Virus record (IMG/VR): IMGVR_UViG_3300037467_003067
Location: 224,001 to 288,000 of that record
Direction: 5' to 3' (one strand)
Origin: a virus
Taxonomy: Duplodnaviria; Caudoviricetes
Length of the DNA: 64,000 nucleotides
The notes under the pieces are model-generated. The model had not been told where the DNA came from and did no database searches. It saw only the letters and a list, made by a program, of their open reading frames with translations. The position numbers and the translations under genes were made by a program. Shown here piece after piece: positions 1 through 64,000 of the stretch (positions are counted from its first letter, which is position 1; every line of letters starts with the position of its first letter).

Positions 1-972
1 TCGGGGTTCATTGGATCGGAATTGATTGGTCTCATTTTGAAGGAGACTAATTGGGACGTAATCAACATCGACCTCCGAGAGCCGATTGAGGGGTCTCTGC
101 TCGGGCAATTGGGCAACAACACTCGGTATTTCTTCGAGCAGACGAACATCTGCAGCAAGAAGCGGGTCGATGCGTTGTTCGAGAGGTATTGTCCGAATTT
201 CGTCTTCAATCTCGCCACGGAGTCTACCGTCAGTGCCGAATTCAATGCTCGCCATTTTTTGCAGACAAATATCTACGGGACTCACGTGCTTCTGGAGAGT
301 TCCCGCAACTATCTGATCAACGACCCTCCCGAGAAGTTTCGTTACCTCCAGGTTTCCACGGATGAGGTCTACGGAACTTCTCGGGACGACAGGGTCATCC
401 GCGACTCCTATTCGTACCTTCCCGATCATCCTCTTTCGGCATCGCGTGCGGCGGCTGAGATGCTTTGCTCATCGTGGCACCGGTCGAGCGGCTTCCCGGC
501 GATCATCACGCACGGCACGACGAATTACGGGAAGCGGCTGACGAGTGGATTCCTTTCGTTCGTGGTCGAGTCATTGATTGGTAGCGAGCAGGTCAAGATT
601 TACGATGGCAAACAGGTTCGGGATTGGCTGCACGTCACCGACCATTGCCGGGGGTTGATACTCGCGGCGAAGTACGGAAAGCCGGGGAAGGTTTACAATT
701 TCGGCAGCAATGAATCGTGGTCGAATTTTCAAATTGTAAATATGATCTGCGATATCTTGGATGAGATATTTCCCCGTAGACACGGGCATAAATCTTTGGT
801 ACAATACATTGATGATGGGTTCGAGGGACGAGGGGTCAAGTTCGACATCAAGAAGACTTATGACGACCTGATCTGGATTCCTAATTATCGATTCATGCCG
901 ACCTTGAGGCAGATGGTAGGACTATCTGTTCAGAGGAATTTTGAGGCGGCTGGGATCAAGGTAGCATCTTAA
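1..972 (+). CDS. rfbB: dTDP-glucose 4,6-dehydratase-like NAD-dependent epimerase/dehydratase (5' truncated by window edge; catalytic motif degenerate)
   Basis: Frame 1 opens with SGFIGSE (Rossmann motif). TNIYGT, VSTDEVYG and RDWLHVTDH match RmlB/RfbB, but YxxxK reads LSASR. Confidence 0.8.
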   Translation, partial: SGFIGSELIGLILKETNWDVINIDLREPIEGSLLGQLGNNTRYFFEQTNICSKKRVDALFERYCPNFVFNLATESTVSAEFNARHFLQTNIYGTHVLLESSRNYLINDPPEKFRYLQVSTDEVYGTSRDDRVIRDSYSYLPDHPLSASRAAAEMLCSSWHRSSGFPAIITHGTTNYGKRLTSGFLSFVVESLIGSEQVKIYDGKQVRDWLHVTDHCRGLILAAKYGKPGKVYNFGSNESWSNFQIVNMICDILDEIFPRRHGHKSLVQYIDDGFEGRGVKFDIKKTYDDLIWIPNYRFMPTLRQMVGLSVQRNFEAAGIKVAS

Positions 973-984
973 AAGGGCAAGACG

Positions 985-1200
985 ATGAGTGTTGTAGTTT
1001 CTCTTCTGTTGGGTCTGGGGATCGTGTTTTTTCTGGTTTGGAACTTTGAGATCTATTGGGGCGATCATTGCGACTGCGAATGCCATTGTGACTGTTACGA
1101 CGTCGAAGAAGGTCACATTGAAGAGCATGTCGAGGAAGTGGTCAATGAGGATGGTTCCGTGACGACCATCGTGACTCGCACTGAGTATGTCGAAGAGTAA
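985..1200 (+). CDS. small membrane-anchored protein with Cys/His cluster and acidic tail
   Basis: N-terminal hydrophobic segment, then HCDCECHCDC and an E-rich tail; in operon context. Confidence 0.6.
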   Translation: MSVVVSLLLGLGIVFFLVWNFEIYWGDHCDCECHCDCYDVEEGHIEEHVEEVVNEDGSVTTIVTRTEYVEE

Positions 1201-1216
1201 GTAAAAAGGAAGTATA

Positions 1217-1543
1217 ATGTCAGTTATTTCGATTAACGAGAATGATTTCGAGCTTGAGGTTCTGAAGTCGGATTTGCCGGTCTTGCTGGACGTTTACACG
1301 CCTTATTGCGGACCGTGCCGGACGTTGGCTCCGGTCCTGGACAAGCTGGCAACGGAACTTTCAGATAAGGTCAAGATAGTGAAAATTGATGCTGCTGAGA
1401 ATCACGGCTTCGCTGCCGGTCATCGCATCAATTCGGTCCCGACTTTGATCGCATTTGTCAAGGGTGCCGAGGTGGCTCGGCGTACCGGGTTCTTGCCGGA
1501 ACCTAAACTCAAGGCATGGCTCAACGAAGTTGGGTTGGCATGA
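1217..1543 (+). CDS. trxA: thioredoxin
   Basis: 108 aa, YCGPC active site, SVPT cis-Pro loop, AGGA RBS. Confidence 0.93.
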   Translation: MSVISINENDFELEVLKSDLPVLLDVYTPYCGPCRTLAPVLDKLATELSDKVKIVKIDAAENHGFAAGHRINSVPTLIAFVKGAEVARRTGFLPEPKLKAWLNEVGLA

Positions 1544-1752
1544 AAGGCAAGTCGATGTTTCCTTTCCCGCGTTGGGTCGTTTATTTCGCAACCGGATTCC
1601 TCTTTCCGTTTTCGATCTTGGTCGCCTTGACGATCATCACCTGTAGTGTCCCGATGTTTCCGGATTTCGTGTATATGTGGGGTTGGGGGGCATTTGTTTG
1701 CGTGATCAGCGTCGTTGCTTCCCTGATCGGTCTTTACAACGACACAAATTGA
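1540..1752 (+). CDS. small two-TM membrane protein
   Basis: ATGA overlap with trx stop; two hydrophobic segments. Confidence 0.6.
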   Translation: MKGKSMFPFPRWVVYFATGFLFPFSILVALTIITCSVPMFPDFVYMWGWGAFVCVISVVASLIGLYNDTN

Positions 1753-1779
1753 GTTTTTAATTTAAAGGACAAGTTTTAA

Positions 1780-2820
1780 ATGAAGTTTTTCGCATCTCTC
1801 ATTATCGCGTTGGCGAGTGTTTCGGTCGCACATGCTCAGCACCATGGGGGCGGGCATCATGGCGGTGTTGGAGGCGGGGGGCATCCCGGTCATGTATCGC
1901 CCAATTTTGGCGGCGGGCATCATGGAGTCCAGCAGCAGTTCCAGCATCACCAGCAGTTCCAGCATCACCAGCAGTTCCAGCATCACCAGCAGTTCCAGCA
2001 TCAGCAAAATTTGAATTTTCAACGACAGCATCAGGCTCAGTTGAATATCCAGCGACAGCAACACATTCAGCGTCAACACAATCTCGGTATCCAGCACCAG
2101 CGGCAATCCCAACTGAATATTCAACGCCAGCACCAGCACAATCTCAACATTCAGCGACAGACTCAACTGAATATCCAGAGGCAAAGGACGGTGACGCGGC
2201 AGCACAATGCGACCGATTCGATCCGAAGCCAGCAGAATCGAATCCACCAGAGTTTGCTTCAACGTCAGCGTGCCATTGTAGGCGGGATTCATCGAGGGCA
2301 GAACGTCGCCGGATACCGCAACGCCTTGGTCAATCGTCACCGAGCATATATCAACAGGTATGCTTCAATCCATGTTCGCCCGCATCCGAGGGGACCGGTC
2401 TGTAACCTTGGTTACGTCTATGGCGGGAGGCACTACCGGAACTGGTGCTACGCTTACAATTGGACCGGATGGACCTCGTACCAATGGTATCCCGCCTACG
2501 GCTGCTACATCTACTGGTCCCCGGCGTCGAATTGCTGGTATCGCTGGTATGAGCAAGATGCGATCTTCGTCCCGTGCGATGAGTGGGTAGCGACGGCGAC
2601 TTCAGTCGAAGACACTTATCCACTGAGTGAGGTTCCTGAGGGCGATATCCAGGAGAATGACATCCAGATGACGGATGACACGATCTCCGAAGACGAAGAA
2701 GTGGAAGAAACCTCGTCGCAGGACACTTCGCCTGGACCTCAGATTCAACCAGCCCCTCCCGTTCCAGCCGTCCCTTCACCTGAATCGATTCCGGCACCCG
2801 CTGCTCCGGCGATTCCCTGA
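1780..2820 (+). CDS. secreted low-complexity His/Gln-rich protein with aromatic (W/Y/C) domain and acidic/Pro tail
   Basis: Signal peptide MKFFASLIIALASVSVAHA; HHQQFQ and QLNIQRQ repeats; AAGGA RBS. Confidence 0.8.
   Translation: MKFFASLIIALASVSVAHAQHHGGGHHGGVGGGGHPGHVSPNFGGGHHGVQQQFQHHQQFQHHQQFQHHQQFQHQQNLNFQRQHQAQLNIQRQQHIQRQHNLGIQHQRQSQLNIQRQHQHNLNIQRQTQLNIQRQRTVTRQHNATDSIRSQQNRIHQSLLQRQRAIVGGIHRGQNVAGYRNALVNRHRAYINRYASIHVRPHPRGPVCNLGYVYGGRHYRNWCYAYNWTGWTSYQWYPAYGCYIYWSPASNCWYRWYEQDAIFVPCDEWVATATSVEDTYPLSEVPEGDIQENDIQMTDDTISEDEEVEETSSQDTSPGPQIQPAPPVPAVPSPESIPAPAAPAIP
1933..2003 (+). repeat. 18-bp tandem repeat (cagcagttccagcatcac) x ~4, encoding QQFQHH
   Basis: Units at 1933, 1951, 1969 and 1987 read directly. 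Confidence 0.95.
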
Positions 2821-2921
2821 ATTTAAATCCTAAATTTCAGACTAGACAACGCGAGGATTTGGGTGATAGAATGTAATCATCCAAGTCCTCATTTTCGTTT
2901 GATTGATCGGGAGAAACTACG

Positions 2922-3629
2922 ATGCGGAAGGACTTCGACAAGGTTTTGCGAGAGCCGGGACGGGCTGAGAAGGACGTTCGATCAAAATATGGTAGAAAAT
3001 CAAATCACTCGATCGAGGACCGAGAGGCTTTTCGACGTCGTGGTTTTTATGGGCAGAGCGGCGGGATGGTCAGGCTCCAGCCCAACTGCCGGTTCCTCCG
3101 GAAGAAGTGCGGACAGAAATGGGACGAGGTTTATGCCGAGATCTGCGAGGTGAATGACATCCGCTCCCATCCGAGACCGTACATCTTTGAATTCATTGAG
3201 AAGTACGTCGAGTTGAGTCCGCTCATTCTGGACGACGGCGTCTATGACGCCTCGGGGCGACTCAATATCTATGGCGGGAATATCCCTCATTTCTATGTCG
3301 ATGCCGAGGGGATTTTGCGGGTCGGCGAAGAGCCTCCTAGGCAGAAAAAGAAAGGGAAGCCCGAAGATTACGTCGTGCTGGACGAATACCACCAGTATCA
3401 TCAGGTCAAAGGCATTTGGTATTTGGTGACCTTCGCGCCGTGGCAAGGCGGCAAACCAATTGATATTCTCACAGGAAATCAACTCGTCAACGACAGTGGA
3501 TTGATCGGACGCTACGGAGCGAGGATCTACGCGATTGCCAAGCGCCAGGCGAACAAGAAGGAAGTCAAGTGGATCAAGCGAAAGCTCGATGAGAAATTGC
3601 GACGGACCGAGGAAGTGAACGCGGAATAA
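2922..3629 (+). CDS. hypothetical basic phage protein
   Basis: 235-aa ORF, GGAG RBS, genome-typical codon usage; promoter-like TAGACA-18-TAGAAT at 2843-2872. Confidence 0.75.
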   Translation: MRKDFDKVLREPGRAEKDVRSKYGRKSNHSIEDREAFRRRGFYGQSGGMVRLQPNCRFLRKKCGQKWDEVYAEICEVNDIRSHPRPYIFEFIEKYVELSPLILDDGVYDASGRLNIYGGNIPHFYVDAEGILRVGEEPPRQKKKGKPEDYVVLDEYHQYHQVKGIWYLVTFAPWQGGKPIDILTGNQLVNDSGLIGRYGARIYAIAKRQANKKEVKWIKRKLDEKLRRTEEVNAE

Positions 3630-3672
3630 CGAAGAGATGATTTTTACCGCCTAAAACGTTCCGAAATTAAGG

Positions 3673-3701
3673 TTGCCATACAGGTCCTTTTGCGGTATAC
3701 T
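3673..3701 (+). promoter_or_regulatory. sigma70-type promoter TTGCCA-17-TATACT
   Basis: Consensus-like hexamers with 17-bp spacer upstream of the ygiB/ygiC-like pair. Confidence 0.65.
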
Positions 3702-3760
3702 GATCCTATCAATACAAGTGTTTGATCGGATCTAAACGTCTTCTCGCAGGGATGGATTTC

Positions 3761-4258
3761 ATGGACGAAAACTTTCGCCGCAAGGCTTCGCGGGTCGTCA
3801 AGCTAGCCGTGATCGGTACTCCTTTGTTCTTCGGGGGTTGCTACGGAGTTTCTGACACGGTGGTTATCGAACGCCGTGCTGCCGACCGAGTCGAAGTGGT
3901 CGAGGTCGCTCGACCTGGCTATCACTACAGCTACTTCTACGGCGGGTATGTTCCCATTTACGTGCCGCTTGGCGGGTACGTGGGACCGGGGTACTACTCC
4001 AGCGGTTATCGCCCGCCTCGCACGGTTGTCAACAATTACATCAGCACACACCGCACGAGCGTGGTCCGTCAACCGACCACGAGGACGACGACCACCACGA
4101 CGACCACTCGTCCTGCTGCGACCACCACTTCTCGCCCAACAACCACGGTCACTTCCTCGCGAACCTCTGTCTCCAGTGGTTCGACCCGAGCGACGACTTC
4201 GGTCCGGACGGGCGGTTTCGGTGCGACTGGTCGCGGTAGTTTCCACGTCGGCGGCTGA
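3761..4258 (+). CDS. YgiB/YjfM (DUF1190)-like putative lipoprotein
   Basis: Hydrophobic segment ending FFGGC; Tyr/Gly-rich then Thr-rich linker; C-terminal RTGGFG motif; directly upstream of ygiC-like gene. Confidence 0.65.
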   Translation: MDENFRRKASRVVKLAVIGTPLFFGGCYGVSDTVVIERRAADRVEVVEVARPGYHYSYFYGGYVPIYVPLGGYVGPGYYSSGYRPPRTVVNNYISTHRTSVVRQPTTRTTTTTTTTRPAATTTSRPTTTVTSSRTSVSSGSTRATTSVRTGGFGATGRGSFHVGG

Positions 4259-4409
4259 CATTAAGGGAAATCATGAGGGTCAACGATGACCCTCGTGATA
4301 ACCACAGCGACGTGGTCCGAGACGAAGTCGTCTCATCATAATCTAAATCAAAACGTGAACTTGAACTTGAACGTCAGCGAAACATTTGCCTCCTGTAGGA
4401 CCAATTTCC

Positions 4410-5681
4410 ATGGAACGTGTTTTGAGTGAGCCTCGCCCCGACTGGCAGTCGATTGTCGAAGGGCAGGGATTGTTCTTCCATACTGCGGAAGGAATCCAGT
4501 ATTGGGATGAACATGTTTTCTACGATTTTTCAGCCGCCCAGATCGACGTGATCGAGCAAGCCACCAACGACCTCAATGAGAAGTGCCTGGAGACGGTCCA
4601 GTACCTCGTGGACAAACGGGACGAGACCTTCCCTAAATTCGGCATCCCGGAAGAATTCTGGGACTTCGTCTGTGAGTCTTGGGACGAAGACGAGCACACG
4701 CTCTATGGTCGCTTCGACTTCGCTTACGACGGAGTCGCCGCGCCCAAGCTCCTGGAATACAATGCGGACACGCCGACCAGCCTCCTGGAAGCAGCCGTGA
4801 TCCAGTATTACTGGCTCCAGGACATGTTCCCCCGTCACGACCAATTCAACAACATCCACGAGCGACTGATCGAGGCGTTCGAGCGGATCAGGAACGACCG
4901 GGAACTCGGACCGAATGAGTCGCAAGGTGCCAGCGGGGCTGTGCTGTCCGACTGGCAAAAATCTTGTACCCCCAAGGCGGGGACACCGTTCTATCTGACC
5001 TCGCTGAGCCAGGATGACTCGGTCGAAGATTACATGACAGCGACCTATCTCCGCGACCTGGCAACTCAGGCGGGATTGGACGCTCGGTATTTGCCGATCG
5101 AGTCGATCGGCTTCGGCGACGACTCGCCCTTCTTTCGCGACGGCGGGGATGAGATCGCCCACATCTTCAAGCTGTACCCGTGGGAGTGGCTGGTCCGAGA
5201 GGAATTTGGTCGCAACCTGCTCAATTCCAAGACCGAATGGTACGAGCCTGCCTGGAAGATGCTCCTGAGCAACAAGGCGATCCTGCCGTACCTGTACGAT
5301 CTCTTTGGGGATTCGCCCTACATCCTCAAGTCGAGCTTCGACCAGAACGATTTCGGCGACACGTGGGTCCGGAAGCCGATCTTCTCCCGCGAGGGTCAGA
5401 ACATCATGATCGTGAAGAACGGTCAGATGATCGCAGACACTCGGGGCGAATACGGCGAGTTCCCGGTGATCTACCAGGACTACACGCCGCTTCCGATCTT
5501 CGCAGGCAATACCCCCGTCGTCGGATCGTGGATGGTCAACGGATATGCCTGCGGCATTGGTATAAGAGAGACAGAAGGTATGGTGACCAACAACACCAGC
5601 CGGTTCGTGCCGCACCGGTTCACCCCGGCTGCCGTGAAGGGGTCATTCGGCAGCATTCGCAAGAAGCTGCTCGGCAAGTAA
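4410..5681 (+). CDS. ygiC: glutathionylspermidine synthase family ATP-grasp protein (YgiC/YjfC-like)
   Basis: YGRFDF, LLEYNADTPTSLLE, FKLYPWEW, EPAWKMLLSNKAILP, KPIFSREG, GIGIRE, SRFVPH. Confidence 0.95.
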   Translation: MERVLSEPRPDWQSIVEGQGLFFHTAEGIQYWDEHVFYDFSAAQIDVIEQATNDLNEKCLETVQYLVDKRDETFPKFGIPEEFWDFVCESWDEDEHTLYGRFDFAYDGVAAPKLLEYNADTPTSLLEAAVIQYYWLQDMFPRHDQFNNIHERLIEAFERIRNDRELGPNESQGASGAVLSDWQKSCTPKAGTPFYLTSLSQDDSVEDYMTATYLRDLATQAGLDARYLPIESIGFGDDSPFFRDGGDEIAHIFKLYPWEWLVREEFGRNLLNSKTEWYEPAWKMLLSNKAILPYLYDLFGDSPYILKSSFDQNDFGDTWVRKPIFSREGQNIMIVKNGQMIADTRGEYGEFPVIYQDYTPLPIFAGNTPVVGSWMVNGYACGIGIRETEGMVTNNTSRFVPHRFTPAAVKGSFGSIRKKLLGK

Positions 5682-5765
5682 CGCGACAAGGGGGCGGGAC
5701 GAACGCCCCTTCCTACCGAGGTAATTCAATCGATTGATAGGCGTCCCACCACAGGAGATCATCTG

Positions 5766-6230
5766 ATGAGCTACACCGTGTATGTCGGACCCTACGTTGC
5801 ATCCCCCAACAGCCACAAGACCGTGGAAGTCAATCGGCAGGGATGCCCCAAGTGCAAGGTCAACGTCGTCGGCAATTATTGCTCTCTGTGCGGTGCAAAA
5901 AAGGGCAAATACCAAACGACCAAACGGGAACCTGTTATCAGTAGAACGGATGCGTGGGAGGCTATGAATAAAACTCCCTCAATCGACATCCACAGCTTCG
6001 ATGAAATGGGCGGCAACCACGACATCTTCCTGATGTCTCAGGGCATGATCCTGAATCGGCGTCCTCTAAGATATCGATCCTACGACGCTAAAAATTGGGT
6101 CCATAATCTTGAACCCGAAAAAGAATTGAACTACTTCAAAGACAACTTCGCCAAAGAGATCGAGGCATTGAAAAATCTCTATGGTGAAGCCACAGTCGAG
6201 TACGGCGTGATCGCCTACTACACCCAATAG
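5766..6230 (+). CDS. double zinc-ribbon hypothetical protein (paralog A)
   Basis: VYVGPY..GCPKC..YCSLCG..FAKEIEALKNLYGEATVEYGVIAY. Confidence 0.75.
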   Translation: MSYTVYVGPYVASPNSHKTVEVNRQGCPKCKVNVVGNYCSLCGAKKGKYQTTKREPVISRTDAWEAMNKTPSIDIHSFDEMGGNHDIFLMSQGMILNRRPLRYRSYDAKNWVHNLEPEKELNYFKDNFAKEIEALKNLYGEATVEYGVIAYYTQ

Positions 6231-6241
6231 GAGATTCGACA

Positions 6242-6718
6242 ATGGGCGCAGATCATAATGTCTATGTCGGACCCTATCTTTGGTGTCCGAATCCCGAGAC
6301 GAAGAAACCCGTCACCCATGAAGGTTGCCCTCGGTGCCAAATCCGCACCAATGGAAAATTCTGCTCGCGGTGCGGAACACGCAGGGACAAGTACGAAAAG
6401 GTCGAAACCGCAAATAAAGTCAGCTATCAGGACGTCGATGAGGCGATCCCCGAACTTTATAATAAGCTCCATGGGCTGTCGCCTTACGACCTCAATGAAG
6501 AAGCTAACATCTATTTGCCTAATCTAAGGATGATCAAAGGTCGAGAACCTTCTTTCAGCCGCAACGACGGCAAGGTCGGAAGGCAGGAGATCACGACCGA
6601 GAGGATCGATCAAGAAATCAAGTTCTTCAAAGAGAAGTATGCTAAGGAGATCGAAGTTTTACGAGGTCTCTTCGGCGAAGCCAAGGTCGAACACGGAGTT
6701 GTCGTGTACTTCAACTAG
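6242..6718 (+). CDS. double zinc-ribbon hypothetical protein (paralog B)
   Basis: VYVGPY..GCPRC..FCSRCG..YAKEIEVLRGLFGEAKVEHGVVVY. Confidence 0.75.
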   Translation: MGADHNVYVGPYLWCPNPETKKPVTHEGCPRCQIRTNGKFCSRCGTRRDKYEKVETANKVSYQDVDEAIPELYNKLHGLSPYDLNEEANIYLPNLRMIKGREPSFSRNDGKVGRQEITTERIDQEIKFFKEKYAKEIEVLRGLFGEAKVEHGVVVYFN

Positions 6719-6806
6719 GATGTAAGTTGGAGTGTTGCGGTTTGATATATTAGTCAAGCCGCAGTGGTTCGGTTTTTCATCACACCAGGAAGGTTTGAGG
6801 CAGACA

Positions 6807-7214
6807 ATGGAAATCACAAACGTTCGCGTTCGCGTGGCTGATGATAACTCGGGCAATCTGGTCGGGTTCGCCAGCATCACGATCGACAATGCCCTGATGA
6901 TCCACGATATCCGGATCATCAAGACCAACAGTCGATACTTCGTGGCGATGCCCTCACGGAAGGTTACGGACCACTGTGCGTCCTGCAACGCCAAGAACGC
7001 ACTTCAGAGTAACTATTGCCACATGTGCGGCAACAAGCTCGGGGCAGTTCCGAGGAATGAAGTCTCCAAATTCCACGTGGACGTCGCCCACCCCGTCAAC
7101 CCGGAAGCCCGCGAGATGATCGAGCGGACAATCATCGAGTCGTACCTGGAGGAGTTAGCGGAGCAGAAGACCCGCGCCGCTTCCATCCCGGAGATCGATC
7201 GACTTTCCGCCTAA
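6807..7214 (+). CDS. spoVG: SpoVG family protein with internal zinc ribbon
   Basis: MEITNVRV..FASITID..IHDIRII..FVAMPSRK..DVAHPVN, with CASC..CHMC insertion. Confidence 0.92.
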   Translation: MEITNVRVRVADDNSGNLVGFASITIDNALMIHDIRIIKTNSRYFVAMPSRKVTDHCASCNAKNALQSNYCHMCGNKLGAVPRNEVSKFHVDVAHPVNPEAREMIERTIIESYLEELAEQKTRAASIPEIDRLSA

Positions 7215-7240
7215 TCCCCGGCGAACTATTACGATGTCAC

Positions 7241-7278
7241 AACGGGGACGCATGACTCATGCGTCCCCGTTTTCTTTT
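7241..7278 (+). terminator. intrinsic terminator
   Basis: aacggggacgcatga/tcatgcgtccccgtt stem followed by T-rich tract. Confidence 0.75.
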
Positions 7279-7290
7279 CAGGACCAGCCC

Positions 7291-7926
7291 ATGTCAGACA
7301 TCGACAAGACCCGAAAGTGGGTCAAGAAGACCATGTGGGGCGAAGCCTCAGGTCATGACTGGTTCCACGTCGAACGAGTCTACACCGTCGCCACCACGAT
7401 CGCACAGACCGAGAAATCCGATCTATTCATCGTCCAGATGACCGCGTTGCTCCACGATATCGACGATCCCAAGCTCAACGACCCCAAGGACCAGGAAAAA
7501 GCCCTGGAGTGGATGTGTTCTCTCAATCTCGACAACAAAGTCATCGCCACTATCGCCGATAACATCAATCAAATATCGTTCAGTAAAAACAAGGACCGGT
7601 CTCCAGCCACCATCGAAGCCGCGATCGTCCAGGACGCCGACCGACTGGACGCAATCGGTGCCATCGGCATCGCCCGCTGTTTCGCCTACGGCGGCTTCAA
7701 AGGTCGGATACTCTACAATCCTGCCGACCTTATCGAAGTCAGCCTCTCCAGCGGAACTGTGCCTAAGAATGAAAATCCCAGCAGTCTCTTGCACTTCTAC
7801 GAAAAACTATTGCTCATCAAGGACCTGATGAATACCAAGACCGGCAAGGAGCTCGCAAAGGGTCGACACGATTTTCTAGAAGTGTTCCTAGACCAGTTCT
7901 TTCAGGAATGGAATGGCAAGGCTTAG
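7291..7926 (+). CDS. HD-domain phosphohydrolase (YedJ-like)
   Basis: HDWFHVERV, ALLHD, VQDADRLDAIGAIGIAR, HFYEKLL. Confidence 0.92.
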   Translation: MSDIDKTRKWVKKTMWGEASGHDWFHVERVYTVATTIAQTEKSDLFIVQMTALLHDIDDPKLNDPKDQEKALEWMCSLNLDNKVIATIADNINQISFSKNKDRSPATIEAAIVQDADRLDAIGAIGIARCFAYGGFKGRILYNPADLIEVSLSSGTVPKNENPSSLLHFYEKLLLIKDLMNTKTGKELAKGRHDFLEVFLDQFFQEWNGKA

Positions 7927-7958
7927 ATATTATTTCCCCAGCTAAGGAGAGCAAATCA

Positions 7959-8165
7959 ATGAATGCCTACATAGTTAAAATAGTTGATCGTATTTTGGAA
8001 ACGGAAGCTCAGAAGCCAATCCCCAAGTATTCGATATTCTACAGCCGCGAGAAAGCCGACGAGTATCGCGACAAGATCATGAGTCCACCAATCAAGTTTC
8101 ATGCCAAGCAGATCAAGGTATTCAGCGTGGAAGTCCAGATCCTCGATGAGGTCGAATACAGCTAA
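7959..8165 (+). CDS. hypothetical protein
   Basis: AAGGAG RBS, 68-aa ORF. Confidence 0.6.
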   Translation: MNAYIVKIVDRILETEAQKPIPKYSIFYSREKADEYRDKIMSPPIKFHAKQIKVFSVEVQILDEVEYS

Positions 8166-8167
8166 CT

Positions 8168-9007
8168 TCATCCGACCTTCTTGAGGACCACGTGGAGCTT
8201 GCCGGGCATGTACCAGTCCGGCGAGTCCTCACCTTCGTCGTAACTGAGCCTCTGACCTGCCTTGCTATTGGGCGGGACTTTGACCTCAACCTCTATCATT
8301 TCCCAGAGACCCATCCTCGTCCCTTCGCACGTATCACACGTCAGCGAACTCTTGCCCGTACCCTTACAGGTCGGGCATTTATCGGGCGCATTCCAAACCT
8401 TCTGCTTCATCATGCCCCACTTGCCGCGACAGCGATGGCAGTCGTTCTTGCCGATGCCGCCGCACTTGTGGCACCGGTTCCTTCGCTTGATCTTGACGAT
8501 CTTGAAACATCCGCCCTTCATCTCAAGCTCAGTCAAGCCAAGATTGATGATGATGTCCCTGCCCGTATTTTCCTTATCGACAAATTCACACACGATCGAG
8601 TCGAGGTCGTGCGACTCAGGTGGAGTCGGATTGTGCCAGTTCTCGTCCCAAACCGGGTTGCGGTCGATGATCCAGTTCTTGATCGGTCCCGCTTGGGGAC
8701 GCTTCGGTTGCTTGGGTTTCTTCTTTGGCTTGGGCGGGACTGGTGGTCGCGGAGGAGGCGGCGGCTTGGGCGGCGGGGGAGGATTCGCCGGACGCTTGCC
8801 CACGTAGCCACGCACGTCGTAGATGGACCGCTTCTGCACATCGCCCAGCACTTCGTATGCCGAGGCGATCTCCTTGAACTTTTTTTCTGCTTCGCTATTG
8901 CCAGGATTCCTGTCGGGGTGGTACTTTAGAGCAAGCGAGCGATATGCTTTCTTGATCTCGTCAGCCGTCGCAGTCTTGGCAACCCCCAGGATTGCATAGT
9001 AGTCCAT
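8168..9007 (-). CDS. dnaJ: DnaJ-like co-chaperone (J domain, Pro-rich linker, zinc-finger repeats)
   Basis: [20 protein letters not shown]; CxxCxGxG repeats. Confidence 0.92.
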
Positions 9008-9036
9008 GTTGGTATTTAGACAGAGTTGTTAAGAAA

Positions 9037-9354
9037 ATGAGCCAGAAGAAGAAGACGATCAGGGCAGAATTTCGCCGTTTGGTCTTGGATCGGGACGGCA
9101 ACCGTTGTCGCGTATGCGGCTGGAACGAAGATGTTGCTCTCCTCGATCCTCATCATATTCAAAATAGAAATTTGCTCCCCAACGGAGGATATGTCAAAGA
9201 AAACGGCATCTCAGTCTGTCCGAGGTGTCACATGAAGGCAGAAGTGTACCATCAGACCGGGACGCCTCTTCCCGGATTCTCGATGGAGGAATTGTATTCT
9301 TTGGTCGGCTCGTCGCTGGAGATGGCTACCAGGGCGAGCAAGAAATTAGGCTGA
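9037..9354 (+). CDS. HNH endonuclease
   Basis: RDGNRCRVCG..DPHHI..NGISVCPRCH. Confidence 0.85.
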   Translation: MSQKKKTIRAEFRRLVLDRDGNRCRVCGWNEDVALLDPHHIQNRNLLPNGGYVKENGISVCPRCHMKAEVYHQTGTPLPGFSMEELYSLVGSSLEMATRASKKLG

Positions 9355-9381
9355 TTTCGGAGTCCACCCCGTAAATAAGGG

Positions 9382-9840
9382 ATGGACTTCAAGAATTGGC
9401 TAGAAGCGGTTGGTCAGGTAACTCCCGAGCTTGACCAGGAGACTCTCGGGGTGTTATGGAACATCCCCGAGGTCATGAAGATGATCCGCAGCGGGATGTG
9501 GGACGGACAGAGCGAGCCGTACGACCATCAGAAGCGGATCATCCTCTCTGCCCTTGACCGGAACATCCGCCTCTTCAGTCAGCATATACGATCCCCGAGT
9601 GTCGCATCTTACTATGCTGACCCTTCCAATAATCAGCAAGCGACGGAGACCCTAGCTCGCATGAAGCGAGTCATGGATCGCCTACAGGGCAATCCTCAAG
9701 CCCCTGGTCGTCGCGGCACGATCAACAAGACACTGACCTGTCCTTACTGTCACTTTCCCGTGAAGACGCCTCTGGGAGCGATCAGGACTCGTTGTCCGAA
9801 TTGCCGCCAAGCCTTCTTCGCCAAGGAGGCTGGCATATGA
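9382..9840 (+). CDS. hypothetical protein with MDFKNWLE N-terminal tag and C-terminal zinc ribbon
   Basis: CPYC..CPNC; TAAATA 4 nt upstream of ATG. Confidence 0.7.
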   Translation: MDFKNWLEAVGQVTPELDQETLGVLWNIPEVMKMIRSGMWDGQSEPYDHQKRIILSALDRNIRLFSQHIRSPSVASYYADPSNNQQATETLARMKRVMDRLQGNPQAPGRRGTINKTLTCPYCHFPVKTPLGAIRTRCPNCRQAFFAKEAGI

Positions 9841-10385
9841 TGTTCAGGTTGTGGTTGGAGACGACCGAGAAGCGATCGGTCCTGGCACATATTGCGGGAC
9901 CTTCGGCATCGGGCAAGACGACCTTGGTGGACAAGATCAATCGGAATCATCGCCACGTGGTCGCCAAGGACCTGGACGACTTCGACGAGGCGGCACGCGC
10001 CATTTTAGGGTGGTCTAGGATCGATAAGAAGGACTACACCGCCAAGATGTTTGACGAGCTACACGCCAAGTGCCAGGAGTTGCTGGACGATTTCCTACGA
10101 AAGTCAGAGAAGCCGGTCGTGTTGTGCGGGCATGCGACTGAGGGCGACTGGAAATACGACCTTCCCAAGGATGCTAAGCGGTTCGTCCTGGATGTTGACC
10201 CCGAGGTGGTCGCCCAAAGGATATATGAACGTGGGATGAAAGGGGTTGGAGATCGGTTCAACAAAAAGGATCTCCCGGCGTTGGCAAGGGATGCCGCCAA
10301 GGAGATCCAAGACTTGCAGAAAAATGGGCATGAATTGAGGAAGGATCGAGAAATCCTGGGGTGGATTAAATCCAAAAAGCCTTAA
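9837..10385 (+). CDS. P-loop nucleoside/nucleotide kinase-like protein
   Basis: IAGPSASGKTT Walker A, DLDDF, RIYERG lid; N-terminal MMFRLWLE tag. Confidence 0.8.
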   Translation: MMFRLWLETTEKRSVLAHIAGPSASGKTTLVDKINRNHRHVVAKDLDDFDEAARAILGWSRIDKKDYTAKMFDELHAKCQELLDDFLRKSEKPVVLCGHATEGDWKYDLPKDAKRFVLDVDPEVVAQRIYERGMKGVGDRFNKKDLPALARDAAKEIQDLQKNGHELRKDREILGWIKSKKP

Positions 10386-10419
10386 TTGTCATTCGGGGCT
10401 TCAATAACATTAATGGGCA

Positions 10420-10572
10420 TCAAAAATCTTCCTTGTCAAATACCTGGGCAAAAATGGACCAGTTACGTTGGACCTCTCTCAAGAACTTGTTGTGTGACTG
10501 TTTCCATTCCTGGTACAGCCGCTCGTCCTCATCGGTCCAGCAATTTAGATTAGAATAGTCGATGGTCTTCAT
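10420..10572 (-). CDS. small hypothetical protein
   Basis: GGAG RBS before MKTIDY; abuts upstream gene. Confidence 0.5.
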   Translation of the reverse strand: MKTIDYSNLNCWTDEDERLYQEWKQSHNKFLREVQRNWSIFAQVFDKEDF

Positions 10573-10573
10573 G

Positions 10574-10993
10574 TTATTCTCCAGAAAAGGCTTCGATGAT
10601 CTTCCTGAGATGGGATAAGGTTTGTACAAGCCTAGACTCTTGGCATATTTGCCTATGTATATCTACCTTGATTTTATTTTCGTGAGAGAACTGGCTGGCC
10701 AGGTCTAAGGAATGAAACGTGACGACTGTACTCCTGGGGGGTGCGTCATCGTAGAATTTCACGTTGACAGGCGAATCTTTGTAGAATAAATTCAGGTAGT
10801 GATACTTTTTATCATGATTCATCGATGTGCCATCGACTAATTTATTCATGAGGGTTGGGTTGATTGTCGTGTCGCTCTTGAAGATGTATTCTTCCGGAGC
10901 ATTCTCGTAGGATCTGTGGTCGAGAGTCCAAAACATAGATTGGAATTCTTTAACCATTTCGTCGAGAAATGATTGTTTCGCGAACGTCAACAT
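10574..10993 (-). CDS. hypothetical protein
   Basis: 139-aa ORF in an overlapping minus-strand run, AGAGG RBS. Confidence 0.65.
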   Translation of the reverse strand: MLTFAKQSFLDEMVKEFQSMFWTLDHRSYENAPEEYIFKSDTTINPTLMNKLVDGTSMNHDKKYHYLNLFYKDSPVNVKFYDDAPPRSTVVTFHSLDLASQFSHENKIKVDIHRQICQESRLVQTLSHLRKIIEAFSGE

Positions 10994-11427
10994 GTTAAAT
11001 CCTCTAGAGTATCAAAAACTTGTACCTGAGACACCATGTATGCCAATTTCCATGCCGCAGTGATTTCCTGGTCATCAAAGAAATCACTGGCATGAAAATC
11101 AAGTTTTATTTCGGTGTTTTCAAAAATCCATTCTTCACAGATATTGCCGAAACCATCACGCTGAGACAATGTGGCTGTCTTGGTGCTGAGGACTTTCTTG
11201 GTCGCCTGATCGAATTCCTTGCAAGTCCCGCCAATGCCACCTGGAGTTGGAAAGGTCTGAGTAAATGAGATATTGCCCGGTAATGGGAATAGTCGACCTC
11301 CCACAGCCATGTTAGGCATATCGGGGCGATAATCCAGGATAATGCCCGATAGAGGGAATGTGGTATTTCCATGGGCATCTTTGCCTTCGAAATACCACCG
11401 CAACCTTGACTTAGTCGTGAAATTCAT
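10987..11427 (-). CDS. divergent tail-tube (gp19-like) fold protein
   Basis: RLRW..RP..LPG..TATLSQRDGFGNICEEWIFEN pattern resembles myophage tail tube proteins. Confidence 0.45.
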   Translation of the reverse strand: MNFTTKSRLRWYFEGKDAHGNTTFPLSGIILDYRPDMPNMAVGGRLFPLPGNISFTQTFPTPGGIGGTCKEFDQATKKVLSTKTATLSQRDGFGNICEEWIFENTEIKLDFHASDFFDDQEITAAWKLAYMVSQVQVFDTLEDLTC

Positions 11428-11939
11428 GCTTTGTATTCTTCCCATCGCATCAGCATCTTCATGATCCCGTGTTCGGGTACGCCGTGTGTCGTGGTCTCGG
11501 CGAAGACCTTAGCACACTTCTTGAGTTCGCTCTCTTGCCGCTTGCCTCGGAGCAAGGGCTTGACCTTATGCCACCACGGCGTGCCGGGTTCCCTGATCTC
11601 CACCGTGTAGCCGTATTTCTTCGCCAAATCTAAATAAAACTGAAAGTCGCGAATTCGAATATTAGTATTGTCGATGATCACGAGGTCGAGTTCGCATCGC
11701 ATCGCCGATTCTGCCTGCTGCTGACAGGATCGGTGGGCGGCTCCGATCTGATTGGGGTCGTATTTGTAAACGGTCTTAATGACCCCCGTGCCGTCCTCGA
11801 CAGGTCTAATGAAATAATTATCGGCTGAAGCGATCATCGCCTTCAGACCAGCCTGGGTGGCGTCGTAACACAGGGCTTGCGCCATGGTGCTTTTGCCAGC
11901 CCCCGGTACGCCCCTGCATACCAGCATACGCTTGCTCAT
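11424..11939 (-). CDS. AAA_33 / polynucleotide kinase-like P-loop protein
   Basis: RGVPGAGKST, SADNYF, VIIDNTN, HGVP. Confidence 0.88.
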   Translation of the reverse strand: MSKRMLVCRGVPGAGKSTMAQALCYDATQAGLKAMIASADNYFIRPVEDGTGVIKTVYKYDPNQIGAAHRSCQQQAESAMRCELDLVIIDNTNIRIRDFQFYLDLAKKYGYTVEIREPGTPWWHKVKPLLRGKRQESELKKCAKVFAETTTHGVPEHGIMKMLMRWEEYKA

Positions 11940-11951
11940 TGAAATATTCCT

Positions 11952-12176
11952 TTATCGCAGCTTATCCTTCAGAGCCCGGTCCATGATTTCCATCACTTCC
12001 TGGTACTCCTTGGATTCTCCAAAAGACGCCCGTTCTTCGGGTGTCTTGAACAACTTCCAGGCGATGCCGATACCCGGCGAGAAAATATGATTTCGTATCG
12101 TGTGAAGCCGAAGACAGGACGCATCCATGTTCCTCGCCTTCTCGACCACTGCCTTTAATTTTTGTTCAAAAGTCAT
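11952..12176 (-). CDS. hypothetical protein
   Basis: 74-aa ORF; TAAATA 5 nt upstream. Confidence 0.6.
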   Translation of the reverse strand: MTFEQKLKAVVEKARNMDASCLRLHTIRNHIFSPGIGIAWKLFKTPEERASFGESKEYQEVMEIMDRALKDKLR

Positions 12177-12184
12177 GATCGTAT

Positions 12185-12601
12185 TTACTGTGGTTCGTCT
12201 AAATTCTTAATTGGTCCCGGTTCGTAGGTCTTACCGGTCAATTCGTCAAGCTTTAGCCTGACCTCGGTAAGCTTCGTCAAAAGAGCCGATCTCTCCTTCT
12301 CCAATGCCTTAATTTTCTCTTGCTTGATCGACTCCTTGTCGATTTTCTTGACCTTGGGAATCTTGGCTGGCTCTACCGAGCCGCCACGACCCCACGAGAA
12401 GAAACCCTTCAGGGTAAGGGCATACTCCACTGCTTCCTCGTAGGTCCCTTCCACCAGTCCCAAATTAGGTCTAACATGAGGTCCGCTTAAATCTGCATTG
12501 GGGTCTTCGCCCTTGATCCGCCAGATCCCCTTGGTAGAAGGGGATCTCTGGGACAGCAACCGTCTTCGGATATCGTCAGACATAGAATCCTGCTTTCTCA
12601 C
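12185..12601 (-). CDS. hypothetical phage protein
   Basis: GIWRIKGEDPNADLSG..FFSWGRGG; coiled-coil C-terminus. Confidence 0.65.
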   Translation of the reverse strand: MRKQDSMSDDIRRRLLSQRSPSTKGIWRIKGEDPNADLSGPHVRPNLGLVEGTYEEAVEYALTLKGFFSWGRGGSVEPAKIPKVKKIDKESIKQEKIKALEKERSALLTKLTEVRLKLDELTGKTYEPGPIKNLDEPQ

Positions 12602-13275
12602 GCAACATCGACAACCGGTATCATTGAATCAATGGATGATTTAATAAATTCTTTGACATTAGAAGTTGTATTCATTTCGGAGGCAATTTTCGCATAATCG
12701 ATCTTCTTGTGGTAATCACAGAGGTCGATCCTGGCATAGGACCCCCACCGGCTCCCGAACTTCTTCTCCAACATCCTGAGTTGCTTGGAATACTGGCGAT
12801 ACATCCCCGTAGAAGCTTCGAGGACCGTACGCTCTTCCTGTGTGATCAGGTGTTCGCCGAGGAAGAACAGGTTGGAATGGGTTCCGGGAGAGATGACGTA
12901 GATCTCGCGATCCTTGGGAAGCGTGCTATTCCACTTGATGTTGTTGGTCTTGGCACTCTTGAAGTTCAGGGAAAACAGGCAATTCGATACCACCCAGAAG
13001 GCGTCGGGATTCGACTGCGTCCCGAACGGCTGGAAGCAGAACCCGTCCTCAAGACCAATCGCCGACCCGATCGCATCCTCGTAGTTGTTCCGGTCAATCC
13101 CGCAGGTCTCAAGGATGTAACGGAAGTTTCTCGGCACATACTCTTCGTATCCCAGGTCGATCAACATCGCGCGAGCGATATATTCCTGCGTCGAGATGTT
13201 CTTGGCGATCTCGGTATTCTTTACGTTGAGCTTAGTTAAGGAATCAACAAATTTAAAGGCTTTTTCAATAGACAT
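12598..13275 (-). CDS. putative type II restriction endonuclease (PD-(D/E)xK-like)
   Basis: QPFGTQSNPD..LNFKS..WNSTLP; directly downstream of an N6-adenine MTase. Confidence 0.6.
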   Translation of the reverse strand: MSIEKAFKFVDSLTKLNVKNTEIAKNISTQEYIARAMLIDLGYEEYVPRNFRYILETCGIDRNNYEDAIGSAIGLEDGFCFQPFGTQSNPDAFWVVSNCLFSLNFKSAKTNNIKWNSTLPKDREIYVISPGTHSNLFFLGEHLITQEERTVLEASTGMYRQYSKQLRMLEKKFGSRWGSYARIDLCDYHKKIDYAKIASEMNTTSNVKEFIKSSIDSMIPVVDVA

Positions 13276-13294
13276 ATTAATAGTTAATTCTAAC

Positions 13295-14497
13295 TTAAAG
13301 GGATTTTAAAGGGATTAGTTTTTCTAGTTCGGTCTTAGAAATCTGCGTATTGCCAGTGAGGCACTTAATGAGATCGGAAGTTTCACGCGAACGAAGTTGG
13401 TCACAAATATCGTTATAATATTTTATATCTTTACACTTATTATGGGTGATGACATTCACGTGGTTCTCGGCGAGGAACTCGAAATCCTCGTCCACCACCG
13501 CTGCCCTGAGTGTCCCGCCATTCACCTTGCCCGTAATCCTGTTGACCAGGATCGCTGGTCCTTTTTGTACGGCAAACTTGTTGCCATGCCGGAAGAACTG
13601 AGGCTTCTTATCCTTGGCAACGATCGCCCCGCTGTCGTCGATGTTGTGCGCCCAGACCAGGAATGAGGTGTCGTCTCCTCGCTCCGACGCCAGTCTTTCC
13701 TTGTGCTGGTTCCAGACGACTTGACCAGTCTTGACCTTGAATCCATAATCACTCAACGTCTCCTTGCCCTTGAAGGCTTGCTGGAGATGATGGGCGTCTT
13801 CCGAGAAGATCAAAAGGTCATCTTTCTGGAAGATATAACTATTCCGTTTGATTCCTTTCTGGAGGATCAAAACCATGACAGATTGTTGGGCGTCCTGGAA
13901 GGCGTCCGACGAGTAGACTTTCAGGAAGTAAATCCCGGCTTGGTCCACGATGTACTGACGGAGTTTGCGGAAGTAGGCTCCGTTATTCATCGAGGGCGGG
14001 ATGACGAATGCCAGGTAGCCCCCTTCCTTCAGGGCATCCAAGCCGACCTTGAGGAAGAGCGAATAGATGTTCGCCCTCCCCGAGATCACGTCGGAAAAAC
14101 GGTCCTGAAGGGTTTCCTCAAGGTCGTACATTTCGAAGTACGGCGGGTTGCCGACCACGAGGTCGTAATGGTCCTTGGGGAATTCGCTCCTCAGGGTGTC
14201 TGTGTTTTGGACCGATACATTGGGGTTGTTTCCGAATCGTTCTTTTAAAATATGACAGAGGTTTGGATCGATTTCGGTTGCATCTACCAAGGCATCGGGA
14301 TAGAGGTCTAAAAGGTCCTTGACGAACTCACCAGTCCCAGCGGATGGCTCCCATATCCTCGGTTGTTCGAGGGCGGGAAGCCGCTCAGTAATCTCTTGTC
14401 TCAATGACTTCTTAGTGAAATACTGACCTAATTCTTTCCGGTGGGAAAGGGTCGTATTCTGATAGTAAGAAAGCGAATAATTACTTAGCTCGGACAT
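13295..14497 (-). CDS. N6-adenine DNA methyltransferase, gamma class (TaqI/Eco57I-like)
   Basis: GQYFT, EPSAGTGEF (motif I), GNPPY (motif IV), C-terminal TRD. Confidence 0.92.
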   Translation of the reverse strand: MSELSNYSLSYYQNTTLSHRKELGQYFTKKSLRQEITERLPALEQPRIWEPSAGTGEFVKDLLDLYPDALVDATEIDPNLCHILKERFGNNPNVSVQNTDTLRSEFPKDHYDLVVGNPPYFEMYDLEETLQDRFSDVISGRANIYSLFLKVGLDALKEGGYLAFVIPPSMNNGAYFRKLRQYIVDQAGIYFLKVYSSDAFQDAQQSVMVLILQKGIKRNSYIFQKDDLLIFSEDAHHLQQAFKGKETLSDYGFKVKTGQVVWNQHKERLASERGDDTSFLVWAHNIDDSGAIVAKDKKPQFFRHGNKFAVQKGPAILVNRITGKVNGGTLRAAVVDEDFEFLAENHVNVITHNKCKDIKYYNDICDQLRSRETSDLIKCLTGNTQISKTELEKLIPLKSL

Positions 14498-14528
14498 GAT
14501 TTATTTATTATACCATTTATTATGATTG

Positions 14529-15929
14529 TTACAAGGTCAAAAACCCAGAGATCAGATTTTCTACTTGATCGCATTGGTCATATTTTATTTCTAGGAATCG
14601 TATGTTGTTTTCGTGACAAAATTTCTTCTTTATAGCATCTCGAAGTTGAATTTTCCTCAAACCTTCTGACCCTTTCCAGGCATCGATTGGTTCATAGTGT
14701 TGTATACCTTGGTACTCTATCAGTCCAATTAGAAACCCTTCTTCATTGAAAATTGCGAAATCAAAAGGCAATGGCAGTATATTTTTACACTTGGGTATTT
14801 TATATTCTTCGGAATATGGAATTTGTTTACTATCTAAAAAATACTTTATTTTATTTTCACCTTTTGATTTACGGCAACAGGGGCAGCCTCTATTTCTAGA
14901 TGTTCTGCTGCCTATTGAAGCATGCCAATAATGAGTTTTTTCCTTGGAACACTTCCACCAGACCTTTATACCAGATCCAGCACTTACATTGGTAGGTTTA
15001 AAATCTCCATTTCTTTCCCAATCCCATTCTTCGCTTAGTTCTGGGTGGGTGGTTAAAAGGCAATTTGAATTTACCACCTGATGTCCACTACAGCAAGAAC
15101 ATCCATGGTTGAGAATTGCTATATTGTAGATTGCAGCTTTGTATCTGTGATCTGACTCTACATCGCACTTCCACCAAACTTTTCTAGGCGTCCTAGCAGG
15201 CACATCTTTAGGAGTCAATCCTTTATTTCTGTCAAAGTCCCATCTAGAAATCATGTCTGGGTGTGTTGTTTCCAAACAATTAGAATCATCTATCTTTTTA
15301 TTGACACAATATGGACAATTACTTCCGTTTGTTCTGTTTTTTACTTGGACTTCCCATGTATGATCTGAATTAATTCTACATTTCCAAAATACACGCTTAT
15401 CACTATGTGGAGTTACATCAAAAGGAGTAAATTCATTCTTATCGTAGTCCCATTCATCCAAAAGATCCGGACGCATTGTGGCAAAACAATTAGACCTAAC
15501 AACTTTATAACCTTTACAACAAGGGCATCCTATATTGTTGGTTGCAATCCCTCTAAGGACCGATACAGTTCTCGCTTCCCATTTATGATCGTCAGCCTTA
15601 TCGCATTTCCACTTGATCTTTTTATTTGAAGATCTTGTAACATCAAAAGGTGTAATCTCATTTTCTTCATGATCCCAAAACTCCAAAACCTCGGGATTAG
15701 TGGTAGCAACACAATTTGAAAACGAAGCCTTTTGCCCAACACAGAAAGGGCATTTGCTTTTTTGGTGAACTCGGCTATGCATAGAAGATTGCCAGCGATG
15801 GTCAAAAAATACATCACATTTCCACCATATTTTTTGACCATCTTTGACATGGGTTTCGCAAGGATTAATACCAGAGTTGGCTTCGTAGTCAAATTCAGCT
15901 AAGAGAGTTGGATAATTAGAAATTAACAT
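14529..15929 (-). mobile_element. free-standing putative homing endonuclease: tandem zinc-ribbon repeats plus C-terminal PD-(D/E)xK/Vsr-like domain
   Basis: About 5 repeats of EWD..N..P..V...S.KKVWWKC..H.W....R...CP.C; LPFDF..IEYQGIQHY; markedly AT-rich. Confidence 0.8.
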
Positions 15930-17353
15930 TAAAAATCTATCTCATCTTTAATTGTAACTTCATGTCCTTCTTCTCTGAGTATTTTCACTCTATGGACACT
16001 GTGCTTGGTTAGGTATTCATTTATATGAAAAAAGAAGTCGTAGTAATTTAAAACTTCTTTATCATTAGCTTTACGTAAGCCTCGTCCTAATCGTTGTATC
16101 AGAAGATGGTCAGCCTTACTTGAAGCACAACAAATTAGATTGTGTACAAATACATTGATACCAGCCGAGATAAGTTTCTGTTGAACTATACATACGCAAT
16201 TCTTAGACTTCTGTAAGAGTTCTATGACTTCCTTGCGAGAATCGGCATTATCTTTGCCAAAAACCCAATGAGATCCTGGAATGAGTTGATTGAGCATTTC
16301 ACCTTGAGCAACTCGCTCCACAATAATTAAGGTTCGACCTTTTAACTTCTTGGCTAATCGAGCAACGGTCTTATTGAAGTATATGCTTTCGGCTATTCCT
16401 AATGTCACAGCATCCATGTAGGTTTCATACGGAAGTTGCGGTTCGTCGATTGGATAGAAGACACAATTGGTCGGAGACAATGTTCCTCTTTCCTGAAGTT
16501 CTTTGGTGGTTAAAATTCTTCCCTGATATTTAACTACAGGACCAAAAAACCCTTTAGTCTCAAGTTTTTGACATTTATCGGTTTCTCCAAATTTGAAAGG
16601 AGTTGCCGATATGCCAACTCGAACTGAGGCTCGGGTCATTTGCCTATAGACATCCCTCGGCTTCTTGCTCATCATATCGTGGACTTCATCCACGATCAAG
16701 GCTCGGAAATGAGGCAGTAGGCTCTGGATCTTGTGAGTTGAATCGATGTTCGCGACGGTGATTATATTAGGGCAAAAATCCTTCTTCTTACTTCCTATAC
16801 ACTTGCCCAATCCTTCGAAACCCCAAGCGGCGATATCTTCGTATAATTGGTGGGTCAAATCCGTGGACTTGGTCATTACCAAGGTCGGAGTTTTAGGAGG
16901 TAAATTCTTTAATATCCCAACAAGCACCCAGGACTTACCTGCACCTGTCGGCGCACGAACAATACATCGCTTGGTCTTGGCAACTTGGTTGATATAATCA
17001 ACTTGGTAGTCATGTAAAGTAACAGGATTGCGACCCGGCTGGAGCCATTGGTTCAGGAATTGGTCGTCGATATTATCGGAAATAAACGAAATTATATCTC
17101 GTTCATCTATAATGTGATAAGGGACGGATTTAAATTTGAGTGCGAGTTGAATCTCAGGAAGGAGACCGGTCAAGAAACGACCAGTTTCTCTCTTGTAAAA
17201 ATCTATGTTGCCATCCCATTTCTTTTGTTTGTATAAAGGACTAAAGAAATAACCCTTCTGTTTGGCTCTCAGAGCCTTCCAGAGAAGCGTCTTCAGTTCC
17301 TCGTTATCGCTGTTTAACCAAGAATAATTATTTTGTAATTTTAATGTAGTCAT
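15929..17353 (-). CDS. uvsW: UvsW-like superfamily 2 helicase
   Basis: LHDYQ, APTGAGKS, DEVH, SATP, QRLGRGLR. Confidence 0.88.
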   Translation of the reverse strand: MTTLKLQNNYSWLNSDNEELKTLLWKALRAKQKGYFFSPLYKQKKWDGNIDFYKRETGRFLTGLLPEIQLALKFKSVPYHIIDERDIISFISDNIDDQFLNQWLQPGRNPVTLHDYQVDYINQVAKTKRCIVRAPTGAGKSWVLVGILKNLPPKTPTLVMTKSTDLTHQLYEDIAAWGFEGLGKCIGSKKKDFCPNIITVANIDSTHKIQSLLPHFRALIVDEVHDMMSKKPRDVYRQMTRASVRVGISATPFKFGETDKCQKLETKGFFGPVVKYQGRILTTKELQERGTLSPTNCVFYPIDEPQLPYETYMDAVTLGIAESIYFNKTVARLAKKLKGRTLIIVERVAQGEMLNQLIPGSHWVFGKDNADSRKEVIELLQKSKNCVCIVQQKLISAGINVFVHNLICCASSKADHLLIQRLGRGLRKANDKEVLNYYDFFFHINEYLTKHSVHRVKILREEGHEVTIKDEIDF

Positions 17354-17450
17354 AATTAACGCCCATTACTTGCGTCATTATACCATAGAAGGCACAACGA
17401 CACAAGTAATGGGCGGTGATATTTTATATTTTGGTCTAAATCAACAAATA

Positions 17451-17720
17451 TTACTGTCTGTTGAAGACCCTGATCGGATCGATAGAAGACGTGCCCTCGG
17501 AGTCAGTGACCTCACGCATACGGGTCGTAGTGCTGACAGGTTTTGTGTAGTAGATCCACTCGCCAGCGTCGGCGAATCGGTAGACCTTGACGCCATCGTG
17601 CTCGAAGAGCAGTTCAGCCGTATAGTCCTTGTTCGTGGTCTCGCCGACGGACTGCGCCTTTCTCTGGTCGCAACCGGTCAGCAGAAGCAACAGCATCGCA
17701 CCGCAAATCAGCTTCTTCAT
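17451..17720 (-). CDS. small lipoprotein
   Basis: Lipobox LLTGC; LLFEHDGVKVYRF. Confidence 0.75.
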   Translation of the reverse strand: MKKLICGAMLLLLLTGCDQRKAQSVGETTNKDYTAELLFEHDGVKVYRFADAGEWIYYTKPVSTTTRMREVTDSEGTSSIDPIRVFNRQ

Positions 17721-17730
17721 CTCAATTCCC

Positions 17731-18591
17731 TCAGTTGGAGTGATCGGACATCAAAAGAGTCAAACACTTGCAGGCACCACCCGACTTCATGAACTGGTCC
17801 ATAGGCGTACTGTACGTCTTGAACCCGTAGAACGTCGTCAGATGGCTTTCGACGGCTTCACAGCCGCTCGGGAGGATGACGTGGATGGAATCTCCATCCC
17901 GCATCGCTACCGCATTACAGGCGAACCGCTTCGCTTCTTGGTCATCGACCGGGACGAATCGGAATCCCGGAGCGTTCTTCGGAACATCCGTCGTCGGGAG
18001 TTTGATCTTGCTAAACGAGTTCAGGGTCTCGGGCGAGAACGCTCCGGGGTGATACAAGATCGTGTCATCGTCCAGCGGACAGAAACACGTATCGAGATGG
18101 TAGAAGTAAGGATCAATCAGGTCGCACAAAATCAAACTACGAAGTCCCAAGAAATCCATGATATCATGGGCGACTCGCTTATTGGTCCTGAATCCAGTCC
18201 CTAGGAACAAGGTGTCCTTGACCACGAAGGCATCCCCAGCACCTTCGAAGTGGACCTCTGGTACGAAGACATCATATCCCTGGTCCTGGAAGAACTTCTT
18301 GAAGTGCTTTTCCTCCTGCTGGCGTTCGGCGTGCTTGAACCGAGAAAGTACGACTTTGTTGTTGTGGAAGAGACCGGCGTTGGCTGTGAAGCAGAGGTCG
18401 GGGAGGTTGGGAATCGGTTCGACATATTCCACGTAGCTACCCAGCCGTAGGATCAAGTGATGGAGGTCGATCCACTGCTTGATTGCGGCGGCGTTGTTGG
18501 GCTTATTCTTCTCGGGGTCCATCCAGGGGTTGATGGTGTAGGTCACATCGAAGTAACTCGGACGGCACATCAAAAGCTTACGATTAAACAT
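17731..18591 (-). CDS. amidinotransferase / dimethylarginine dimethylaminohydrolase family protein
   Basis: INPWM, PDLCFTANAG, FEGAGD, YHLDTCF, FACNA, KSGGACKCLT. Confidence 0.92.
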   Translation of the reverse strand: MFNRKLLMCRPSYFDVTYTINPWMDPEKNKPNNAAAIKQWIDLHHLILRLGSYVEYVEPIPNLPDLCFTANAGLFHNNKVVLSRFKHAERQQEEKHFKKFFQDQGYDVFVPEVHFEGAGDAFVVKDTLFLGTGFRTNKRVAHDIMDFLGLRSLILCDLIDPYFYHLDTCFCPLDDDTILYHPGAFSPETLNSFSKIKLPTTDVPKNAPGFRFVPVDDQEAKRFACNAVAMRDGDSIHVILPSGCEAVESHLTTFYGFKTYSTPMDQFMKSGGACKCLTLLMSDHSN

Positions 18592-19564
18592 AAATTGTCT
18601 CTTGAGAAATACGGGCATTCGCTTCTGTCACGTAGTTCTGGCAGAGTTCGAAGCCGATGAACTTTCGGTCGCAGTTCAGGGCAGCCAAGCCTGTGGTTCC
18701 CGATCCCATGAAGGGGTCGAGGACGATCCCGTTCTCCGGGGTCGTGATACGGATGAACCGCTCCACGATCTCCTGGGGATAGATGGCAGGGTGCTTGCCG
18801 CCTGCACACGATCCCACGGCAGTTTCGATGACATCTTTATGCATCTTCCTTCCGTGGATTTTGATAATTGTATAACCTTGATTATTGATCTGATTGAGAC
18901 GCCCTCCCGGTTGCCCGCCGAACGGCAGCGAGTGGATTCCGCGTATCTTCATGCGGAACCCGGCTATGCTCCCGCTGAGGACGTCCTCGATGGTCTGAGA
19001 CAGGGCATTCTTGGCATTTGCCTTCTCTTCATGGGAAAGTCCCGAGGTTTCGATCAGGTCAAAGTATTTCTGCCCTACGTTCTTGCCGACCGGCTTGACT
19101 TCATTCTGATCGTAGTAGGACGGATCGTAGTGATACTTCTTATCCTTGACAAAATGAAAGAACGGTTCGGTTGAGGAGACCATCCGTTTCTGAAATTGCC
19201 GAGGCGTCGGATTAGATTTTACCCAAGTCACGTTATTGATCAAGGTCGATTTCGGCACATTCCGGGCACGGAGGGCGAATTGGAACGGCACGAGTAGCAA
19301 CGAGCCGTCCTGGTATTTATCACCTAAATTGAAGACGACACTCCCGGTGGGCTTGATCACTCGGAGGCATTCCTTGAAGACGGTGATGAGGTTGCCGAGG
19401 TAATCGTCCAGGTTGGTTTCCCTGCCGATCTCGTCGGGATTGTCGTAGAACCGCTGGTTGAAGTAGGGGGGGCTGGTAATGACGAGGTCGATCGAGTCGT
19501 CTTCGAGTTGCGATAAGAGGTCTATGCAATTCCCTTGCGTTACCCTGTTAATCAATGCGTTCAT
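18584..19564 (-). CDS. DNA methyltransferase, beta class (probably N4-cytosine)
   Basis: TSPPY at N-terminus; HPAIYP and DPFMGSGTT at C-terminus. Confidence 0.92.
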   Translation of the reverse strand: MNALINRVTQGNCIDLLSQLEDDSIDLVITSPPYFNQRFYDNPDEIGRETNLDDYLGNLITVFKECLRVIKPTGSVVFNLGDKYQDGSLLLVPFQFALRARNVPKSTLINNVTWVKSNPTPRQFQKRMVSSTEPFFHFVKDKKYHYDPSYYDQNEVKPVGKNVGQKYFDLIETSGLSHEEKANAKNALSQTIEDVLSGSIAGFRMKIRGIHSLPFGGQPGGRLNQINNQGYTIIKIHGRKMHKDVIETAVGSCAGGKHPAIYPQEIVERFIRITTPENGIVLDPFMGSGTTGLAALNCDRKFIGFELCQNYVTEANARISQETIYV

Positions 19565-19566
19565 GC

Positions 19567-19845
19567 TTAATCAAATCCACCCATATTATAGCTTTCGCCG
19601 GTCGCAATGTCGACCAGGTCGCCGACTGTCCCGTTGCCCTGTGCGATCCGGTTCAGGATTTCTTGCTGCTGGGGCGGGCTGAGGTTCTGGAACTCCGAGG
19701 TATGTACCAGGCGGTTGGTGTCGAACCCTTTGAGGTTCTTGCTCAGACCGTCCTGGTTCTTGTCGAGGGACCATATCCCCAAGAAAAACCGTTCCCAATA
19801 GTCATGATTACGTTCGATAGTTTCGAGCCAGAGAGAAAATTTCAT
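19567..19845 (-). CDS. hypothetical protein with MKFSLWLE tag
   Basis: 92-aa ORF; TATATA 6 nt upstream. Confidence 0.65.
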   Translation of the reverse strand: MKFSLWLETIERNHDYWERFFLGIWSLDKNQDGLSKNLKGFDTNRLVHTSEFQNLSPPQQQEILNRIAQGNGTVGDLVDIATGESYNMGGFD

Positions 19846-19857
19846 AATAGGTATATA

Positions 19858-20277
19858 TCAGTCCCATTCGTCGTCTTCGTCGTATTCTTCCTGATCATCG
19901 GTATATGCTAGAAAGATCACGATGCAGATGTAGAACACGAGGCAAGGGATCGCCAGCCAAGAAGGACCGTATCGCAAGATCAGTAATCGCCATAAAGTGA
20001 CCAAGAAGAAGATCCAGTTGAGCGAGTTAAAGACCCATGTTTGGAGGAATGAAACTGCAGGATATTTGTCCTTGATGAAGATCACGAAGGGGTCTTCGGC
20101 GTAATTTTCATCATCGATCTTCTTGAATTCGAGATGATCGGCGATTGTGATAACCAAGGAGAAAATGACCAGTAGATAGAAGAAAACATCTCTGAATTTG
20201 TCTGTGTTGCCGAAGACGACTGCCATATTGGCAAATATCAATGCGCAACGAGACAGCAGGGTAAAAGTATTTTCCAT
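19858..20277 (-). CDS. multi-pass membrane protein
   Basis: About four hydrophobic segments; acidic tail; GGAG RBS. Confidence 0.65.
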   Translation of the reverse strand: MENTFTLLSRCALIFANMAVVFGNTDKFRDVFFYLLVIFSLVITIADHLEFKKIDDENYAEDPFVIFIKDKYPAVSFLQTWVFNSLNWIFFLVTLWRLLILRYGPSWLAIPCLVFYICIVIFLAYTDDQEEYDEDDEWD

Positions 20278-20353
20278 GCGAAAAACTCCATCCTTGGATT
20301 TTGAAAAACTCTTTCCTGAGTATAGCACAGTTCCGGCAAAACTAAAAGAGATT

Positions 20354-21364
20354 TTAGGTCGACGCTATACCACTGAGCTTCAATGGTTCGGGCAATATTC
20401 GATTTAGAAAATCGAATAACAAACTAGGTATATTATCAATTTCTGTATATGGTATTTCAAGTAATTGAATATCATTGAATTGGCAATATTCTCTTTTTAT
20501 TTGATCTTTTATTTGTCTGCTGCGGAACGATTTATAACCTCCGAAAAATTTAATTGATTCAAAGTGTTGCGCCCCATGATATTCAATGGTCGCCATTGGC
20601 GTATTTTCAGCAGATAAAATCATGAAATCAAATGGCAAGGGTCGGCGATAGCGACAATCGCTGATTCGGAATTCCCTTTGGAAGCTTATGTCCCAATCTT
20701 CTAGCAATTTCGTTATAGTGATTTCGCCTTTAGATTTACGGCAAATGGGACACCCATGTAATTTGGAACGAGTGTATAAAACAGATTCCCATTCATGATT
20801 TCGCTCACATATCCACCAAATTTTTTTGGATGACGAGTGAGTAACTTGGTCCGCTGTAAGATTTCCATTTTTGGTAGGGTGCCATGTAGCAGCAATATGA
20901 GGATGGGTGCTTGACAAAGATGTAGATTTTACAACAGTTTTGCTTCTGCATATGCTACAGCCACGTCCGTTAGAACGATTATTCACAGTGGAAAGCCATT
21001 CGTGGTCTGGACCTTTATCGCACTTCCACCAAAATTTCTTGCCAGAGTGCGGAGTGATGTCGTTGGGAGTAATAGGATGGTTCTTGATAGGATGCCAGGT
21101 AGTAGCTATATCAGGTCTTAAAGTAGCTAGAGAAGTAGAAGGAACGACGGTAAAACCCCTACATACGCTACATCCTCCGCCTCTTAACGCAGTTCTTTTT
21201 TCTACTGCGGCGAGCCATTCGTGGTCTGGACCTTTATCACACTTCCACCAAAGTTTTTTGGCACTTTTGTGCGATATTTTTGATGGGTCTATGATGCCAT
21301 TTTTTATTGGATGTAATTGGGATACAAGAGAGGGATAATCAGATAATTTACTTTTTATAATCAT
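20354..21364 (-). mobile_element. second zinc-ribbon-repeat putative homing endonuclease
   Basis: Three repeats of HP.KN....KK.WW.C....HEW..C..C; PLPFDF..IEYHGAQHF; AT-rich; same architecture as 14529-15929. Confidence 0.8.
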
Positions 21365-21382
21365 AGTGTATATAATTTTACC

Positions 21383-22168
21383 ATGAAATATCTAGGATTC
21401 AAGACTTATATGGAAACATTGGCAAATTATGGTGTTGATCGCAGGATCAAAGACCGTAATGAAGAGCAAAGACCAGAAAAAGAGAATCCTATTAATTTTT
21501 TTGACCTCGAATACATGCGAGATATGCTCTGCGAGCGGATGCTTGGCGAGATGCATCCATTCAGCCGGTTCGTCAATGAGGTCCAGTGGGGCGATGGTCC
21601 TGGTGCGTTAAGATTCAACATCGATCCCAAGACCGGAGTGTACATCGAACGGTTGGGCGTGGACCTAAGCGGCGAGAAGCGATGGTGTACGAAGAAGTAT
21701 TTCCAGATCAATCGGCACGGTTATGGCGGTTTCGAGGAAGTGGTAACTCAAGAGTTGTTCGACCACCTCCAGGAGATATACAAGGACCCTATGGATTCGC
21801 CATCGGCAGATTATCGCGACTTGAAGATGTTGGTGATCAACATGGCGGAACGGCTCCGCAAGGAGGCGAGACCGCTGTTCCTGTTCGATCGGATTGCCAA
21901 GATGGACGAGAACCGCTACTTGATCTGTTTCAATGTGCGCGGGCAGGGAGTCCAGGCACCGGGGCAGACACGGATCGAAAAGAACGTCACGGACGTGAAC
22001 TACTATCCGAACGAGGGTTATATTCGGGTGATCAATTACAACTACGAATCGCCCTTGGGAGAACACAAGTGGGAGGTCTCGGGACCGGACATGAACCTGT
22101 TCTACTTCCCCACCCAATCGCGGGACGAGATCATCGACCCGGTTGCGACCAATCTAAGGTTCTATTGA
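21383..22168 (+). CDS. hypothetical phage protein
   Basis: 261-aa ORF; N-terminal FKTYME tag. Confidence 0.8.
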   Translation: MKYLGFKTYMETLANYGVDRRIKDRNEEQRPEKENPINFFDLEYMRDMLCERMLGEMHPFSRFVNEVQWGDGPGALRFNIDPKTGVYIERLGVDLSGEKRWCTKKYFQINRHGYGGFEEVVTQELFDHLQEIYKDPMDSPSADYRDLKMLVINMAERLRKEARPLFLFDRIAKMDENRYLICFNVRGQGVQAPGQTRIEKNVTDVNYYPNEGYIRVINYNYESPLGEHKWEVSGPDMNLFYFPTQSRDEIIDPVATNLRFY

Positions 22169-22177
22169 GAAAGTTGG

Positions 22178-24205
22178 ATGAATATGAATTTCCGAAAATG
22201 GCTTGCTGAAGTTTCTCATGAAGACCTCGCGAAGATCGGGTCTGCCGTCAATATGTCGCTGAAGCAGGCTCGTCGCGAGAACGGCGACAAGGATTCTGCC
22301 GGTCTCCTCTTCGACAACATCTTCGGCAACAAGCTTCGAATCGTAATCCCTTTGGGGGAAGACGAAATCCAGCAGAATCTAAAATATGACCTGGAATCTT
22401 TGGGATACCGGGTCGACTTCAAAACTGGCAATGCCATCTCGACGATCCAGACACAACATGGGACCAAGGAACGGTCGGAGCGATTAGGGTCTCTGATCGG
22501 AAAGTTGGCGAAGAAGAGTCCCGAGGAAGCGGAGAAGTGGAAGAAATACCTCAGTTGGTGGGAGAAGAACAAGGTTGGTCTTTCAAAGCCCCAATCTGGC
22601 GGTGTGTCGATCATCATCTCGCGAAGTCCGATCGACATCGTCCGCATGAGCGACCACTCGGAATGGTCTTCTTGTCACAGTCCAGGGAACTCTTACTACA
22701 AGTGCGCCATTCAGGAAGCCAAGACCGGTGGGGCGATAGCCTATGTAGTAAGGAACTCCGACCTTGCCACGGTCAAGGACCTTCAAGCCAAGGACATCTT
22801 CAAGGACCGTGATCGATACATCAAAGGCATCGAGCCGCTGGAGAGGTTGAGGCTGCGGTATTTCAGTGATGATGATAAAAACATAGATCTATTGATACCG
22901 GATAAGAGGGTTTACGGGACGCAACACGTCGGGTTCGTCGATGCGGTCCTGAAGTGGTCGCGTCATGCCCAGAGGAACTTGGTCGACTTCAAGAACCCCC
23001 CCGATTTCAGTGACTTTGACCTCCATGGCGGCAGCTATCAGGACACGTCGGCATCGACGCTCTGGAACGCTTTCTTCGGCACCGACAAGGCAGTCGGCAA
23101 CAAGAGGTCGGTAGACCAAGACGAAGAATCCGAGAAAGACGAAGACAATGCCGAAGCGATGTACAATCAGGCGCAGCAGCAGCTTGAGGAAAGGCATTTC
23201 AAGCATTGGCATGTTTACATTTACGAACCTGATGGTGAGGAAGGCGAGCAATTAAGCTACTCGGCAGGGGTCCACTTCTCATTTTCCAAGCACGAGTTCC
23301 TCAAACCCCCCGATGAAAAATTGGCGAGTCAGATCGGGAGGGAATACTATCGAATCATCGACGCCCCCGGCAATTTGGAGAATCAAGAATTAGATTACCG
23401 CAATGGAAGTTATAATTTCGTGTTCGATTTCAGTGGGCATGGAGATTTGGAAGATTTCGAACACTTCTTGGACGCGGTTGCAACCCTCGACGACAAGTAC
23501 GATAACGACAGGGGATTGGTCCGCGAATTCTTGATCCAGGCTGAATACCTCCCCGACTGGCGTGACCACTTCGCCGACCAACAATTCGACCACTTCTCGT
23601 TCGAGTGGGAAGACAACGCAGGTGGAGCGGACGTGACCGAAGTCAAGAGCGATCTGATGCTGATAGGTGACCTCCAAGGTCTGGAAAAGGAGCGTGTCAT
23701 ACTCGACAGGAAAATATCAGTCAGCGGATACATGAGTGGAATAAGTTTCTATGATAGAAAACTAGGTCTTATGGATGGTTACTTAAAAAATTCAATGCGT
23801 ATGATATTGCCACCATTTATAAAAGACGAAAATATTCTTATAGTTTCAAATAGAATAGAAATAATGAAGAACATGGAACAAGGCGAGATGTATACGACGC
23901 CGGTCCAAGTTTATTTACAGATAAATATTCCAATTGAGAATGCGGACAACTATCGCAAATTGATAGCTGGTGTCAAGTATCTCGACAAGAATTGGGTGTT
24001 CTTCTACCAGAAACTATATGCCTGGTTCGAAAAATTCAAGGCGAGTATCATGTCCCATCCGGAACCTAGACAACAGGGCTTGGCACTTCCGTCAGTGTTG
24101 CGGCGGGAGTTGCCGCCGAGGCGACCGAAGTCGACCCACACCCAGATGCAACTCCCGTTCCCTCAGGAGGAACACACCCTAGCATTCTCCAAGTGGTTCT
24201 TCTGA
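22178..24205 (+). CDS. large hypothetical phage protein (possible internal virion protein)
   Basis: 675 aa; FRKWLAE tag; SRSPIDIVRMSD..WSSCHS conserved-looking block. Confidence 0.8.
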   Translation: MNMNFRKWLAEVSHEDLAKIGSAVNMSLKQARRENGDKDSAGLLFDNIFGNKLRIVIPLGEDEIQQNLKYDLESLGYRVDFKTGNAISTIQTQHGTKERSERLGSLIGKLAKKSPEEAEKWKKYLSWWEKNKVGLSKPQSGGVSIIISRSPIDIVRMSDHSEWSSCHSPGNSYYKCAIQEAKTGGAIAYVVRNSDLATVKDLQAKDIFKDRDRYIKGIEPLERLRLRYFSDDDKNIDLLIPDKRVYGTQHVGFVDAVLKWSRHAQRNLVDFKNPPDFSDFDLHGGSYQDTSASTLWNAFFGTDKAVGNKRSVDQDEESEKDEDNAEAMYNQAQQQLEERHFKHWHVYIYEPDGEEGEQLSYSAGVHFSFSKHEFLKPPDEKLASQIGREYYRIIDAPGNLENQELDYRNGSYNFVFDFSGHGDLEDFEHFLDAVATLDDKYDNDRGLVREFLIQAEYLPDWRDHFADQQFDHFSFEWEDNAGGADVTEVKSDLMLIGDLQGLEKERVILDRKISVSGYMSGISFYDRKLGLMDGYLKNSMRMILPPFIKDENILIVSNRIEIMKNMEQGEMYTTPVQVYLQINIPIENADNYRKLIAGVKYLDKNWVFFYQKLYAWFEKFKASIMSHPEPRQQGLALPSVLRRELPPRRPKSTHTQMQLPFPQEEHTLAFSKWFF

Positions 24206-24206
24206 A

Positions 24207-24941
24207 CTAAACGAATTCCTGAGGGAACTTGGTGCGGAATTCGGCTTGGGTCTCGGGGGTGATGTCCTTCACGTAGATCGCGAGGTCGATAGCCGAGAAG
24301 TATTCGGCTATTTTTAGGTCCTGAAAGGCGGCACGGCAGAACGGCGACATCAGAACGTAATAGGGGCTGACCTTACCCAAGACCACCCATCGCCTGAGGT
24401 TGTTCGTCTTGACCATATCGACGACATCGGACTTCGACGGCGACGGGTTGTAGAACCGGGAGAGGAACGTCTTGGTCCGATCGAGGTCTTGCGCGATCTT
24501 GAACAGGGGAGTTCGTTCCTCTACCTCCCGCTGCTGGTTCTGTTCGCGTTTTGCGACCTCGTATTTCCGACGCCAGATCTTCCACCTGACCCACGCCTTC
24601 TCACCGCACAGGCACACGGGATCGATCAGGACATGCGAACCATTGGGTCGCTTGATCCCTTTGAGTATCTCAAGCTGCGCACGGATATAGTGAACGAGGT
24701 CGGCTTCTTCGAGGACGCCTTTGGTTTCCCTGAGGAGTTTCCAAGCGATCTTGAAGAGGTGGCACTTGCGAGGGTCGCCGTCTTTTGGTAATCTTGAATA
24801 CTTGTAATCAGGCAATATCTTCTGGCACATCTTCATCCAGATCAGGCATACCTTGAACGCCTTTGCCTCTTGCTCAGTCATCTTGTAATCGAAAATCGGC
24901 TCAAGAGAGAACATGTTTTCTTCTGGTTCCTTAGATGCCAT
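24207..24941 (-). CDS. hypothetical phage protein
   Basis: 244-aa ORF; ATAAATA 8 nt upstream. Confidence 0.8.
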   Translation of the reverse strand: MASKEPEENMFSLEPIFDYKMTEQEAKAFKVCLIWMKMCQKILPDYKYSRLPKDGDPRKCHLFKIAWKLLRETKGVLEEADLVHYIRAQLEILKGIKRPNGSHVLIDPVCLCGEKAWVRWKIWRRKYEVAKREQNQQREVEERTPLFKIAQDLDRTKTFLSRFYNPSPSKSDVVDMVKTNNLRRWVVLGKVSPYYVLMSPFCRAAFQDLKIAEYFSAIDLAIYVKDITPETQAEFRTKFPQEFV

Positions 24942-25005
24942 AATGCTTGTATTTATCTGTCTCAGTATAGCAAAATCATTTAGAAATAAAAGGTCAAAAA
25001 ATGCC

Positions 25006-25034
25006 TTGACATTAGTTACTTAATATGGTAAATT
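25006..25034 (+). promoter_or_regulatory. sigma70-type promoter TTGACA-17-TAAATT with extended TG
   Basis: Perfect -35, 17-bp spacer, TGg before -10. Confidence 0.75.
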
Positions 25035-25040
25035 CCTCCT

Positions 25041-25420
25041 CAGACTTCTTTATGGAGTTTGTAGGTCTAACTCAGTAAGCGAAAAACGACCACCATAAAA
25101 ATTCTCGTAATAAGCAATTAAATAAATTATTGCTGACGCTTTGTCGATGTGGTCTTTAAGCGTGCTTCTGAATAATGCAAGCATATTCTTGCAGATAGCT
25201 GTGCCCACTGGTTTACGTCGGACCAGCATTCTAGATGTGTGATAATTTAAATCCAGGCAACGTGTAACCTCACGACCTGGTGGGTAATACGAAACACACT
25301 GCTAGGACAGCTTAAGATTCTACCTGGACTTGGGACCTAGAACTTTACTAGGAATTACCCATAAAGGCGACGGTCTATATAGAGACCAGAATTTACTAAG
25401 TATCAAATGGATTTGAGTAG
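25041..25420 (+). ncRNA. candidate large structured non-coding RNA (unknown family)
   Basis: ORF-free 485-bp gap; more than 10 nested complementary segments and an 8-bp pseudoknot (tgggtaat 25281/attaccca 25354); promoter directly upstream. Confidence 0.6.
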
Positions 25421-25426
25421 TTAATC

Positions 25427-26293
25427 ATGGCATTATTTCGCTATCCAGGTTGTAAGGGCAAGGTCTCCAAAGTCATCTCAACTTCTCTGGCAAAATACGC
25501 TGAAGATCATCCTGAGGCTGAATACCGTGAGCCGTTCTTCGGAGCCGGTGGCATCGGATTTGAGTTGCTAAAAAATGAATACCCCGAAAAGGTCTGGTTC
25601 AATGATCGTGACCTCACGATCTGTGCCGTATGGAATTCGATCTATCAGAACCCCGAGGAATTGAAGGAACGACTTGAGGCATTCACCCCTTCGGTCGATG
25701 CCTATTTTGAATTCAAGGAATTTTTGCTGAAGATTTCGGAACCTGGTGATCTAGATAACTACCCACTCACAGAAATCGCCTTCAAGAAAATCGCCTGCCA
25801 TCAGATGTCTTATTCGGGTCTTGGAACCAAGGCGGGCGGTCCCATCGGGGGCGTCGGACAAAAAAGTAACTATGGCGTCGGTTGCCGCTATAGCGTCAAA
25901 ACCCTTTTCAAGAACATCGCCAAGATTCGGGAATTAATTCAGCATCGCTTCACACATCAGACTGATTTCTGTACAGCATTGGATTTTGAAGAAGTTATCC
26001 ATGACCAGTCGTGTCCTGCGTTCCTTTACCTCGACCCTCCCTACTACGAGAAAGGTCCGGACCTCTACCAGTTCAGCTTTGACCAAAGCGACCATGAGCG
26101 CCTGGCTGTCGCCCTCAAAGGTTGCCAGCATCCCTGGCTGCTGTCCTACGATGATCATCCCGAGGTGGTCCGGCTCTACGAGGGATGGGCTGTCATAAGT
26201 ACCTTAAATTTCACTTACACTATCAATGCTAAGAATGGCGGAGTTAAGAAGCGTGAGTTACTGATCGGCAGTCCCGGATGGGAAGGAATCTGA
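25427..26293 (+). CDS. Dam-like (D12 class) N6-adenine DNA methyltransferase
   Basis: FRYPGCK, EPFFGAGG, ND, YLDPPYY, WLLSYDD. Confidence 0.92.
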   Translation: MALFRYPGCKGKVSKVISTSLAKYAEDHPEAEYREPFFGAGGIGFELLKNEYPEKVWFNDRDLTICAVWNSIYQNPEELKERLEAFTPSVDAYFEFKEFLLKISEPGDLDNYPLTEIAFKKIACHQMSYSGLGTKAGGPIGGVGQKSNYGVGCRYSVKTLFKNIAKIRELIQHRFTHQTDFCTALDFEEVIHDQSCPAFLYLDPPYYEKGPDLYQFSFDQSDHERLAVALKGCQHPWLLSYDDHPEVVRLYEGWAVISTLNFTYTINAKNGGVKKRELLIGSPGWEGI

Positions 26294-26295
26294 CA

Positions 26296-26415
26296 ATGTT
26301 CTTGATCAATGTTTCGATAGGCGTCGGAGCATTCCTCGGTTTCATATTCGCGATCTATCTGGTCGCATGGGTCGTAGAGAAGATTGGGCATCACACATGG
26401 AAAACCAGGCAGTAA
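26296..26415 (+). CDS. 39-aa single-TM protein (below ORF-track cutoff)
   Basis: MFLINVSIGVGAFLGFIFAIYLVAWVVEKIGHHTWKTRQ; AAGGA RBS. Confidence 0.5.
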   Translation: MFLINVSIGVGAFLGFIFAIYLVAWVVEKIGHHTWKTRQ

Positions 26416-27704
26416 CGCAGGATCGAGTGGTCATAGCACAGAACTTGCACAAGACCGTCAATGGTGTGCCTGTCGTCTACCTGAAGCTCAACCCGGAATA
26501 TCCCGACTTCACTGCACATGCCCCCGGAACGATCGAGGTCATGTCGCCCCATGGAAAGACCTCGATTCCATTTGACCGGCACACGATCTGGGACGCGATG
26601 AGCCTGCTCGAAGTCGCCGTGTTTGACGAGATCGTGATCGCCTGGAACTTCAAGAACTTGGCGACTTATGCCCGACACCATATGAAGCGGATTGGCAAGT
26701 TCGATTTCAAATTGCTCGACCTGAAGCTGATCGAGGCATTCTGCGGCAAGAGGGGCGAGAAGTCCCCTGAGAGCTTCCAGGACGCCCAGAGGCGGATGGT
26801 CGAGGCGGCAACCAATACAAGCTGGAAGCGCGTCCACGAGGGCATTCACTTGCCCCTGGCGAAGCGCGTGGTTCCAGCCTTGGAATGCGAGGGCATCATC
26901 GACACGATCGGTCGTCGGACGGTCTATGCGAGCTACGAGATCGACTGGACGGTGACCGGGAGGATGGCGTGTCGGCTCATGACCAGGGGGTACAGCCCGC
27001 ACGCCGACTGCAATTCGGCACGTTACAAGCCTCGCGGCGAGGAGGAAGTCGTGGTCTACTTCGATTACCGCGCCATGGAAGTCGGGATGATCCAGTGGCT
27101 TTCCGGCGACGAGGAACTGAAATCTCTGTTGAATTCAGGTCAAGATGTCTACGAGGGGTCCTGGTACAAGTTGACGAACCTGACCAACATGCCCAAGGAC
27201 TGGAAGCTGAGTTTCCTCGCCTACTTCTTCGGCATGGGGGCTGAGGCGATGTCGGCACGGCATGGCTGGTCGCTTGAGGTCAGCAAGGAGATGATGTCGA
27301 GGATGAGCAAGGTGTTCTCATCGGCATCTAGCTACCTCAGGGAGGTCAGGAAGCAGGCTGGCAACGAGGTGGTTAAGGATTTCTTCGGGCGACCACGGGA
27401 CTGTCGCAACGAGCCGCACAAAGCGCAGAATTTCGTGATCCAGTCCCCGGCGAGCATCGTCTGCCTGGAGAAGATGATCCAGCTTCACGACAACTGCCCG
27501 GCGTTCTCCCGCCCGGCATTCCATGTTCACGACGGATGCGCCTTGATCTGCGATGTCAAGGTGGTCCGAGAGGTCTGTAGGCAAGCGTTGGCGATTCTCG
27601 AATCCGAGAGCGCGTTCTGTCCCGGAATCCGACTCAAGGCGTCAGCCAAGGTCGGCAAGCATTTTGGCAATAAGATCCTGATTCCCGAAGAGTGGAGGGT
27701 GTGA
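26397..27704 (+). CDS. compact, divergent family A DNA polymerase-like protein
   Basis: TVTGRM; motif A FDYRAMEV..LSGD; motif B K.....FFGMG; AQNFVIQS; motif C HVHDG. Confidence 0.8.
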   Translation: MENQAVTQDRVVIAQNLHKTVNGVPVVYLKLNPEYPDFTAHAPGTIEVMSPHGKTSIPFDRHTIWDAMSLLEVAVFDEIVIAWNFKNLATYARHHMKRIGKFDFKLLDLKLIEAFCGKRGEKSPESFQDAQRRMVEAATNTSWKRVHEGIHLPLAKRVVPALECEGIIDTIGRRTVYASYEIDWTVTGRMACRLMTRGYSPHADCNSARYKPRGEEEVVVYFDYRAMEVGMIQWLSGDEELKSLLNSGQDVYEGSWYKLTNLTNMPKDWKLSFLAYFFGMGAEAMSARHGWSLEVSKEMMSRMSKVFSSASSYLREVRKQAGNEVVKDFFGRPRDCRNEPHKAQNFVIQSPASIVCLEKMIQLHDNCPAFSRPAFHVHDGCALICDVKVVREVCRQALAILESESAFCPGIRLKASAKVGKHFGNKILIPEEWRV

Positions 27705-27877
27705 TGGAAGTGCTGATATTGCTTTTCATGTTGATGTGTATGTCGAGCGACAAACCTCCACAGTCCAGCAAGTATGACGGGCTCAAGGCATTGGGCTGCC
27801 TCGGAGTCGTCCTTCTGGTCTTGATCAGTCTTGTCTGTGGTATTTTCTATTTCGGCTATTGGTGGGCTTCTCACTGA
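27704..27877 (+). CDS. small membrane protein
   Basis: TGATG overlap; two hydrophobic segments. Confidence 0.55.
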   Translation: MEVLILLFMLMCMSSDKPPQSSKYDGLKALGCLGVVLLVLISLVCGIFYFGYWWASH

Positions 27878-27932
27878 TACGCCTCTTGCAAATTCTTGCG
27901 TTGTTTTACTATTCGTTTCCCTTAGGAGTATC

Positions 27933-28490
27933 ATGAAATCGATTTGCGAACAATTTCCGTTGACTAATGCGGAATGGATGGAGTTGGAAGATAAGCTCGA
28001 TAATCTTGTGCGATATGCAGCTTGGCAGTTGCTTAAGATGAATGCCAAGAACAGCCACACCGACGAGATCGATGACGTCACGCAGGAATTGCGATGGTCG
28101 ATCTATCTGGCTGGTTGTTATTCCAAGAGGCAGGTTTACATTGAATCATGCTTCAAGGTAGCGAAAAAGTACGTCAAGGATATCGTGGTTTCCGACATCG
28201 TCCAGGAGCTAGAAGATCTGTGGAATAACCGGACTAGACATGGTGCGGGTCGGGTCAAATATGGTGACTTCCAGCAGGAGTTGCTGGAACGGATCATAGA
28301 CCAATATGTACCGGATGAGGAGAAGCCGGACCGCAACAAGGTCCTGAAAGTCGATTCGAAGTTCATGATTTATTGCAAATCGATCCTCTGGAATTCCAAG
28401 AAATCAATGGGTAAGAAGATCAGTCGCGAGAAGTCCTGGCGTACGGGACTCGTGTCATTGTCAGAGTTTGACCACCTCGCGAGTGCTTGA
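27933..28490 (+). CDS. hypothetical protein, N-terminus weakly reminiscent of sigma factor region 2
   Basis: AGGAG RBS; NLVRYAAWQ..DEIDDVTQEL. Confidence 0.55.
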   Translation: MKSICEQFPLTNAEWMELEDKLDNLVRYAAWQLLKMNAKNSHTDEIDDVTQELRWSIYLAGCYSKRQVYIESCFKVAKKYVKDIVVSDIVQELEDLWNNRTRHGAGRVKYGDFQQELLERIIDQYVPDEEKPDRNKVLKVDSKFMIYCKSILWNSKKSMGKKISREKSWRTGLVSLSEFDHLASA

Positions 28491-29171
28491 GTGGTCGAAA
28501 AATTTGAGGAGTTTGTGATGAGTTACGATTATTCGGGTTACGGTTGGATCAAGGTTAAGAGATTCACCTTTGATGAAAACAAAGGTCTTAAAGACAACTA
28601 TGATGCTCTCGACAAACATCATATCGAAGAGACCACTTTCTTGATCAACGAAGTGCGAAAGTTAGCAGCAATCCTCAATGAGAAAGATCGCAGTTCCAAG
28701 CAATACTGTGTCGGAGTGGTCAATACTTCGGGAGCGAAAGTGTATTATGCGGGGCGTGATTATTTTGCTGACATTCCATTGTGGACGTCTAACATAAATT
28801 CGGCAATGAAGTACGCCCATAATATCGCTCTTGAAGAATGTGAACAATGGAATGCCAAGTTGAAGTCGAATTTCTTGTCGTATCACGTAGTCGAATTTGA
28901 ACCAAATGGCGTTGATCAATCCGCTGGCTACCACACCAAGCCTATCGCCAAGGGCGTCCTCGGAGAAGTCTCCAAGATCGAAGAGGAGTTGGAGGAATTC
29001 AAGGACGCCCTTGCCCAAGACTGCAAGGTCATGGCTCTGGTCGAATTGTCGGACATGGTCGGGGCGATCAAAGCCTACCTCGACAAGAACCATCCCGAAC
29101 TTTCTCTGGGTGACCTCGAACGGATGGCTCAGATCACTAAGCGTGCCTTTAATTCGGGAGCGAGGAAGTGA
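28491..29171 (+). CDS. multi-module protein with C-terminal MazG-like (all-alpha NTP pyrophosphatase) domain
   Basis: KIEEELEEFKDA..LVELSDMVGA (ExxE..ExxD). Confidence 0.6.
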   Translation: MVEKFEEFVMSYDYSGYGWIKVKRFTFDENKGLKDNYDALDKHHIEETTFLINEVRKLAAILNEKDRSSKQYCVGVVNTSGAKVYYAGRDYFADIPLWTSNINSAMKYAHNIALEECEQWNAKLKSNFLSYHVVEFEPNGVDQSAGYHTKPIAKGVLGEVSKIEEELEEFKDALAQDCKVMALVELSDMVGAIKAYLDKNHPELSLGDLERMAQITKRAFNSGARK

Positions 29172-29944
29172 TCATCTCCTATCGAAAATTGGTCAAGGCT
29201 TTGGAATTCTATCGATCCAGAGGCTTCGGGTATATCGATGTTCCCTGGATCGTGGGTGACGAGTCTTATGGTGTGACCAAGCCTGCCAACTCACGAGATT
29301 TCTCGACCTTTGCCGGGAATCTCGTAGCTTCCGGCGAGCAGTCGTTCCTGGATAAGATGCTGGCTGGAAAAATGCCTTACGGCAGGTCCGCCTGTATCAC
29401 GCCTTGCTTCCGCGACGAACTAGTTCAAGACCAATTCCATCTCCAATATTTCATGAAGGTGGAACTGATCTATTTCGGCAAAGAAGAGAGATTGGCTCGC
29501 GAATTGGATACAATGATCGAACACGCCAGGCAGTTCTTCTCGCAATACTTAGGATTAGAGAACATCCAGAGGGTTGAGACGCCCGAAGGCGTCGACCTCA
29601 TGTCCCAAGGTATTGAACTTGGGTCTTACGGGATTAGACGGTATAAGAACTATGCTTGGGTCTACGGCACGGGCTGTGCTGAGCAGAGGCTCTCCCAGGT
29701 GATCAGGGCATCCAAGATCAACAATCTTAGGTGGAATCTTGGCGTTTTGGACGGCAAACCGATCTGGCGGATGAATTTGGAGAATGAGATTGGTGCTTTT
29801 GTCGTACAAGAAGACCAAGGTTGGCGGTACGAGGCGTGGTGCCTGCAGACCAACAACATGATTTTCAGCAAGACAGGCAATAATCTTGAAGAGTGCAAGG
29901 AGATCGTGGAAGGTTGCATACGCGGTGAATTATGTGTAATTTGA
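29168..29944 (+). CDS. class II aminoacyl-tRNA synthetase-like catalytic core (no anticodon domain)
   Basis: LVASGEQ; motif 2 TPCFRDE..FMKVEL; IELGSYG; motif 3 YGTGCAEQR. Confidence 0.75.
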   Translation: MIISYRKLVKALEFYRSRGFGYIDVPWIVGDESYGVTKPANSRDFSTFAGNLVASGEQSFLDKMLAGKMPYGRSACITPCFRDELVQDQFHLQYFMKVELIYFGKEERLARELDTMIEHARQFFSQYLGLENIQRVETPEGVDLMSQGIELGSYGIRRYKNYAWVYGTGCAEQRLSQVIRASKINNLRWNLGVLDGKPIWRMNLENEIGAFVVQEDQGWRYEAWCLQTNNMIFSKTGNNLEECKEIVEGCIRGELCVI

Positions 29945-30012
29945 ATCAATATGACTAAATACAAAGCCATGAAAATGATTTAGAATTTAACATAAAATAA
30001 GGGAGGTAAGCT

Positions 30013-30402
30013 ATGGTGAAGGTTAATGAATTATTCTCACAGGTTGCCTCCAAAACGACGCATTTTGCTGGTAGTCATTTCGCCTTTCTTGGTGCCTCCA
30101 TATCGATTATAATCTGGCTCGGATTCGGACCAGCTTACCACTGGTCCGACAGCTACCAATTGGTAGCGAATTCTGGGACCACAATCATCACCTATCTCAT
30201 GGTCTTCCTGATTCAGAACACCCAGAATCGGGAGAATCGCATTCAGCAACTAAAACTTGACGCGATCCTGTGCGCCCTCAAGGACGCCGACCATCGCCTG
30301 GTCGGCAGTGAAGACCTTTCGGAGAGCGATCTCGCAGAGATCGACCAATTTTATCGCGATATCGCCGAGAGAATTCGCGATAAAATTGACCTTAACAAAT
30401 AA
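30013..30402 (+). CDS. low-affinity iron permease family protein
   Basis: WSDSYQLVANSGTTIITYLMVFLIQNTQNR..QLKLD. Confidence 0.9.
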   Translation: MVKVNELFSQVASKTTHFAGSHFAFLGASISIIIWLGFGPAYHWSDSYQLVANSGTTIITYLMVFLIQNTQNRENRIQQLKLDAILCALKDADHRLVGSEDLSESDLAEIDQFYRDIAERIRDKIDLNK

Positions 30403-30427
30403 TCAAATTGTAGTATAATGTTTTTTC

Positions 30428-30670
30428 ATGGAGGGAAATGACATGGTGACGATACTTGGAGCTTTTCTTCTTTATGTAATTTCATCCTATGTAATCGGTT
30501 ATTTTGTGGCTAAGCGGCTTTACCAGAAACATCTCTTGGTAGATGCTGATGATGTGACGGATTTCTTGACCTGGGCACCTCTCAGCGCATGGATTGGGCT
30601 TGCTGTCCTAATTTCTGATAAGTTTAAGGATTTTATAACTCCCAATGTCGATAATTGGAAGCGAGATTAA
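30428..30670 (+). CDS. small membrane protein
   Basis: Hydrophobic ORF overlapping the next start. Confidence 0.55.
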   Translation: MEGNDMVTILGAFLLYVISSYVIGYFVAKRLYQKHLLVDADDVTDFLTWAPLSAWIGLAVLISDKFKDFITPNVDNWKRD

Positions 30671-31170
30671 TGACATATTTTAATTATGTGCTTGCTGGAG
30701 TCTTCGGTAGGTACCGGCATAAGATGCTCTTCATCGAGAAGGACCGTCCCAAGAGCCAAGCCGGGCGGATCAACCTGCCCGGTGGCAAGATCGACCCCAC
30801 CGACGCCTCTCCCGAAGATGCGATTCGCCGCGAGCTCAAGGAAGAATGTGGCATCGACCAGTTGGATTCCCTGAACTATCTGGGACGGATTACGGGGCGT
30901 TGGACCGAAGATACGGCTTATAACATCCACTGCTTTAATGCTAGTATTGCATCCTACAGCAACGACTTCGAGATCAAGCCTCGGGAGGGCGAGACCGAAC
31001 GGGTTTTCTGGGAATGTACCCGACTCCCTCAGGTTGACCCCCGATGCCTCCCCAACCTCAGGCTGATCGTGCCGCTGATGAAGGCGGGTGCGTCGAATTG
31101 GGTCATCACGGACGAGAACGACGGGTTCAATGTCCGACCTTATTCTGTGGAATTTAGATTAGAAAGCTAA
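30670..31170 (+). CDS. NUDIX hydrolase
   Basis: PGGKID....PEDAIRRELKEECGI Nudix box. Confidence 0.9.
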   Translation: MTYFNYVLAGVFGRYRHKMLFIEKDRPKSQAGRINLPGGKIDPTDASPEDAIRRELKEECGIDQLDSLNYLGRITGRWTEDTAYNIHCFNASIASYSNDFEIKPREGETERVFWECTRLPQVDPRCLPNLRLIVPLMKAGASNWVITDENDGFNVRPYSVEFRLES

Positions 31171-31171
31171 A

Positions 31172-31450
31172 ATGAGTAAAGCTGAGTGTCGGTTAGATGA
31201 AGAGCTTTTTTATGATGTAGAAATTCCTCTTGTAGAAGCATTCAGAGAGATATTTTGTGGGAAATATGTAGATTGCGATAGCGAAGGATGGGATAACAAC
31301 GAATTTAACGCTGTTTTATCTCTTCCCTTGGAAGGTGTTCGCCCTGAAGAATATTTAGAAGCCATGGACCTCATCAGGGAAATGGGTCCTGTGTCTTTTA
31401 ATTGGGAAGTGGGTGATGACGACCAGGTTTTGGTGGCAATTGGATTCTAA
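31172..31450 (+). CDS. acidic hypothetical protein
   Basis: 92-aa ORF in tight operon. Confidence 0.6.
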   Translation: MSKAECRLDEELFYDVEIPLVEAFREIFCGKYVDCDSEGWDNNEFNAVLSLPLEGVRPEEYLEAMDLIREMGPVSFNWEVGDDDQVLVAIGF

Positions 31451-31452
31451 TT

Positions 31453-31998
31453 ATGTCTGAAATAAATACATTGGATGAGTATCAGCAGGAAGCATTGAAG
31501 ACCGCGATGTTCGGTCCCGTCGACCATCCTTCCGTCCCTTACCTCATGCTTTGCTTTGATTCGATGGGCAAGATCGCAGAGAAAGCCAAGAAGGCTTTTC
31601 GCGACAAGGGAGGTGTCTTCGATGATTTCGACAAGGAAACCATCAGAGATGATTTCGTGTCGATCGATTTTCAAGGTAGTATTGCTCGACATGAAATCAG
31701 CTATGGGAAGCCAGGCTCCTTTGAACCGAATTCGATCCTCTATCCCTTGTTCGGCTTGATCGGTGAGTCGGGAGAGGTTGCCGGAAAGCTCCTGAAACTG
31801 GTCACGGGTAAGGACCGAAAATTGACGGATGAGGACAGGCTTGAGGTAGCTAAAGAATGCTCGGATGTGTTATGGTATATTTCTGCCCTTGCCAATGAAC
31901 TTGGTTACAGCCTCAGTGATATTGCTGAGATCAATTTGACCAAACTTCGCTCACGACGTGAGCGGGGGACTATCCAAGGAAACGGGGATAATAGATGA
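31453..31998 (+). CDS. MazG-like nucleotide pyrophosphohydrolase
   Basis: YQQEA; GLIGESGEVA..KECSDVLWY..NLTKLRSRRERGTIQGNGDNR. Confidence 0.88.
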   Translation: MSEINTLDEYQQEALKTAMFGPVDHPSVPYLMLCFDSMGKIAEKAKKAFRDKGGVFDDFDKETIRDDFVSIDFQGSIARHEISYGKPGSFEPNSILYPLFGLIGESGEVAGKLLKLVTGKDRKLTDEDRLEVAKECSDVLWYISALANELGYSLSDIAEINLTKLRSRRERGTIQGNGDNR

Positions 31999-32213
31999 CG
32001 ACGATGATTGCGAGTGTGGCGATTTTTTACGTGGTGTTGGCTCTTGCCGGAACCTTGTTCGGAAATACGGCGGCGACCTACTCACGCTCATTGGTCAATC
32101 CGACCAAGTTGCAGCGGGTACATTTGTTTATGCTGGACGCCATCATGACGGCGTGGTTTTATTTGGTTTACGTTCCTGCCTCGTGGATCGTAGAATTCCA
32201 TGATCAACCCTGA
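31995..32213 (+). CDS. small membrane protein (paralog 1)
   Basis: D.I..AWFYLVYVPASWIV shared with neighbours. Confidence 0.6.
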   Translation: MTTMIASVAIFYVVLALAGTLFGNTAATYSRSLVNPTKLQRVHLFMLDAIMTAWFYLVYVPASWIVEFHDQP

Positions 32214-32228
32214 CCGGGAGCGAGTTCT

Positions 32229-32453
32229 ATGATCATATTTGCGATTCTGGCAGTCTTATATTTCCTGTTGGTGACTATAGGCACGTTCATTGTCTACGGG
32301 AGCCACGATTGGTTCAACTACGGCTTGGACCGAGATACATGGTGGAAGGTATCTATTCTGTATCCTATTGATGTCCTACGTCTTGTCTGGTTTTTCCTGG
32401 TTTTTGTTCCGGCATTATGGATCGTCCAAGAACGAAAGAGGCATGTTAAGTGA
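32229..32453 (+). CDS. small membrane protein (paralog 2)
   Basis: IDVLRLVWFFLVFVPALWIV. Confidence 0.6.
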   Translation: MIIFAILAVLYFLLVTIGTFIVYGSHDWFNYGLDRDTWWKVSILYPIDVLRLVWFFLVFVPALWIVQERKRHVK

Positions 32454-32737
32454 TTAATATGATTTTTTATCTGATTATTTTCTACTTGTTCTTCGCCGTC
32501 GTTGTGAGGGTCGTCGGGGACTGGTTGGACAATATCCAACAATGGCTCATGTACGACCAAGATTATCTGGGAGATTGGCTGACCCTTTTCTTGGTTTATC
32601 TTATCGAAGTGATCTTGAGCGCATGGGTCTATGCAGTTCTTCTGCCTGTTATTTGGGTTTTCGTAGGTGTCACAGAAACCGGACCTCGTATCTGGAGAAA
32701 TATAAGCGAAAGAATCAAGTCGTTATTTCGTAGCTGA
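32450..32737 (+). CDS. small membrane protein (paralog 3)
   Basis: IEVILSAWVYAVLLPVIWV. Confidence 0.6.
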   Translation: MINMIFYLIIFYLFFAVVVRVVGDWLDNIQQWLMYDQDYLGDWLTLFLVYLIEVILSAWVYAVLLPVIWVFVGVTETGPRIWRNISERIKSLFRS

Positions 32738-32756
32738 CATCCTATGACATATACCG

Positions 32757-32792
32757 ACAGGAATCCAAGAATATTCTTGGATTCCTGTTTTT
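32757..32792 (+). terminator. perfect 32-bp palindrome plus T tract
   Basis: acaggaatccaagaatattcttggattcctgt followed by tttt. Confidence 0.75.
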
Positions 32793-32875
32793 AAATAAAG
32801 CAGTTGATCTTGATGCGAATAACTAATTCCGTGTATTATAGAGCGATTAAGATAAAATAGGAAGTCGGTAAACTA

Positions 32876-34429
32876 ATGACGGAAGAGACCAAGCCAAAAA
32901 CTGTAGTGACTCCGGAGCAACTCGCCGCATTCGAAGCCCTCCAGGACATCGACGACCATATCGGCACCACCAGCGCCGAAACGACTCAGCCCACACCGCA
33001 ATTCGATTGGGGCGAAGACTATCAGCGTAGCCTCCTGGCGATGCTCATCGCTGATCGCACCTTCTTGCTCGAAAGCGTCGACCTTGTTCGTTATGACTAT
33101 TTCACGAACAAGGCACACAAGAAGATTGCCGAGATCCTGTTCGAGCATTTCAAGGAATATCGCAACATCCCGAGTCGATCCATTTTTATCAAGGAAATGC
33201 GTGACCGATTCAAGGATGACGACACCAAATTCTTCTACTTGTCGGAATTACAACTTCTCTACGACAGCTACGAGCCGGGGATCGACAGCCGGGAGTACCA
33301 CCGCAAGGAGATATTCAACTTCGCCAAGATGGTCGCCTTGAAGAAGGCGTTCCACAAGAGCATGGAGGAATTGAAGAAGAAGCCGGACGAGAACAACACC
33401 TGGACAAAGATCGACAAGTGGCTCGACGAGGCTCGGGTTGTCGATATCCGCTTTGATACGGGTCTCGACTACTTCGGATCGCTCCTCGACCGCTACGTTC
33501 GGATGCGGGCAGAGCGGGAAAATGCAGAGGTATTCACAACCGGGTTTAAGGACCTCGATGACGAATTGACCAGCGGCGGTGCAAGACGCGGCGAAATATA
33601 CTCCTTCATGGGTCCTCCCGGCGTTGGCAAGTCCCTCTGCTTGGTCAAGACCGCCGTTGAGAACGTCAAGCTCAACAAGAAAGTCCTCTACATCTCGCTC
33701 GAAATGAGCCAGGATGACATCGCGACCCGTTTCGACGCGCAGTTCGCCGACGTCAATATCAAGGCTCTGATCGATAATCAGGACACGATTTTCAGCACCC
33801 TGAATACGTACACGGAGGACATGGACGACAAGCGATTGCTCCTGGTCAAGCAGTTCCCCTCGGGGACCGCCGACGTCAACACGATCCGTGCCTACCTCCA
33901 GCAGCTTCAGATGGTCGGCTGGGAACCCGATTTGCTCATCGTGGACTATGTCGGGGAAATGAAGGACCTTCCCGGCGTCCCGCTCTACGAATCTAGGGAG
34001 AAATTGGTCAAGGATCTGCGTGGTCTCGCCGTCGAATACGACATTTGCCTGTTCACCGCGATGCAGCCGAACCGTGCCGCCAGGGAGGCGATGAAGGACG
34101 GCGGCGTGATCTCCGACGACAACCTCGGCGACTCCTACGGGCAGCTTCGTCCCCTCGATGGTCTGTACACGATCAATCAGACCGACGTTGAGAAGAAGGC
34201 GTGTGTGGCGAGGATCTACGTGGCGAAGCAGCGTGCTGGCAAGTCGAGGTTCACGTTCTTTGTCTCGGTGTCGCCGCTGACACTCAGGTTCGATTCGATC
34301 TCCGAGGCTCGGTATCGAGTCTACATGAGCAAGGAGACCGAGAAGGCGGCTGATGAGGTCAAGATGGATGATATCTTGGAAAGAAAAGTAACTCGATTTA
34401 AACCACCGGAAGAGGAAGAAAGGGGCTGA
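32876..34429 (+). CDS. replicative DNA helicase (DnaB/T4 gp41-like)
   Basis: TTGFKDLD, GPPGVGKS, ISLEM, IVDY, TAMQPNR, KQRAG. Confidence 0.93.
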   Translation: MTEETKPKTVVTPEQLAAFEALQDIDDHIGTTSAETTQPTPQFDWGEDYQRSLLAMLIADRTFLLESVDLVRYDYFTNKAHKKIAEILFEHFKEYRNIPSRSIFIKEMRDRFKDDDTKFFYLSELQLLYDSYEPGIDSREYHRKEIFNFAKMVALKKAFHKSMEELKKKPDENNTWTKIDKWLDEARVVDIRFDTGLDYFGSLLDRYVRMRAERENAEVFTTGFKDLDDELTSGGARRGEIYSFMGPPGVGKSLCLVKTAVENVKLNKKVLYISLEMSQDDIATRFDAQFADVNIKALIDNQDTIFSTLNTYTEDMDDKRLLLVKQFPSGTADVNTIRAYLQQLQMVGWEPDLLIVDYVGEMKDLPGVPLYESREKLVKDLRGLAVEYDICLFTAMQPNRAAREAMKDGGVISDDNLGDSYGQLRPLDGLYTINQTDVEKKACVARIYVAKQRAGKSRFTFFVSVSPLTLRFDSISEARYRVYMSKETEKAADEVKMDDILERKVTRFKPPEEEERG

Positions 34430-34538
34430 CCAGATGGACGCGAAAGGCAAAGAACTTAATGAATGGTTCAGGAAGACGCCTGATTATTGATCAAGGGGTT
34501 TGGCATGATAGAACGGGTCGTGTTGCTGAAAAGTTGCA

Positions 34539-35231
34539 TCAAATACTCATGGTATTTGATGCAACTTTAAAACACCATTGTTTAAATTCTTCATTTAGCA
34601 AATCTTGTTTCATTAAGTTTATATGTTTATGAACCCATTGAATGTTTGATTTATTATAACCGCCATCACTATCAATTCGGTCTACCGAGGCTGTTTGTAA
34701 TGTTCTATAGTGCCTTGCTTGTGTAAGTGGAAAATCAATGGGTTCTCCGCTCAGGGCGCACTTTCTTTCCTGTGTAATATACAGATCCCAAAGTTCTTCT
34801 AACGTGACGTCAAATTCAATCCCACGCTTTGATGCCTTTAACTGTAAACTTCGAAAATAACATCCCGGTATTTCCATAAATCCAGTTCTTTTAGGAGATG
34901 GAACATTACGGGCGCAGCCACAAGAAGATATCGCTTCAGATCTAAGGTGTATTCCATTGACTACTTTCATAGATCCACACTTACATTGACAAAGCCAATA
35001 AGTAGTTTTTTTAATTGTATATTCATATTTTATAACTTCCAAGTTGCCTACAATTCTTCCTGTCAAATCAACTCTGGAGGGGCTGGGTCTGCTAGGCATT
35101 TCAATGTTGTATTTGCGACAATATGTCCAAACATTAGATTGACTACACTCTAGCTCTGTGGCAATTTGTTTCTGTGTTTTTCCCATGTTTACTTGTTGTC
35201 GAAGATAGGATTCTTCAATTTTGGTCGCCAT
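34539..35231 (-). mobile_element. free-standing HNH-like homing endonuclease with N-terminal HTH
   Basis: KTQKQIATEL (HTH); WLCQCKCG..SCGC; CALSG..ASVDRIDS..GY..NIQWVHKHINLMK; AT-rich; antisense to flanking genes. Confidence 0.8.
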
Positions 35232-35315
35232 AGTATTTCCTTTATAATCGGTACATATCATATGAGTAATTGGCGTCATGTTATGATATCTAAATATTAG
35301 GACAAGGTATAAAAT

Positions 35316-35801
35316 ATGATAGAGAAGATTACATCTGGATTTCAGAGCGGAGCAGATATTGCGGGAATTCGCACGGCACTCAAATTCGGAATCGCGACAG
35401 GCGGCTGGATGCCTCGGGGTTTCAAGACTCTGGACGGTCCAAGACCCAAGTATCAGTATTTCGGAGCCATGGAACACCGCTATGCGACCTATCCGCCGCG
35501 AACCTTCGCCAACGTCAAGGACTCGGACGGCACCATGCGGTTCGCCGCGAATTGGGAATCACCGGGGGAGATATGTACCTTCAGGGCGATCCTCCAGTAT
35601 GTCAGACCCTATTTTGATGTTGACCTGATCAACCTTGACCCTAAGTCCATGGATAAAGCCGTGACTTGGATTGAGGAAAATAATATCAAGATTCTGAACA
35701 TCGCTGGAAATGCGGAGAAGACCCACAAGGGATGCGAGCAGAAGGTTAGTCTTTACTTGGAAAAGTTGTTCACGAGATTGGGACATGAGAAGATAATGTG
35801 A
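35316..35801 (+). CDS. SLOG superfamily ('putative molybdenum carrier') protein
   Basis: ITSGFQSGADIAG..TGGWMPRGF..YPPRT..NVKDSDGT..LNIAGN. Confidence 0.85.
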   Translation: MIEKITSGFQSGADIAGIRTALKFGIATGGWMPRGFKTLDGPRPKYQYFGAMEHRYATYPPRTFANVKDSDGTMRFAANWESPGEICTFRAILQYVRPYFDVDLINLDPKSMDKAVTWIEENNIKILNIAGNAEKTHKGCEQKVSLYLEKLFTRLGHEKIM

Positions 35802-35807
35802 AATAGG

Positions 35808-35836
35808 TTTACAGATGACCCTGATTTTGGTATAGT
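35808..35836 (+). promoter_or_regulatory. sigma70-type promoter TTTACA-17-TATAGT
   Basis: Hexamers with 17-bp spacer and TG extension. Confidence 0.6.
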
Positions 35837-35875
35837 GTTGTCACCTGTGGTAACCTAATTAATCTAAGGAATAAA

Positions 35876-36391
35876 ATGTCGGAACCTAATTACGATAAGA
35901 TTAAGATTGTGGTCGGTGGGGAGGAAGTGATTTTAGACCCTGAAAATCTCAAGTTCAACGAAGCCACCCTAAGCCGGTTCCTCGAAAACGAAGGAAGTTG
36001 GTACGACTACTTCGGCAGGCACCTCGCCAACGCCGAGATCGAACTGGCGTCCTACAAGGAACTGTCCGAGGTCACCTATCTCCGCGCCTTCGACGGCTAC
36101 AAGGCTGAAGGGTCGAGCGACAAGCGGGCTGAGGCACAGGCACGCATCGAGAACGCGGTGATCGACGCCCGGCAACGGGTCCTCGAAGCCGAGAAGAATG
36201 TGAAGTTGCTGAAGTCCCACCTGAGGTCTTTCGACCAGTCGCACAACAACTCGATTTCTCTGGGCTACACCCTTCGCAAGGAGATGGACAAGCTTCAGCC
36301 GAGGATCTACGGCGATACGACGGATACCAGTAGCAATGCTAGTTGTGATTACGAAGCCAAATTGGAACAGGTTATAAGGAATAGTAAATGA
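35876..36391 (+). CDS. UvsY-like recombination mediator (coiled-coil)
   Basis: Helical; size and pattern similar to UvsY; genome has UvsX, UvsW and gp32. Confidence 0.5.
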   Translation: MSEPNYDKIKIVVGGEEVILDPENLKFNEATLSRFLENEGSWYDYFGRHLANAEIELASYKELSEVTYLRAFDGYKAEGSSDKRAEAQARIENAVIDARQRVLEAEKNVKLLKSHLRSFDQSHNNSISLGYTLRKEMDKLQPRIYGDTTDTSSNASCDYEAKLEQVIRNSK

Positions 36392-36545
36392 TCTCACTCA
36401 GTAATAGAGCATTGTTTTTCATTGGCTGGAGTGCCATATTTATCGCAGTGGTCTTGGCTAGACGTGGTTTCTCGTTGAATGTGATCTTGGGTTTGTTTTT
36501 GTTTTATTTCCTGACCTTCTTGGTCAGGATACTCCGTTACGATAC

Positions 36546-37385
36546 ATGAAGAGGAGGTGTGAGATCGGCTACCTAAAAATCCCAAACCTTTATCATCGCG
36601 CAGACCTGCTTGAGTGCTATGCCCTTGAAAAATGTCATGGCACAAGCAGTCACATTCTTTATAAGAATGGCGAGTTGATTTTCTACGCGGGCGGTGCATC
36701 GCACGCGGTCTTCGTGGCTCTCTTCGATGTCGAGGCACTGAAGGCATATTTTACGTCCAAGTTCCGTCCCGACCAAACAATCTTCGTCTACGGCGAGGCG
36801 TTCGGTGGCAGCATGCAGGGCATGTCGGCAGTCTACGGCAAGGAACTCCGGTTCATTGCGTTCGATGTCAAGATCGACGATGTCTGGCTCGATGTCCCCT
36901 CGGCTGCAGGCTTCGTTGAAGGTCTGGGACTCCAGTTCGTCCCTTATGAGCGGGGACCGATGACCGTGGAGTGGCTCGACGAGCAGCGAGATCGTCCGTC
37001 ATTGGTCGCAGTGGTGGAGAACGCGACCCGAGAAGGGATCGTGATCCGCCCGATCTATGAGTCGACCACCAACGACGGCAAGCGGATCATCGCCAAGCAC
37101 AAGCACCCCAAGTTCCGCGAGACCAAGACCGTGCGGGAAGTCGACCCCGCTAAGGCAGTCGTCCTCTCGGAAGCCAAGGAGGTTGCAGATGAATGGGTCG
37201 TGCCGATGAGGCTTGATCACGTCCTCCAACGGACTTCATATGGTGGTCCCCAAGACACGCATGCCGTGATCGTCGCCATGGTTGAGGATGTCAAGGCTGA
37301 GTCGGCGAACGAGATTGTTTGGTCCAAGGAAGTTGAACGAGCGATCGGCAGGGCAACCGTCGATCTGCTTCATAAGATTCGATAG
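36546..37385 (+). CDS. RNA ligase, Rnl2 family
   Basis: EKCHGTS (motif I), YGEAFG, FIAFDV, EGIVIRP, IAKHK. Confidence 0.85.
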   Translation: MKRRCEIGYLKIPNLYHRADLLECYALEKCHGTSSHILYKNGELIFYAGGASHAVFVALFDVEALKAYFTSKFRPDQTIFVYGEAFGGSMQGMSAVYGKELRFIAFDVKIDDVWLDVPSAAGFVEGLGLQFVPYERGPMTVEWLDEQRDRPSLVAVVENATREGIVIRPIYESTTNDGKRIIAKHKHPKFRETKTVREVDPAKAVVLSEAKEVADEWVVPMRLDHVLQRTSYGGPQDTHAVIVAMVEDVKAESANEIVWSKEVERAIGRATVDLLHKIR

Positions 37386-37420
37386 GAAATGTTCGCAAAA
37401 AAACATAGATGTAAATTACA

Positions 37421-37447
37421 CCCCTAGACTTTTGGTCTAGGGGATTT
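37421..37447 (+). terminator. hairpin terminator
   Basis: cccctagac/gtctagggg stem. Confidence 0.6.
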
Positions 37448-37476
37448 AAATAAGTAAAGTATCTTAGAGAAGATTA

Positions 37477-38097
37477 ATGATCGATCCTCGGAATATGACG
37501 CGGTATAACCAGAAAGATTGGGAACTTGAAGAGACCCTTTTGTTCTGCTGCTGCGTAGCTGGCAAGAACGCGGTTGTAACTGCGGAACGCCTCGATGGTT
37601 TCCTCAAATATTCACATCAATTATGCTACGGCAAGAGTAGCCAGCCTCCCCACTACAAACCCTTCTCCGTCCTGAGGAAACTGTTCGACTGGAACTACAA
37701 TGTTCCGGAGATACTCAGGGATTGCGGTCTAGGTTGCTACAACCACCGCGCCCGAACCTTCAAGGCGATCATCGACAGCGACCTGGACCTCAGGAATTGC
37801 ACCGTCGATGAACTGGAGAAAATCCCCGGCATCGGCATGAAGACCAGCCGGTTCTTCATCCTGCACAGCCGTGAAGGTGCTGAAGTCGCCATCATCGATA
37901 CCCACGTCCTGAAGCACCTGCGTCACGTGGGATACCCGATCCCTGAGAAGGTGACGTTGACCTCGAAAAGATACCGTCAATATGAGCAATGGTTCTTGAC
38001 GACCTGGAGGTCAGAGTCGACCTGTACTCTTGCCGAGTACGACCTTGCTGTGTGGAATTACTATGCCGGTCATGGTGCATTGGAGGATATATCATAG
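37477..38097 (+). CDS. HhH-GPD DNA glycosylase (8-oxoguanine glycosylase-like)
   Basis: LEKIPGIGMKTSRFF HhH with catalytic Lys; AIIDTHVL; YDLAVW. Confidence 0.8.
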   Translation: MIDPRNMTRYNQKDWELEETLLFCCCVAGKNAVVTAERLDGFLKYSHQLCYGKSSQPPHYKPFSVLRKLFDWNYNVPEILRDCGLGCYNHRARTFKAIIDSDLDLRNCTVDELEKIPGIGMKTSRFFILHSREGAEVAIIDTHVLKHLRHVGYPIPEKVTLTSKRYRQYEQWFLTTWRSESTCTLAEYDLAVWNYYAGHGALEDIS

Positions 38098-38408
38098 TGT
38101 CTAAATACGTAGTATTTGAGAGTAGTGGTGCGACCGAATTCACCGAATTCGTTTTATACGCTGATGGCTTGAAGGCGGCTGAAGGCGATGTCCTCGATAT
38201 GCCAGACGAAGGATATTTCTCATATCCCTACAATCTAGTGACAGCATCCGACTTTGATCGGGTCAAGGAACATTTCGGAGGTTCTTTTCTTGAAGCCCTA
38301 GAAGAGATGCGATCAGCGTTGGCGAGCCTGAAGACTATTAGGGAGGCGTTGGAACGGCTGAAGAAGAATGCCATGTCCGACGAGGAAATCGAGGAATTTC
38401 TGAAATAA
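38097..38408 (+). CDS. hypothetical protein
   Basis: GGAGG RBS; GTG start overlapping previous stop. Confidence 0.6.
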   Translation: MSKYVVFESSGATEFTEFVLYADGLKAAEGDVLDMPDEGYFSYPYNLVTASDFDRVKEHFGGSFLEALEEMRSALASLKTIREALERLKKNAMSDEEIEEFLK

Positions 38409-38524
38409 TTTTGATTCTCCTTACTATATTATGATGTAATCACGTCGATTACAGCCTAATGCGGTGTAGTCCGGTTAGGTCGCCTTGTGCAATAGAGCAA
38501 AGGTTTTAGTTAGGAGAATTAAGT

Positions 38525-39064
38525 ATGTCAGATCTACGTAAGTACATTGCAAACCCTTCCCACGTCCTCAATGCGAAATCCCATCTTCGCGACAATTTAT
38601 TCGGGCCGTTTGAGTCTGAATTTAATCGTTTCTTCGATGACTTCTTTTCTGTTCCCCGTAAACCGTCGAATGCTGGGTATCCCCGCGTCGATGTCTACGA
38701 ACGCGGCAATGAATTCGTAGTCGAGTTCTCGATAGCGGGCGTCGACCCAGCCGATATCTCCGTGGAGATCGAAGACAAGCCGAGTGAATTCCGGTCTTAC
38801 GGCAGCGAATACGCCAAGCTCCTCAAGGTTTCCGGCAAGATGTCCCAGGAGTTCGAGAATAAGGCTGACGCGAACTACCACGTCAAGGAACTGACCAGAA
38901 AGAGTTTCAGCCGATCGATGCTGTTGCCCGATCATTTGGTCGGAGATCCTAAGGCAACCCACAAGAACGGTATGCTGACTCTGACCTGGACGACCGTGTC
39001 GGCTACAGAAGAAGCCAAACCTCAGGTAAGGTCGATCCCGATTCTTACTGAGGAGAGCAAGTGA
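38525..39064 (+). CDS. Hsp20 small heat shock protein
   Basis: YPRVDVYE..AGV..I.V..F.RS..LP..A.HKNGMLTL; C-terminal IPI motif. Confidence 0.92.
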   Translation: MSDLRKYIANPSHVLNAKSHLRDNLFGPFESEFNRFFDDFFSVPRKPSNAGYPRVDVYERGNEFVVEFSIAGVDPADISVEIEDKPSEFRSYGSEYAKLLKVSGKMSQEFENKADANYHVKELTRKSFSRSMLLPDHLVGDPKATHKNGMLTLTWTTVSATEEAKPQVRSIPILTEESK

Positions 39065-39246
39065 TCCCAACATTATCGGAAGTTTGCACCGCTCTTCAGG
39101 AGCGGTGCAATTCTTGGTGGCAAGAGCGGAGAAAAGGGGGATATTTGTTCATACGAGATGGATCGGTTGGGAGCGGACGGCACTTAAGTTATATCATTCA
39201 AAATGCCAATTTGGTTGAAATTACTCTTTTAAAATATGAACCCTAA
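39061..39246 (+). CDS. small hypothetical protein
   Basis: GTGA overlap; GAGGAG RBS. Confidence 0.5.
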   Translation: MIPTLSEVCTALQERCNSWWQERRKGGYLFIRDGSVGSGRHLSYIIQNANLVEITLLKYEP

Positions 39247-39868
39247 ATTGGATATTTACCAGGTAAAATCAGAGGTCGAGTCCAAACTACGACAAGGCTA
39301 CATTACTAGCCGCGTTCTCTTAGGGCGTGCCAGATTCATCGAAGAGGGTTCGACCAAGACCTCTTCGTTCAATGACCCAGCCCATCTGCCTTTTTTTTAT
39401 CATTTTGCTACTTTGATCAAGCCGAAGACCGTGGTCGAGTCCGGCGTTGGTCTCGGCTTGCGAGCAGCTTGTTTGGCACAGGGGACGGAGATAACCCGAT
39501 TCCTTGGACTCCAGGAGGTCCCGAATTCGAAGTATTATTCACCCCGCCTAGCAAAAGGGAACGTCGGCGACCATTGCAAAGGGAAAATTAATATCCATTC
39601 CGGCTTAATAACGGATTCTTCCTTCATAGATAGCCTGAACGCCATCGAGTGGGATCTCGCTCTTATTAGTGAGAAATTGCCTTATGAACGGCAGATGCTC
39701 CACATGGATTTGCTATGGTCGCGGGTCAAGTTGGGTGGGATGATGTTAATAGACAATCAGGAATCTCACGAGGCGAGCCAGAGAGCTTTCAAGGAATTTT
39801 GCAAAATTAAGAATCGAGACCCGGTAGTCATTAACACTCGGTATGGTGTAGGTGTCATCCAAAATTGA
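39236..39868 (+). CDS. class I SAM-dependent methyltransferase-like protein (Methyltransf_24-like, degenerate)
   Basis: IKPKTVVESGVGLG..WDLALI..VKLGGMMLIDN..YGVGVI. Confidence 0.65.
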   Translation: MNPKLDIYQVKSEVESKLRQGYITSRVLLGRARFIEEGSTKTSSFNDPAHLPFFYHFATLIKPKTVVESGVGLGLRAACLAQGTEITRFLGLQEVPNSKYYSPRLAKGNVGDHCKGKINIHSGLITDSSFIDSLNAIEWDLALISEKLPYERQMLHMDLLWSRVKLGGMMLIDNQESHEASQRAFKEFCKIKNRDPVVINTRYGVGVIQN

Positions 39869-40659
39869 ACAAGAAAGTAGGGAAATTGGGTTACGAAATT
39901 TGCTATTCATATCACGAACGTCTTGAGGATGGAAGCTACGACAAGGAGACGGTCAAGACGATGAAGCGTCGTCTTGGCAAAGCCGAAGAAGAGGTCACGC
40001 CGGACAAGTTGGCGGGGACGATCATGGCACAGCTTGCTCGCCGCGATATCTGGGTCTTAGACGTGGAAGTCTATGAATTTACCAAGAAAAAACTGAGCTT
40101 CAAGGAAACCAAGGGTGGTCTCGTCATCGGCGGCAAGAAGTACCTGCTCGACGAGTGCGGACATCTTGCGGTTCAGGAAGTCCCCGAAGCGGTGCCGCAA
40201 CCGGTCGTCCATCAGCAATTGCCGGTGTCGCACAGCCTCCATCCGTTCAAGCCTTCATTCCAGAGCCGGGTTCCCCAGCAGATGGTCGAGGAAATGGTCA
40301 AGGCGAGTGGCGGCACGGTAAATGTCGCGGACATGCACCTTCTCAAGAAGAAGCCGATGCGGTATGAGATATTCCAGCCCGACCCGGCGTTTGTCGATAT
40401 GGTCAAGGCACGGACCTTGGCGTTTACCGTGGGCGAGAAGTATCCGATTTACGCGGAGAAGTCGGCAGGCAGTGACCACCGTCTTGGGATGAATTACACG
40501 ACGGTTGACAACAACGGACAGAAGCAGGTCCTTAACGACAAGCATTTCGTCCCGACGACCAGCCTCATCGGGGGATTCGACGAGGAATCCAGGCAGGATA
40601 TTGCTCTGGATTACGGGGACACGGGCGGATTTGGGGCGAATATGCCGAAGTTGAGGTGA
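39865..40659 (+). CDS. hypothetical phage protein
   Basis: 264-aa ORF in overlapping run. Confidence 0.75.
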   Translation: MNKKVGKLGYEICYSYHERLEDGSYDKETVKTMKRRLGKAEEEVTPDKLAGTIMAQLARRDIWVLDVEVYEFTKKKLSFKETKGGLVIGGKKYLLDECGHLAVQEVPEAVPQPVVHQQLPVSHSLHPFKPSFQSRVPQQMVEEMVKASGGTVNVADMHLLKKKPMRYEIFQPDPAFVDMVKARTLAFTVGEKYPIYAEKSAGSDHRLGMNYTTVDNNGQKQVLNDKHFVPTTSLIGGFDEESRQDIALDYGDTGGFGANMPKLR

Positions 40660-40871
40660 TAGTTGTGGGCAAGACAGATGTTTATTGTCCTTCATGCGAT
40701 GAAATGTTTGAAGCGAAGGAGTGGGAAGTCGGTGCGTGTCCGTTCTGTTCTCGGGGCTATTCCTGGGATGAGGCATGTACCGATGATTATTCTGATTGCT
40801 GGACAGTCGTTGAGTGGGACGAAGTAAAAACGGAGATTGATAGTGAGAAAATCAGATCAGAAGAAGCGTGA
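40656..40871 (+). CDS. small zinc-ribbon protein
   Basis: CPSC..CPFC. Confidence 0.6.
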   Translation: MIVVGKTDVYCPSCDEMFEAKEWEVGACPFCSRGYSWDEACTDDYSDCWTVVEWDEVKTEIDSEKIRSEEA

Positions 40872-41265
40872 TCGCAAGGTCAAGAATGCAGAGAAGCAAC
40901 ACAAGCACCAAGCTCAGGTCCGAAGTGCCCTGATCCGTAGGGATGCCAAGCAGCGACATTATTACGACAAGATGGTGAACCGGGTTCGGAGGGAAGCAGC
41001 CACGGAGACGGAGGACGAGGCGATCAAGAAGCAACTGGCTCACAACCTGGAGATTCTTGAAGCTCTTGAGAAAGAATATGATCAGGAGCAGGAAGCTAAG
41101 AAGAAGTTGAATGTTGATCTCGAAGGGCAGGGATTCAGCACCCTGGAAGAGAAGATGGAGTATCTCCAGCAGATCGCGGTGGATGAGCAGAAGCTAGAAG
41201 CCATGGGCGTCGGCGGCTCGGCTGACGTGGAACTTCGGGTAAATACTGAAGAGAATGCTTCTTGA
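40837..41265 (+). CDS. charged coiled-coil hypothetical protein
   Basis: 142-aa ORF, K/E/R rich. Confidence 0.7.
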   Translation: MIVRKSDQKKRDRKVKNAEKQHKHQAQVRSALIRRDAKQRHYYDKMVNRVRREAATETEDEAIKKQLAHNLEILEALEKEYDQEQEAKKKLNVDLEGQGFSTLEEKMEYLQQIAVDEQKLEAMGVGGSADVELRVNTEENAS

Positions 41266-41314
41266 TTTGCTTCTTTGTAATTTCTAGAAAATGTCAGAAA
41301 ATTGATTAAAGTTC

Positions 41315-41343
41315 TTGCAATAACTTCCGATATCTGATATAGT
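41315..41343 (+). promoter_or_regulatory. sigma70-type promoter TTGCAA-17-TATAGT
   Basis: Hexamers with 17-bp spacer and TG extension. Confidence 0.7.
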
Positions 41344-41457
41344 GGGTCTTGTTAAATGGTGGTTGTGCAAATCCTTCATTGGTTAGTGGAGGAGAAAGCA
41401 CAGAGGAATCAATAAGACCTTTTAACTAAGTAAAACTAAGTAAAACGGAGAAAGCTA

Positions 41458-42615
41458 ATGGGACTTAACCTTGCTGAGTTGATGGAAGATGCTGACGGTG
41501 GTTCGCAGAACACTAATTCGGTTGCCACCGGGAGTTTCTTGGATAATTTCGTTCTGATGCCCCAAGGAGAGGGGTTCGTGACTGTCCGGATTCTGCCACC
41601 GGGCAATGACCTGCCGATGATGGCTGGTGGGCTTTGTATGTTCACTCGGGTCCATTCGATCAATGGACGCAAGGTCCATTGCCCCCGCGAGAAGTCGCGA
41701 GGTCGGAATGGCAAGACCTATTTCAACGGCGATTGCCGCATTTGCGACCATTACAACTGGCTCTATCGCCAGGCTGACGAAGCGAAGGCTCGTGCTGAGG
41801 AAGCCAAGACGTCGGCTGACGCTGCCAAGAAGCGGGGCGAGGACGCCTCGGTTTACGAGGCGAGATACCACGAAGCCAAGGCGAAGCAGGCTGGCTTTGT
41901 CCGCGAAGCCCGCGACATCAAGCCGGTCGAGCGGATCTACCTGAACGCGATCGTTCGCAAGATTGTCAAGGATGGAGTCACCACGACCAATGTTGGTCCC
42001 AAGATTCTGTCGATTGGCAAGACCCTCTGGGAGCAGATCCGTGCGGCGATCCTTGGTGACGAGAAGTTCGGACGAGCGGCGTTGGGCGATGTGACCCATC
42101 CGACCACCGGACGCGACTTCACGATCGTCAAGGAGATCAAGAAGTCGGAAGAGGGTGACTTCCCCAACTACGACAAGAGCTATTTCTCCGAGCCGAGTGC
42201 ATTGGGCAACCCCGACCAGGTGAAGGAGTGGATGGCTAATCTCCATGACCTGGCTGCCTTGCGGGTTCTCAAGACTTCGGAAGAGATCGAGGCTGAGGTT
42301 CGCGAGTACGTGACCGGCGAAAGCCCCCGAAAGGTCCCCACCTACGATCCTTCGATGTTGACTAACGAGCATTCGGTTCCTGCCGAAGGTTCTGTGCCGC
42401 CTCTTGATCCGGTTTCCGTGAACGATGAAGTCAGTACGATTATCCCGGTTGAGTTCTCCTCTATCGCATCTCGACCGTCTTGGATGTCGAACGCTGAACC
42501 TGTTAATAGTACCTCGACAGGAACAACTGAACCCTTCAACGAGATTGAGTCAGATCCGGTTCCCAATGTAGCGATGGACAATGATGCATTCTTTGCTACT
42601 CTGCAGAACATGTAA
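41458..42615 (+). CDS. single-stranded DNA binding protein (T4 gp32-like)
   Basis: VRILPP..H..HCP..CRIC zinc site; GRDFTI.K..FPNYDKSYF; acidic tail ending DAFFATL; upstream of recA. Confidence 0.88.
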   Translation: MGLNLAELMEDADGGSQNTNSVATGSFLDNFVLMPQGEGFVTVRILPPGNDLPMMAGGLCMFTRVHSINGRKVHCPREKSRGRNGKTYFNGDCRICDHYNWLYRQADEAKARAEEAKTSADAAKKRGEDASVYEARYHEAKAKQAGFVREARDIKPVERIYLNAIVRKIVKDGVTTTNVGPKILSIGKTLWEQIRAAILGDEKFGRAALGDVTHPTTGRDFTIVKEIKKSEEGDFPNYDKSYFSEPSALGNPDQVKEWMANLHDLAALRVLKTSEEIEAEVREYVTGESPRKVPTYDPSMLTNEHSVPAEGSVPPLDPVSVNDEVSTIIPVEFSSIASRPSWMSNAEPVNSTSTGTTEPFNEIESDPVPNVAMDNDAFFATLQNM

Positions 42616-42623
42616 TCTTTGAG

Positions 42624-42653
42624 AAAAGCCCGGCATTGATTTGCCGGGCTTTT
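42624..42653 (+). terminator. intrinsic terminator
   Basis: aaaagcccggca/tgccgggctttt. Confidence 0.8.
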
Positions 42654-42792
42654 CCATGCGCCTCAACGGGCGTTTGGAGTGGTCCTATCTCAGGTCAAAA
42701 GCGGGATTACGGAATATCCTTATGTGTTTTTTACAAACATTCTTCTGGCATAGGAGTCGCTCCATTTACCTTTGTATATTACAGACAGGCAA

Positions 42793-43992
42793 ATGGCTAA
42801 GAAAAATAAGGAAAAGAGAGAGAGCAGTCAGCTAGACATTTTCCAGGCGTTGGCAGAGCAGACGAACGGCGAGTTGCTGGGGCAGATGAAGGCAGCCAAG
42901 TATTTCATCGACACGGGCAACCTCGCGTTCAACTTCATCGCTAGCGGCAAGTTCATCAATGGCGGTCTCCCCGGTGGTCGTATTTCTGAGTTTTATGGTC
43001 CGAGTTCATCGGCGAAGTCGCTCTGGGCGACCAATCTTCTTTTCGGTTGCCAGAAGCTCGGCGGCTACGCGATCCTGCTGGATTGCGAGAATGCTTCCAA
43101 CCCCGAGTGGATCAGGAAGGCGTCCCACCTCGATGTCGACCGCGTGGTCCGGTACACTCCAAAGACCCTTGAGGAAGCGTTCCTCAAGATGTACAACGTG
43201 ATCAAGGTCATTCGTAGTCGGGATACCGAAGTTCCCATCATGATTGTGTACGATTCGATCACGGTATCGCCCACGGCTCGCGAACTCCGTGAAATTGACC
43301 TTCCCGAGAATTACACGGAAGCCGAGTTCAAGCGGATCGTGCAGCGACACGAGCAGCCAGGCGAACGTGCCAAGGTCATCAGCACTGAACTCCGCAAACT
43401 GAACGGGCTGATGGAGGAGATGGATGCCACGATCTTGATCGTGAACCAGGTCCGAGATAAGATCGGGGTTTCGTATGGATCACCTGAGACGGTCTCTGGC
43501 GGTCGGGCGTTGGAGTTCTACTGCTCCCAGCGGTTCCGCACGAGTTCCCATGCGACCATCAAGAATCCCAAGCTGAACAACATGATCACGGGCGTCAATG
43601 TCAAGATCACGAACAAGAAGAACCGCTTCTTCCGTCCCCATGCGTGGGCTGAGGGCGTCCAACTGCTGTTCGATCGCGGCATCAATCCCCTGAGCGGTCT
43701 TCTCGATGTCCTGATCCAGGCTGAGCGAATCGAGGCGAAGAGCAGCGGCAATTACGTCGTCCTTCCTGATTATCTCCCCGAAGGGAAGGAGAGCTACGGC
43801 TTCAAGGGTTCCAAGGCTCGCGGCGATGTTCCTCGGGCTTTGGTCTTGGATTGTCCCCGGTTGATCGACGCTGAGAGTCGCGAGGAAGTTGAGGATTACC
43901 TGTCGCCTTACGCCGACTTTGAGCAACTCCAGGAAGAGGGGTCGATCATGGAAGAGGCGATCACCAATGGATTGAACGAAGAGGAACTTTGA
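42793..43992 (+). CDS. recA: RecA/UvsX recombinase
   Basis: GGLPGGRISEFYGPSSSAKS, LDCE, VYDSI, VNQVRDKIG..ETVSGGRALEFY, KNR. Confidence 0.93.
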   Translation: MAKKNKEKRESSQLDIFQALAEQTNGELLGQMKAAKYFIDTGNLAFNFIASGKFINGGLPGGRISEFYGPSSSAKSLWATNLLFGCQKLGGYAILLDCENASNPEWIRKASHLDVDRVVRYTPKTLEEAFLKMYNVIKVIRSRDTEVPIMIVYDSITVSPTARELREIDLPENYTEAEFKRIVQRHEQPGERAKVISTELRKLNGLMEEMDATILIVNQVRDKIGVSYGSPETVSGGRALEFYCSQRFRTSSHATIKNPKLNNMITGVNVKITNKKNRFFRPHAWAEGVQLLFDRGINPLSGLLDVLIQAERIEAKSSGNYVVLPDYLPEGKESYGFKGSKARGDVPRALVLDCPRLIDAESREEVEDYLSPYADFEQLQEEGSIMEEAITNGLNEEEL

Positions 43993-44004
43993 GATAGTTG
44001 AAAC

Positions 44005-44052
44005 AAAAATCCCGTTCAAGATCGATTCGAATCGATCTTGAACGGGATTTTT
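44005..44052. terminator. perfect 48-bp palindrome; likely bidirectional terminator
   Basis: aaaaatcccgttcaagatcgattcgaatcgatcttgaacgggattttt, between convergent genes. Confidence 0.8.
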
Positions 44053-44070
44053 TGGTGTCTAAAATTGGCG

Positions 44071-44745
44071 TCACGGGTTGAGATTTTCCATGATGACTGC
44101 CATGGGCGTGGTCGTTACCACATCCGGAACCTCGACTGCCTCAACGTTGACCTCGGCAGGTGCGTCGAAATCGGCGTGGAATGGATTGAAATCAGTAAAT
44201 TGGACCTGAAGTTGGTACCGACCCAATCCAATGCGTTCGGTCGTATTGCCTTGCTCTTGGAGTTTGGAACGGACCGTGGAGATTTGAGCGCTGATCGAGG
44301 TGCGAGGTAGGTCATCGAATTCCTGGCACAATTCGTTCAAGGACACGACCGAATAGGAGAGGAAGAGGGACCGAATTCGTTGTCGCGCCTGCTTCTTGCG
44401 TTCCCTGATCATGTCGGGCGTCATGACCGGCTTGACCGGGATAACGACCTTATGTTCGATCGGCTCGCTATCCCCCAGCGGGACGACACGCCCCAGATCG
44501 GTATATTTAGCAGAAACGCGGTAGTTGGCATCACACAGGGCACTCGGCAGAGACGCCAGGTCCAAGACACAGTTTGTGTTGTTGCCGATGTTAATGCGAT
44601 GAATTTCGGCGTCAAATGTTTTTGCGAATTCGATTAGCTGTAGGAGATTTTCTTGTGGGACGATATACTCTTTGCTGTCCTTCATACGTAGCAGTAGGGC
44701 GACACGAGAGCCAGAGGATTTAGCCTTGAGAATTTTGGCAGGCAT
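44071..44745 (-). CDS. hypothetical protein, possible C-terminal winged HTH
   Basis: AAGGA RBS; VSLNELCQEF..SISAQISTVRSKL..G..IGLGRYQL. Confidence 0.7.
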   Translation of the reverse strand: MPAKILKAKSSGSRVALLLRMKDSKEYIVPQENLLQLIEFAKTFDAEIHRINIGNNTNCVLDLASLPSALCDANYRVSAKYTDLGRVVPLGDSEPIEHKVVIPVKPVMTPDMIRERKKQARQRIRSLFLSYSVVSLNELCQEFDDLPRTSISAQISTVRSKLQEQGNTTERIGLGRYQLQVQFTDFNPFHADFDAPAEVNVEAVEVPDVVTTTPMAVIMENLNP

Positions 44746-44928
44746 TAATCGGTTTCCTTATTTTTAGCGGTTAAATTTGGGATTACGATAACGATCTTGA
44801 ATCGACCTCTTTTGGCGACTTCATTGAGTACCAATATAACACAATTCGGCTTGACGTTAAAGACGAATATGCTAAGATGGTTGTCTGATCGGGACAGGTC
44901 GAATTAGGTAATGCGAGGAGTCTATTTC

Positions 44929-45981
44929 ATGGATGATACGAGCGTCGGCAGACCTCTTAGCTGGACTACGGATCGCCGTTTCGGCGTCGAGTTGGAACTG
45001 AACGCATTCGACGGGAGGAATCGCCCCGAGAAGAAGGAGGAACTGCCCAAGGGCATCGACGTGGTTGGCGACTTGGTAGGGTCGGCGTTGAAGACATCGG
45101 TCTCGGTCCGGTCATGGGAACACACTCACAACAACGATAATTGGGTCATCAAGCCTGATTCGAGTTGCGGCATGGAAGTCTGTTCGCCGGTCCTCAAGGG
45201 TTGGCTCGGGCTGAGCCAGGTGGTCAAGTGCGGCGAGGTGTTCCTCAAGCACGACCAGGTGCAGTCGGACGGGCGATGCTCGCTACACGTTCACGTCAAT
45301 GTTGCGGATTGTTCAGTGGTAGAGGTAGCCAGCATCGTAACGCACTGGATCAAGAGTGAAGCGGTGTTTATGGACTCGGTCCCGGCGAACCGCAAGCGGA
45401 GTCGTTACTGCCAAATCGTCGGCATGTGCGATATGTTTGACACCAAGGAATTTCCTGATCCTAAGGAGATTCTGAGCCGCATGGGGCAGTCGAAGTATTT
45501 CACTCTGAATAACCTCCATTATTCCCGCGACCGAAGAAAGACCATCGAATTCCGGATCGCCGAGAATGCTGCCTGTACCGATCCCGTGTTTATCAAGAAT
45601 TGGGTCCGACTAGTGGTCCACTTCTGCGACATGGCGAAGCAGCTTCCGCTCCCCGGTAAGTATGCTGCTGGCGATCCCTGGACCTCGTTCTGCTGGCTTG
45701 ACCCGGTTGATGTCTTCGGCATGCTGGGATTCCTTCCGGGGCAATATGATCTATCTCCAGGATTGAAACAGGTCCGGGATTGGTTCATGGCTCGGATGAT
45801 GGTCAATATGAAGGGGACGGGGTTAAACGGGGTCTTCTCCGATATTGGTCGCAGTTATTCGTGGGAAGAACTCCAGCGAATCGCCAAGGCAGCCAACTTC
45901 GAGACTCCACTGGAGCGACACCTGCACGGGGCGGGCGAAGACCTGGAGCATTGGCTGTACAACAAGGAGTTGAGAACCTAA
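44929..45981 (+). CDS. putative amidoligase (Amidoligase_2, COOH-NH2 ligase)
   Basis: RRFGVELE, WVIKPDSS..MEVCSPVL, CSLHVHV, KYFTLN, TIEFR. Confidence 0.9.
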   Translation: MDDTSVGRPLSWTTDRRFGVELELNAFDGRNRPEKKEELPKGIDVVGDLVGSALKTSVSVRSWEHTHNNDNWVIKPDSSCGMEVCSPVLKGWLGLSQVVKCGEVFLKHDQVQSDGRCSLHVHVNVADCSVVEVASIVTHWIKSEAVFMDSVPANRKRSRYCQIVGMCDMFDTKEFPDPKEILSRMGQSKYFTLNNLHYSRDRRKTIEFRIAENAACTDPVFIKNWVRLVVHFCDMAKQLPLPGKYAAGDPWTSFCWLDPVDVFGMLGFLPGQYDLSPGLKQVRDWFMARMMVNMKGTGLNGVFSDIGRSYSWEELQRIAKAANFETPLERHLHGAGEDLEHWLYNKELRT

Positions 45982-46003
45982 AGAAAGACGCTCGTTTAAG
46001 ATT

Positions 46004-46453
46004 ATGACTAAATTAGATAAGACCGTTTTCGATATGAGGAACTTGGGTGACCTGCTTGCTGAATTCGACTTTCCGCAAGTCCAGGGCGGGGCTGAGGACG
46101 ATATTTCGCCGCTAAAAGCGAGGGATATCGTCGTGGACGGCTACGAGGTCGCCATCTACTACAGCAAGTCGATCCTTTCCGACGACAGGGCAGTCGAGTG
46201 CCTTCAATGCCTTGGGCAGAGAAGTCCATTCCTGCCCTTTCACGTCGTGGTCAAGATCGCCAAGGAATTCTTGGGAGACAAGTATCTTGGCTTTGTCGAT
46301 GTCTTCATTAATAACAAGAAAGTCTATTGCTGGATCGTCCACACCGACGGCAACGGCAAGCCGGTGGACAACGACCATTTCGTGGTCCGAGAGATCGAGT
46401 TCGAAGGGACCAGGATCGGTTATCTCGACCCGGAAGTGGTTAGGTTTTTCTGA
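46004..46453 (+). CDS. hypothetical phage protein
   Basis: 149-aa ORF with typical codon usage. Confidence 0.7.
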   Translation: MTKLDKTVFDMRNLGDLLAEFDFPQVQGGAEDDISPLKARDIVVDGYEVAIYYSKSILSDDRAVECLQCLGQRSPFLPFHVVVKIAKEFLGDKYLGFVDVFINNKKVYCWIVHTDGNGKPVDNDHFVVREIEFEGTRIGYLDPEVVRFF

Positions 46454-46549
46454 TCTCTCTCGCGGCAGCGTCCCGTAGATTGTATTTGCCTCCTCATATA
46501 TACATCGGATGGTGATTTCGCCACCCGACACGTATACGAGGACCAAAAG

Positions 46550-46852
46550 ATGACAAAACAAGCCAAGATTCAATCGTTGATCATCAAGCACCTCAAGGAC
46601 CATGGGACGTTGGACCTCCTCCTCCCAGACGGAATTATGCTTGAAATTGGTATTACCCAATTGAACAAAAAAGGCGACCTTGTAAAGAGCGACGATTATT
46701 GCTATGTCAGTGCCTCTAGGGAAGACAAGAAGACGTTGTTGGATTCCTACAATCTGGGCTTGTCCTTTGGCGACGATGAGGACGCTATCGTGTTCGAAGA
46801 AAAAGGACACGACGAATATGGTCAGCCCATTCGCCGTGTCGATGTAATCTGA
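46550..46852 (+). CDS. hypothetical protein
   Basis: GAGGA RBS; 100 aa. Confidence 0.7.
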   Translation: MTKQAKIQSLIIKHLKDHGTLDLLLPDGIMLEIGITQLNKKGDLVKSDDYCYVSASREDKKTLLDSYNLGLSFGDDEDAIVFEEKGHDEYGQPIRRVDVI

Positions 46853-47002
46853 AGCACTCCTCGACAAACGGCATTGGTCATAAAACCTGAAAATAGGTCT
46901 TGACGTCCAGTGCCGTTTGTGATATTATTGTTTTCACTTAACCCGCCGTGGGTTATGAATAAATAAAAGTTTGAATTAGTGACGGATAAGGAAGTCCTAG
47001 CT

Positions 47003-47251
47003 ATGAAAAAAGACGTAATCCTTAAAGAGTTCGTTCGTTCCCTTTCCGATGACGATATCCGCTTCGTCTGCTTCCGCCTGTCAGAGAAGAAGTCCGGCGA
47101 CCTTGGCGAAGTCGTGGAATTCATCCAGCAAGACCCCGAGATCGACCGGGTCCTGGCATCGGCTAAGGATTCCACCGAACTCTACGACTTAATAGATGAA
47201 ATCTACGACCAACTCGATCGCGAGTGGAAACGCCGGGTCATGCCTCGCTAA
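47003..47251 (+). CDS. hypothetical protein
   Basis: AAGGA RBS; promoter-like TTGACG-17-TATTAT at 46900-46928. Confidence 0.7.
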   Translation: MKKDVILKEFVRSLSDDDIRFVCFRLSEKKSGDLGEVVEFIQQDPEIDRVLASAKDSTELYDLIDEIYDQLDREWKRRVMPR

Positions 47252-47315
47252 ATATTTGCTTGTGAAATAATTAACTAATTAATTTAAACTATGCTGCTGG
47301 CTAAAGGGATGTGAA

Positions 47316-49385
47316 GTGGCTGAAGTAATAAAGATAAAAGACACGCAAGACCTAGTCCCGACCCGACTCTTCCCCTGTGCTACCTTCCCTTTCGAGCATT
47401 TCAATCCTGTCCAGAGCAAGGTGTTCGACATCTATGACCGCGATGCAAATTTCTGCATCGCGGCGTCCACCGCTGCGGGCAAGACCTGCATGGCGGAAAT
47501 GATCCTTTCCCACTCGATCCGCAACGGTCACGGGAAGGGCGTTTACCTTGCGCCCCTCAAGGCACTGGCACAGGAGAAGATCGACGATTGGACCGATCCC
47601 GAGCACCATTTCGGCGATTTGAAGCTCAGTATTTGTACGGGCGATTACATCCTTACCAAGGCACGTCAGAAGGAATTGGCTGATGCCGACCTGATCCTGA
47701 TGACCTCGGAAATGTGCGCGTCCCGAGTCCGCAACGCCAAGTCGGAAAAGAGCGAGTTCCTCAAGCAGATCGCCTGCGTGGTCGTGGATGAGAGCCACCT
47801 GCTCACCGTCCCCGGTCGTGGCGACCACCTTGAGGTTGCCCTGATGAAGTTGACCCTGATCAATCCCAACATCCGGATATGTTTCCTCTCTGCGACCATG
47901 CCGAACGTGGACGAGATTTGCGGATGGATGTCGCGACTCAACGGCAAGAACACCTACTTGCTCGAATCGACCTATCGTCCGACCAAGTTGAACATCCATT
48001 ACGAGTCCTATTTCGACGGGTCGAGGGACTACGACGACACCGAGGGCGAGAAGATCGCGACCGCCATTCAGATCGTCAACCATTACAAGGACGACAAGTT
48101 CCTCATCTTCGTCCACACCAAGCGGACCGGCGAGTTGATGAAGATGGCTCTGGCGAAATACGGGATTCAATCCGAGTTTCACAACGCCAACCTGACCAAA
48201 GACAAGCGGGTCGATCTTGAGAAGAAATTCAAGGATGCTGGGGGGCTTCGCGTTATCGTTGCCACCAGCACATTGGCTTGGGGGTGTAACACCCCGGCAC
48301 GCCGGGTGGTGGTTCTGGGCGTCCATCGCGGCATGAGCGAGGTCGCAACCTACGATATCTTCCAGGAGATCGGTCGTGCCGGTCGTCCCAAGTATGACCC
48401 TGCTGGCGATGCCTATATCCTGCTCCCGGAAAGTAAGTTCAACTACCAGAAGCAAAGACTTCAGACCCCCGACCGCATCAATTCCCAATTGCTGGAATAC
48501 GTCGGCGGCAAGGATGAGGACGGTAACGAGGATGAAACCAGGAGAAACTACAAGACCCTGGCGTTCCACCTGGTCAGCGAGATACACCAGAGGAACATCA
48601 AGACCCACAGGGACTTCCACGAGTGGTATTCCCGTACGCTGGCACACCACCAGAATCAGTGGTTCGACAGCGACATCGTTGACAACGTTATCGACCTCTT
48701 GATGAGGTGTGGTGCGATCAAGGAAGAGGGCGGCGAGTTCAAGGTGACTTCGGTCGGCACGATCGCCAGCATGTTCTATTTTTCTCCCTTCGATGTCGCC
48801 GATTACAAGAGGAATTTCACGAGGTTGTTCGAGAAGCGATACGATACCAATGACATTGCGGTGGCTGTGGCGTTGGGCAATATCGATAGTAGCCGGTTCG
48901 GAATCGTCAGTAAGTTGGAACGAGAGGAGATGGGTTCGTTCACCTCCAAGGTCCAGCAACTCTTCGGAATCTATGCGGTCTCGGAGCCAGCAATTAAGAC
49001 CGCATTCGCCTACTGGAATCTCATGAATGGTAGGTCGAATGCCGCGTTCAACGGGCAGATGCGGGGACTCCAGTTTGACTTTCCCCGAGTCGCTCAGGTG
49101 ATTCAGGCGATTGACCAGATGGGGTCAAAATGGGGACGTGCCGAGTGGCTCAGGCAACTCAAGATGCGGGTCCAGTATGGGGTCAAGCCCGAATTGGTTT
49201 TCCTCTGTCAGTTGCCGAATATCGGGGCTGTGAGAGCGCAAAGACTGTGGGACAACAAGATACGCACCCTGGCTGAAGTCGCCACCAACCCTGCAAAGGT
49301 TAAAAAATTGACCAACTTGGGACAAGATAAGATAGACGAGATTATTGCCGAAGCGAAGTCTCTTAGAATGAAAGAGGAATTATAA
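47316..49385 (+). CDS. Ski2/Hel308-like superfamily 2 helicase
   Basis: FNPVQ, STAAGKT, APLKALA, DESH, LSATMPN, ATSTLAWG.NTPAR, QEIGRAGRP; C-terminal HhH LPNIGAVRA. Confidence 0.9.
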   Translation: MAEVIKIKDTQDLVPTRLFPCATFPFEHFNPVQSKVFDIYDRDANFCIAASTAAGKTCMAEMILSHSIRNGHGKGVYLAPLKALAQEKIDDWTDPEHHFGDLKLSICTGDYILTKARQKELADADLILMTSEMCASRVRNAKSEKSEFLKQIACVVVDESHLLTVPGRGDHLEVALMKLTLINPNIRICFLSATMPNVDEICGWMSRLNGKNTYLLESTYRPTKLNIHYESYFDGSRDYDDTEGEKIATAIQIVNHYKDDKFLIFVHTKRTGELMKMALAKYGIQSEFHNANLTKDKRVDLEKKFKDAGGLRVIVATSTLAWGCNTPARRVVVLGVHRGMSEVATYDIFQEIGRAGRPKYDPAGDAYILLPESKFNYQKQRLQTPDRINSQLLEYVGGKDEDGNEDETRRNYKTLAFHLVSEIHQRNIKTHRDFHEWYSRTLAHHQNQWFDSDIVDNVIDLLMRCGAIKEEGGEFKVTSVGTIASMFYFSPFDVADYKRNFTRLFEKRYDTNDIAVAVALGNIDSSRFGIVSKLEREEMGSFTSKVQQLFGIYAVSEPAIKTAFAYWNLMNGRSNAAFNGQMRGLQFDFPRVAQVIQAIDQMGSKWGRAEWLRQLKMRVQYGVKPELVFLCQLPNIGAVRAQRLWDNKIRTLAEVATNPAKVKKLTNLGQDKIDEIIAEAKSLRMKEEL

Positions 49386-50011
49386 TGCCACAGGATGATT
49401 TTGAGACCAACACCGGAGAGATCGGGAAGAAGATGACCAAGAAGGTTGTTTATGATCCTTGGCCACCTTTGCCTCCAAAATCTGCTTACTATTTCTCTGC
49501 CCCCCTCGATAGCTGGACAGACAAGGGCGGCTACAAAAGGGAATATAAAAATCTATATGGTGCTGATGTCATACAGACCCCGGTGGTCGCAGATCCGAAC
49601 TGTGCCGAAGCAGCCATCCCCGATCAGGAGATGAGTCCGATCGAGCAAGAAAATGCGGACCTCAAGAGGCAGTTGTCAGACCTCCAGGACGCATTCACCG
49701 AGAGTCAGCGATGTGTCGCTGAAGTGACCGACAAGTATGACCGACTCCGAGCCGACTACCAATCGGTAGGAACCTGGGACTATGTCCGCAGGCTCGAAAT
49801 GGCTCGTGCCAGGATCGAGGAACTCGAAAGGCAACTTGAAGGACAGAAGAAGCCGTCCGAAGGACAATTGCTGACAAGCATTCCTGCCGGGAAATCAGCG
49901 ACCGCTGTCGGCAATACAGGTTATGCTCCTTATACCGGGGGTTATTACACCCTGAGTTCTTGGGACTCTGGCAGCGTCATGCTCGGCGGGTGTGCGGCGT
50001 CCTCGAATTAG
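49385..50011 (+). CDS. hypothetical coiled-coil protein
   Basis: TAATG overlap; 208 aa. Confidence 0.65.
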   Translation: MPQDDFETNTGEIGKKMTKKVVYDPWPPLPPKSAYYFSAPLDSWTDKGGYKREYKNLYGADVIQTPVVADPNCAEAAIPDQEMSPIEQENADLKRQLSDLQDAFTESQRCVAEVTDKYDRLRADYQSVGTWDYVRRLEMARARIEELERQLEGQKKPSEGQLLTSIPAGKSATAVGNTGYAPYTGGYYTLSSWDSGSVMLGGCAASSN

Positions 50012-50286
50012 CCTTTTCCGAAGAAGTCCTTGTCGTATTCGATGAGGACTTTTCCATTCCCTTTGGTTGGTTCGCCCGTGATGGGGTCAACAACTCTAAA
50101 TCGCGTTTGTTTAATGTTTTCTGCGATCCCTAATTTTTCCCAGAGACAGGGATCTTGGGGGTCGACCGGGACATCGCGGATCACCTCTCCCTCGATCAGC
50201 AATCGCACCTGGCACGTGCTGCTGGGACCGTCATATAATTGACAAAACTTACAAATATGTTTTGGCTCTTTGTTTTTCCGTTTCAT
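50008..50286 (-). CDS. small Cys-containing hypothetical protein
   Basis: CKFC..C..C. Confidence 0.6.
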   Translation of the reverse strand: MKRKNKEPKHICKFCQLYDGPSSTCQVRLLIEGEVIRDVPVDPQDPCLWEKLGIAENIKQTRFRVVDPITGEPTKGNGKVLIEYDKDFFGKG

Positions 50287-50307
50287 AATATAAATTAGTT
50301 TAATTTT

Positions 50308-51117
50308 ATGAGTAATACAAAAAAAGATTTAACTTGTATCGGGGCATGTGGTCAACGGCGGGCAGGTAAGAACGTCCTGGCGGATTACCTGTGCGGCAAG
50401 CTCGTCAAGAGAATTCCCGTGCCTGCCCACGGCGGCGGCGTCTACAACAAGACGGTGTGGGGTCAGCGATCTTTCGCCGCTCCCGTCAAGCAGATATTCT
50501 GCGAGACCTTCCAGAAGGACCTGGATTTTGTTGAAGAATGGAAGGTCAAGGATGAGGTCCCGGAAGGCATGGCGATGCCGGTTCGGCAAGCCCTGACTTT
50601 CATCGGCGACGGGTTCCGCAAGATACAACCCGACATCTGGATCGAACTGGCGTTCCGTCCCGAGAATGATCCTGATAGCAGCATCTTCACTGATGTTCGC
50701 TACATCAACGAAGCCAGGAAGATCAAGATCATGGGCGGCATGACCATTTTGGTCTACCGAGAAGGTCACATGAATTGGGACGACAACGGCTCCGAAGCAC
50801 AGATTCGCCCCTACATCATGTGGTGTATCGAGAAGAATCGGGAAGGTCACATCGCGTCCTGGGAAGAGTTCCAGAATCGGGACCTTAGTTTTAAGACCGA
50901 TAAAGACTTCGAAGCATTCTTCAATTCCTTGCCCGAAGAGATGCGGTCGAACGGCAATCAGCACCTCAAGGATATGTTCTTTGAGAATCTCGGACAATTC
51001 GACCTGTTCATTCGCGCCCACGACGGCGTTGAAAATATCTATCACAAGGCAGACCAAGTCGTCATGCCCTATATCAGGGACAACTATACCGTTGAGGAGA
51101 TTATTTTAAATGGCTAA
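50308..51117 (+). CDS. deoxynucleoside monophosphate kinase (T4 gp1-like)
   Basis: GQRRAGKN, SFAAPVK, RQAL..GD.FR....IW, TDVRY.NE. Confidence 0.85.
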   Translation: MSNTKKDLTCIGACGQRRAGKNVLADYLCGKLVKRIPVPAHGGGVYNKTVWGQRSFAAPVKQIFCETFQKDLDFVEEWKVKDEVPEGMAMPVRQALTFIGDGFRKIQPDIWIELAFRPENDPDSSIFTDVRYINEARKIKIMGGMTILVYREGHMNWDDNGSEAQIRPYIMWCIEKNREGHIASWEEFQNRDLSFKTDKDFEAFFNSLPEEMRSNGNQHLKDMFFENLGQFDLFIRAHDGVENIYHKADQVVMPYIRDNYTVEEIILNG

Positions 51118-51478
51118 GATTGCGATCGAAGACATGCATTTCGTCCCCAAGGCGTGGGGCTTCGAGCGGTGGATATGCAACAGCGACAAGTATTGCGGCA
51201 AGTTGCTCCACATCAACTCGGGACATTTTTCAAGCTGGCATAAGCATAACATCAAGGACGAACACATGGTCGTCCAGAGTGGCATTCTGGAGATCCTGTA
51301 CGGAGACGACGACGATATCGACAAAGCGACCAGTGTCCTGGTCCATCCTGGTCAAGCCTTCCACATCCCGGTTGGGCTGAGACACCGCCTCAAGGCGACG
51401 TACGGCGACGTGGAGTTTCTAGAAGTGTCTACGACCCATTACGATTCGGATTCGATCCGCGTGATTCCGGGACAGTAA
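51110..51478 (+). CDS. cupin (mannose-6-phosphate isomerase-like)
   Basis: VPKAWGFE..HKH..KDE..G..H..LEVST. Confidence 0.85.
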   Translation: MAKIAIEDMHFVPKAWGFERWICNSDKYCGKLLHINSGHFSSWHKHNIKDEHMVVQSGILEILYGDDDDIDKATSVLVHPGQAFHIPVGLRHRLKATYGDVEFLEVSTTHYDSDSIRVIPGQ

Positions 51479-51487
51479 GTCGAGAGA

Positions 51488-52177
51488 TTATTGTTTGATC
51501 CAACGATTATGGTCAAACACTTCGATGTCTCGGATTTGAAGCGATTTTTCGCCGACGTATTTTATGGCAATTCCTGGTCGGAGGTTGTCGAAGAAGATGA
51601 CCTTGAAGTCGTGAACAACTTGGGGGTTTCTTTTCGCCAAGCCTTGCATCAGTTGCGAGAAGAGTTCCCCATCGGCAGCACTCCCTCCATCGGGGCTGAT
51701 GGCTCGCCCGGTTCGTCCCCCACTTCCTCTTTGGAACATAATCCCCGAAACCCTTTGGCTGAGACCGGTGACGGAGAACGTATCGCCATTAGCCGGGACC
51801 GTCATTCCCTCGAATTTATCGATGTGGTCTCGGATGAATTGGATGACTGCGTTGCGGTTCATCTCATAATCGATGTCCCAATCTTCGGGATGGAGGAAGC
51901 CCAACACGGAGACGACCATCGGCTCGCCCGAGGTTTCGGCACCGGTTGCGAAATTAGCCACATCGGCATCCATTAGTCTCAACGCATGGTGTCTGGCTGA
52001 GTTCCGGTCGGCGAAGACGTAGAAGCCGTGTCCTTGACCGTAGCCGGTCGCTCGTTTCGGATCGATGCCGGTACGAAACGAGCGGATGTTGGCACCGTTG
52101 ATTCCCGTGTTGGAGCCGTGGTAAAGTTCTCGAATGCTTACAACTTCATTCAAGATAAAATCTTTGAATCTTAGCAT
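51488..52177 (-). CDS. putative ADP-ribosyltransferase-fold protein with FKDFILNE tag
   Basis: LYHGS...QGHGFYV..ARHHA (H-Y signature). Confidence 0.55.
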   Translation of the reverse strand: MLRFKDFILNEVVSIRELYHGSNTGINGANIRSFRTGIDPKRATGYGQGHGFYVFADRNSARHHALRLMDADVANFATGAETSGEPMVVSVLGFLHPEDWDIDYEMNRNAVIQFIRDHIDKFEGMTVPANGDTFSVTGLSQRVSGIMFQRGSGGRTGRAISPDGGSAADGELFSQLMQGLAKRNPQVVHDFKVIFFDNLRPGIAIKYVGEKSLQIRDIEVFDHNRWIKQ

Positions 52178-52839
52178 TATTGCCTTTTAATTTGTCTCTT
52201 TAGTTTACCAAATCCGACTTCGGTCAGGACCATGAATTCCCAGCCCCGATTCTGACAGTAGGTGTTGGCTGCAGTCCACTTGGCTTCATTGACCGGCAAC
52301 GCTGTCTGGGTTGCCGGTTTGATCTCCCAGATTTCCTTGTGACCGTCGGCGAAAAGGATGCTCAGGTCGGGACGATACCTCTTGGACTTGCCATTAAACA
52401 GGTAGGGGATTTCTAGGGGTTCTGCATCATACGTTACGACATCGGGCAGAGCCTCCAGGACTTCGTAGACCTCGGCTTCGAACCCGCTGCGATAATACAA
52501 CTCTTTTCCATTCATCTTGTTGGAGATAAAGGTCCCTTTGCGAAACTTGACGCCGGTCGATCTTTTCTTGCCCCTGCTGCTGAAGTCGTTCCATACCGTG
52601 GTCTTGTGCTGGATTCCCTTGGGGACTTCCCAACCCGGATGCTTGGCTTTGTAGTGCATCTTGATGTCTCGGACAGGACCCTGGCATTTCGGGCAAGTCA
52701 AATATTCTCGCCCTTCCTCGTGGGATTCGATGATGTGCGACTTGAATTCGTCGTATTCCTTGAATTCCTGACCACACACGAAGCAAGACCACCTACGTTT
52801 ACCCCGCGATTCCTGGTCGTCGTTGAAAGGCAGTGTCAT
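52177..52839 (-). CDS. TnsA-N / T4 gp4 head-completion-like nuclease with two N-terminal C2H2-type fingers
   Basis: YRSGFE..EPLEIPY..YRPD..EIKP..KW.AA..C...GW.F..LTE. Confidence 0.8.
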   Translation of the reverse strand: MTLPFNDDQESRGKRRWSCFVCGQEFKEYDEFKSHIIESHEEGREYLTCPKCQGPVRDIKMHYKAKHPGWEVPKGIQHKTTVWNDFSSRGKKRSTGVKFRKGTFISNKMNGKELYYRSGFEAEVYEVLEALPDVVTYDAEPLEIPYLFNGKSKRYRPDLSILFADGHKEIWEIKPATQTALPVNEAKWTAANTYCQNRGWEFMVLTEVGFGKLKRQIKRQ

Positions 52840-52840
52840 A

Positions 52841-53221
52841 TCAGTCGTCCTCTTTCGCTTTCTTTCCTAGTTTCTCGGCGGCGGTTTCTTTATCGATAAC
52901 ATGAATTTTGCCGACATCCTTGATGCCGAAGATCCGCTGCGTCCCCTGACCTTCGATGATCTTGTCCAGGTTCACGGCGATGAAGTTTGCCTCTTCCTTG
53001 GCTTTTCCGACCATGTCCTCGTCGGGATGCTTCAGCTTGGCGAAGACGATCCGGCTGTCTTCGGGCGCGCCGTAGACCGACTTCTCGAATTCGAAGAAGA
53101 AGACGAATTCGCCAGTCCGGTCGAGAAGCTGGTGAACCTTGCTGATCTGTTCTCGCTCTTCGCACACCAAATCCCATTTGTCCATTAATGATCGGAAGCT
53201 TGAGAATCCTAGTGATTCCAT
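52841..53221 (-). CDS. hypothetical protein
   Basis: GAGGG RBS; 126 aa. Confidence 0.7.
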   Translation of the reverse strand: MESLGFSSFRSLMDKWDLVCEEREQISKVHQLLDRTGEFVFFFEFEKSVYGAPEDSRIVFAKLKHPDEDMVGKAKEEANFIAVNLDKIIEGQGTQRIFGIKDVGKIHVIDKETAAEKLGKKAKEDD

Positions 53222-53264
53222 ATGTCCCTCTCTCATAAAGTGATTGCTGCTAATATATAGAGTT

Positions 53265-53720
53265 ATGGCAACAAACATGTCTGGGTTTAAGAAGTTCTTT
53301 GAGGATGCCTGGGGCGGCTCGACACCTCCCGACCAGAAGGCTTTCGGTCACGGCAAGGATGGTGCCATGGACTCGCTCAGCGTCCAGTCGATGGAACTCG
53401 ATGTCCCCGAGAAGTCGTTCGATTCGATCCCGTTCGTGGGGGCGAACTATCAACTCGGCAAGAGCAAGATACTGGGGGGGTTATCCTCCTGGACCGTGGT
53501 CAATATTGGTCCCAAGACGGTGACCCTGGAGTTAAGGGATGAGGGCAGCAAGCGGTTTATCAGAGCCAAGAGCGGCGCACTCTACAACGACCCGTCGAAG
53601 CCCGACACTCCGAAACGAATCACGGTGCCGAGGGCATACTACATGCGGATGCTCGACGACCAATATGGCGGGGCGGCGGGAGCGATGGCGGGTCCTCCAG
53701 GCGGCTTGCCCCCGATGTAA
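53265..53720 (+). CDS. hypothetical protein with FKKFFE tag
   Basis: ATATATA 5 nt upstream; G/P-rich tail. Confidence 0.7.
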   Translation: MATNMSGFKKFFEDAWGGSTPPDQKAFGHGKDGAMDSLSVQSMELDVPEKSFDSIPFVGANYQLGKSKILGGLSSWTVVNIGPKTVTLELRDEGSKRFIRAKSGALYNDPSKPDTPKRITVPRAYYMRMLDDQYGGAAGAMAGPPGGLPPM

Positions 53721-53747
53721 CCAATAGAGTAGGTGAATACAGTGAAT

Positions 53748-53942
53748 ATGGAATTCAAAAAGTGGCTTAATCTTCAGGAAATTGGAACAACAACTGGCAG
53801 TATCGCCGTCTTCTCCCGGCAAGTCATGCCGATCGTCACCCGAATTTGGCCGACTTGGGGAGGCAGCATCCTCAATGATGAGGAAGAGAAACCGAAACCG
53901 AAGCATAAGAAGAAAAACAAAAAGAAGTCTAAGAAGAAGTGA
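53748..53942 (+). CDS. small protein with MEFKKWL..E tag and Lys-rich tail
   Basis: GTGA overlap with the next gene. Confidence 0.65.
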   Translation: MEFKKWLNLQEIGTTTGSIAVFSRQVMPIVTRIWPTWGGSILNDEEEKPKPKHKKKNKKKSKKK

Positions 53943-54460
53943 AATATTCGATCTTTTTAGATCTGGATAATACGTTGGTGCGATCTTATCCCCAAGGTTC
54001 GCTCCCTTGGAGATTGATGGACCGAGCATGTCCTACCTACAAGGACCAATTAACTGTTCTCAGACCAAAAACCAGGCAATTCCTGAGCCGGTTGAGTAAG
54101 ATATGCGATCTTTACTTGTTCACTGCGGCTGAATGTGAGTATGCCACGGCTGTCCTTTCCGTATTCGGCATCGATCGTTACTTTCTAGAGGTCTACTCGG
54201 GACAAAAAGAAAGACCTAATTCCATCAAGCAGGAATTAGGTCTTTCTGATTCTTGGATTTTGGTGGACGACAGCCACAGTTCGAACAACCTGACCCGGCA
54301 CAAACTCTCCTGTCTAGGGAGCCAAAACATTCCTCTCAAGAAGTGTTTTTTACATGCTAAATCCTATAATCCTCGCCAAGAAGATAAAAATGACCTGAGG
54401 TTGCTATACCTCCAGATACGGAGTCGGATCGCGATGAACATCAAACATCTTCATCTTTGA
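53939..54460 (+). CDS. HAD-family (NIF/FCP1-like) phosphatase
   Basis: FLDLDNTLV..LRP..FL..LFTAA..YA..ILVDD. Confidence 0.8.
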   Translation: MKYSIFLDLDNTLVRSYPQGSLPWRLMDRACPTYKDQLTVLRPKTRQFLSRLSKICDLYLFTAAECEYATAVLSVFGIDRYFLEVYSGQKERPNSIKQELGLSDSWILVDDSHSSNNLTRHKLSCLGSQNIPLKKCFLHAKSYNPRQEDKNDLRLLYLQIRSRIAMNIKHLHL

Positions 54461-54626
54461 TTTTTATATGGTAGATATAGTTTTTCATGCCGTTATCCCG
54501 GAGATATTCGTAGAAAGACTGGAGCATCTCCTGGGCTTCAGCGGGGTCGGTCGTGTACCATTTCCCCAATTTGGGGAGGGCAAGATGCTTGTTGGTAGCA
54601 TCATTGAATAAAGTGTAGATTTTCAC
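54441..54626 (-). CDS. small hypothetical protein
   Basis: 61 aa; GTG start directly after upstream stop. Confidence 0.55.
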   Translation of the reverse strand: MKIYTLFNDATNKHLALPKLGKWYTTDPAEAQEMLQSFYEYLRDNGMKNYIYHIKIKDEDV

Positions 54627-54917
54627 TTATTTACTCTGGAAAGGGTTCGGCAGGTATTTCGGGGTCTTCGCGGTCGGGTTGTGTATCTTGGAGATGGTCT
54701 TGTAATCTGGGCCACCGATGTCGATGCCTTTGAAGGTCTGACCGGCTGGATTGGTAGTGGGCGTCTTCGAGAGGTTGGCTGGGTTGACCGGAGCCGCGAT
54801 GCCGCCACCACGGCGTGCTGCCTTGGCTGACCCCGTGACCGCACCGAGACGACGCTTCTTGTAGCGTTGCCAGTTGTAGGCTTCATTCTGGTCCAGCCAT
54901 TCCTTGAATTCCATCAC
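54627..54917 (-). CDS. basic protein with EFKEWL...E tag
   Basis: Overlap with upstream stop; K/R rich. Confidence 0.65.
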   Translation of the reverse strand: MMEFKEWLDQNEAYNWQRYKKRRLGAVTGSAKAARRGGGIAAPVNPANLSKTPTTNPAGQTFKGIDIGGPDYKTISKIHNPTAKTPKYLPNPFQSK

Positions 54918-55210
54918 TTCTTCTTCATCCCTTTCCTCATCATCTTCGGCTGAGGCTGTCCTGGGTTCTGAGGATTCAGTGCCTTGATTGCGTTGCCAGG
55001 CGTCACCTTGCCCGTGAGGACCGTCTTCTTGGCAGCCTGGTTCAGGAGTTGGTCGGCATTCAATGACTGGCTCTGGGGAGCGGTCGACATGCTCTGGGCG
55101 GTATTCAGGATCGCCTTATTGGTCATGAGGATATTAGGGTCCATATTCGGCTGGACGATGCCAGCCTCGGAGAGCCGCAGATATTCCTTGAAGCTTATTT
55201 TATTTTTCAT
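54914..55210 (-). CDS. hypothetical protein with SFKEYL...E tag
   Basis: TATAAATA 5 nt upstream; basic tail. Confidence 0.65.
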   Translation of the reverse strand: MKNKISFKEYLRLSEAGIVQPNMDPNILMTNKAILNTAQSMSTAPQSQSLNADQLLNQAAKKTVLTGKVTPGNAIKALNPQNPGQPQPKMMRKGMKKK

Positions 55211-55215
55211 AAGCT

Positions 55216-55223
55216 TATTTATA
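55216..55223 (-). promoter_or_regulatory. T4-type late promoter TATAAATA
   Basis: Exact T4 late consensus; TAAATA/TATATA variants precede many other genes. Confidence 0.65.
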
Positions 55224-55530
55224 GCGATCGACCATTTTCTTCGTATTTGGATTTGTATTCGTTGTGTTCCCAATAATAGACAATCGGGACTGCCCGGCTG
55301 GTCTTGTACTTGCCCTCGATGACGATTTCTCCCGAATGGACCAAACGATGACAGGTTGCACACAGGGTGATCGAATTCATTGGGGTGTACTTGCCGCCCT
55401 CGGCACCGGGGACGATGCGGTGGACATCCAGCACGTTGTAGTTGGATTCTCCGCAGAACAGGCACTTGCCGGTAACTCGCTTTTTGACTTCTTGGAAAGA
55501 TGGTCTTTTGGATTTAGTTTCTCGACACAT
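55219..55530 (-). CDS. HNH endonuclease
   Basis: CLFCG..LDVHRI..GG.Y...N...LCATCHRLVH. Confidence 0.8.
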   Translation of the reverse strand: MCRETKSKRPSFQEVKKRVTGKCLFCGESNYNVLDVHRIVPGAEGGKYTPMNSITLCATCHRLVHSGEIVIEGKYKTSRAVPIVYYWEHNEYKSKYEENGRSL

Positions 55531-55590
55531 AAAAATAGATACGGCTAAAGTATATAACAAGTATCTATTATAACATGTCAAGGGGGAAAC

Positions 55591-55752
55591 ATGAAGAATT
55601 TTTTCAAGTCAGTCAAGGATTTTTTCGCAAATCTTTTCAAGAGCGAATGTTGCCTGGATTGTGACTGTTTCTGCGACCACTGCATCGACCATTGTTGTAT
55701 CTGTTCTAAGGGCTTTACTGTTTGCTGCGACGATTGCGAGTGCTGCAACTAA
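55591..55752 (+). CDS. 53-aa metallothionein-like Cys-rich protein (missed by ORF track)
   Basis: MKNFFKSVKDFFANLFKSECCLDCDCFCDHCIDHCCICSKGFTVCCDDCECCN; 14 Cys; AGGGGG RBS. Confidence 0.7.
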   Translation: MKNFFKSVKDFFANLFKSECCLDCDCFCDHCIDHCCICSKGFTVCCDDCECCN

Positions 55753-55766
55753 GGAGAAAGTAAGGT

Positions 55767-56087
55767 ATGCGGAGCTTCCAGGAATTCGTTCAGAATCATG
55801 AAAGTAAGCGTGGTCATTTCATGGACTATTGGCGGTCGCTCCGCAATACCGACCCCCTTTACATGGACCCTATCTCCAAAGGTCATGTTGGTCATACCAA
55901 GGGCGAAGATACGATTCGCCTCACCGGCAGTCCCAAGTTTATCGCCTCAATCGTCAGCCGCCTCAAGGAACTGATGATTTACGAGAATGATCGAACCAAG
56001 CTCGACATCAGTTACAAAGAATCCACCTATACCAAGGAAAATGGGCAGAGGAGCTACATCCTTTACCTCAAGTTGAGGGAACGTTGA
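55767..56087 (+). CDS. hypothetical protein with SFQEFV...E tag
   Basis: AAGGAG RBS; IRLTGSPKFI. Confidence 0.7.
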   Translation: MRSFQEFVQNHESKRGHFMDYWRSLRNTDPLYMDPISKGHVGHTKGEDTIRLTGSPKFIASIVSRLKELMIYENDRTKLDISYKESTYTKENGQRSYILYLKLRER

Positions 56088-57489
56088 AATTACACTTCTC
56101 GATAATTTTGGTCGTGGATTGGTCAGATTGGTAATCATAAATGAAGACTTCTTCAACCAAATCATGCCCCACAACTTCCTCCTTGCGGTAATCTCCGCCC
56201 TTCACGATATAATCGGGCTTGATTGTCTTGATGATTTCCAGGGGCGTGTCTTCGTAGAACGCACAGACGAAATCGACGCAATCCAGTGCGGCGACGATCT
56301 CGATTCGCTGTTTCAAGGGGACGATCGGTCTCGATTCGCCCTTGAGTCGTCGCACGCTCGCATCACTGTTCAGAGCCACGACCAATTTGTCGCCCCTGGA
56401 CTTGGCGAATTGGAGCATCTTGACGTGATTAGCATGTAGGATGTCGAAGCATCCATTGGTAAAGACCAACTTGCCCTCACCCCTCTCTGGCATCATGTAC
56501 TTGGCTTTGTAAGGGTCCTCGGTCCTCATCAGGTCGTAGAGCGAGATGGGGTGATTGTGGATATTGTCTACGTAGGACGCCGCTGCCTTGAAGGCGATCT
56601 CGGCACATTCGCAAATGTTGAATTTGTGGGCAAATGCCAACGCAAGGAAGGCGCAGAAGCAGTCGCCTGCGCCGATGACGCTTCGCGGGATCTTCTTCGT
56701 AGGGTTGACATATTCGAAGAAATCACCGGCAATGCCGTCCCATCCGACCACGCCCTTGCCGCTCTGGGTGATGACTACGCTCTGGCATTGGAGGATGTTT
56801 AGAAAATAGATAGCTTGATCCTTCCAATTCGACAAACTGCTCAGCTTCGCGGCTTCCTGGGAGTTGGGCTTGAAGATCGTACAACCCTTCCATTTCTCTA
56901 TCGGACCATTCTTTGGGTCGATGATGGTCGGAATCCCCAATTGGGTCCATTCTTCGCTGTTCTCCTTGAAGAAACCCTTGTCGTAGTCGGAGAGGATCAG
57001 ATAGTCATTACTCAGGTCTTTTGTCGTGGCAGAGATCTCTGTTTTGCAGTCATTGATGAATTTGTTTCTTATACTTTGTAATGCGAACTCGTGAAGTCCG
57101 TAATTTTCCTGCTCGATGTCGTGGCGACAGAAGGGAGAATCGCCATCGTAGTACCTTCGCTTGATTGGGATGCGAATGTCTGTGTATTTGGCACAGGGGT
57201 CGGTATTGATGTTGTACTGGTTGAGGGTTTTCTCGACTTCGAAATTGAGCAAGGTATTGAGGGCGGCATCGACGTTGAGGTGCTTGAATTGGTAGCAGAC
57301 ATTGGCAGCCCCACCGGGCAGCGTCTTGGTAGGCTTGGTATTGCTCGACTTCATGACCGGGATCGGGAATTCCGGCGAGATCCTCTCTACGGAAATGTCG
57401 AAATATTGGTCAAGCATTGCATCTCCTACCACGGTGATACGGGGGCGATTCTTTTCACATTTTCCGATGAATCTTTCAATTAAACTCAT
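56068..57489 (-). CDS. hldE: bifunctional heptose-7-phosphate kinase / heptose-1-phosphate adenylyltransferase
   Basis: VGDAMLD..ISPE..PGGAANV..SDYDKG..GAGD; FTNGCFDILH..LNSDASVRRLKG..KGGDY..STT. Confidence 0.93.
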   Translation of the reverse strand: MSLIERFIGKCEKNRPRITVVGDAMLDQYFDISVERISPEFPIPVMKSSNTKPTKTLPGGAANVCYQFKHLNVDAALNTLLNFEVEKTLNQYNINTDPCAKYTDIRIPIKRRYYDGDSPFCRHDIEQENYGLHEFALQSIRNKFINDCKTEISATTKDLSNDYLILSDYDKGFFKENSEEWTQLGIPTIIDPKNGPIEKWKGCTIFKPNSQEAAKLSSLSNWKDQAIYFLNILQCQSVVITQSGKGVVGWDGIAGDFFEYVNPTKKIPRSVIGAGDCFCAFLALAFAHKFNICECAEIAFKAAASYVDNIHNHPISLYDLMRTEDPYKAKYMMPERGEGKLVFTNGCFDILHANHVKMLQFAKSRGDKLVVALNSDASVRRLKGESRPIVPLKQRIEIVAALDCVDFVCAFYEDTPLEIIKTIKPDYIVKGGDYRKEEVVGHDLVEEVFIYDYQSDQSTTKIIEKCNFNVPST

Positions 57490-58613
57490 TTGGTCTTTCC
57501 TTCAAGATCGGTCTTGATTCTCGTAAAGACGCTTGACCAATCGCCAAGCGTGTCCTGGCGATAGAGCCGGACCGTATCGTACCACGGGGTCGTCTCTCCC
57601 TCGCCTCCCCATCTCCACTCGCCGAAGTAAGAGAGTATTCCCCACGTTTCTCTTCTTAAGGACCCCGCCAAATGTAATATAGCTGTGTCGACCGATATGA
57701 CCAGATCGGCTCCGAGAATATAGCAGGCAGTGTCGGTGAAGTCCTTGATCTCCATGGACCAGTCGAAAAAGTGAGGAGTACGCATTCCCCACTTGTCATT
57801 GCTGGGATGGAGTAGGTGGAGATTGACTCCGGGAACCGATAGATATTCAAACAGACTCAGCGGGCAAGACCTGTAGAAATCGTTCCGGTGTGCCGGGCAT
57901 CCCGAATTACACACGATGATGTTGAACCCGTTCGGCAAGATTTTCTTGCCAATTCGGTCGAGACAAATCTCCAACGGGACCGATATTCCAGGGTCGTCCA
58001 TGCCTAATAGATACGGCAGGCTCATGAGTGAGGCGAAATAATCGAACCTGGGGAGGCTCACACGCCCTTCGGGATCGCCGACGATGATTTGGTCGATATC
58101 GAGCCGGGAAGCCATCAGAACGTCGCGTAGGGGCTTGTAGGCGATGAGGATGATGTAGCACCGGTATTTCTGCTTAATACACTTCAGGTAGCGGGCGAAT
58201 TGGATGGTGTCGCCGCTGCCTTGCTCGCAATGGATTAGTATGGCTTTGCCGTCGAGGCTGGTCCCCTTGGTCCATAACTTCCGGATTCCGAATTGCTTGA
58301 TATAGAAGCCAAGGGGCGTGAAGAGGTGGAATCGTTGCTCGAATCGCTCCCATGCTTCCTGGTATTCCCGGCGATAGAAGTTGAGGTAGCAATATTCGAA
58401 ATCGGCAAGTAGAAAATTGGGATCGAGGGCGAGTGCCTGGTCGAAATATTTCTGAGATTGGTCGAAGTCTTTGGTGTAGAGATAGAGACTCGCCAGACGG
58501 GTCAAATTTCTTGGGGTGGGATGTTGTGCAATAGAAGCGAGTGCAAGGTCGATTGTTTTATCGACCTTGCACTCGTGAAAGGCGTGGCGGGGATTACCCG
58601 ATAACGTAGTCAT
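57486..58613 (-). CDS. TPR-containing glycosyltransferase family 9-like protein
   Basis: TPR; EQGSGDTIQFARY; DFTDTA..DLVISVDTA..HLAG..WRW..PWY..RLYRQ. Confidence 0.85.
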   Translation of the reverse strand: MTTLSGNPRHAFHECKVDKTIDLALASIAQHPTPRNLTRLASLYLYTKDFDQSQKYFDQALALDPNFLLADFEYCYLNFYRREYQEAWERFEQRFHLFTPLGFYIKQFGIRKLWTKGTSLDGKAILIHCEQGSGDTIQFARYLKCIKQKYRCYIILIAYKPLRDVLMASRLDIDQIIVGDPEGRVSLPRFDYFASLMSLPYLLGMDDPGISVPLEICLDRIGKKILPNGFNIIVCNSGCPAHRNDFYRSCPLSLFEYLSVPGVNLHLLHPSNDKWGMRTPHFFDWSMEIKDFTDTACYILGADLVISVDTAILHLAGSLRRETWGILSYFGEWRWGGEGETTPWYDTVRLYRQDTLGDWSSVFTRIKTDLEGKTK

Positions 58614-59451
58614 TGTCGAATTGGTCGAGGGTGGCGTAGTCGAACTTCTCGTAGCAATGCTCGGGGAGAGTTTGGCGATACTGGACCCAGCCGTGGAAGT
58701 TGCCCGAACGGAAATTGGGGTCGTTGGTGGCTTGGGCACAGTGCTCGAAGGGCGAGAAGTGCTTATCGACCATCAATTGGTCGTGGAGGAAGAAGTCTTT
58801 CTCGGGTTCGGCGGGCTTGCCTTCCATGGTCAGATAGCTGACCCGACAACAACGCGCCGTAGACATCTTGAGTTGGAGGTCAGTGGGATAAAGGTGATGT
58901 TCGGCGGTCGTGATGTAAGGAAGGTGCCAAGCGCCTTCGGGCAATACCATGGGCTTGGAGTCGCGATAGGCGCGAGCCATCATGACCGCGAGCTTCTGGA
59001 TTTCGGGCTGGGCATCCTTGTGACAGCGGAGCGAGAAGAAATTGTCGAAGGTGGTGGCGGTCAGGACGACATTGATGTGTGACCAAGGTTCGAGCATGCG
59101 GTTGACGATCTGCTTGTGCAGACCCAGACCGTTCATGACCTTGGCGAATCCCAGCACGGCTTTGAACGCCCCGAGCCAGCAGAGTTCGGCGAGCGACTTG
59201 TTGGCGATCTCTTCGCCTGCTTGCATGCCCCGTTTCTTCGACCCCCAATGGACTGGCATGACGGGGTCGGCTTCGACCCACTCCATCATCTTTTCGATGG
59301 GGATGGCGCGAGATGACGATGCATTGCGTGAGAACGCACGGTGAGTTAGGGCTTCCGAATGGATCAGGCGGGGATACTTGAGTTGAAATGTGGTGATGCG
59401 GACCTTATTCGGACCGATCGAGTCTGCAATAATCTTAACTTCATAGGACAT
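58594..59451 (-). CDS. thyX: FAD-dependent thymidylate synthase (phage type)
   Basis: THRAFSRNASSSRAIP, HKQIVNRMLEPW, LR..AQPEI, ARCCRVSY, HFSPFEH. Confidence 0.9.
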   Translation of the reverse strand: MSYEVKIIADSIGPNKVRITTFQLKYPRLIHSEALTHRAFSRNASSSRAIPIEKMMEWVEADPVMPVHWGSKKRGMQAGEEIANKSLAELCWLGAFKAVLGFAKVMNGLGLHKQIVNRMLEPWSHINVVLTATTFDNFFSLRCHKDAQPEIQKLAVMMARAYRDSKPMVLPEGAWHLPYITTAEHHLYPTDLQLKMSTARCCRVSYLTMEGKPAEPEKDFFLHDQLMVDKHFSPFEHCAQATNDPNFRSGNFHGWVQYRQTLPEHCYEKFDYATLDQFDNDYVIG

Positions 59452-59482
59452 TAATTACATTTTCCTTAATTATAAACTATCG

Positions 59483-59517
59483 AGACTATCTGTACCCATA
59501 GTGGGTACAGATAGTCT
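59483..59517. terminator. 16-bp stem hairpin
   Basis: agactatctgtaccca-tag-tgggtacagatagtct. Confidence 0.6.
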
Positions 59518-59561
59518 TATATTAGTTACTTAAAAATTTTATAGAGCAAGTTCTTGAAGTT

Positions 59562-60332
59562 TCAGGGGGGCGTTCCCATCTCGACCTCTGAGCAATCGCC
59601 GATGTACTTCTCCTTGAAATACTGGAGAAGCTTGCGGGACGAGGACTGTTCTTTGTAGTCGTATTCCGGGTGCCATTGGCAAGACATCCACCGCTCCTCG
59701 GGGCATTCCATCAACTCGACAATATTCTTGTCCTTGTTGACGTAACTGACGCCCAAGACATGGGGATCTTTTTCATGGGCAACTTCGTACAGGAGACCTT
59801 GGTGGTGGAAGCTGTTTACCCACAAAGGACGCACCGGGGCTTCCTTGGTCACCGGTCTATTGAAAAGAGTGCGATCGGTGAGGATTTCTACCTTGTGGAT
59901 GGGTGAATTGGGGTCGGGAGAGAATTTCGGTTCCTGCACCGAAGGGCAGTGGATGATCGATGAGTCGTCGCAGAGATCCGTGATTAAAGTCATGTCCTTA
60001 CGACAGACCCCTAGCAACTGGTGACCCCGACAGATGCCGAACATCGGAACTCTTGACGCAAGACAACGGTCGATGACCTTGATTTCTCGTCGGTCTCGTC
60101 TGAGGTCGAAGAGCTTCATGTTCTTGCGAGACGGGAAACTCCGATTGTAGGTCATCGGATGGAGATCAACCCCGCCGCAAAGAAAGACGGCACTGACCTT
60201 GGAGACCCAATAATCAAGGTTGGCATCATCGTCCATGTAGAGCAGCACGGGGTTTGCCCCCATGAACTTCTCGATCATGTTGATGACGTCGCCAGTGAAA
60301 GTGCTTGGACCTGTGATACCAATGAGCTTCAT
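59562..60332 (-). CDS. class I glutamine amidotransferase / peptidase C26 (gamma-glutamyl hydrolase-like)
   Basis: GGVD..RDRRE..GICRGHQ..VNSFHHQG..QWHPE. Confidence 0.92.
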   Translation of the reverse strand: MKLIGITGPSTFTGDVINMIEKFMGANPVLLYMDDDANLDYWVSKVSAVFLCGGVDLHPMTYNRSFPSRKNMKLFDLRRDRREIKVIDRCLASRVPMFGICRGHQLLGVCRKDMTLITDLCDDSSIIHCPSVQEPKFSPDPNSPIHKVEILTDRTLFNRPVTKEAPVRPLWVNSFHHQGLLYEVAHEKDPHVLGVSYVNKDKNIVELMECPEERWMSCQWHPEYDYKEQSSSRKLLQYFKEKYIGDCSEVEMGTPP

Positions 60333-60434
60333 TCGTCCATCCTTAGACGTGCCTTTTGAGTTTAGACACTAAAGCAGAAATGCGAATTAAGAAAACCAAT
60401 CGACAAGACACTATCTTAATCAAAGGGGACCAAT

Positions 60435-61010
60435 ATGTCAACGCAAATCAATCAATTCGGCAACGGTCTACAGGTCCTTATTCTCTGTGAGGCAACCGGA
60501 GCCGACAACTTCCTGGCGTTCGCGTCCGTTTATTCGCTCCAGAAACATTTGCCTGATGCCCAACTTGCCATTGCCTGTAAAAGACCAGAGCAAATGATGT
60601 TCGATGTCTTCCCGTGGGCGTACAAATTGGGCATTCCGTTTTTTTACTACCAAAAAAATGAACCGACGGCTGTCGCGATCAAGCGAAATTATTTAAAGTT
60701 GCCCATACTCACCCTCTCTTGTGATATAATGTGCCTCTCGCCCTTTGACCAAGAAATTCTCGATCGCATCGACCCTAACGGCATCACCGACGGTTGCTCC
60801 CTTGCAAATTCGGTGAAGAGCCAAGACCTAAGTTCTCTTTGTTCAATTCAGGAGGGATGTGGATCATTTGTTCCCGCTTCCTGGATACATAAAGGTGGAC
60901 ATCCTTTCGGTCAGACCAATCTCTACGGAAGAGGAAATCTGACCAGGAATGAAAAAAGAGTTTTTGACCTATGGAAAAAACTCTGTCCAGTGTATGATGG
61001 CATTCTCTAG
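60435..61010 (+). CDS. hypothetical protein
   Basis: GGGG RBS; 191 aa. Confidence 0.7.
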   Translation: MSTQINQFGNGLQVLILCEATGADNFLAFASVYSLQKHLPDAQLAIACKRPEQMMFDVFPWAYKLGIPFFYYQKNEPTAVAIKRNYLKLPILTLSCDIMCLSPFDQEILDRIDPNGITDGCSLANSVKSQDLSSLCSIQEGCGSFVPASWIHKGGHPFGQTNLYGRGNLTRNEKRVFDLWKKLCPVYDGIL

Positions 61011-61023
61011 GAGATATGTAATA

Positions 61024-61353
61024 ATGAAAAATCGCTTTAATTTCGATGACGGAGATTTCTCGGAAGACCTTTTCGACGAGTATGAAGACGGGGGGGACGG
61101 CGAGGAATATGGCGATGATGATCCTAGGGATTATCACGATCATCCCGGAGATGAGATCGCTAAAGCCATCGAGCTGGAAAGGAAAGACCTTAATCACCAG
61201 ATACTCTTCGAAACCATCAAGAGCCTGAGGAAGTCGTGGTTCTGGAATTTCCGAAGCCATAAGAGTCAGCAAAAATTAATCGCCGAAACTTATTTAACCT
61301 ATCAGAGGCTCATCATCCTAGGCGAATTCGAGCGGATCGAATACCACGATTGA
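61024..61353 (+). CDS. hypothetical protein with acidic N-terminus
   Basis: AGGAG RBS. Confidence 0.7.
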   Translation: MKNRFNFDDGDFSEDLFDEYEDGGDGEEYGDDDPRDYHDHPGDEIAKAIELERKDLNHQILFETIKSLRKSWFWNFRSHKSQQKLIAETYLTYQRLIILGEFERIEYHD

Positions 61354-61409
61354 GAGTCCGGATTTTTAGATAGGAAAATCGTGCTCACAATAGCACAGAT
61401 AGGAAAAAT

Positions 61410-61748
61410 ATGCCGACTTATGATTTTGCCTGTAACGATTGCTCCGAAGAGTTCACGGAATTGACTCCCTTCGACTCTTCGGGAGCTTATTCCGGTGTCC
61501 ATTGCCCCAAGTGTGGGTCGTCCCACAAGACCAAGGTCTTTGGTTCTTTCTGCTTTAGTTTCTCCAATCCTGAAGGAACTGATCGCTGGAGTAGCGACTC
61601 GCATGGACACGACTACCGCTTCAAACACAACCTTCCCAAGGTCGTTGCTGAACGTGCCGCTGCAGAGATGGCGTCCCACATGGGAGGCTCTCCTTATAAC
61701 GAGATCGACGATATCACCAGCGGCGAGCATTTCGGCGATATCAAGTAA
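61410..61748 (+). CDS. FmdB-family zinc-ribbon protein
   Basis: MPTYDFACNDC..F..CPKCGS. Confidence 0.85.
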   Translation: MPTYDFACNDCSEEFTELTPFDSSGAYSGVHCPKCGSSHKTKVFGSFCFSFSNPEGTDRWSSDSHGHDYRFKHNLPKVVAERAAAEMASHMGGSPYNEIDDITSGEHFGDIK

Positions 61749-61765
61749 TGCCCTTAAACAAAAAA

Positions 61766-61803
61766 GCTTGTAATGACCTGAGTAATCGGATATAGTATGA
61801 CCT
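61766..61803 (+). promoter_or_regulatory. promoter TTGTAA-17-TATAGT, copy 1 of a 38-bp direct repeat
   Basis: gcttgtaatgacctgagtaatcggatatagtatgacct. Confidence 0.75.
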
Positions 61804-62019
61804 ACGTGGAGAGCGGCGATTATTCTCGTTGTTCGGTTCCATTATCCTATAGGTTGCAAATATTGTGGGTGTCGCGAATTCCGCTCGGCTGGCTATTCAA
61901 CGGATCACATCGAGGCGAAGCACGCTGAAGATCGATGTGTTGTCCCTGAATGCAAAGCAGAATCGAGCGGATCATCTCCCACTTGTCTCGATCACCGACT
62001 CGGCTGCCAGTGATTTTTT
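61804..62019 (+). ncRNA. candidate small structured RNA (5' hairpin, long irregular rod, terminator-like end)
   Basis: Nested complementary segments; own promoter; T-tract end. Confidence 0.55.
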
Positions 62020-62086
62020 AGGTAGCAAAATTGAGGCTGGTGAAAATCGGGAATTTTTTCAAATAAGTAAGTTAGCGAATAAAAGG

Positions 62087-62124
62087 GCTTGTAACGACCT
62101 AAGTAATCGGGTATAGTATGACCT
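62087..62124 (+). promoter_or_regulatory. promoter TTGTAA-17-TATAGT, copy 2 (35/38 identical), upstream of prkA
   Basis: gcttgtaacgacctaagtaatcgggtatagtatgacct. Confidence 0.75.
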
Positions 62125-62256
62125 GTTGGGAAGAGCAGTGGTGACCCTCACCACTCAATACCCGAGACAATCACAAGCGTCTGAAGGGAACCCGAGACTA
62201 ATCACTTCTTTCCCACCGATTAGTTTCCTTATCTCTCATTTGAGGAAGGCGGAAGC

Positions 62257-64000
62257 ATGGATAGCTTGACGACGAAGACCGCGACGGCCCAGACGGATTT
62301 CCTGAACGAGTTTCTCGGTGAAGGGAACAAGGACGAGTTCCAGATCCTCAACGAGGAGATGTCCTACGCTGAGTACATTCAGCGGGTCCAGGAGAATCCT
62401 CGGTGGGAGCGGAGTGCTCACCAGCGGGTCTACGACATGATCATGGATGCGGGGTCGAAGACCTTCGTGAAGTATCGCAAGACCCTGACCCATTACAACT
62501 TCTTCGACAACGGCGAGGAAGCGATCTTCGGTCTCGACGAGACGCTCCACGAACTCGTCCAGCATTTCCGGGGGGCGGCAGGACACTTCGGGACTGAGAA
62601 GCGTATCCTTCTCCTCCACGGTCCGGTCGGCTCTTCCAAGAGCACGATCTGCCGCGCCCTGAAGCGGGGCATGGAAGACTACAGCCGCACGGACGGCGGG
62701 GCGTGGTATACCTACAAGTGGGTCGACCTCCCGACTGGTCCCGATGGCGTTTACAACAAGGAGACCGAGTTGGCGGCGATGTTCGAGTCGCCCCTGCACT
62801 TCCTGCCTCCCGATCGCCGGAAGCACCTCTACGCTCGCCTGAACGAGGTCATGCTGGAGCAGGTCCCTGCCGCCGACCGGACCAGCCAGTACACCTTGGT
62901 CCCTGAAGGGGAGTTGAATCCTCGCTCGAAGTTCTTCCTGAACTTCTTGCTCGCCAAGTACGACGGCGACCTCGCCAAGGTGTTGAACAACCACGTCCGC
63001 GTCGTGCGGATGGTCTACAGCGAAGCCGATCGCGTCGGCATCGGCACGTTCCAGCCGAAGGACGAGAAGAACCAGGACGCGACCGAACTGACCGGTGACG
63101 TCGATTTCGCCCAACTGAACTACTTCGGGAGCGATTCCGACCCCCGTGCGTTCAGCTATAACGGCGAGTTTAACATCTCCAACCGGGGCGTCTTCGAATG
63201 CATCGAGATGCTCAAGCTGGACAAGGAGTTCCTGTACGACTTCCTCGGTGCCTCCCAGGAACACGCGATCAAGCCGAAGAAGGCTCCGCAGGTGACGATC
63301 GACGAGGTGATCATCGGTCACACCAACAACCCCGAGTACGAGAAGCTGATCAACGATCCGACGATGGAAGCGTTTCGCGACCGTACCGTCAAGATCGACG
63401 TGCCGTACCAACTCCAACTCTCGAACGAGATCCGGATCTACCAGCGTGACTACGGCAAGGGTCGGGTGCGTCAGCACGTCGCTCCCCACACGCTGGAAAC
63501 GGCGGCTCTCTTCGCCGTCATGACCCGTCTCCAGGACGACAAGGACGGCAAGCTCGACCTCGCCGACAAGGTCAAGCTCTACGACGGCAAGGCTCTCCCC
63601 GGCTATACCGAGGACATGGTCAAGGAGTTCCGGGACAAGTCGGTCGGCGAGGGGATGAAGTGGGGTCTCAGCCCCCGATTCATCCAGGACCAGATCAGCG
63701 CCACCCTGAGCGAGCGGCACGATTACATCAACCCGTTCATGGTCCTTGCCAAGCTCAAGGACAAGCTGCACACCAGCAGCCTGATCACCAACAAGGAGGA
63801 CGTCGCCAAGTACGAGGTCTGCATCGACAAGGCGATCAAGGAGTTGAACAACATCCTCAAGACCGAAGTCCAGAAGGCTCTGGTCTCGGATGAGAACGCC
63901 ATCATCCGGCTCTGCAGCAAGTACATCGACAACCTCATGGCGTACATCGAGGAACGCAAGGTCATCAACCCCTTCACCAAGGCTGACCAGGAGCCCGATG
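62257..64000 (+). CDS. prkA: PrkA/YeaG family AAA+ serine protein kinase (runs off window; absent from ORF track)
   Basis: Translated by hand: SAHQRVYDMI..IFGLDE..KRILLLHGPVGSSKSTI..GIGTFQPKDEKNQDATELTG..DPRAFSYNGE..NRG..EMLK..IIGHTN..EAFRDR. Confidence 0.93.
   Translation, partial: MDSLTTKTATAQTDFLNEFLGEGNKDEFQILNEEMSYAEYIQRVQENPRWERSAHQRVYDMIMDAGSKTFVKYRKTLTHYNFFDNGEEAIFGLDETLHELVQHFRGAAGHFGTEKRILLLHGPVGSSKSTICRALKRGMEDYSRTDGGAWYTYKWVDLPTGPDGVYNKETELAAMFESPLHFLPPDRRKHLYARLNEVMLEQVPAADRTSQYTLVPEGELNPRSKFFLNFLLAKYDGDLAKVLNNHVRVVRMVYSEADRVGIGTFQPKDEKNQDATELTGDVDFAQLNYFGSDSDPRAFSYNGEFNISNRGVFECIEMLKLDKEFLYDFLGASQEHAIKPKKAPQVTIDEVIIGHTNNPEYEKLINDPTMEAFRDRTVKIDVPYQLQLSNEIRIYQRDYGKGRVRQHVAPHTLETAALFAVMTRLQDDKDGKLDLADKVKLYDGKALPGYTEDMVKEFRDKSVGEGMKWGLSPRFIQDQISATLSERHDYINPFMVLAKLKDKLHTSSLITNKEDVAKYEVCIDKAIKELNNILKTEVQKALVSDENAIIRLCSKYIDNLMAYIEERKVINPFTKADQEPD

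Follow-up and report, generated by a model that had tools for sequence, protein, structure and literature searches.

The gap, its promoter and its neighbours

The window, the whole stretch of DNA analyzed here (64 kb), comes from a 298.6-kb IMG/VR record that is classed as a provirus and has the gene content of a jumbo phage. An ORF-free gap of 485 bp, claimed in an initial annotation of this DNA, was borne out: 24942-25426 holds no ORF of note. The same annotation had the gap begin just after a TTGACA-17-TAAATT promoter; the promoter is real as a sequence pattern, but it sits inside the gap and not before it. The locus contains the following features.

24207..24941, minus strand: divergent ORF of 244 aa, left bound of the gap, no family assigned
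24942-25426 (485 bp): gap between the divergent 244-aa ORF and the D12 methyltransferase gene
25006..25034, plus strand: sigma-70-type promoter, with -35 box at 25006-25011, 17-nt spacer containing TG, and -10 box at 25029-25034
about 25041..25392, plus strand: conserved RNA, whole, ~350 nt, supported by DNA match, covariance model (R1) scores and covariation
25427..26293, plus strand: D12-class N6-adenine DNA methyltransferase, first gene after the RNA (PF02086, E 2.4e-16)
26367..27704, plus strand: compact family A DNA polymerase-like (PolA-like) protein of 445 aa, second gene of the operon (Pfam PF00476)

The divergent ORF had no match in Pfam, PHROGs, NCBIfam or PADLOC, and a 245-aa ORF occupies the same position in L064, one of the homologous contigs introduced below. 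In a promoter scan the promoter matched 10/12 positions, a TG precedes its -10 box, and transcription is predicted to start near 25041. The same promoter is included in the near-twin copy L009, and L064 has its own at the equivalent place (11/12 matches), written in different letters.

The methyltransferase was also assigned to PADLOC PD-Lambda-5_B (E 2.9e-52), and its Pfam match begins at residue 6. Relatives of the PolA-like protein fall into 189 clusters at E<=1e-30. Their gene neighbours encode NUDIX, MazG, DnaB-type helicase and Prim-Pol proteins, company that identifies a phage replication module. The co-directional genes begin at 25427 and continue at least as far as 34429. Each of the five lineages has the RNA in the same orientation as the following gene, the next start codon lying ~35-100 nt past the RNA on the same strand, behind a spacer that is variable and unconserved. 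In the window, L064, L009 and L002, the stretch separating the RNA from the gene behind it contains no intrinsic terminator; taken with the close same-strand start codon, this suggests that the RNA is made as the first part of the operon transcript. Conserved pairing of the RNA with downstream ribosome-binding sites was not found. The element is present as a single copy in the 298.6-kb genome.

Homologs and the covarying fold

The first homologs were obtained among contigs encoding relatives of the polymerase and the methylase; searches of genome and viral collections with the single polymerase and methylase proteins gave no confirmed relatives. In L064 (methylase 59% identical) a full-length RNA of 65% identity lies between the divergent 245-aa ORF and the methylase gene. 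The RNA of L002/L003 (methylase 65%) is ~59% identical, sits directly upstream of the methylase gene and ends at the contig edge, while that of L069 (methylase 55%) is ~48% identical and lacks its 5' end. A pattern scan of IMG/VR recovered two further copies, L009 and L010, from records G001 (253 kb) and G002 (195 kb), about 93-99% identical to the window. Five lineages are therefore available in total (window, L009/L010, L064, L069 and L002), the last four at 93%, 65%, 48% and 59% identity to the window copy; L065-L067, recovered from other samples, represent the same phage as the window. In four lineages (window, L064, L069 and L002) the next gene after the RNA encodes the methyltransferase.

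A covariance model, R1, built from the window and L009 scored L064 at 145 bits, L002 at 68 bits and L069 at 29 bits, and gave no score in 30 other loci. No RNA was found in L068, in which only 79 nt lie upstream, or in L084, in which another ORF lies directly upstream of the methylase gene. Pattern scans of metagenomes and genomes with a 19-base conserved block returned hits sharing at most 24 bases with the window, and these were rejected; seven of the matches are unrelated, coming from a WD40-like coding motif of Acidobacteriota (Bryobacterales and others). Several metagenomes yielded contigs that begin or break off within the RNA element, which fits a sequence common to co-occurring genomes.

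Every pairing listed in the initial annotation exists in the window sequence. Comparison across the lineages gave the following fold, in window coordinates.

25041-48/25054-61, plus strand: 5'-terminal hairpin at the predicted start, 8 pairs of which 2 are G-U
25072..25171, plus strand: domain 1, an irregular stem of three helices with large, highly conserved internal loops
25072-80/25164-71, plus strand: domain 1 outer helix, pairs with different letters in window, L064 and L069
25088-93/25149-54, plus strand: domain 1 middle helix, pairs with different letters in the same three lineages
25113-18/25129-34, plus strand: domain 1 inner helix, likewise pairs with different letters in all three
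25176-81/25188-93, plus strand: inter-domain hairpin, four unlike stems around a conserved 6-nt loop CAYAUU
25197..25312, plus strand: domain 2, a five-helix domain
25197-202/25307-12, plus strand: domain 2 closing helix, four versions, 6/6 pairs compensatory
25208-12/25222-26, plus strand: domain 2 first hairpin, four versions, 5/5 compensatory
25231-34/25302-05, plus strand: domain 2 stacked helix, in three of four lineages (absent in L064), 3/4 compensatory
25237-41/25295-99, plus strand: domain 2 stacked helix, four versions, 4/5 compensatory
25253-57/25276-80, plus strand: domain 2 last hairpin, outer stem, invariant
25261-64/25271-74, plus strand: domain 2 last hairpin, inner stem, four versions, 3/4 compensatory, conserved YAACC loop
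25281..25288, plus strand: pseudoknot 5' strand, inside domain 2, directly after the invariant hairpin
25313..25353, plus strand: variable stretch holding both candidate closing-stem 3' strands and a lineage-specific hairpin
25354..25361, plus strand: pseudoknot 3' strand, outside domain 2 and ~65 nt downstream, its pairing crossing three helices
25362..25392, plus strand: purine-rich conserved 3' tail, at whose end similarity with the other lineages stops

Ten of the 15 structural elements first proposed were right. Four pairs of the domain 1 outer helix and all six of the inter-domain hairpin (6/6) are changed on both sides, and the domain 1 helices were recovered independently by the minimum free energy (MFE) fold of each homolog. 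Invariance of the outer stem 25253-57/25276-80 speaks neither for nor against its pairing. For the crossing pair, four unlike sequences give 8, 9, 10 and 8 perfect pairs. Its 5' strand lies within three helices and its 3' strand beyond them, which makes it a true pseudoknot.

The proposed closing stem (25062-68/25333-39) and the two 3' hairpins went unconfirmed. The former is kept in the window and its near-twin L009 only, and its 3' strand falls in 25313-25353, the sole part differing much between these two copies. In L064 the closing-stem 5' strand pairs with bases right after domain 2, and the same is possible in the window (25061-68/25315-23; 69% paired in the covariation test). We tentatively prefer this second version as a candidate closing stem, with one informative homolog available. 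Of the 3' hairpins, 25372-76/25383-87 is kept in just one other lineage, and 25403-08/25411-16 has a 2-nt loop and lies beyond the conserved unit. For the 5'-terminal hairpin the comparison offers weak backing, a 4-bp counterpart in L064 only. Two side observations concern further contacts. The YAACC loop could pair with the 3' tail over 3-4 bp, both partners being invariant. In addition, 25203-07 is a possible alternative partner for the pseudoknot 5' strand and changes in step with both pseudoknot strands in L069, a single event that gives a hint of a possible switch.

The folding energy of the window alone is weak, marginal evidence for structure: either strand has an MFE z-score of -2.0, and for the plus strand 3/100 shuffles fold as well. 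Comparison was far more informative. In the R1-fitted alignment, which is mostly fitted to the structure under test and leans to nested helices, 94.5% of 362 cells were paired, versus 34-42% with partners slid by 1-3 columns; compensatory changes on both sides were found in 36/71 pairs, versus 2-7 when slid; and 0/500 shuffles reached the observed values on any measure. The pseudoknot was paired in 90.5% of cells although it is absent from the model that made the alignment, and 0-21 of 300 shuffles, depending on the lineage, reached the observed helix. Separate MFE folds of the homologs recovered 49/55, 37/55 (with the whole pseudoknot), 53/60 and 33/40 of the comparative pairs. R1 misplaced domain 1 of L069 and set the pseudoknot of L002 and L069 off by one, errors that a manual helix table corrects. 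In alignments made by MAFFT only (A7 and A9), helices of the distant homologs are out of register; RNAalifold on A7 still returned 14 compensatory pairs. Formal covariation statistics of the R-scape kind would need more than the four to five lineages available here. Across the homologous gaps, ten helices of the initial annotation, the pseudoknot included, are kept, mostly via changes on both sides.

These data bear directly on the reading that there is no RNA here, only a small protein gene, DNA binding sites or chance complementarity. The z-score, modest and equal on both strands, is in its favour, as are an 83-codon open stretch on the minus strand of the window and the rarity of G-U pairs (5 in about 330), owing to which the letters alone do not fix the strand and we assigned it mainly from the promoter. 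Against it, none of L064, L069 and L002 preserves the minus-strand frame, the counterpart of the window's longest open frame is broken across two frames in L064, and the RNA region has 3-10 stops per frame; a small protein gene was rejected since no frame is conserved across the homologs. A micro-ORF in the 3' tail was likewise discarded, having a start codon in L064, L069 and L002 but not in the window or L009. Long-range helices stay paired through double changes, whereas DNA-binding palindromes would preserve letters and not merely complementarity; covariation between strands 60-110 nt apart excludes a DNA site. We consider this reading close to refuted. As far as sequence comparison can establish it, the gap is confirmed to encode a conserved, multi-domain, pseudoknotted RNA fold, and that fold itself, neither a peptide nor a DNA site, is shown to be the selected product.

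Relation to known RNAs and transfer as a unit

Rfam 15 was searched with all 4227 covariance models, among them RNase P, tmRNA, SRP, 6S, group I/II introns, all riboswitches, GOLLD, ROOL, OLE, HEARO, raiA and pRNA. At the gathering score there was no match in the whole 64-kb window. At E<=10 the region 24900-25500 gave only four matches (E 2-7.5), at 14-20 bits against thresholds of 42-100, and the RNA regions of three homologs (L064, L069 and L062) gave none, so that neither window nor homologs have a credible Rfam match. ARAGORN found no tRNA or tmRNA in the window. An intron was considered and rejected: the methylase ORF is complete, the conserved unit includes the promoter, and the upstream gene is on the other strand. 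The crossing topology is loosely like that of a group I intron, a resemblance only, and the group I core (P3-P7 model) gave no match even at E<=10. The literature search returned no description of this RNA, and the IMG/VR candidate structured RNA catalogue spans only 29-151 nt. The proposal of a new class of large non-coding RNA agrees with what we find: the RNA is pseudoknotted, has its own predicted promoter and lies outside Rfam. We rate it a new RNA class, with its structure confirmed and its function putative; the word "ribozyme" applied to it is a statement about size only.

Among known RNAs the closest in general build are GOLLD and ROOL. These are large ornate RNAs, often phage- or prophage-borne, and their structures have been described (PMC12286853). 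The present RNA is, like them, large, multi-domain, pseudoknotted, phage-borne and covariation-defined, with conserved unpaired nucleotides. It differs in matching neither model and in its length (~350 nt, against about 580 and 800 nt); GOLLD and ROOL also lie near tRNA genes, whereas this RNA lies directly behind its own promoter at an operon head. OLE and raiA, for which partner proteins or phenotypes are known, are cellular RNAs found in Bacillota and Actinomycetota. Both RNAs share a similar structural complexity and strong loop and junction conservation with the present RNA, which has neither a match to their models nor a partner gene nearby.

Other comparisons concern position. The HK022 put RNAs are ~70 nt long, form two simple stem-loops and act in cis as processive antitermination RNAs, whichever genes follow. 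As with put, the present RNA begins (predicted start near 25041) just downstream of a putative early promoter (25006-25034), at the head of a long co-directional operon; this likeness is of position only, the RNA being five times larger and pseudoknotted. Riboswitches and protein-binding leaders, such as Rho-dependent riboswitches and the T4 gene 32 pseudoknot operator, are similar in having a folded 5' UTR domain and a pseudoknot. The present RNA is much larger, matches no aptamer class, has no terminator or Shine-Dalgarno (SD)-sequestering helix, and its downstream gene is not constant, differing in L009. ColE1 RNA II is likewise a promoter-driven structured RNA of several hundred nucleotides beside a family A polymerase gene; here, in contrast, the association with the polymerase is not kept and there is no origin skew signal.

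The two near-identical copies show what travels together. Of window positions 22000-29000, G001 and G002 share only 25004-25385, at 94-98% identity, a unit with sharp borders that runs from the -35 box to the 3' tail. When the 40 kb surrounding the G001 copy was compared with the complete 298.6-kb genome, only one distant protein and one 128-nt stretch proved to be shared, and the flanks of the copies had no protein gene in common that could serve as a partner. The L009 cassette sits after the hairpin ending the upstream gene and has different genes downstream; by following a terminal hairpin, it would supply the promoter for what comes next. Near-identical promoter and RNA (93-94% identity) in an unrelated phage, the 253-kb record, with entirely different flanks indicate that the unit moves and is selected as a self-contained cassette. 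Identity within the element is mosaic, at ~99% over the first 182-310 nt followed by a divergent 40-nt stretch, which suggests recombination within it. Four lineages keep the RNA at one syntenic place.

Candidate functions and a possible wider family

Our best guess, which we advance tentatively and at somewhat less than even confidence, is that the RNA heads an early operon as a structured leader acting in cis. A strong promoter of host (sigma-70) type and the folded RNA behind it would form a self-contained cassette. Host RNA polymerase would transcribe the RNA at an early stage of infection, as the opening section of the operon transcript. Whatever genes follow, the RNA might then set the level of transcription or expression into them. 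Possible routes are recognition of a protein or small ligand, protection of a long untranslated leader against Rho and RNases, or an effect on the polymerase as it transcribes. That no expression platform was found is a point against the leader reading: none of four lineages has an intrinsic terminator and no SD-sequestering helix was detected, although a Rho-dependent platform may be present. Size and conservation far above the needs of known leader devices also count against it, and an independent RNA gene would account at least equally well for the transfer of promoter and RNA as a unit to a place before unrelated genes.

That independent gene is the close rival of the leader. Here a stable RNA would be cut from the 5' end of the operon transcript and work in trans as a folded particle, for instance as a ribozyme, a self-assembling RNA, a scaffold for proteins or a decoy aimed at a host factor or defence, and phages would pass it among themselves as a moron-like accessory gene. 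We hold this possible, though doubtful. Size, conservation and cassette transfer fit it equally well: promoter and RNA moved with sharp borders into an unrelated phage, nothing pairs with the downstream ribosome-binding sites, and metagenome contigs break inside the element. A large, multi-domain, pseudoknotted architecture with many invariant unpaired nucleotides is moreover the profile of OLE, GOLLD, ROOL and raiA and not of leaders (PMC12286853). The difficulties are that no lineage has a terminator or defined 3' end, that the RNA is always co-oriented with and near the next gene, and that no neighbouring protein gene is shared as a candidate partner. The same sharp borders, new flanks and mosaic identity would also suit a selfish mobile element based on RNA, or what is left of one, with a fold that promotes the spread of the element and not the interests of the phage. 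We judge this very unlikely, given a single copy in 298.6 kb, no match to an intron or mobile-element RNA family and four lineages that hold the RNA at one syntenic place. Neither terminal repeats or target duplications (in the alignments) nor recombinase, reverse transcriptase or nuclease genes (in the gene tables) were apparent on inspection.

The initial annotation had raised the option that the RNA serves the adjacent PolA-like polymerase as a primer, origin or template. In ColE1 and T7, RNA primers are extended by family A enzymes, and origin transcripts of T7 and T4 offer a comparison. The RNA is promoter-driven, lies in a divergent intergenic region and, in four lineages, opens the replication module. 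This association is nevertheless not kept: no PolA-like gene was found in the examined parts of the G001 and G002 records, and a near-identical G001 copy without such a gene argues against a primer or template role. Conversely, R1 had no match in L016 or L007, two loci that encode relatives of the polymerase and extend as far as 10 kb upstream of it. GC skew rises steadily through the locus with no turn, and a covariation-kept pseudoknotted fold is not required for priming. We regard a role of this kind as extremely improbable.

Whichever of leader or free RNA applies, a supported fold with a long-range pseudoknot, a promoter and cassette transfer together point to an RNA under strong selection. 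To our knowledge, complex large RNAs kept by covariation are rare, and nearly all those studied do something unusual. Such roles include catalysis, RNP machines and RNA cages, and phages, though recognized as a source of large structured RNAs, have been little explored for them. As a leader, the RNA would regulate early phage transcription with uncommon elaborateness; as a free RNA, it would represent a new class of phage non-coding RNA. At ~350 nt it is a clonable object for probing, ligand screening, cryo-EM and reporter assays.

The window RNA may also be the largest member of an unrecognized class of phage RNAs built around one pseudoknotted core, a grouping we put forward as speculative and rather unlikely to hold. 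The core would comprise an outer helix, an A/U-rich joiner, the invariant two-part hairpin (CCAGG/CCUGG with a YAACC loop) and a strand that pairs far downstream, across the outer helix. If the core were a ligand or protein site, or a catalytic centre, of a free particle, it would define a new functional class, comparable to GOLLD and ROOL. The short core motif may link more unannotated phage intergenic regions. Beyond L009, the module, with a covarying inner stem, occurs in at least seven unrelated IMG/VR phage contigs, mostly in ORF-free gaps of 250-700 nt, and none of the seven has an Rfam family at the gathering score. An outer helix and crossing pair can be drawn in 6/7, in a search that had freedom and with mixed individual significance. 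The scan for the invariant hairpin module yielded 11 distinct sequences, versus 3 for the reversed pattern, whose 67 loci include one prophage gene 66 times. In 8/11 of the module sequences the inner stem is paired, a feature that the pattern does not demand.

Recurrence of the domain 2 hairpin module

Domain 2's invariant hairpin module turns up again in seven unrelated IMG/VR phage contigs. It comprises a CCAGG/CCUGG stem, a covarying inner stem and a YAACC loop, and mostly lies in ORF-free gaps of 250–700 nt. An outer helix and crossing pair like those of the window RNA are possible in six of the seven. No Rfam family was detected at these loci at the gathering score.

Hairpin module loci in other phage contigs
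L071:7690-8420 (-)
L073:4340-4885 (-)
L074:2090-2505 (+)
L076:1-660 (+)
L079:9405-10400 (-)
L080:5070-5350 (-)
L082:8050-8660 (+)

Candidate relatives in Bryobacterales and other Acidobacteriota (L032, L037, L041, L044, L046, L048, L049, L054) were rejected. These loci share by coincidence a 21–23-nt block from the RNA's most conserved junction, located in a gene for a WD40-like repeat protein. The coincidence is a trap for pattern searches.

Promoters and downstream genes

At L064, where the RNA also lies upstream of a methylase, two near-consensus promoters are predicted back to back (L064:1060-1118, 11/12 matches each), one directed toward the RNA and the other toward a divergent 245-aa ORF. 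Upstream of the more distantly related polymerase module of L007 lies an 834-nt divergent gap without ORF (L007:3434-4266). The RNA model found no match in this gap, which may hold a different element.

The window methyltransferase (25427-26293) matched PADLOC model PD-Lambda-5_B (E 2.9e-52), which outscored the generic type II and orphan methylase models. The compact PolA-like protein (26367-27704, 445 aa) belongs to a family with members mostly of about 400–450 aa (189 clusters at E<=1e-30), and in relatives its gene is set in replication modules. Its top PADLOC match was the model named RTasPolA (DRT), at E 7.6e-15. Further downstream (28491-29944), an ORF of 226 aa overlaps the beginning of another of 258 aa. 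The latter is class II aminoacyl-tRNA-synthetase-like, matching phrog_4806 'histidyl tRNA synthetase' in PHROGs (E 2e-39) and, weakly, Pfam tRNA-synt_2. At its C-terminus, the 226-aa ORF is similar to a PHROG of unknown function.

Contig breaks and the G001 copy

In different metagenome assemblies, contigs begin or end within the RNA, several of them at the identical base. Such breaks would be expected of an element common to several co-occurring phage genomes, splitting the assembly graph.

Contig breaks inside the RNA
Window 25142: starts of L002, L003, L061 and L062 (position 1 of each)
Window 25225: start of L066 (L066:1)
Window 25241: end of L010, the G002 copy

Apart from the RNA, the 40 kb surrounding the G001 copy (L009) has only a 128-nt stretch in common with the window genome, at 80% DNA identity (46% over about 45 aa at the protein level).

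Positions of the 128-nt stretch
Window 63274-63401, within ORF 62257-63999 (+)
Within L009:2591-3952 (-), two genes upstream of the RNA

A 34-aa ORF (L009:916-1020, (-)) takes its ribosome-binding site, AAGGA, from the RNA 3' tail of this transferred copy; the site lies 7 nt ahead of the ATG. The ORF product is strongly hydrophobic, apparently a single membrane helix.
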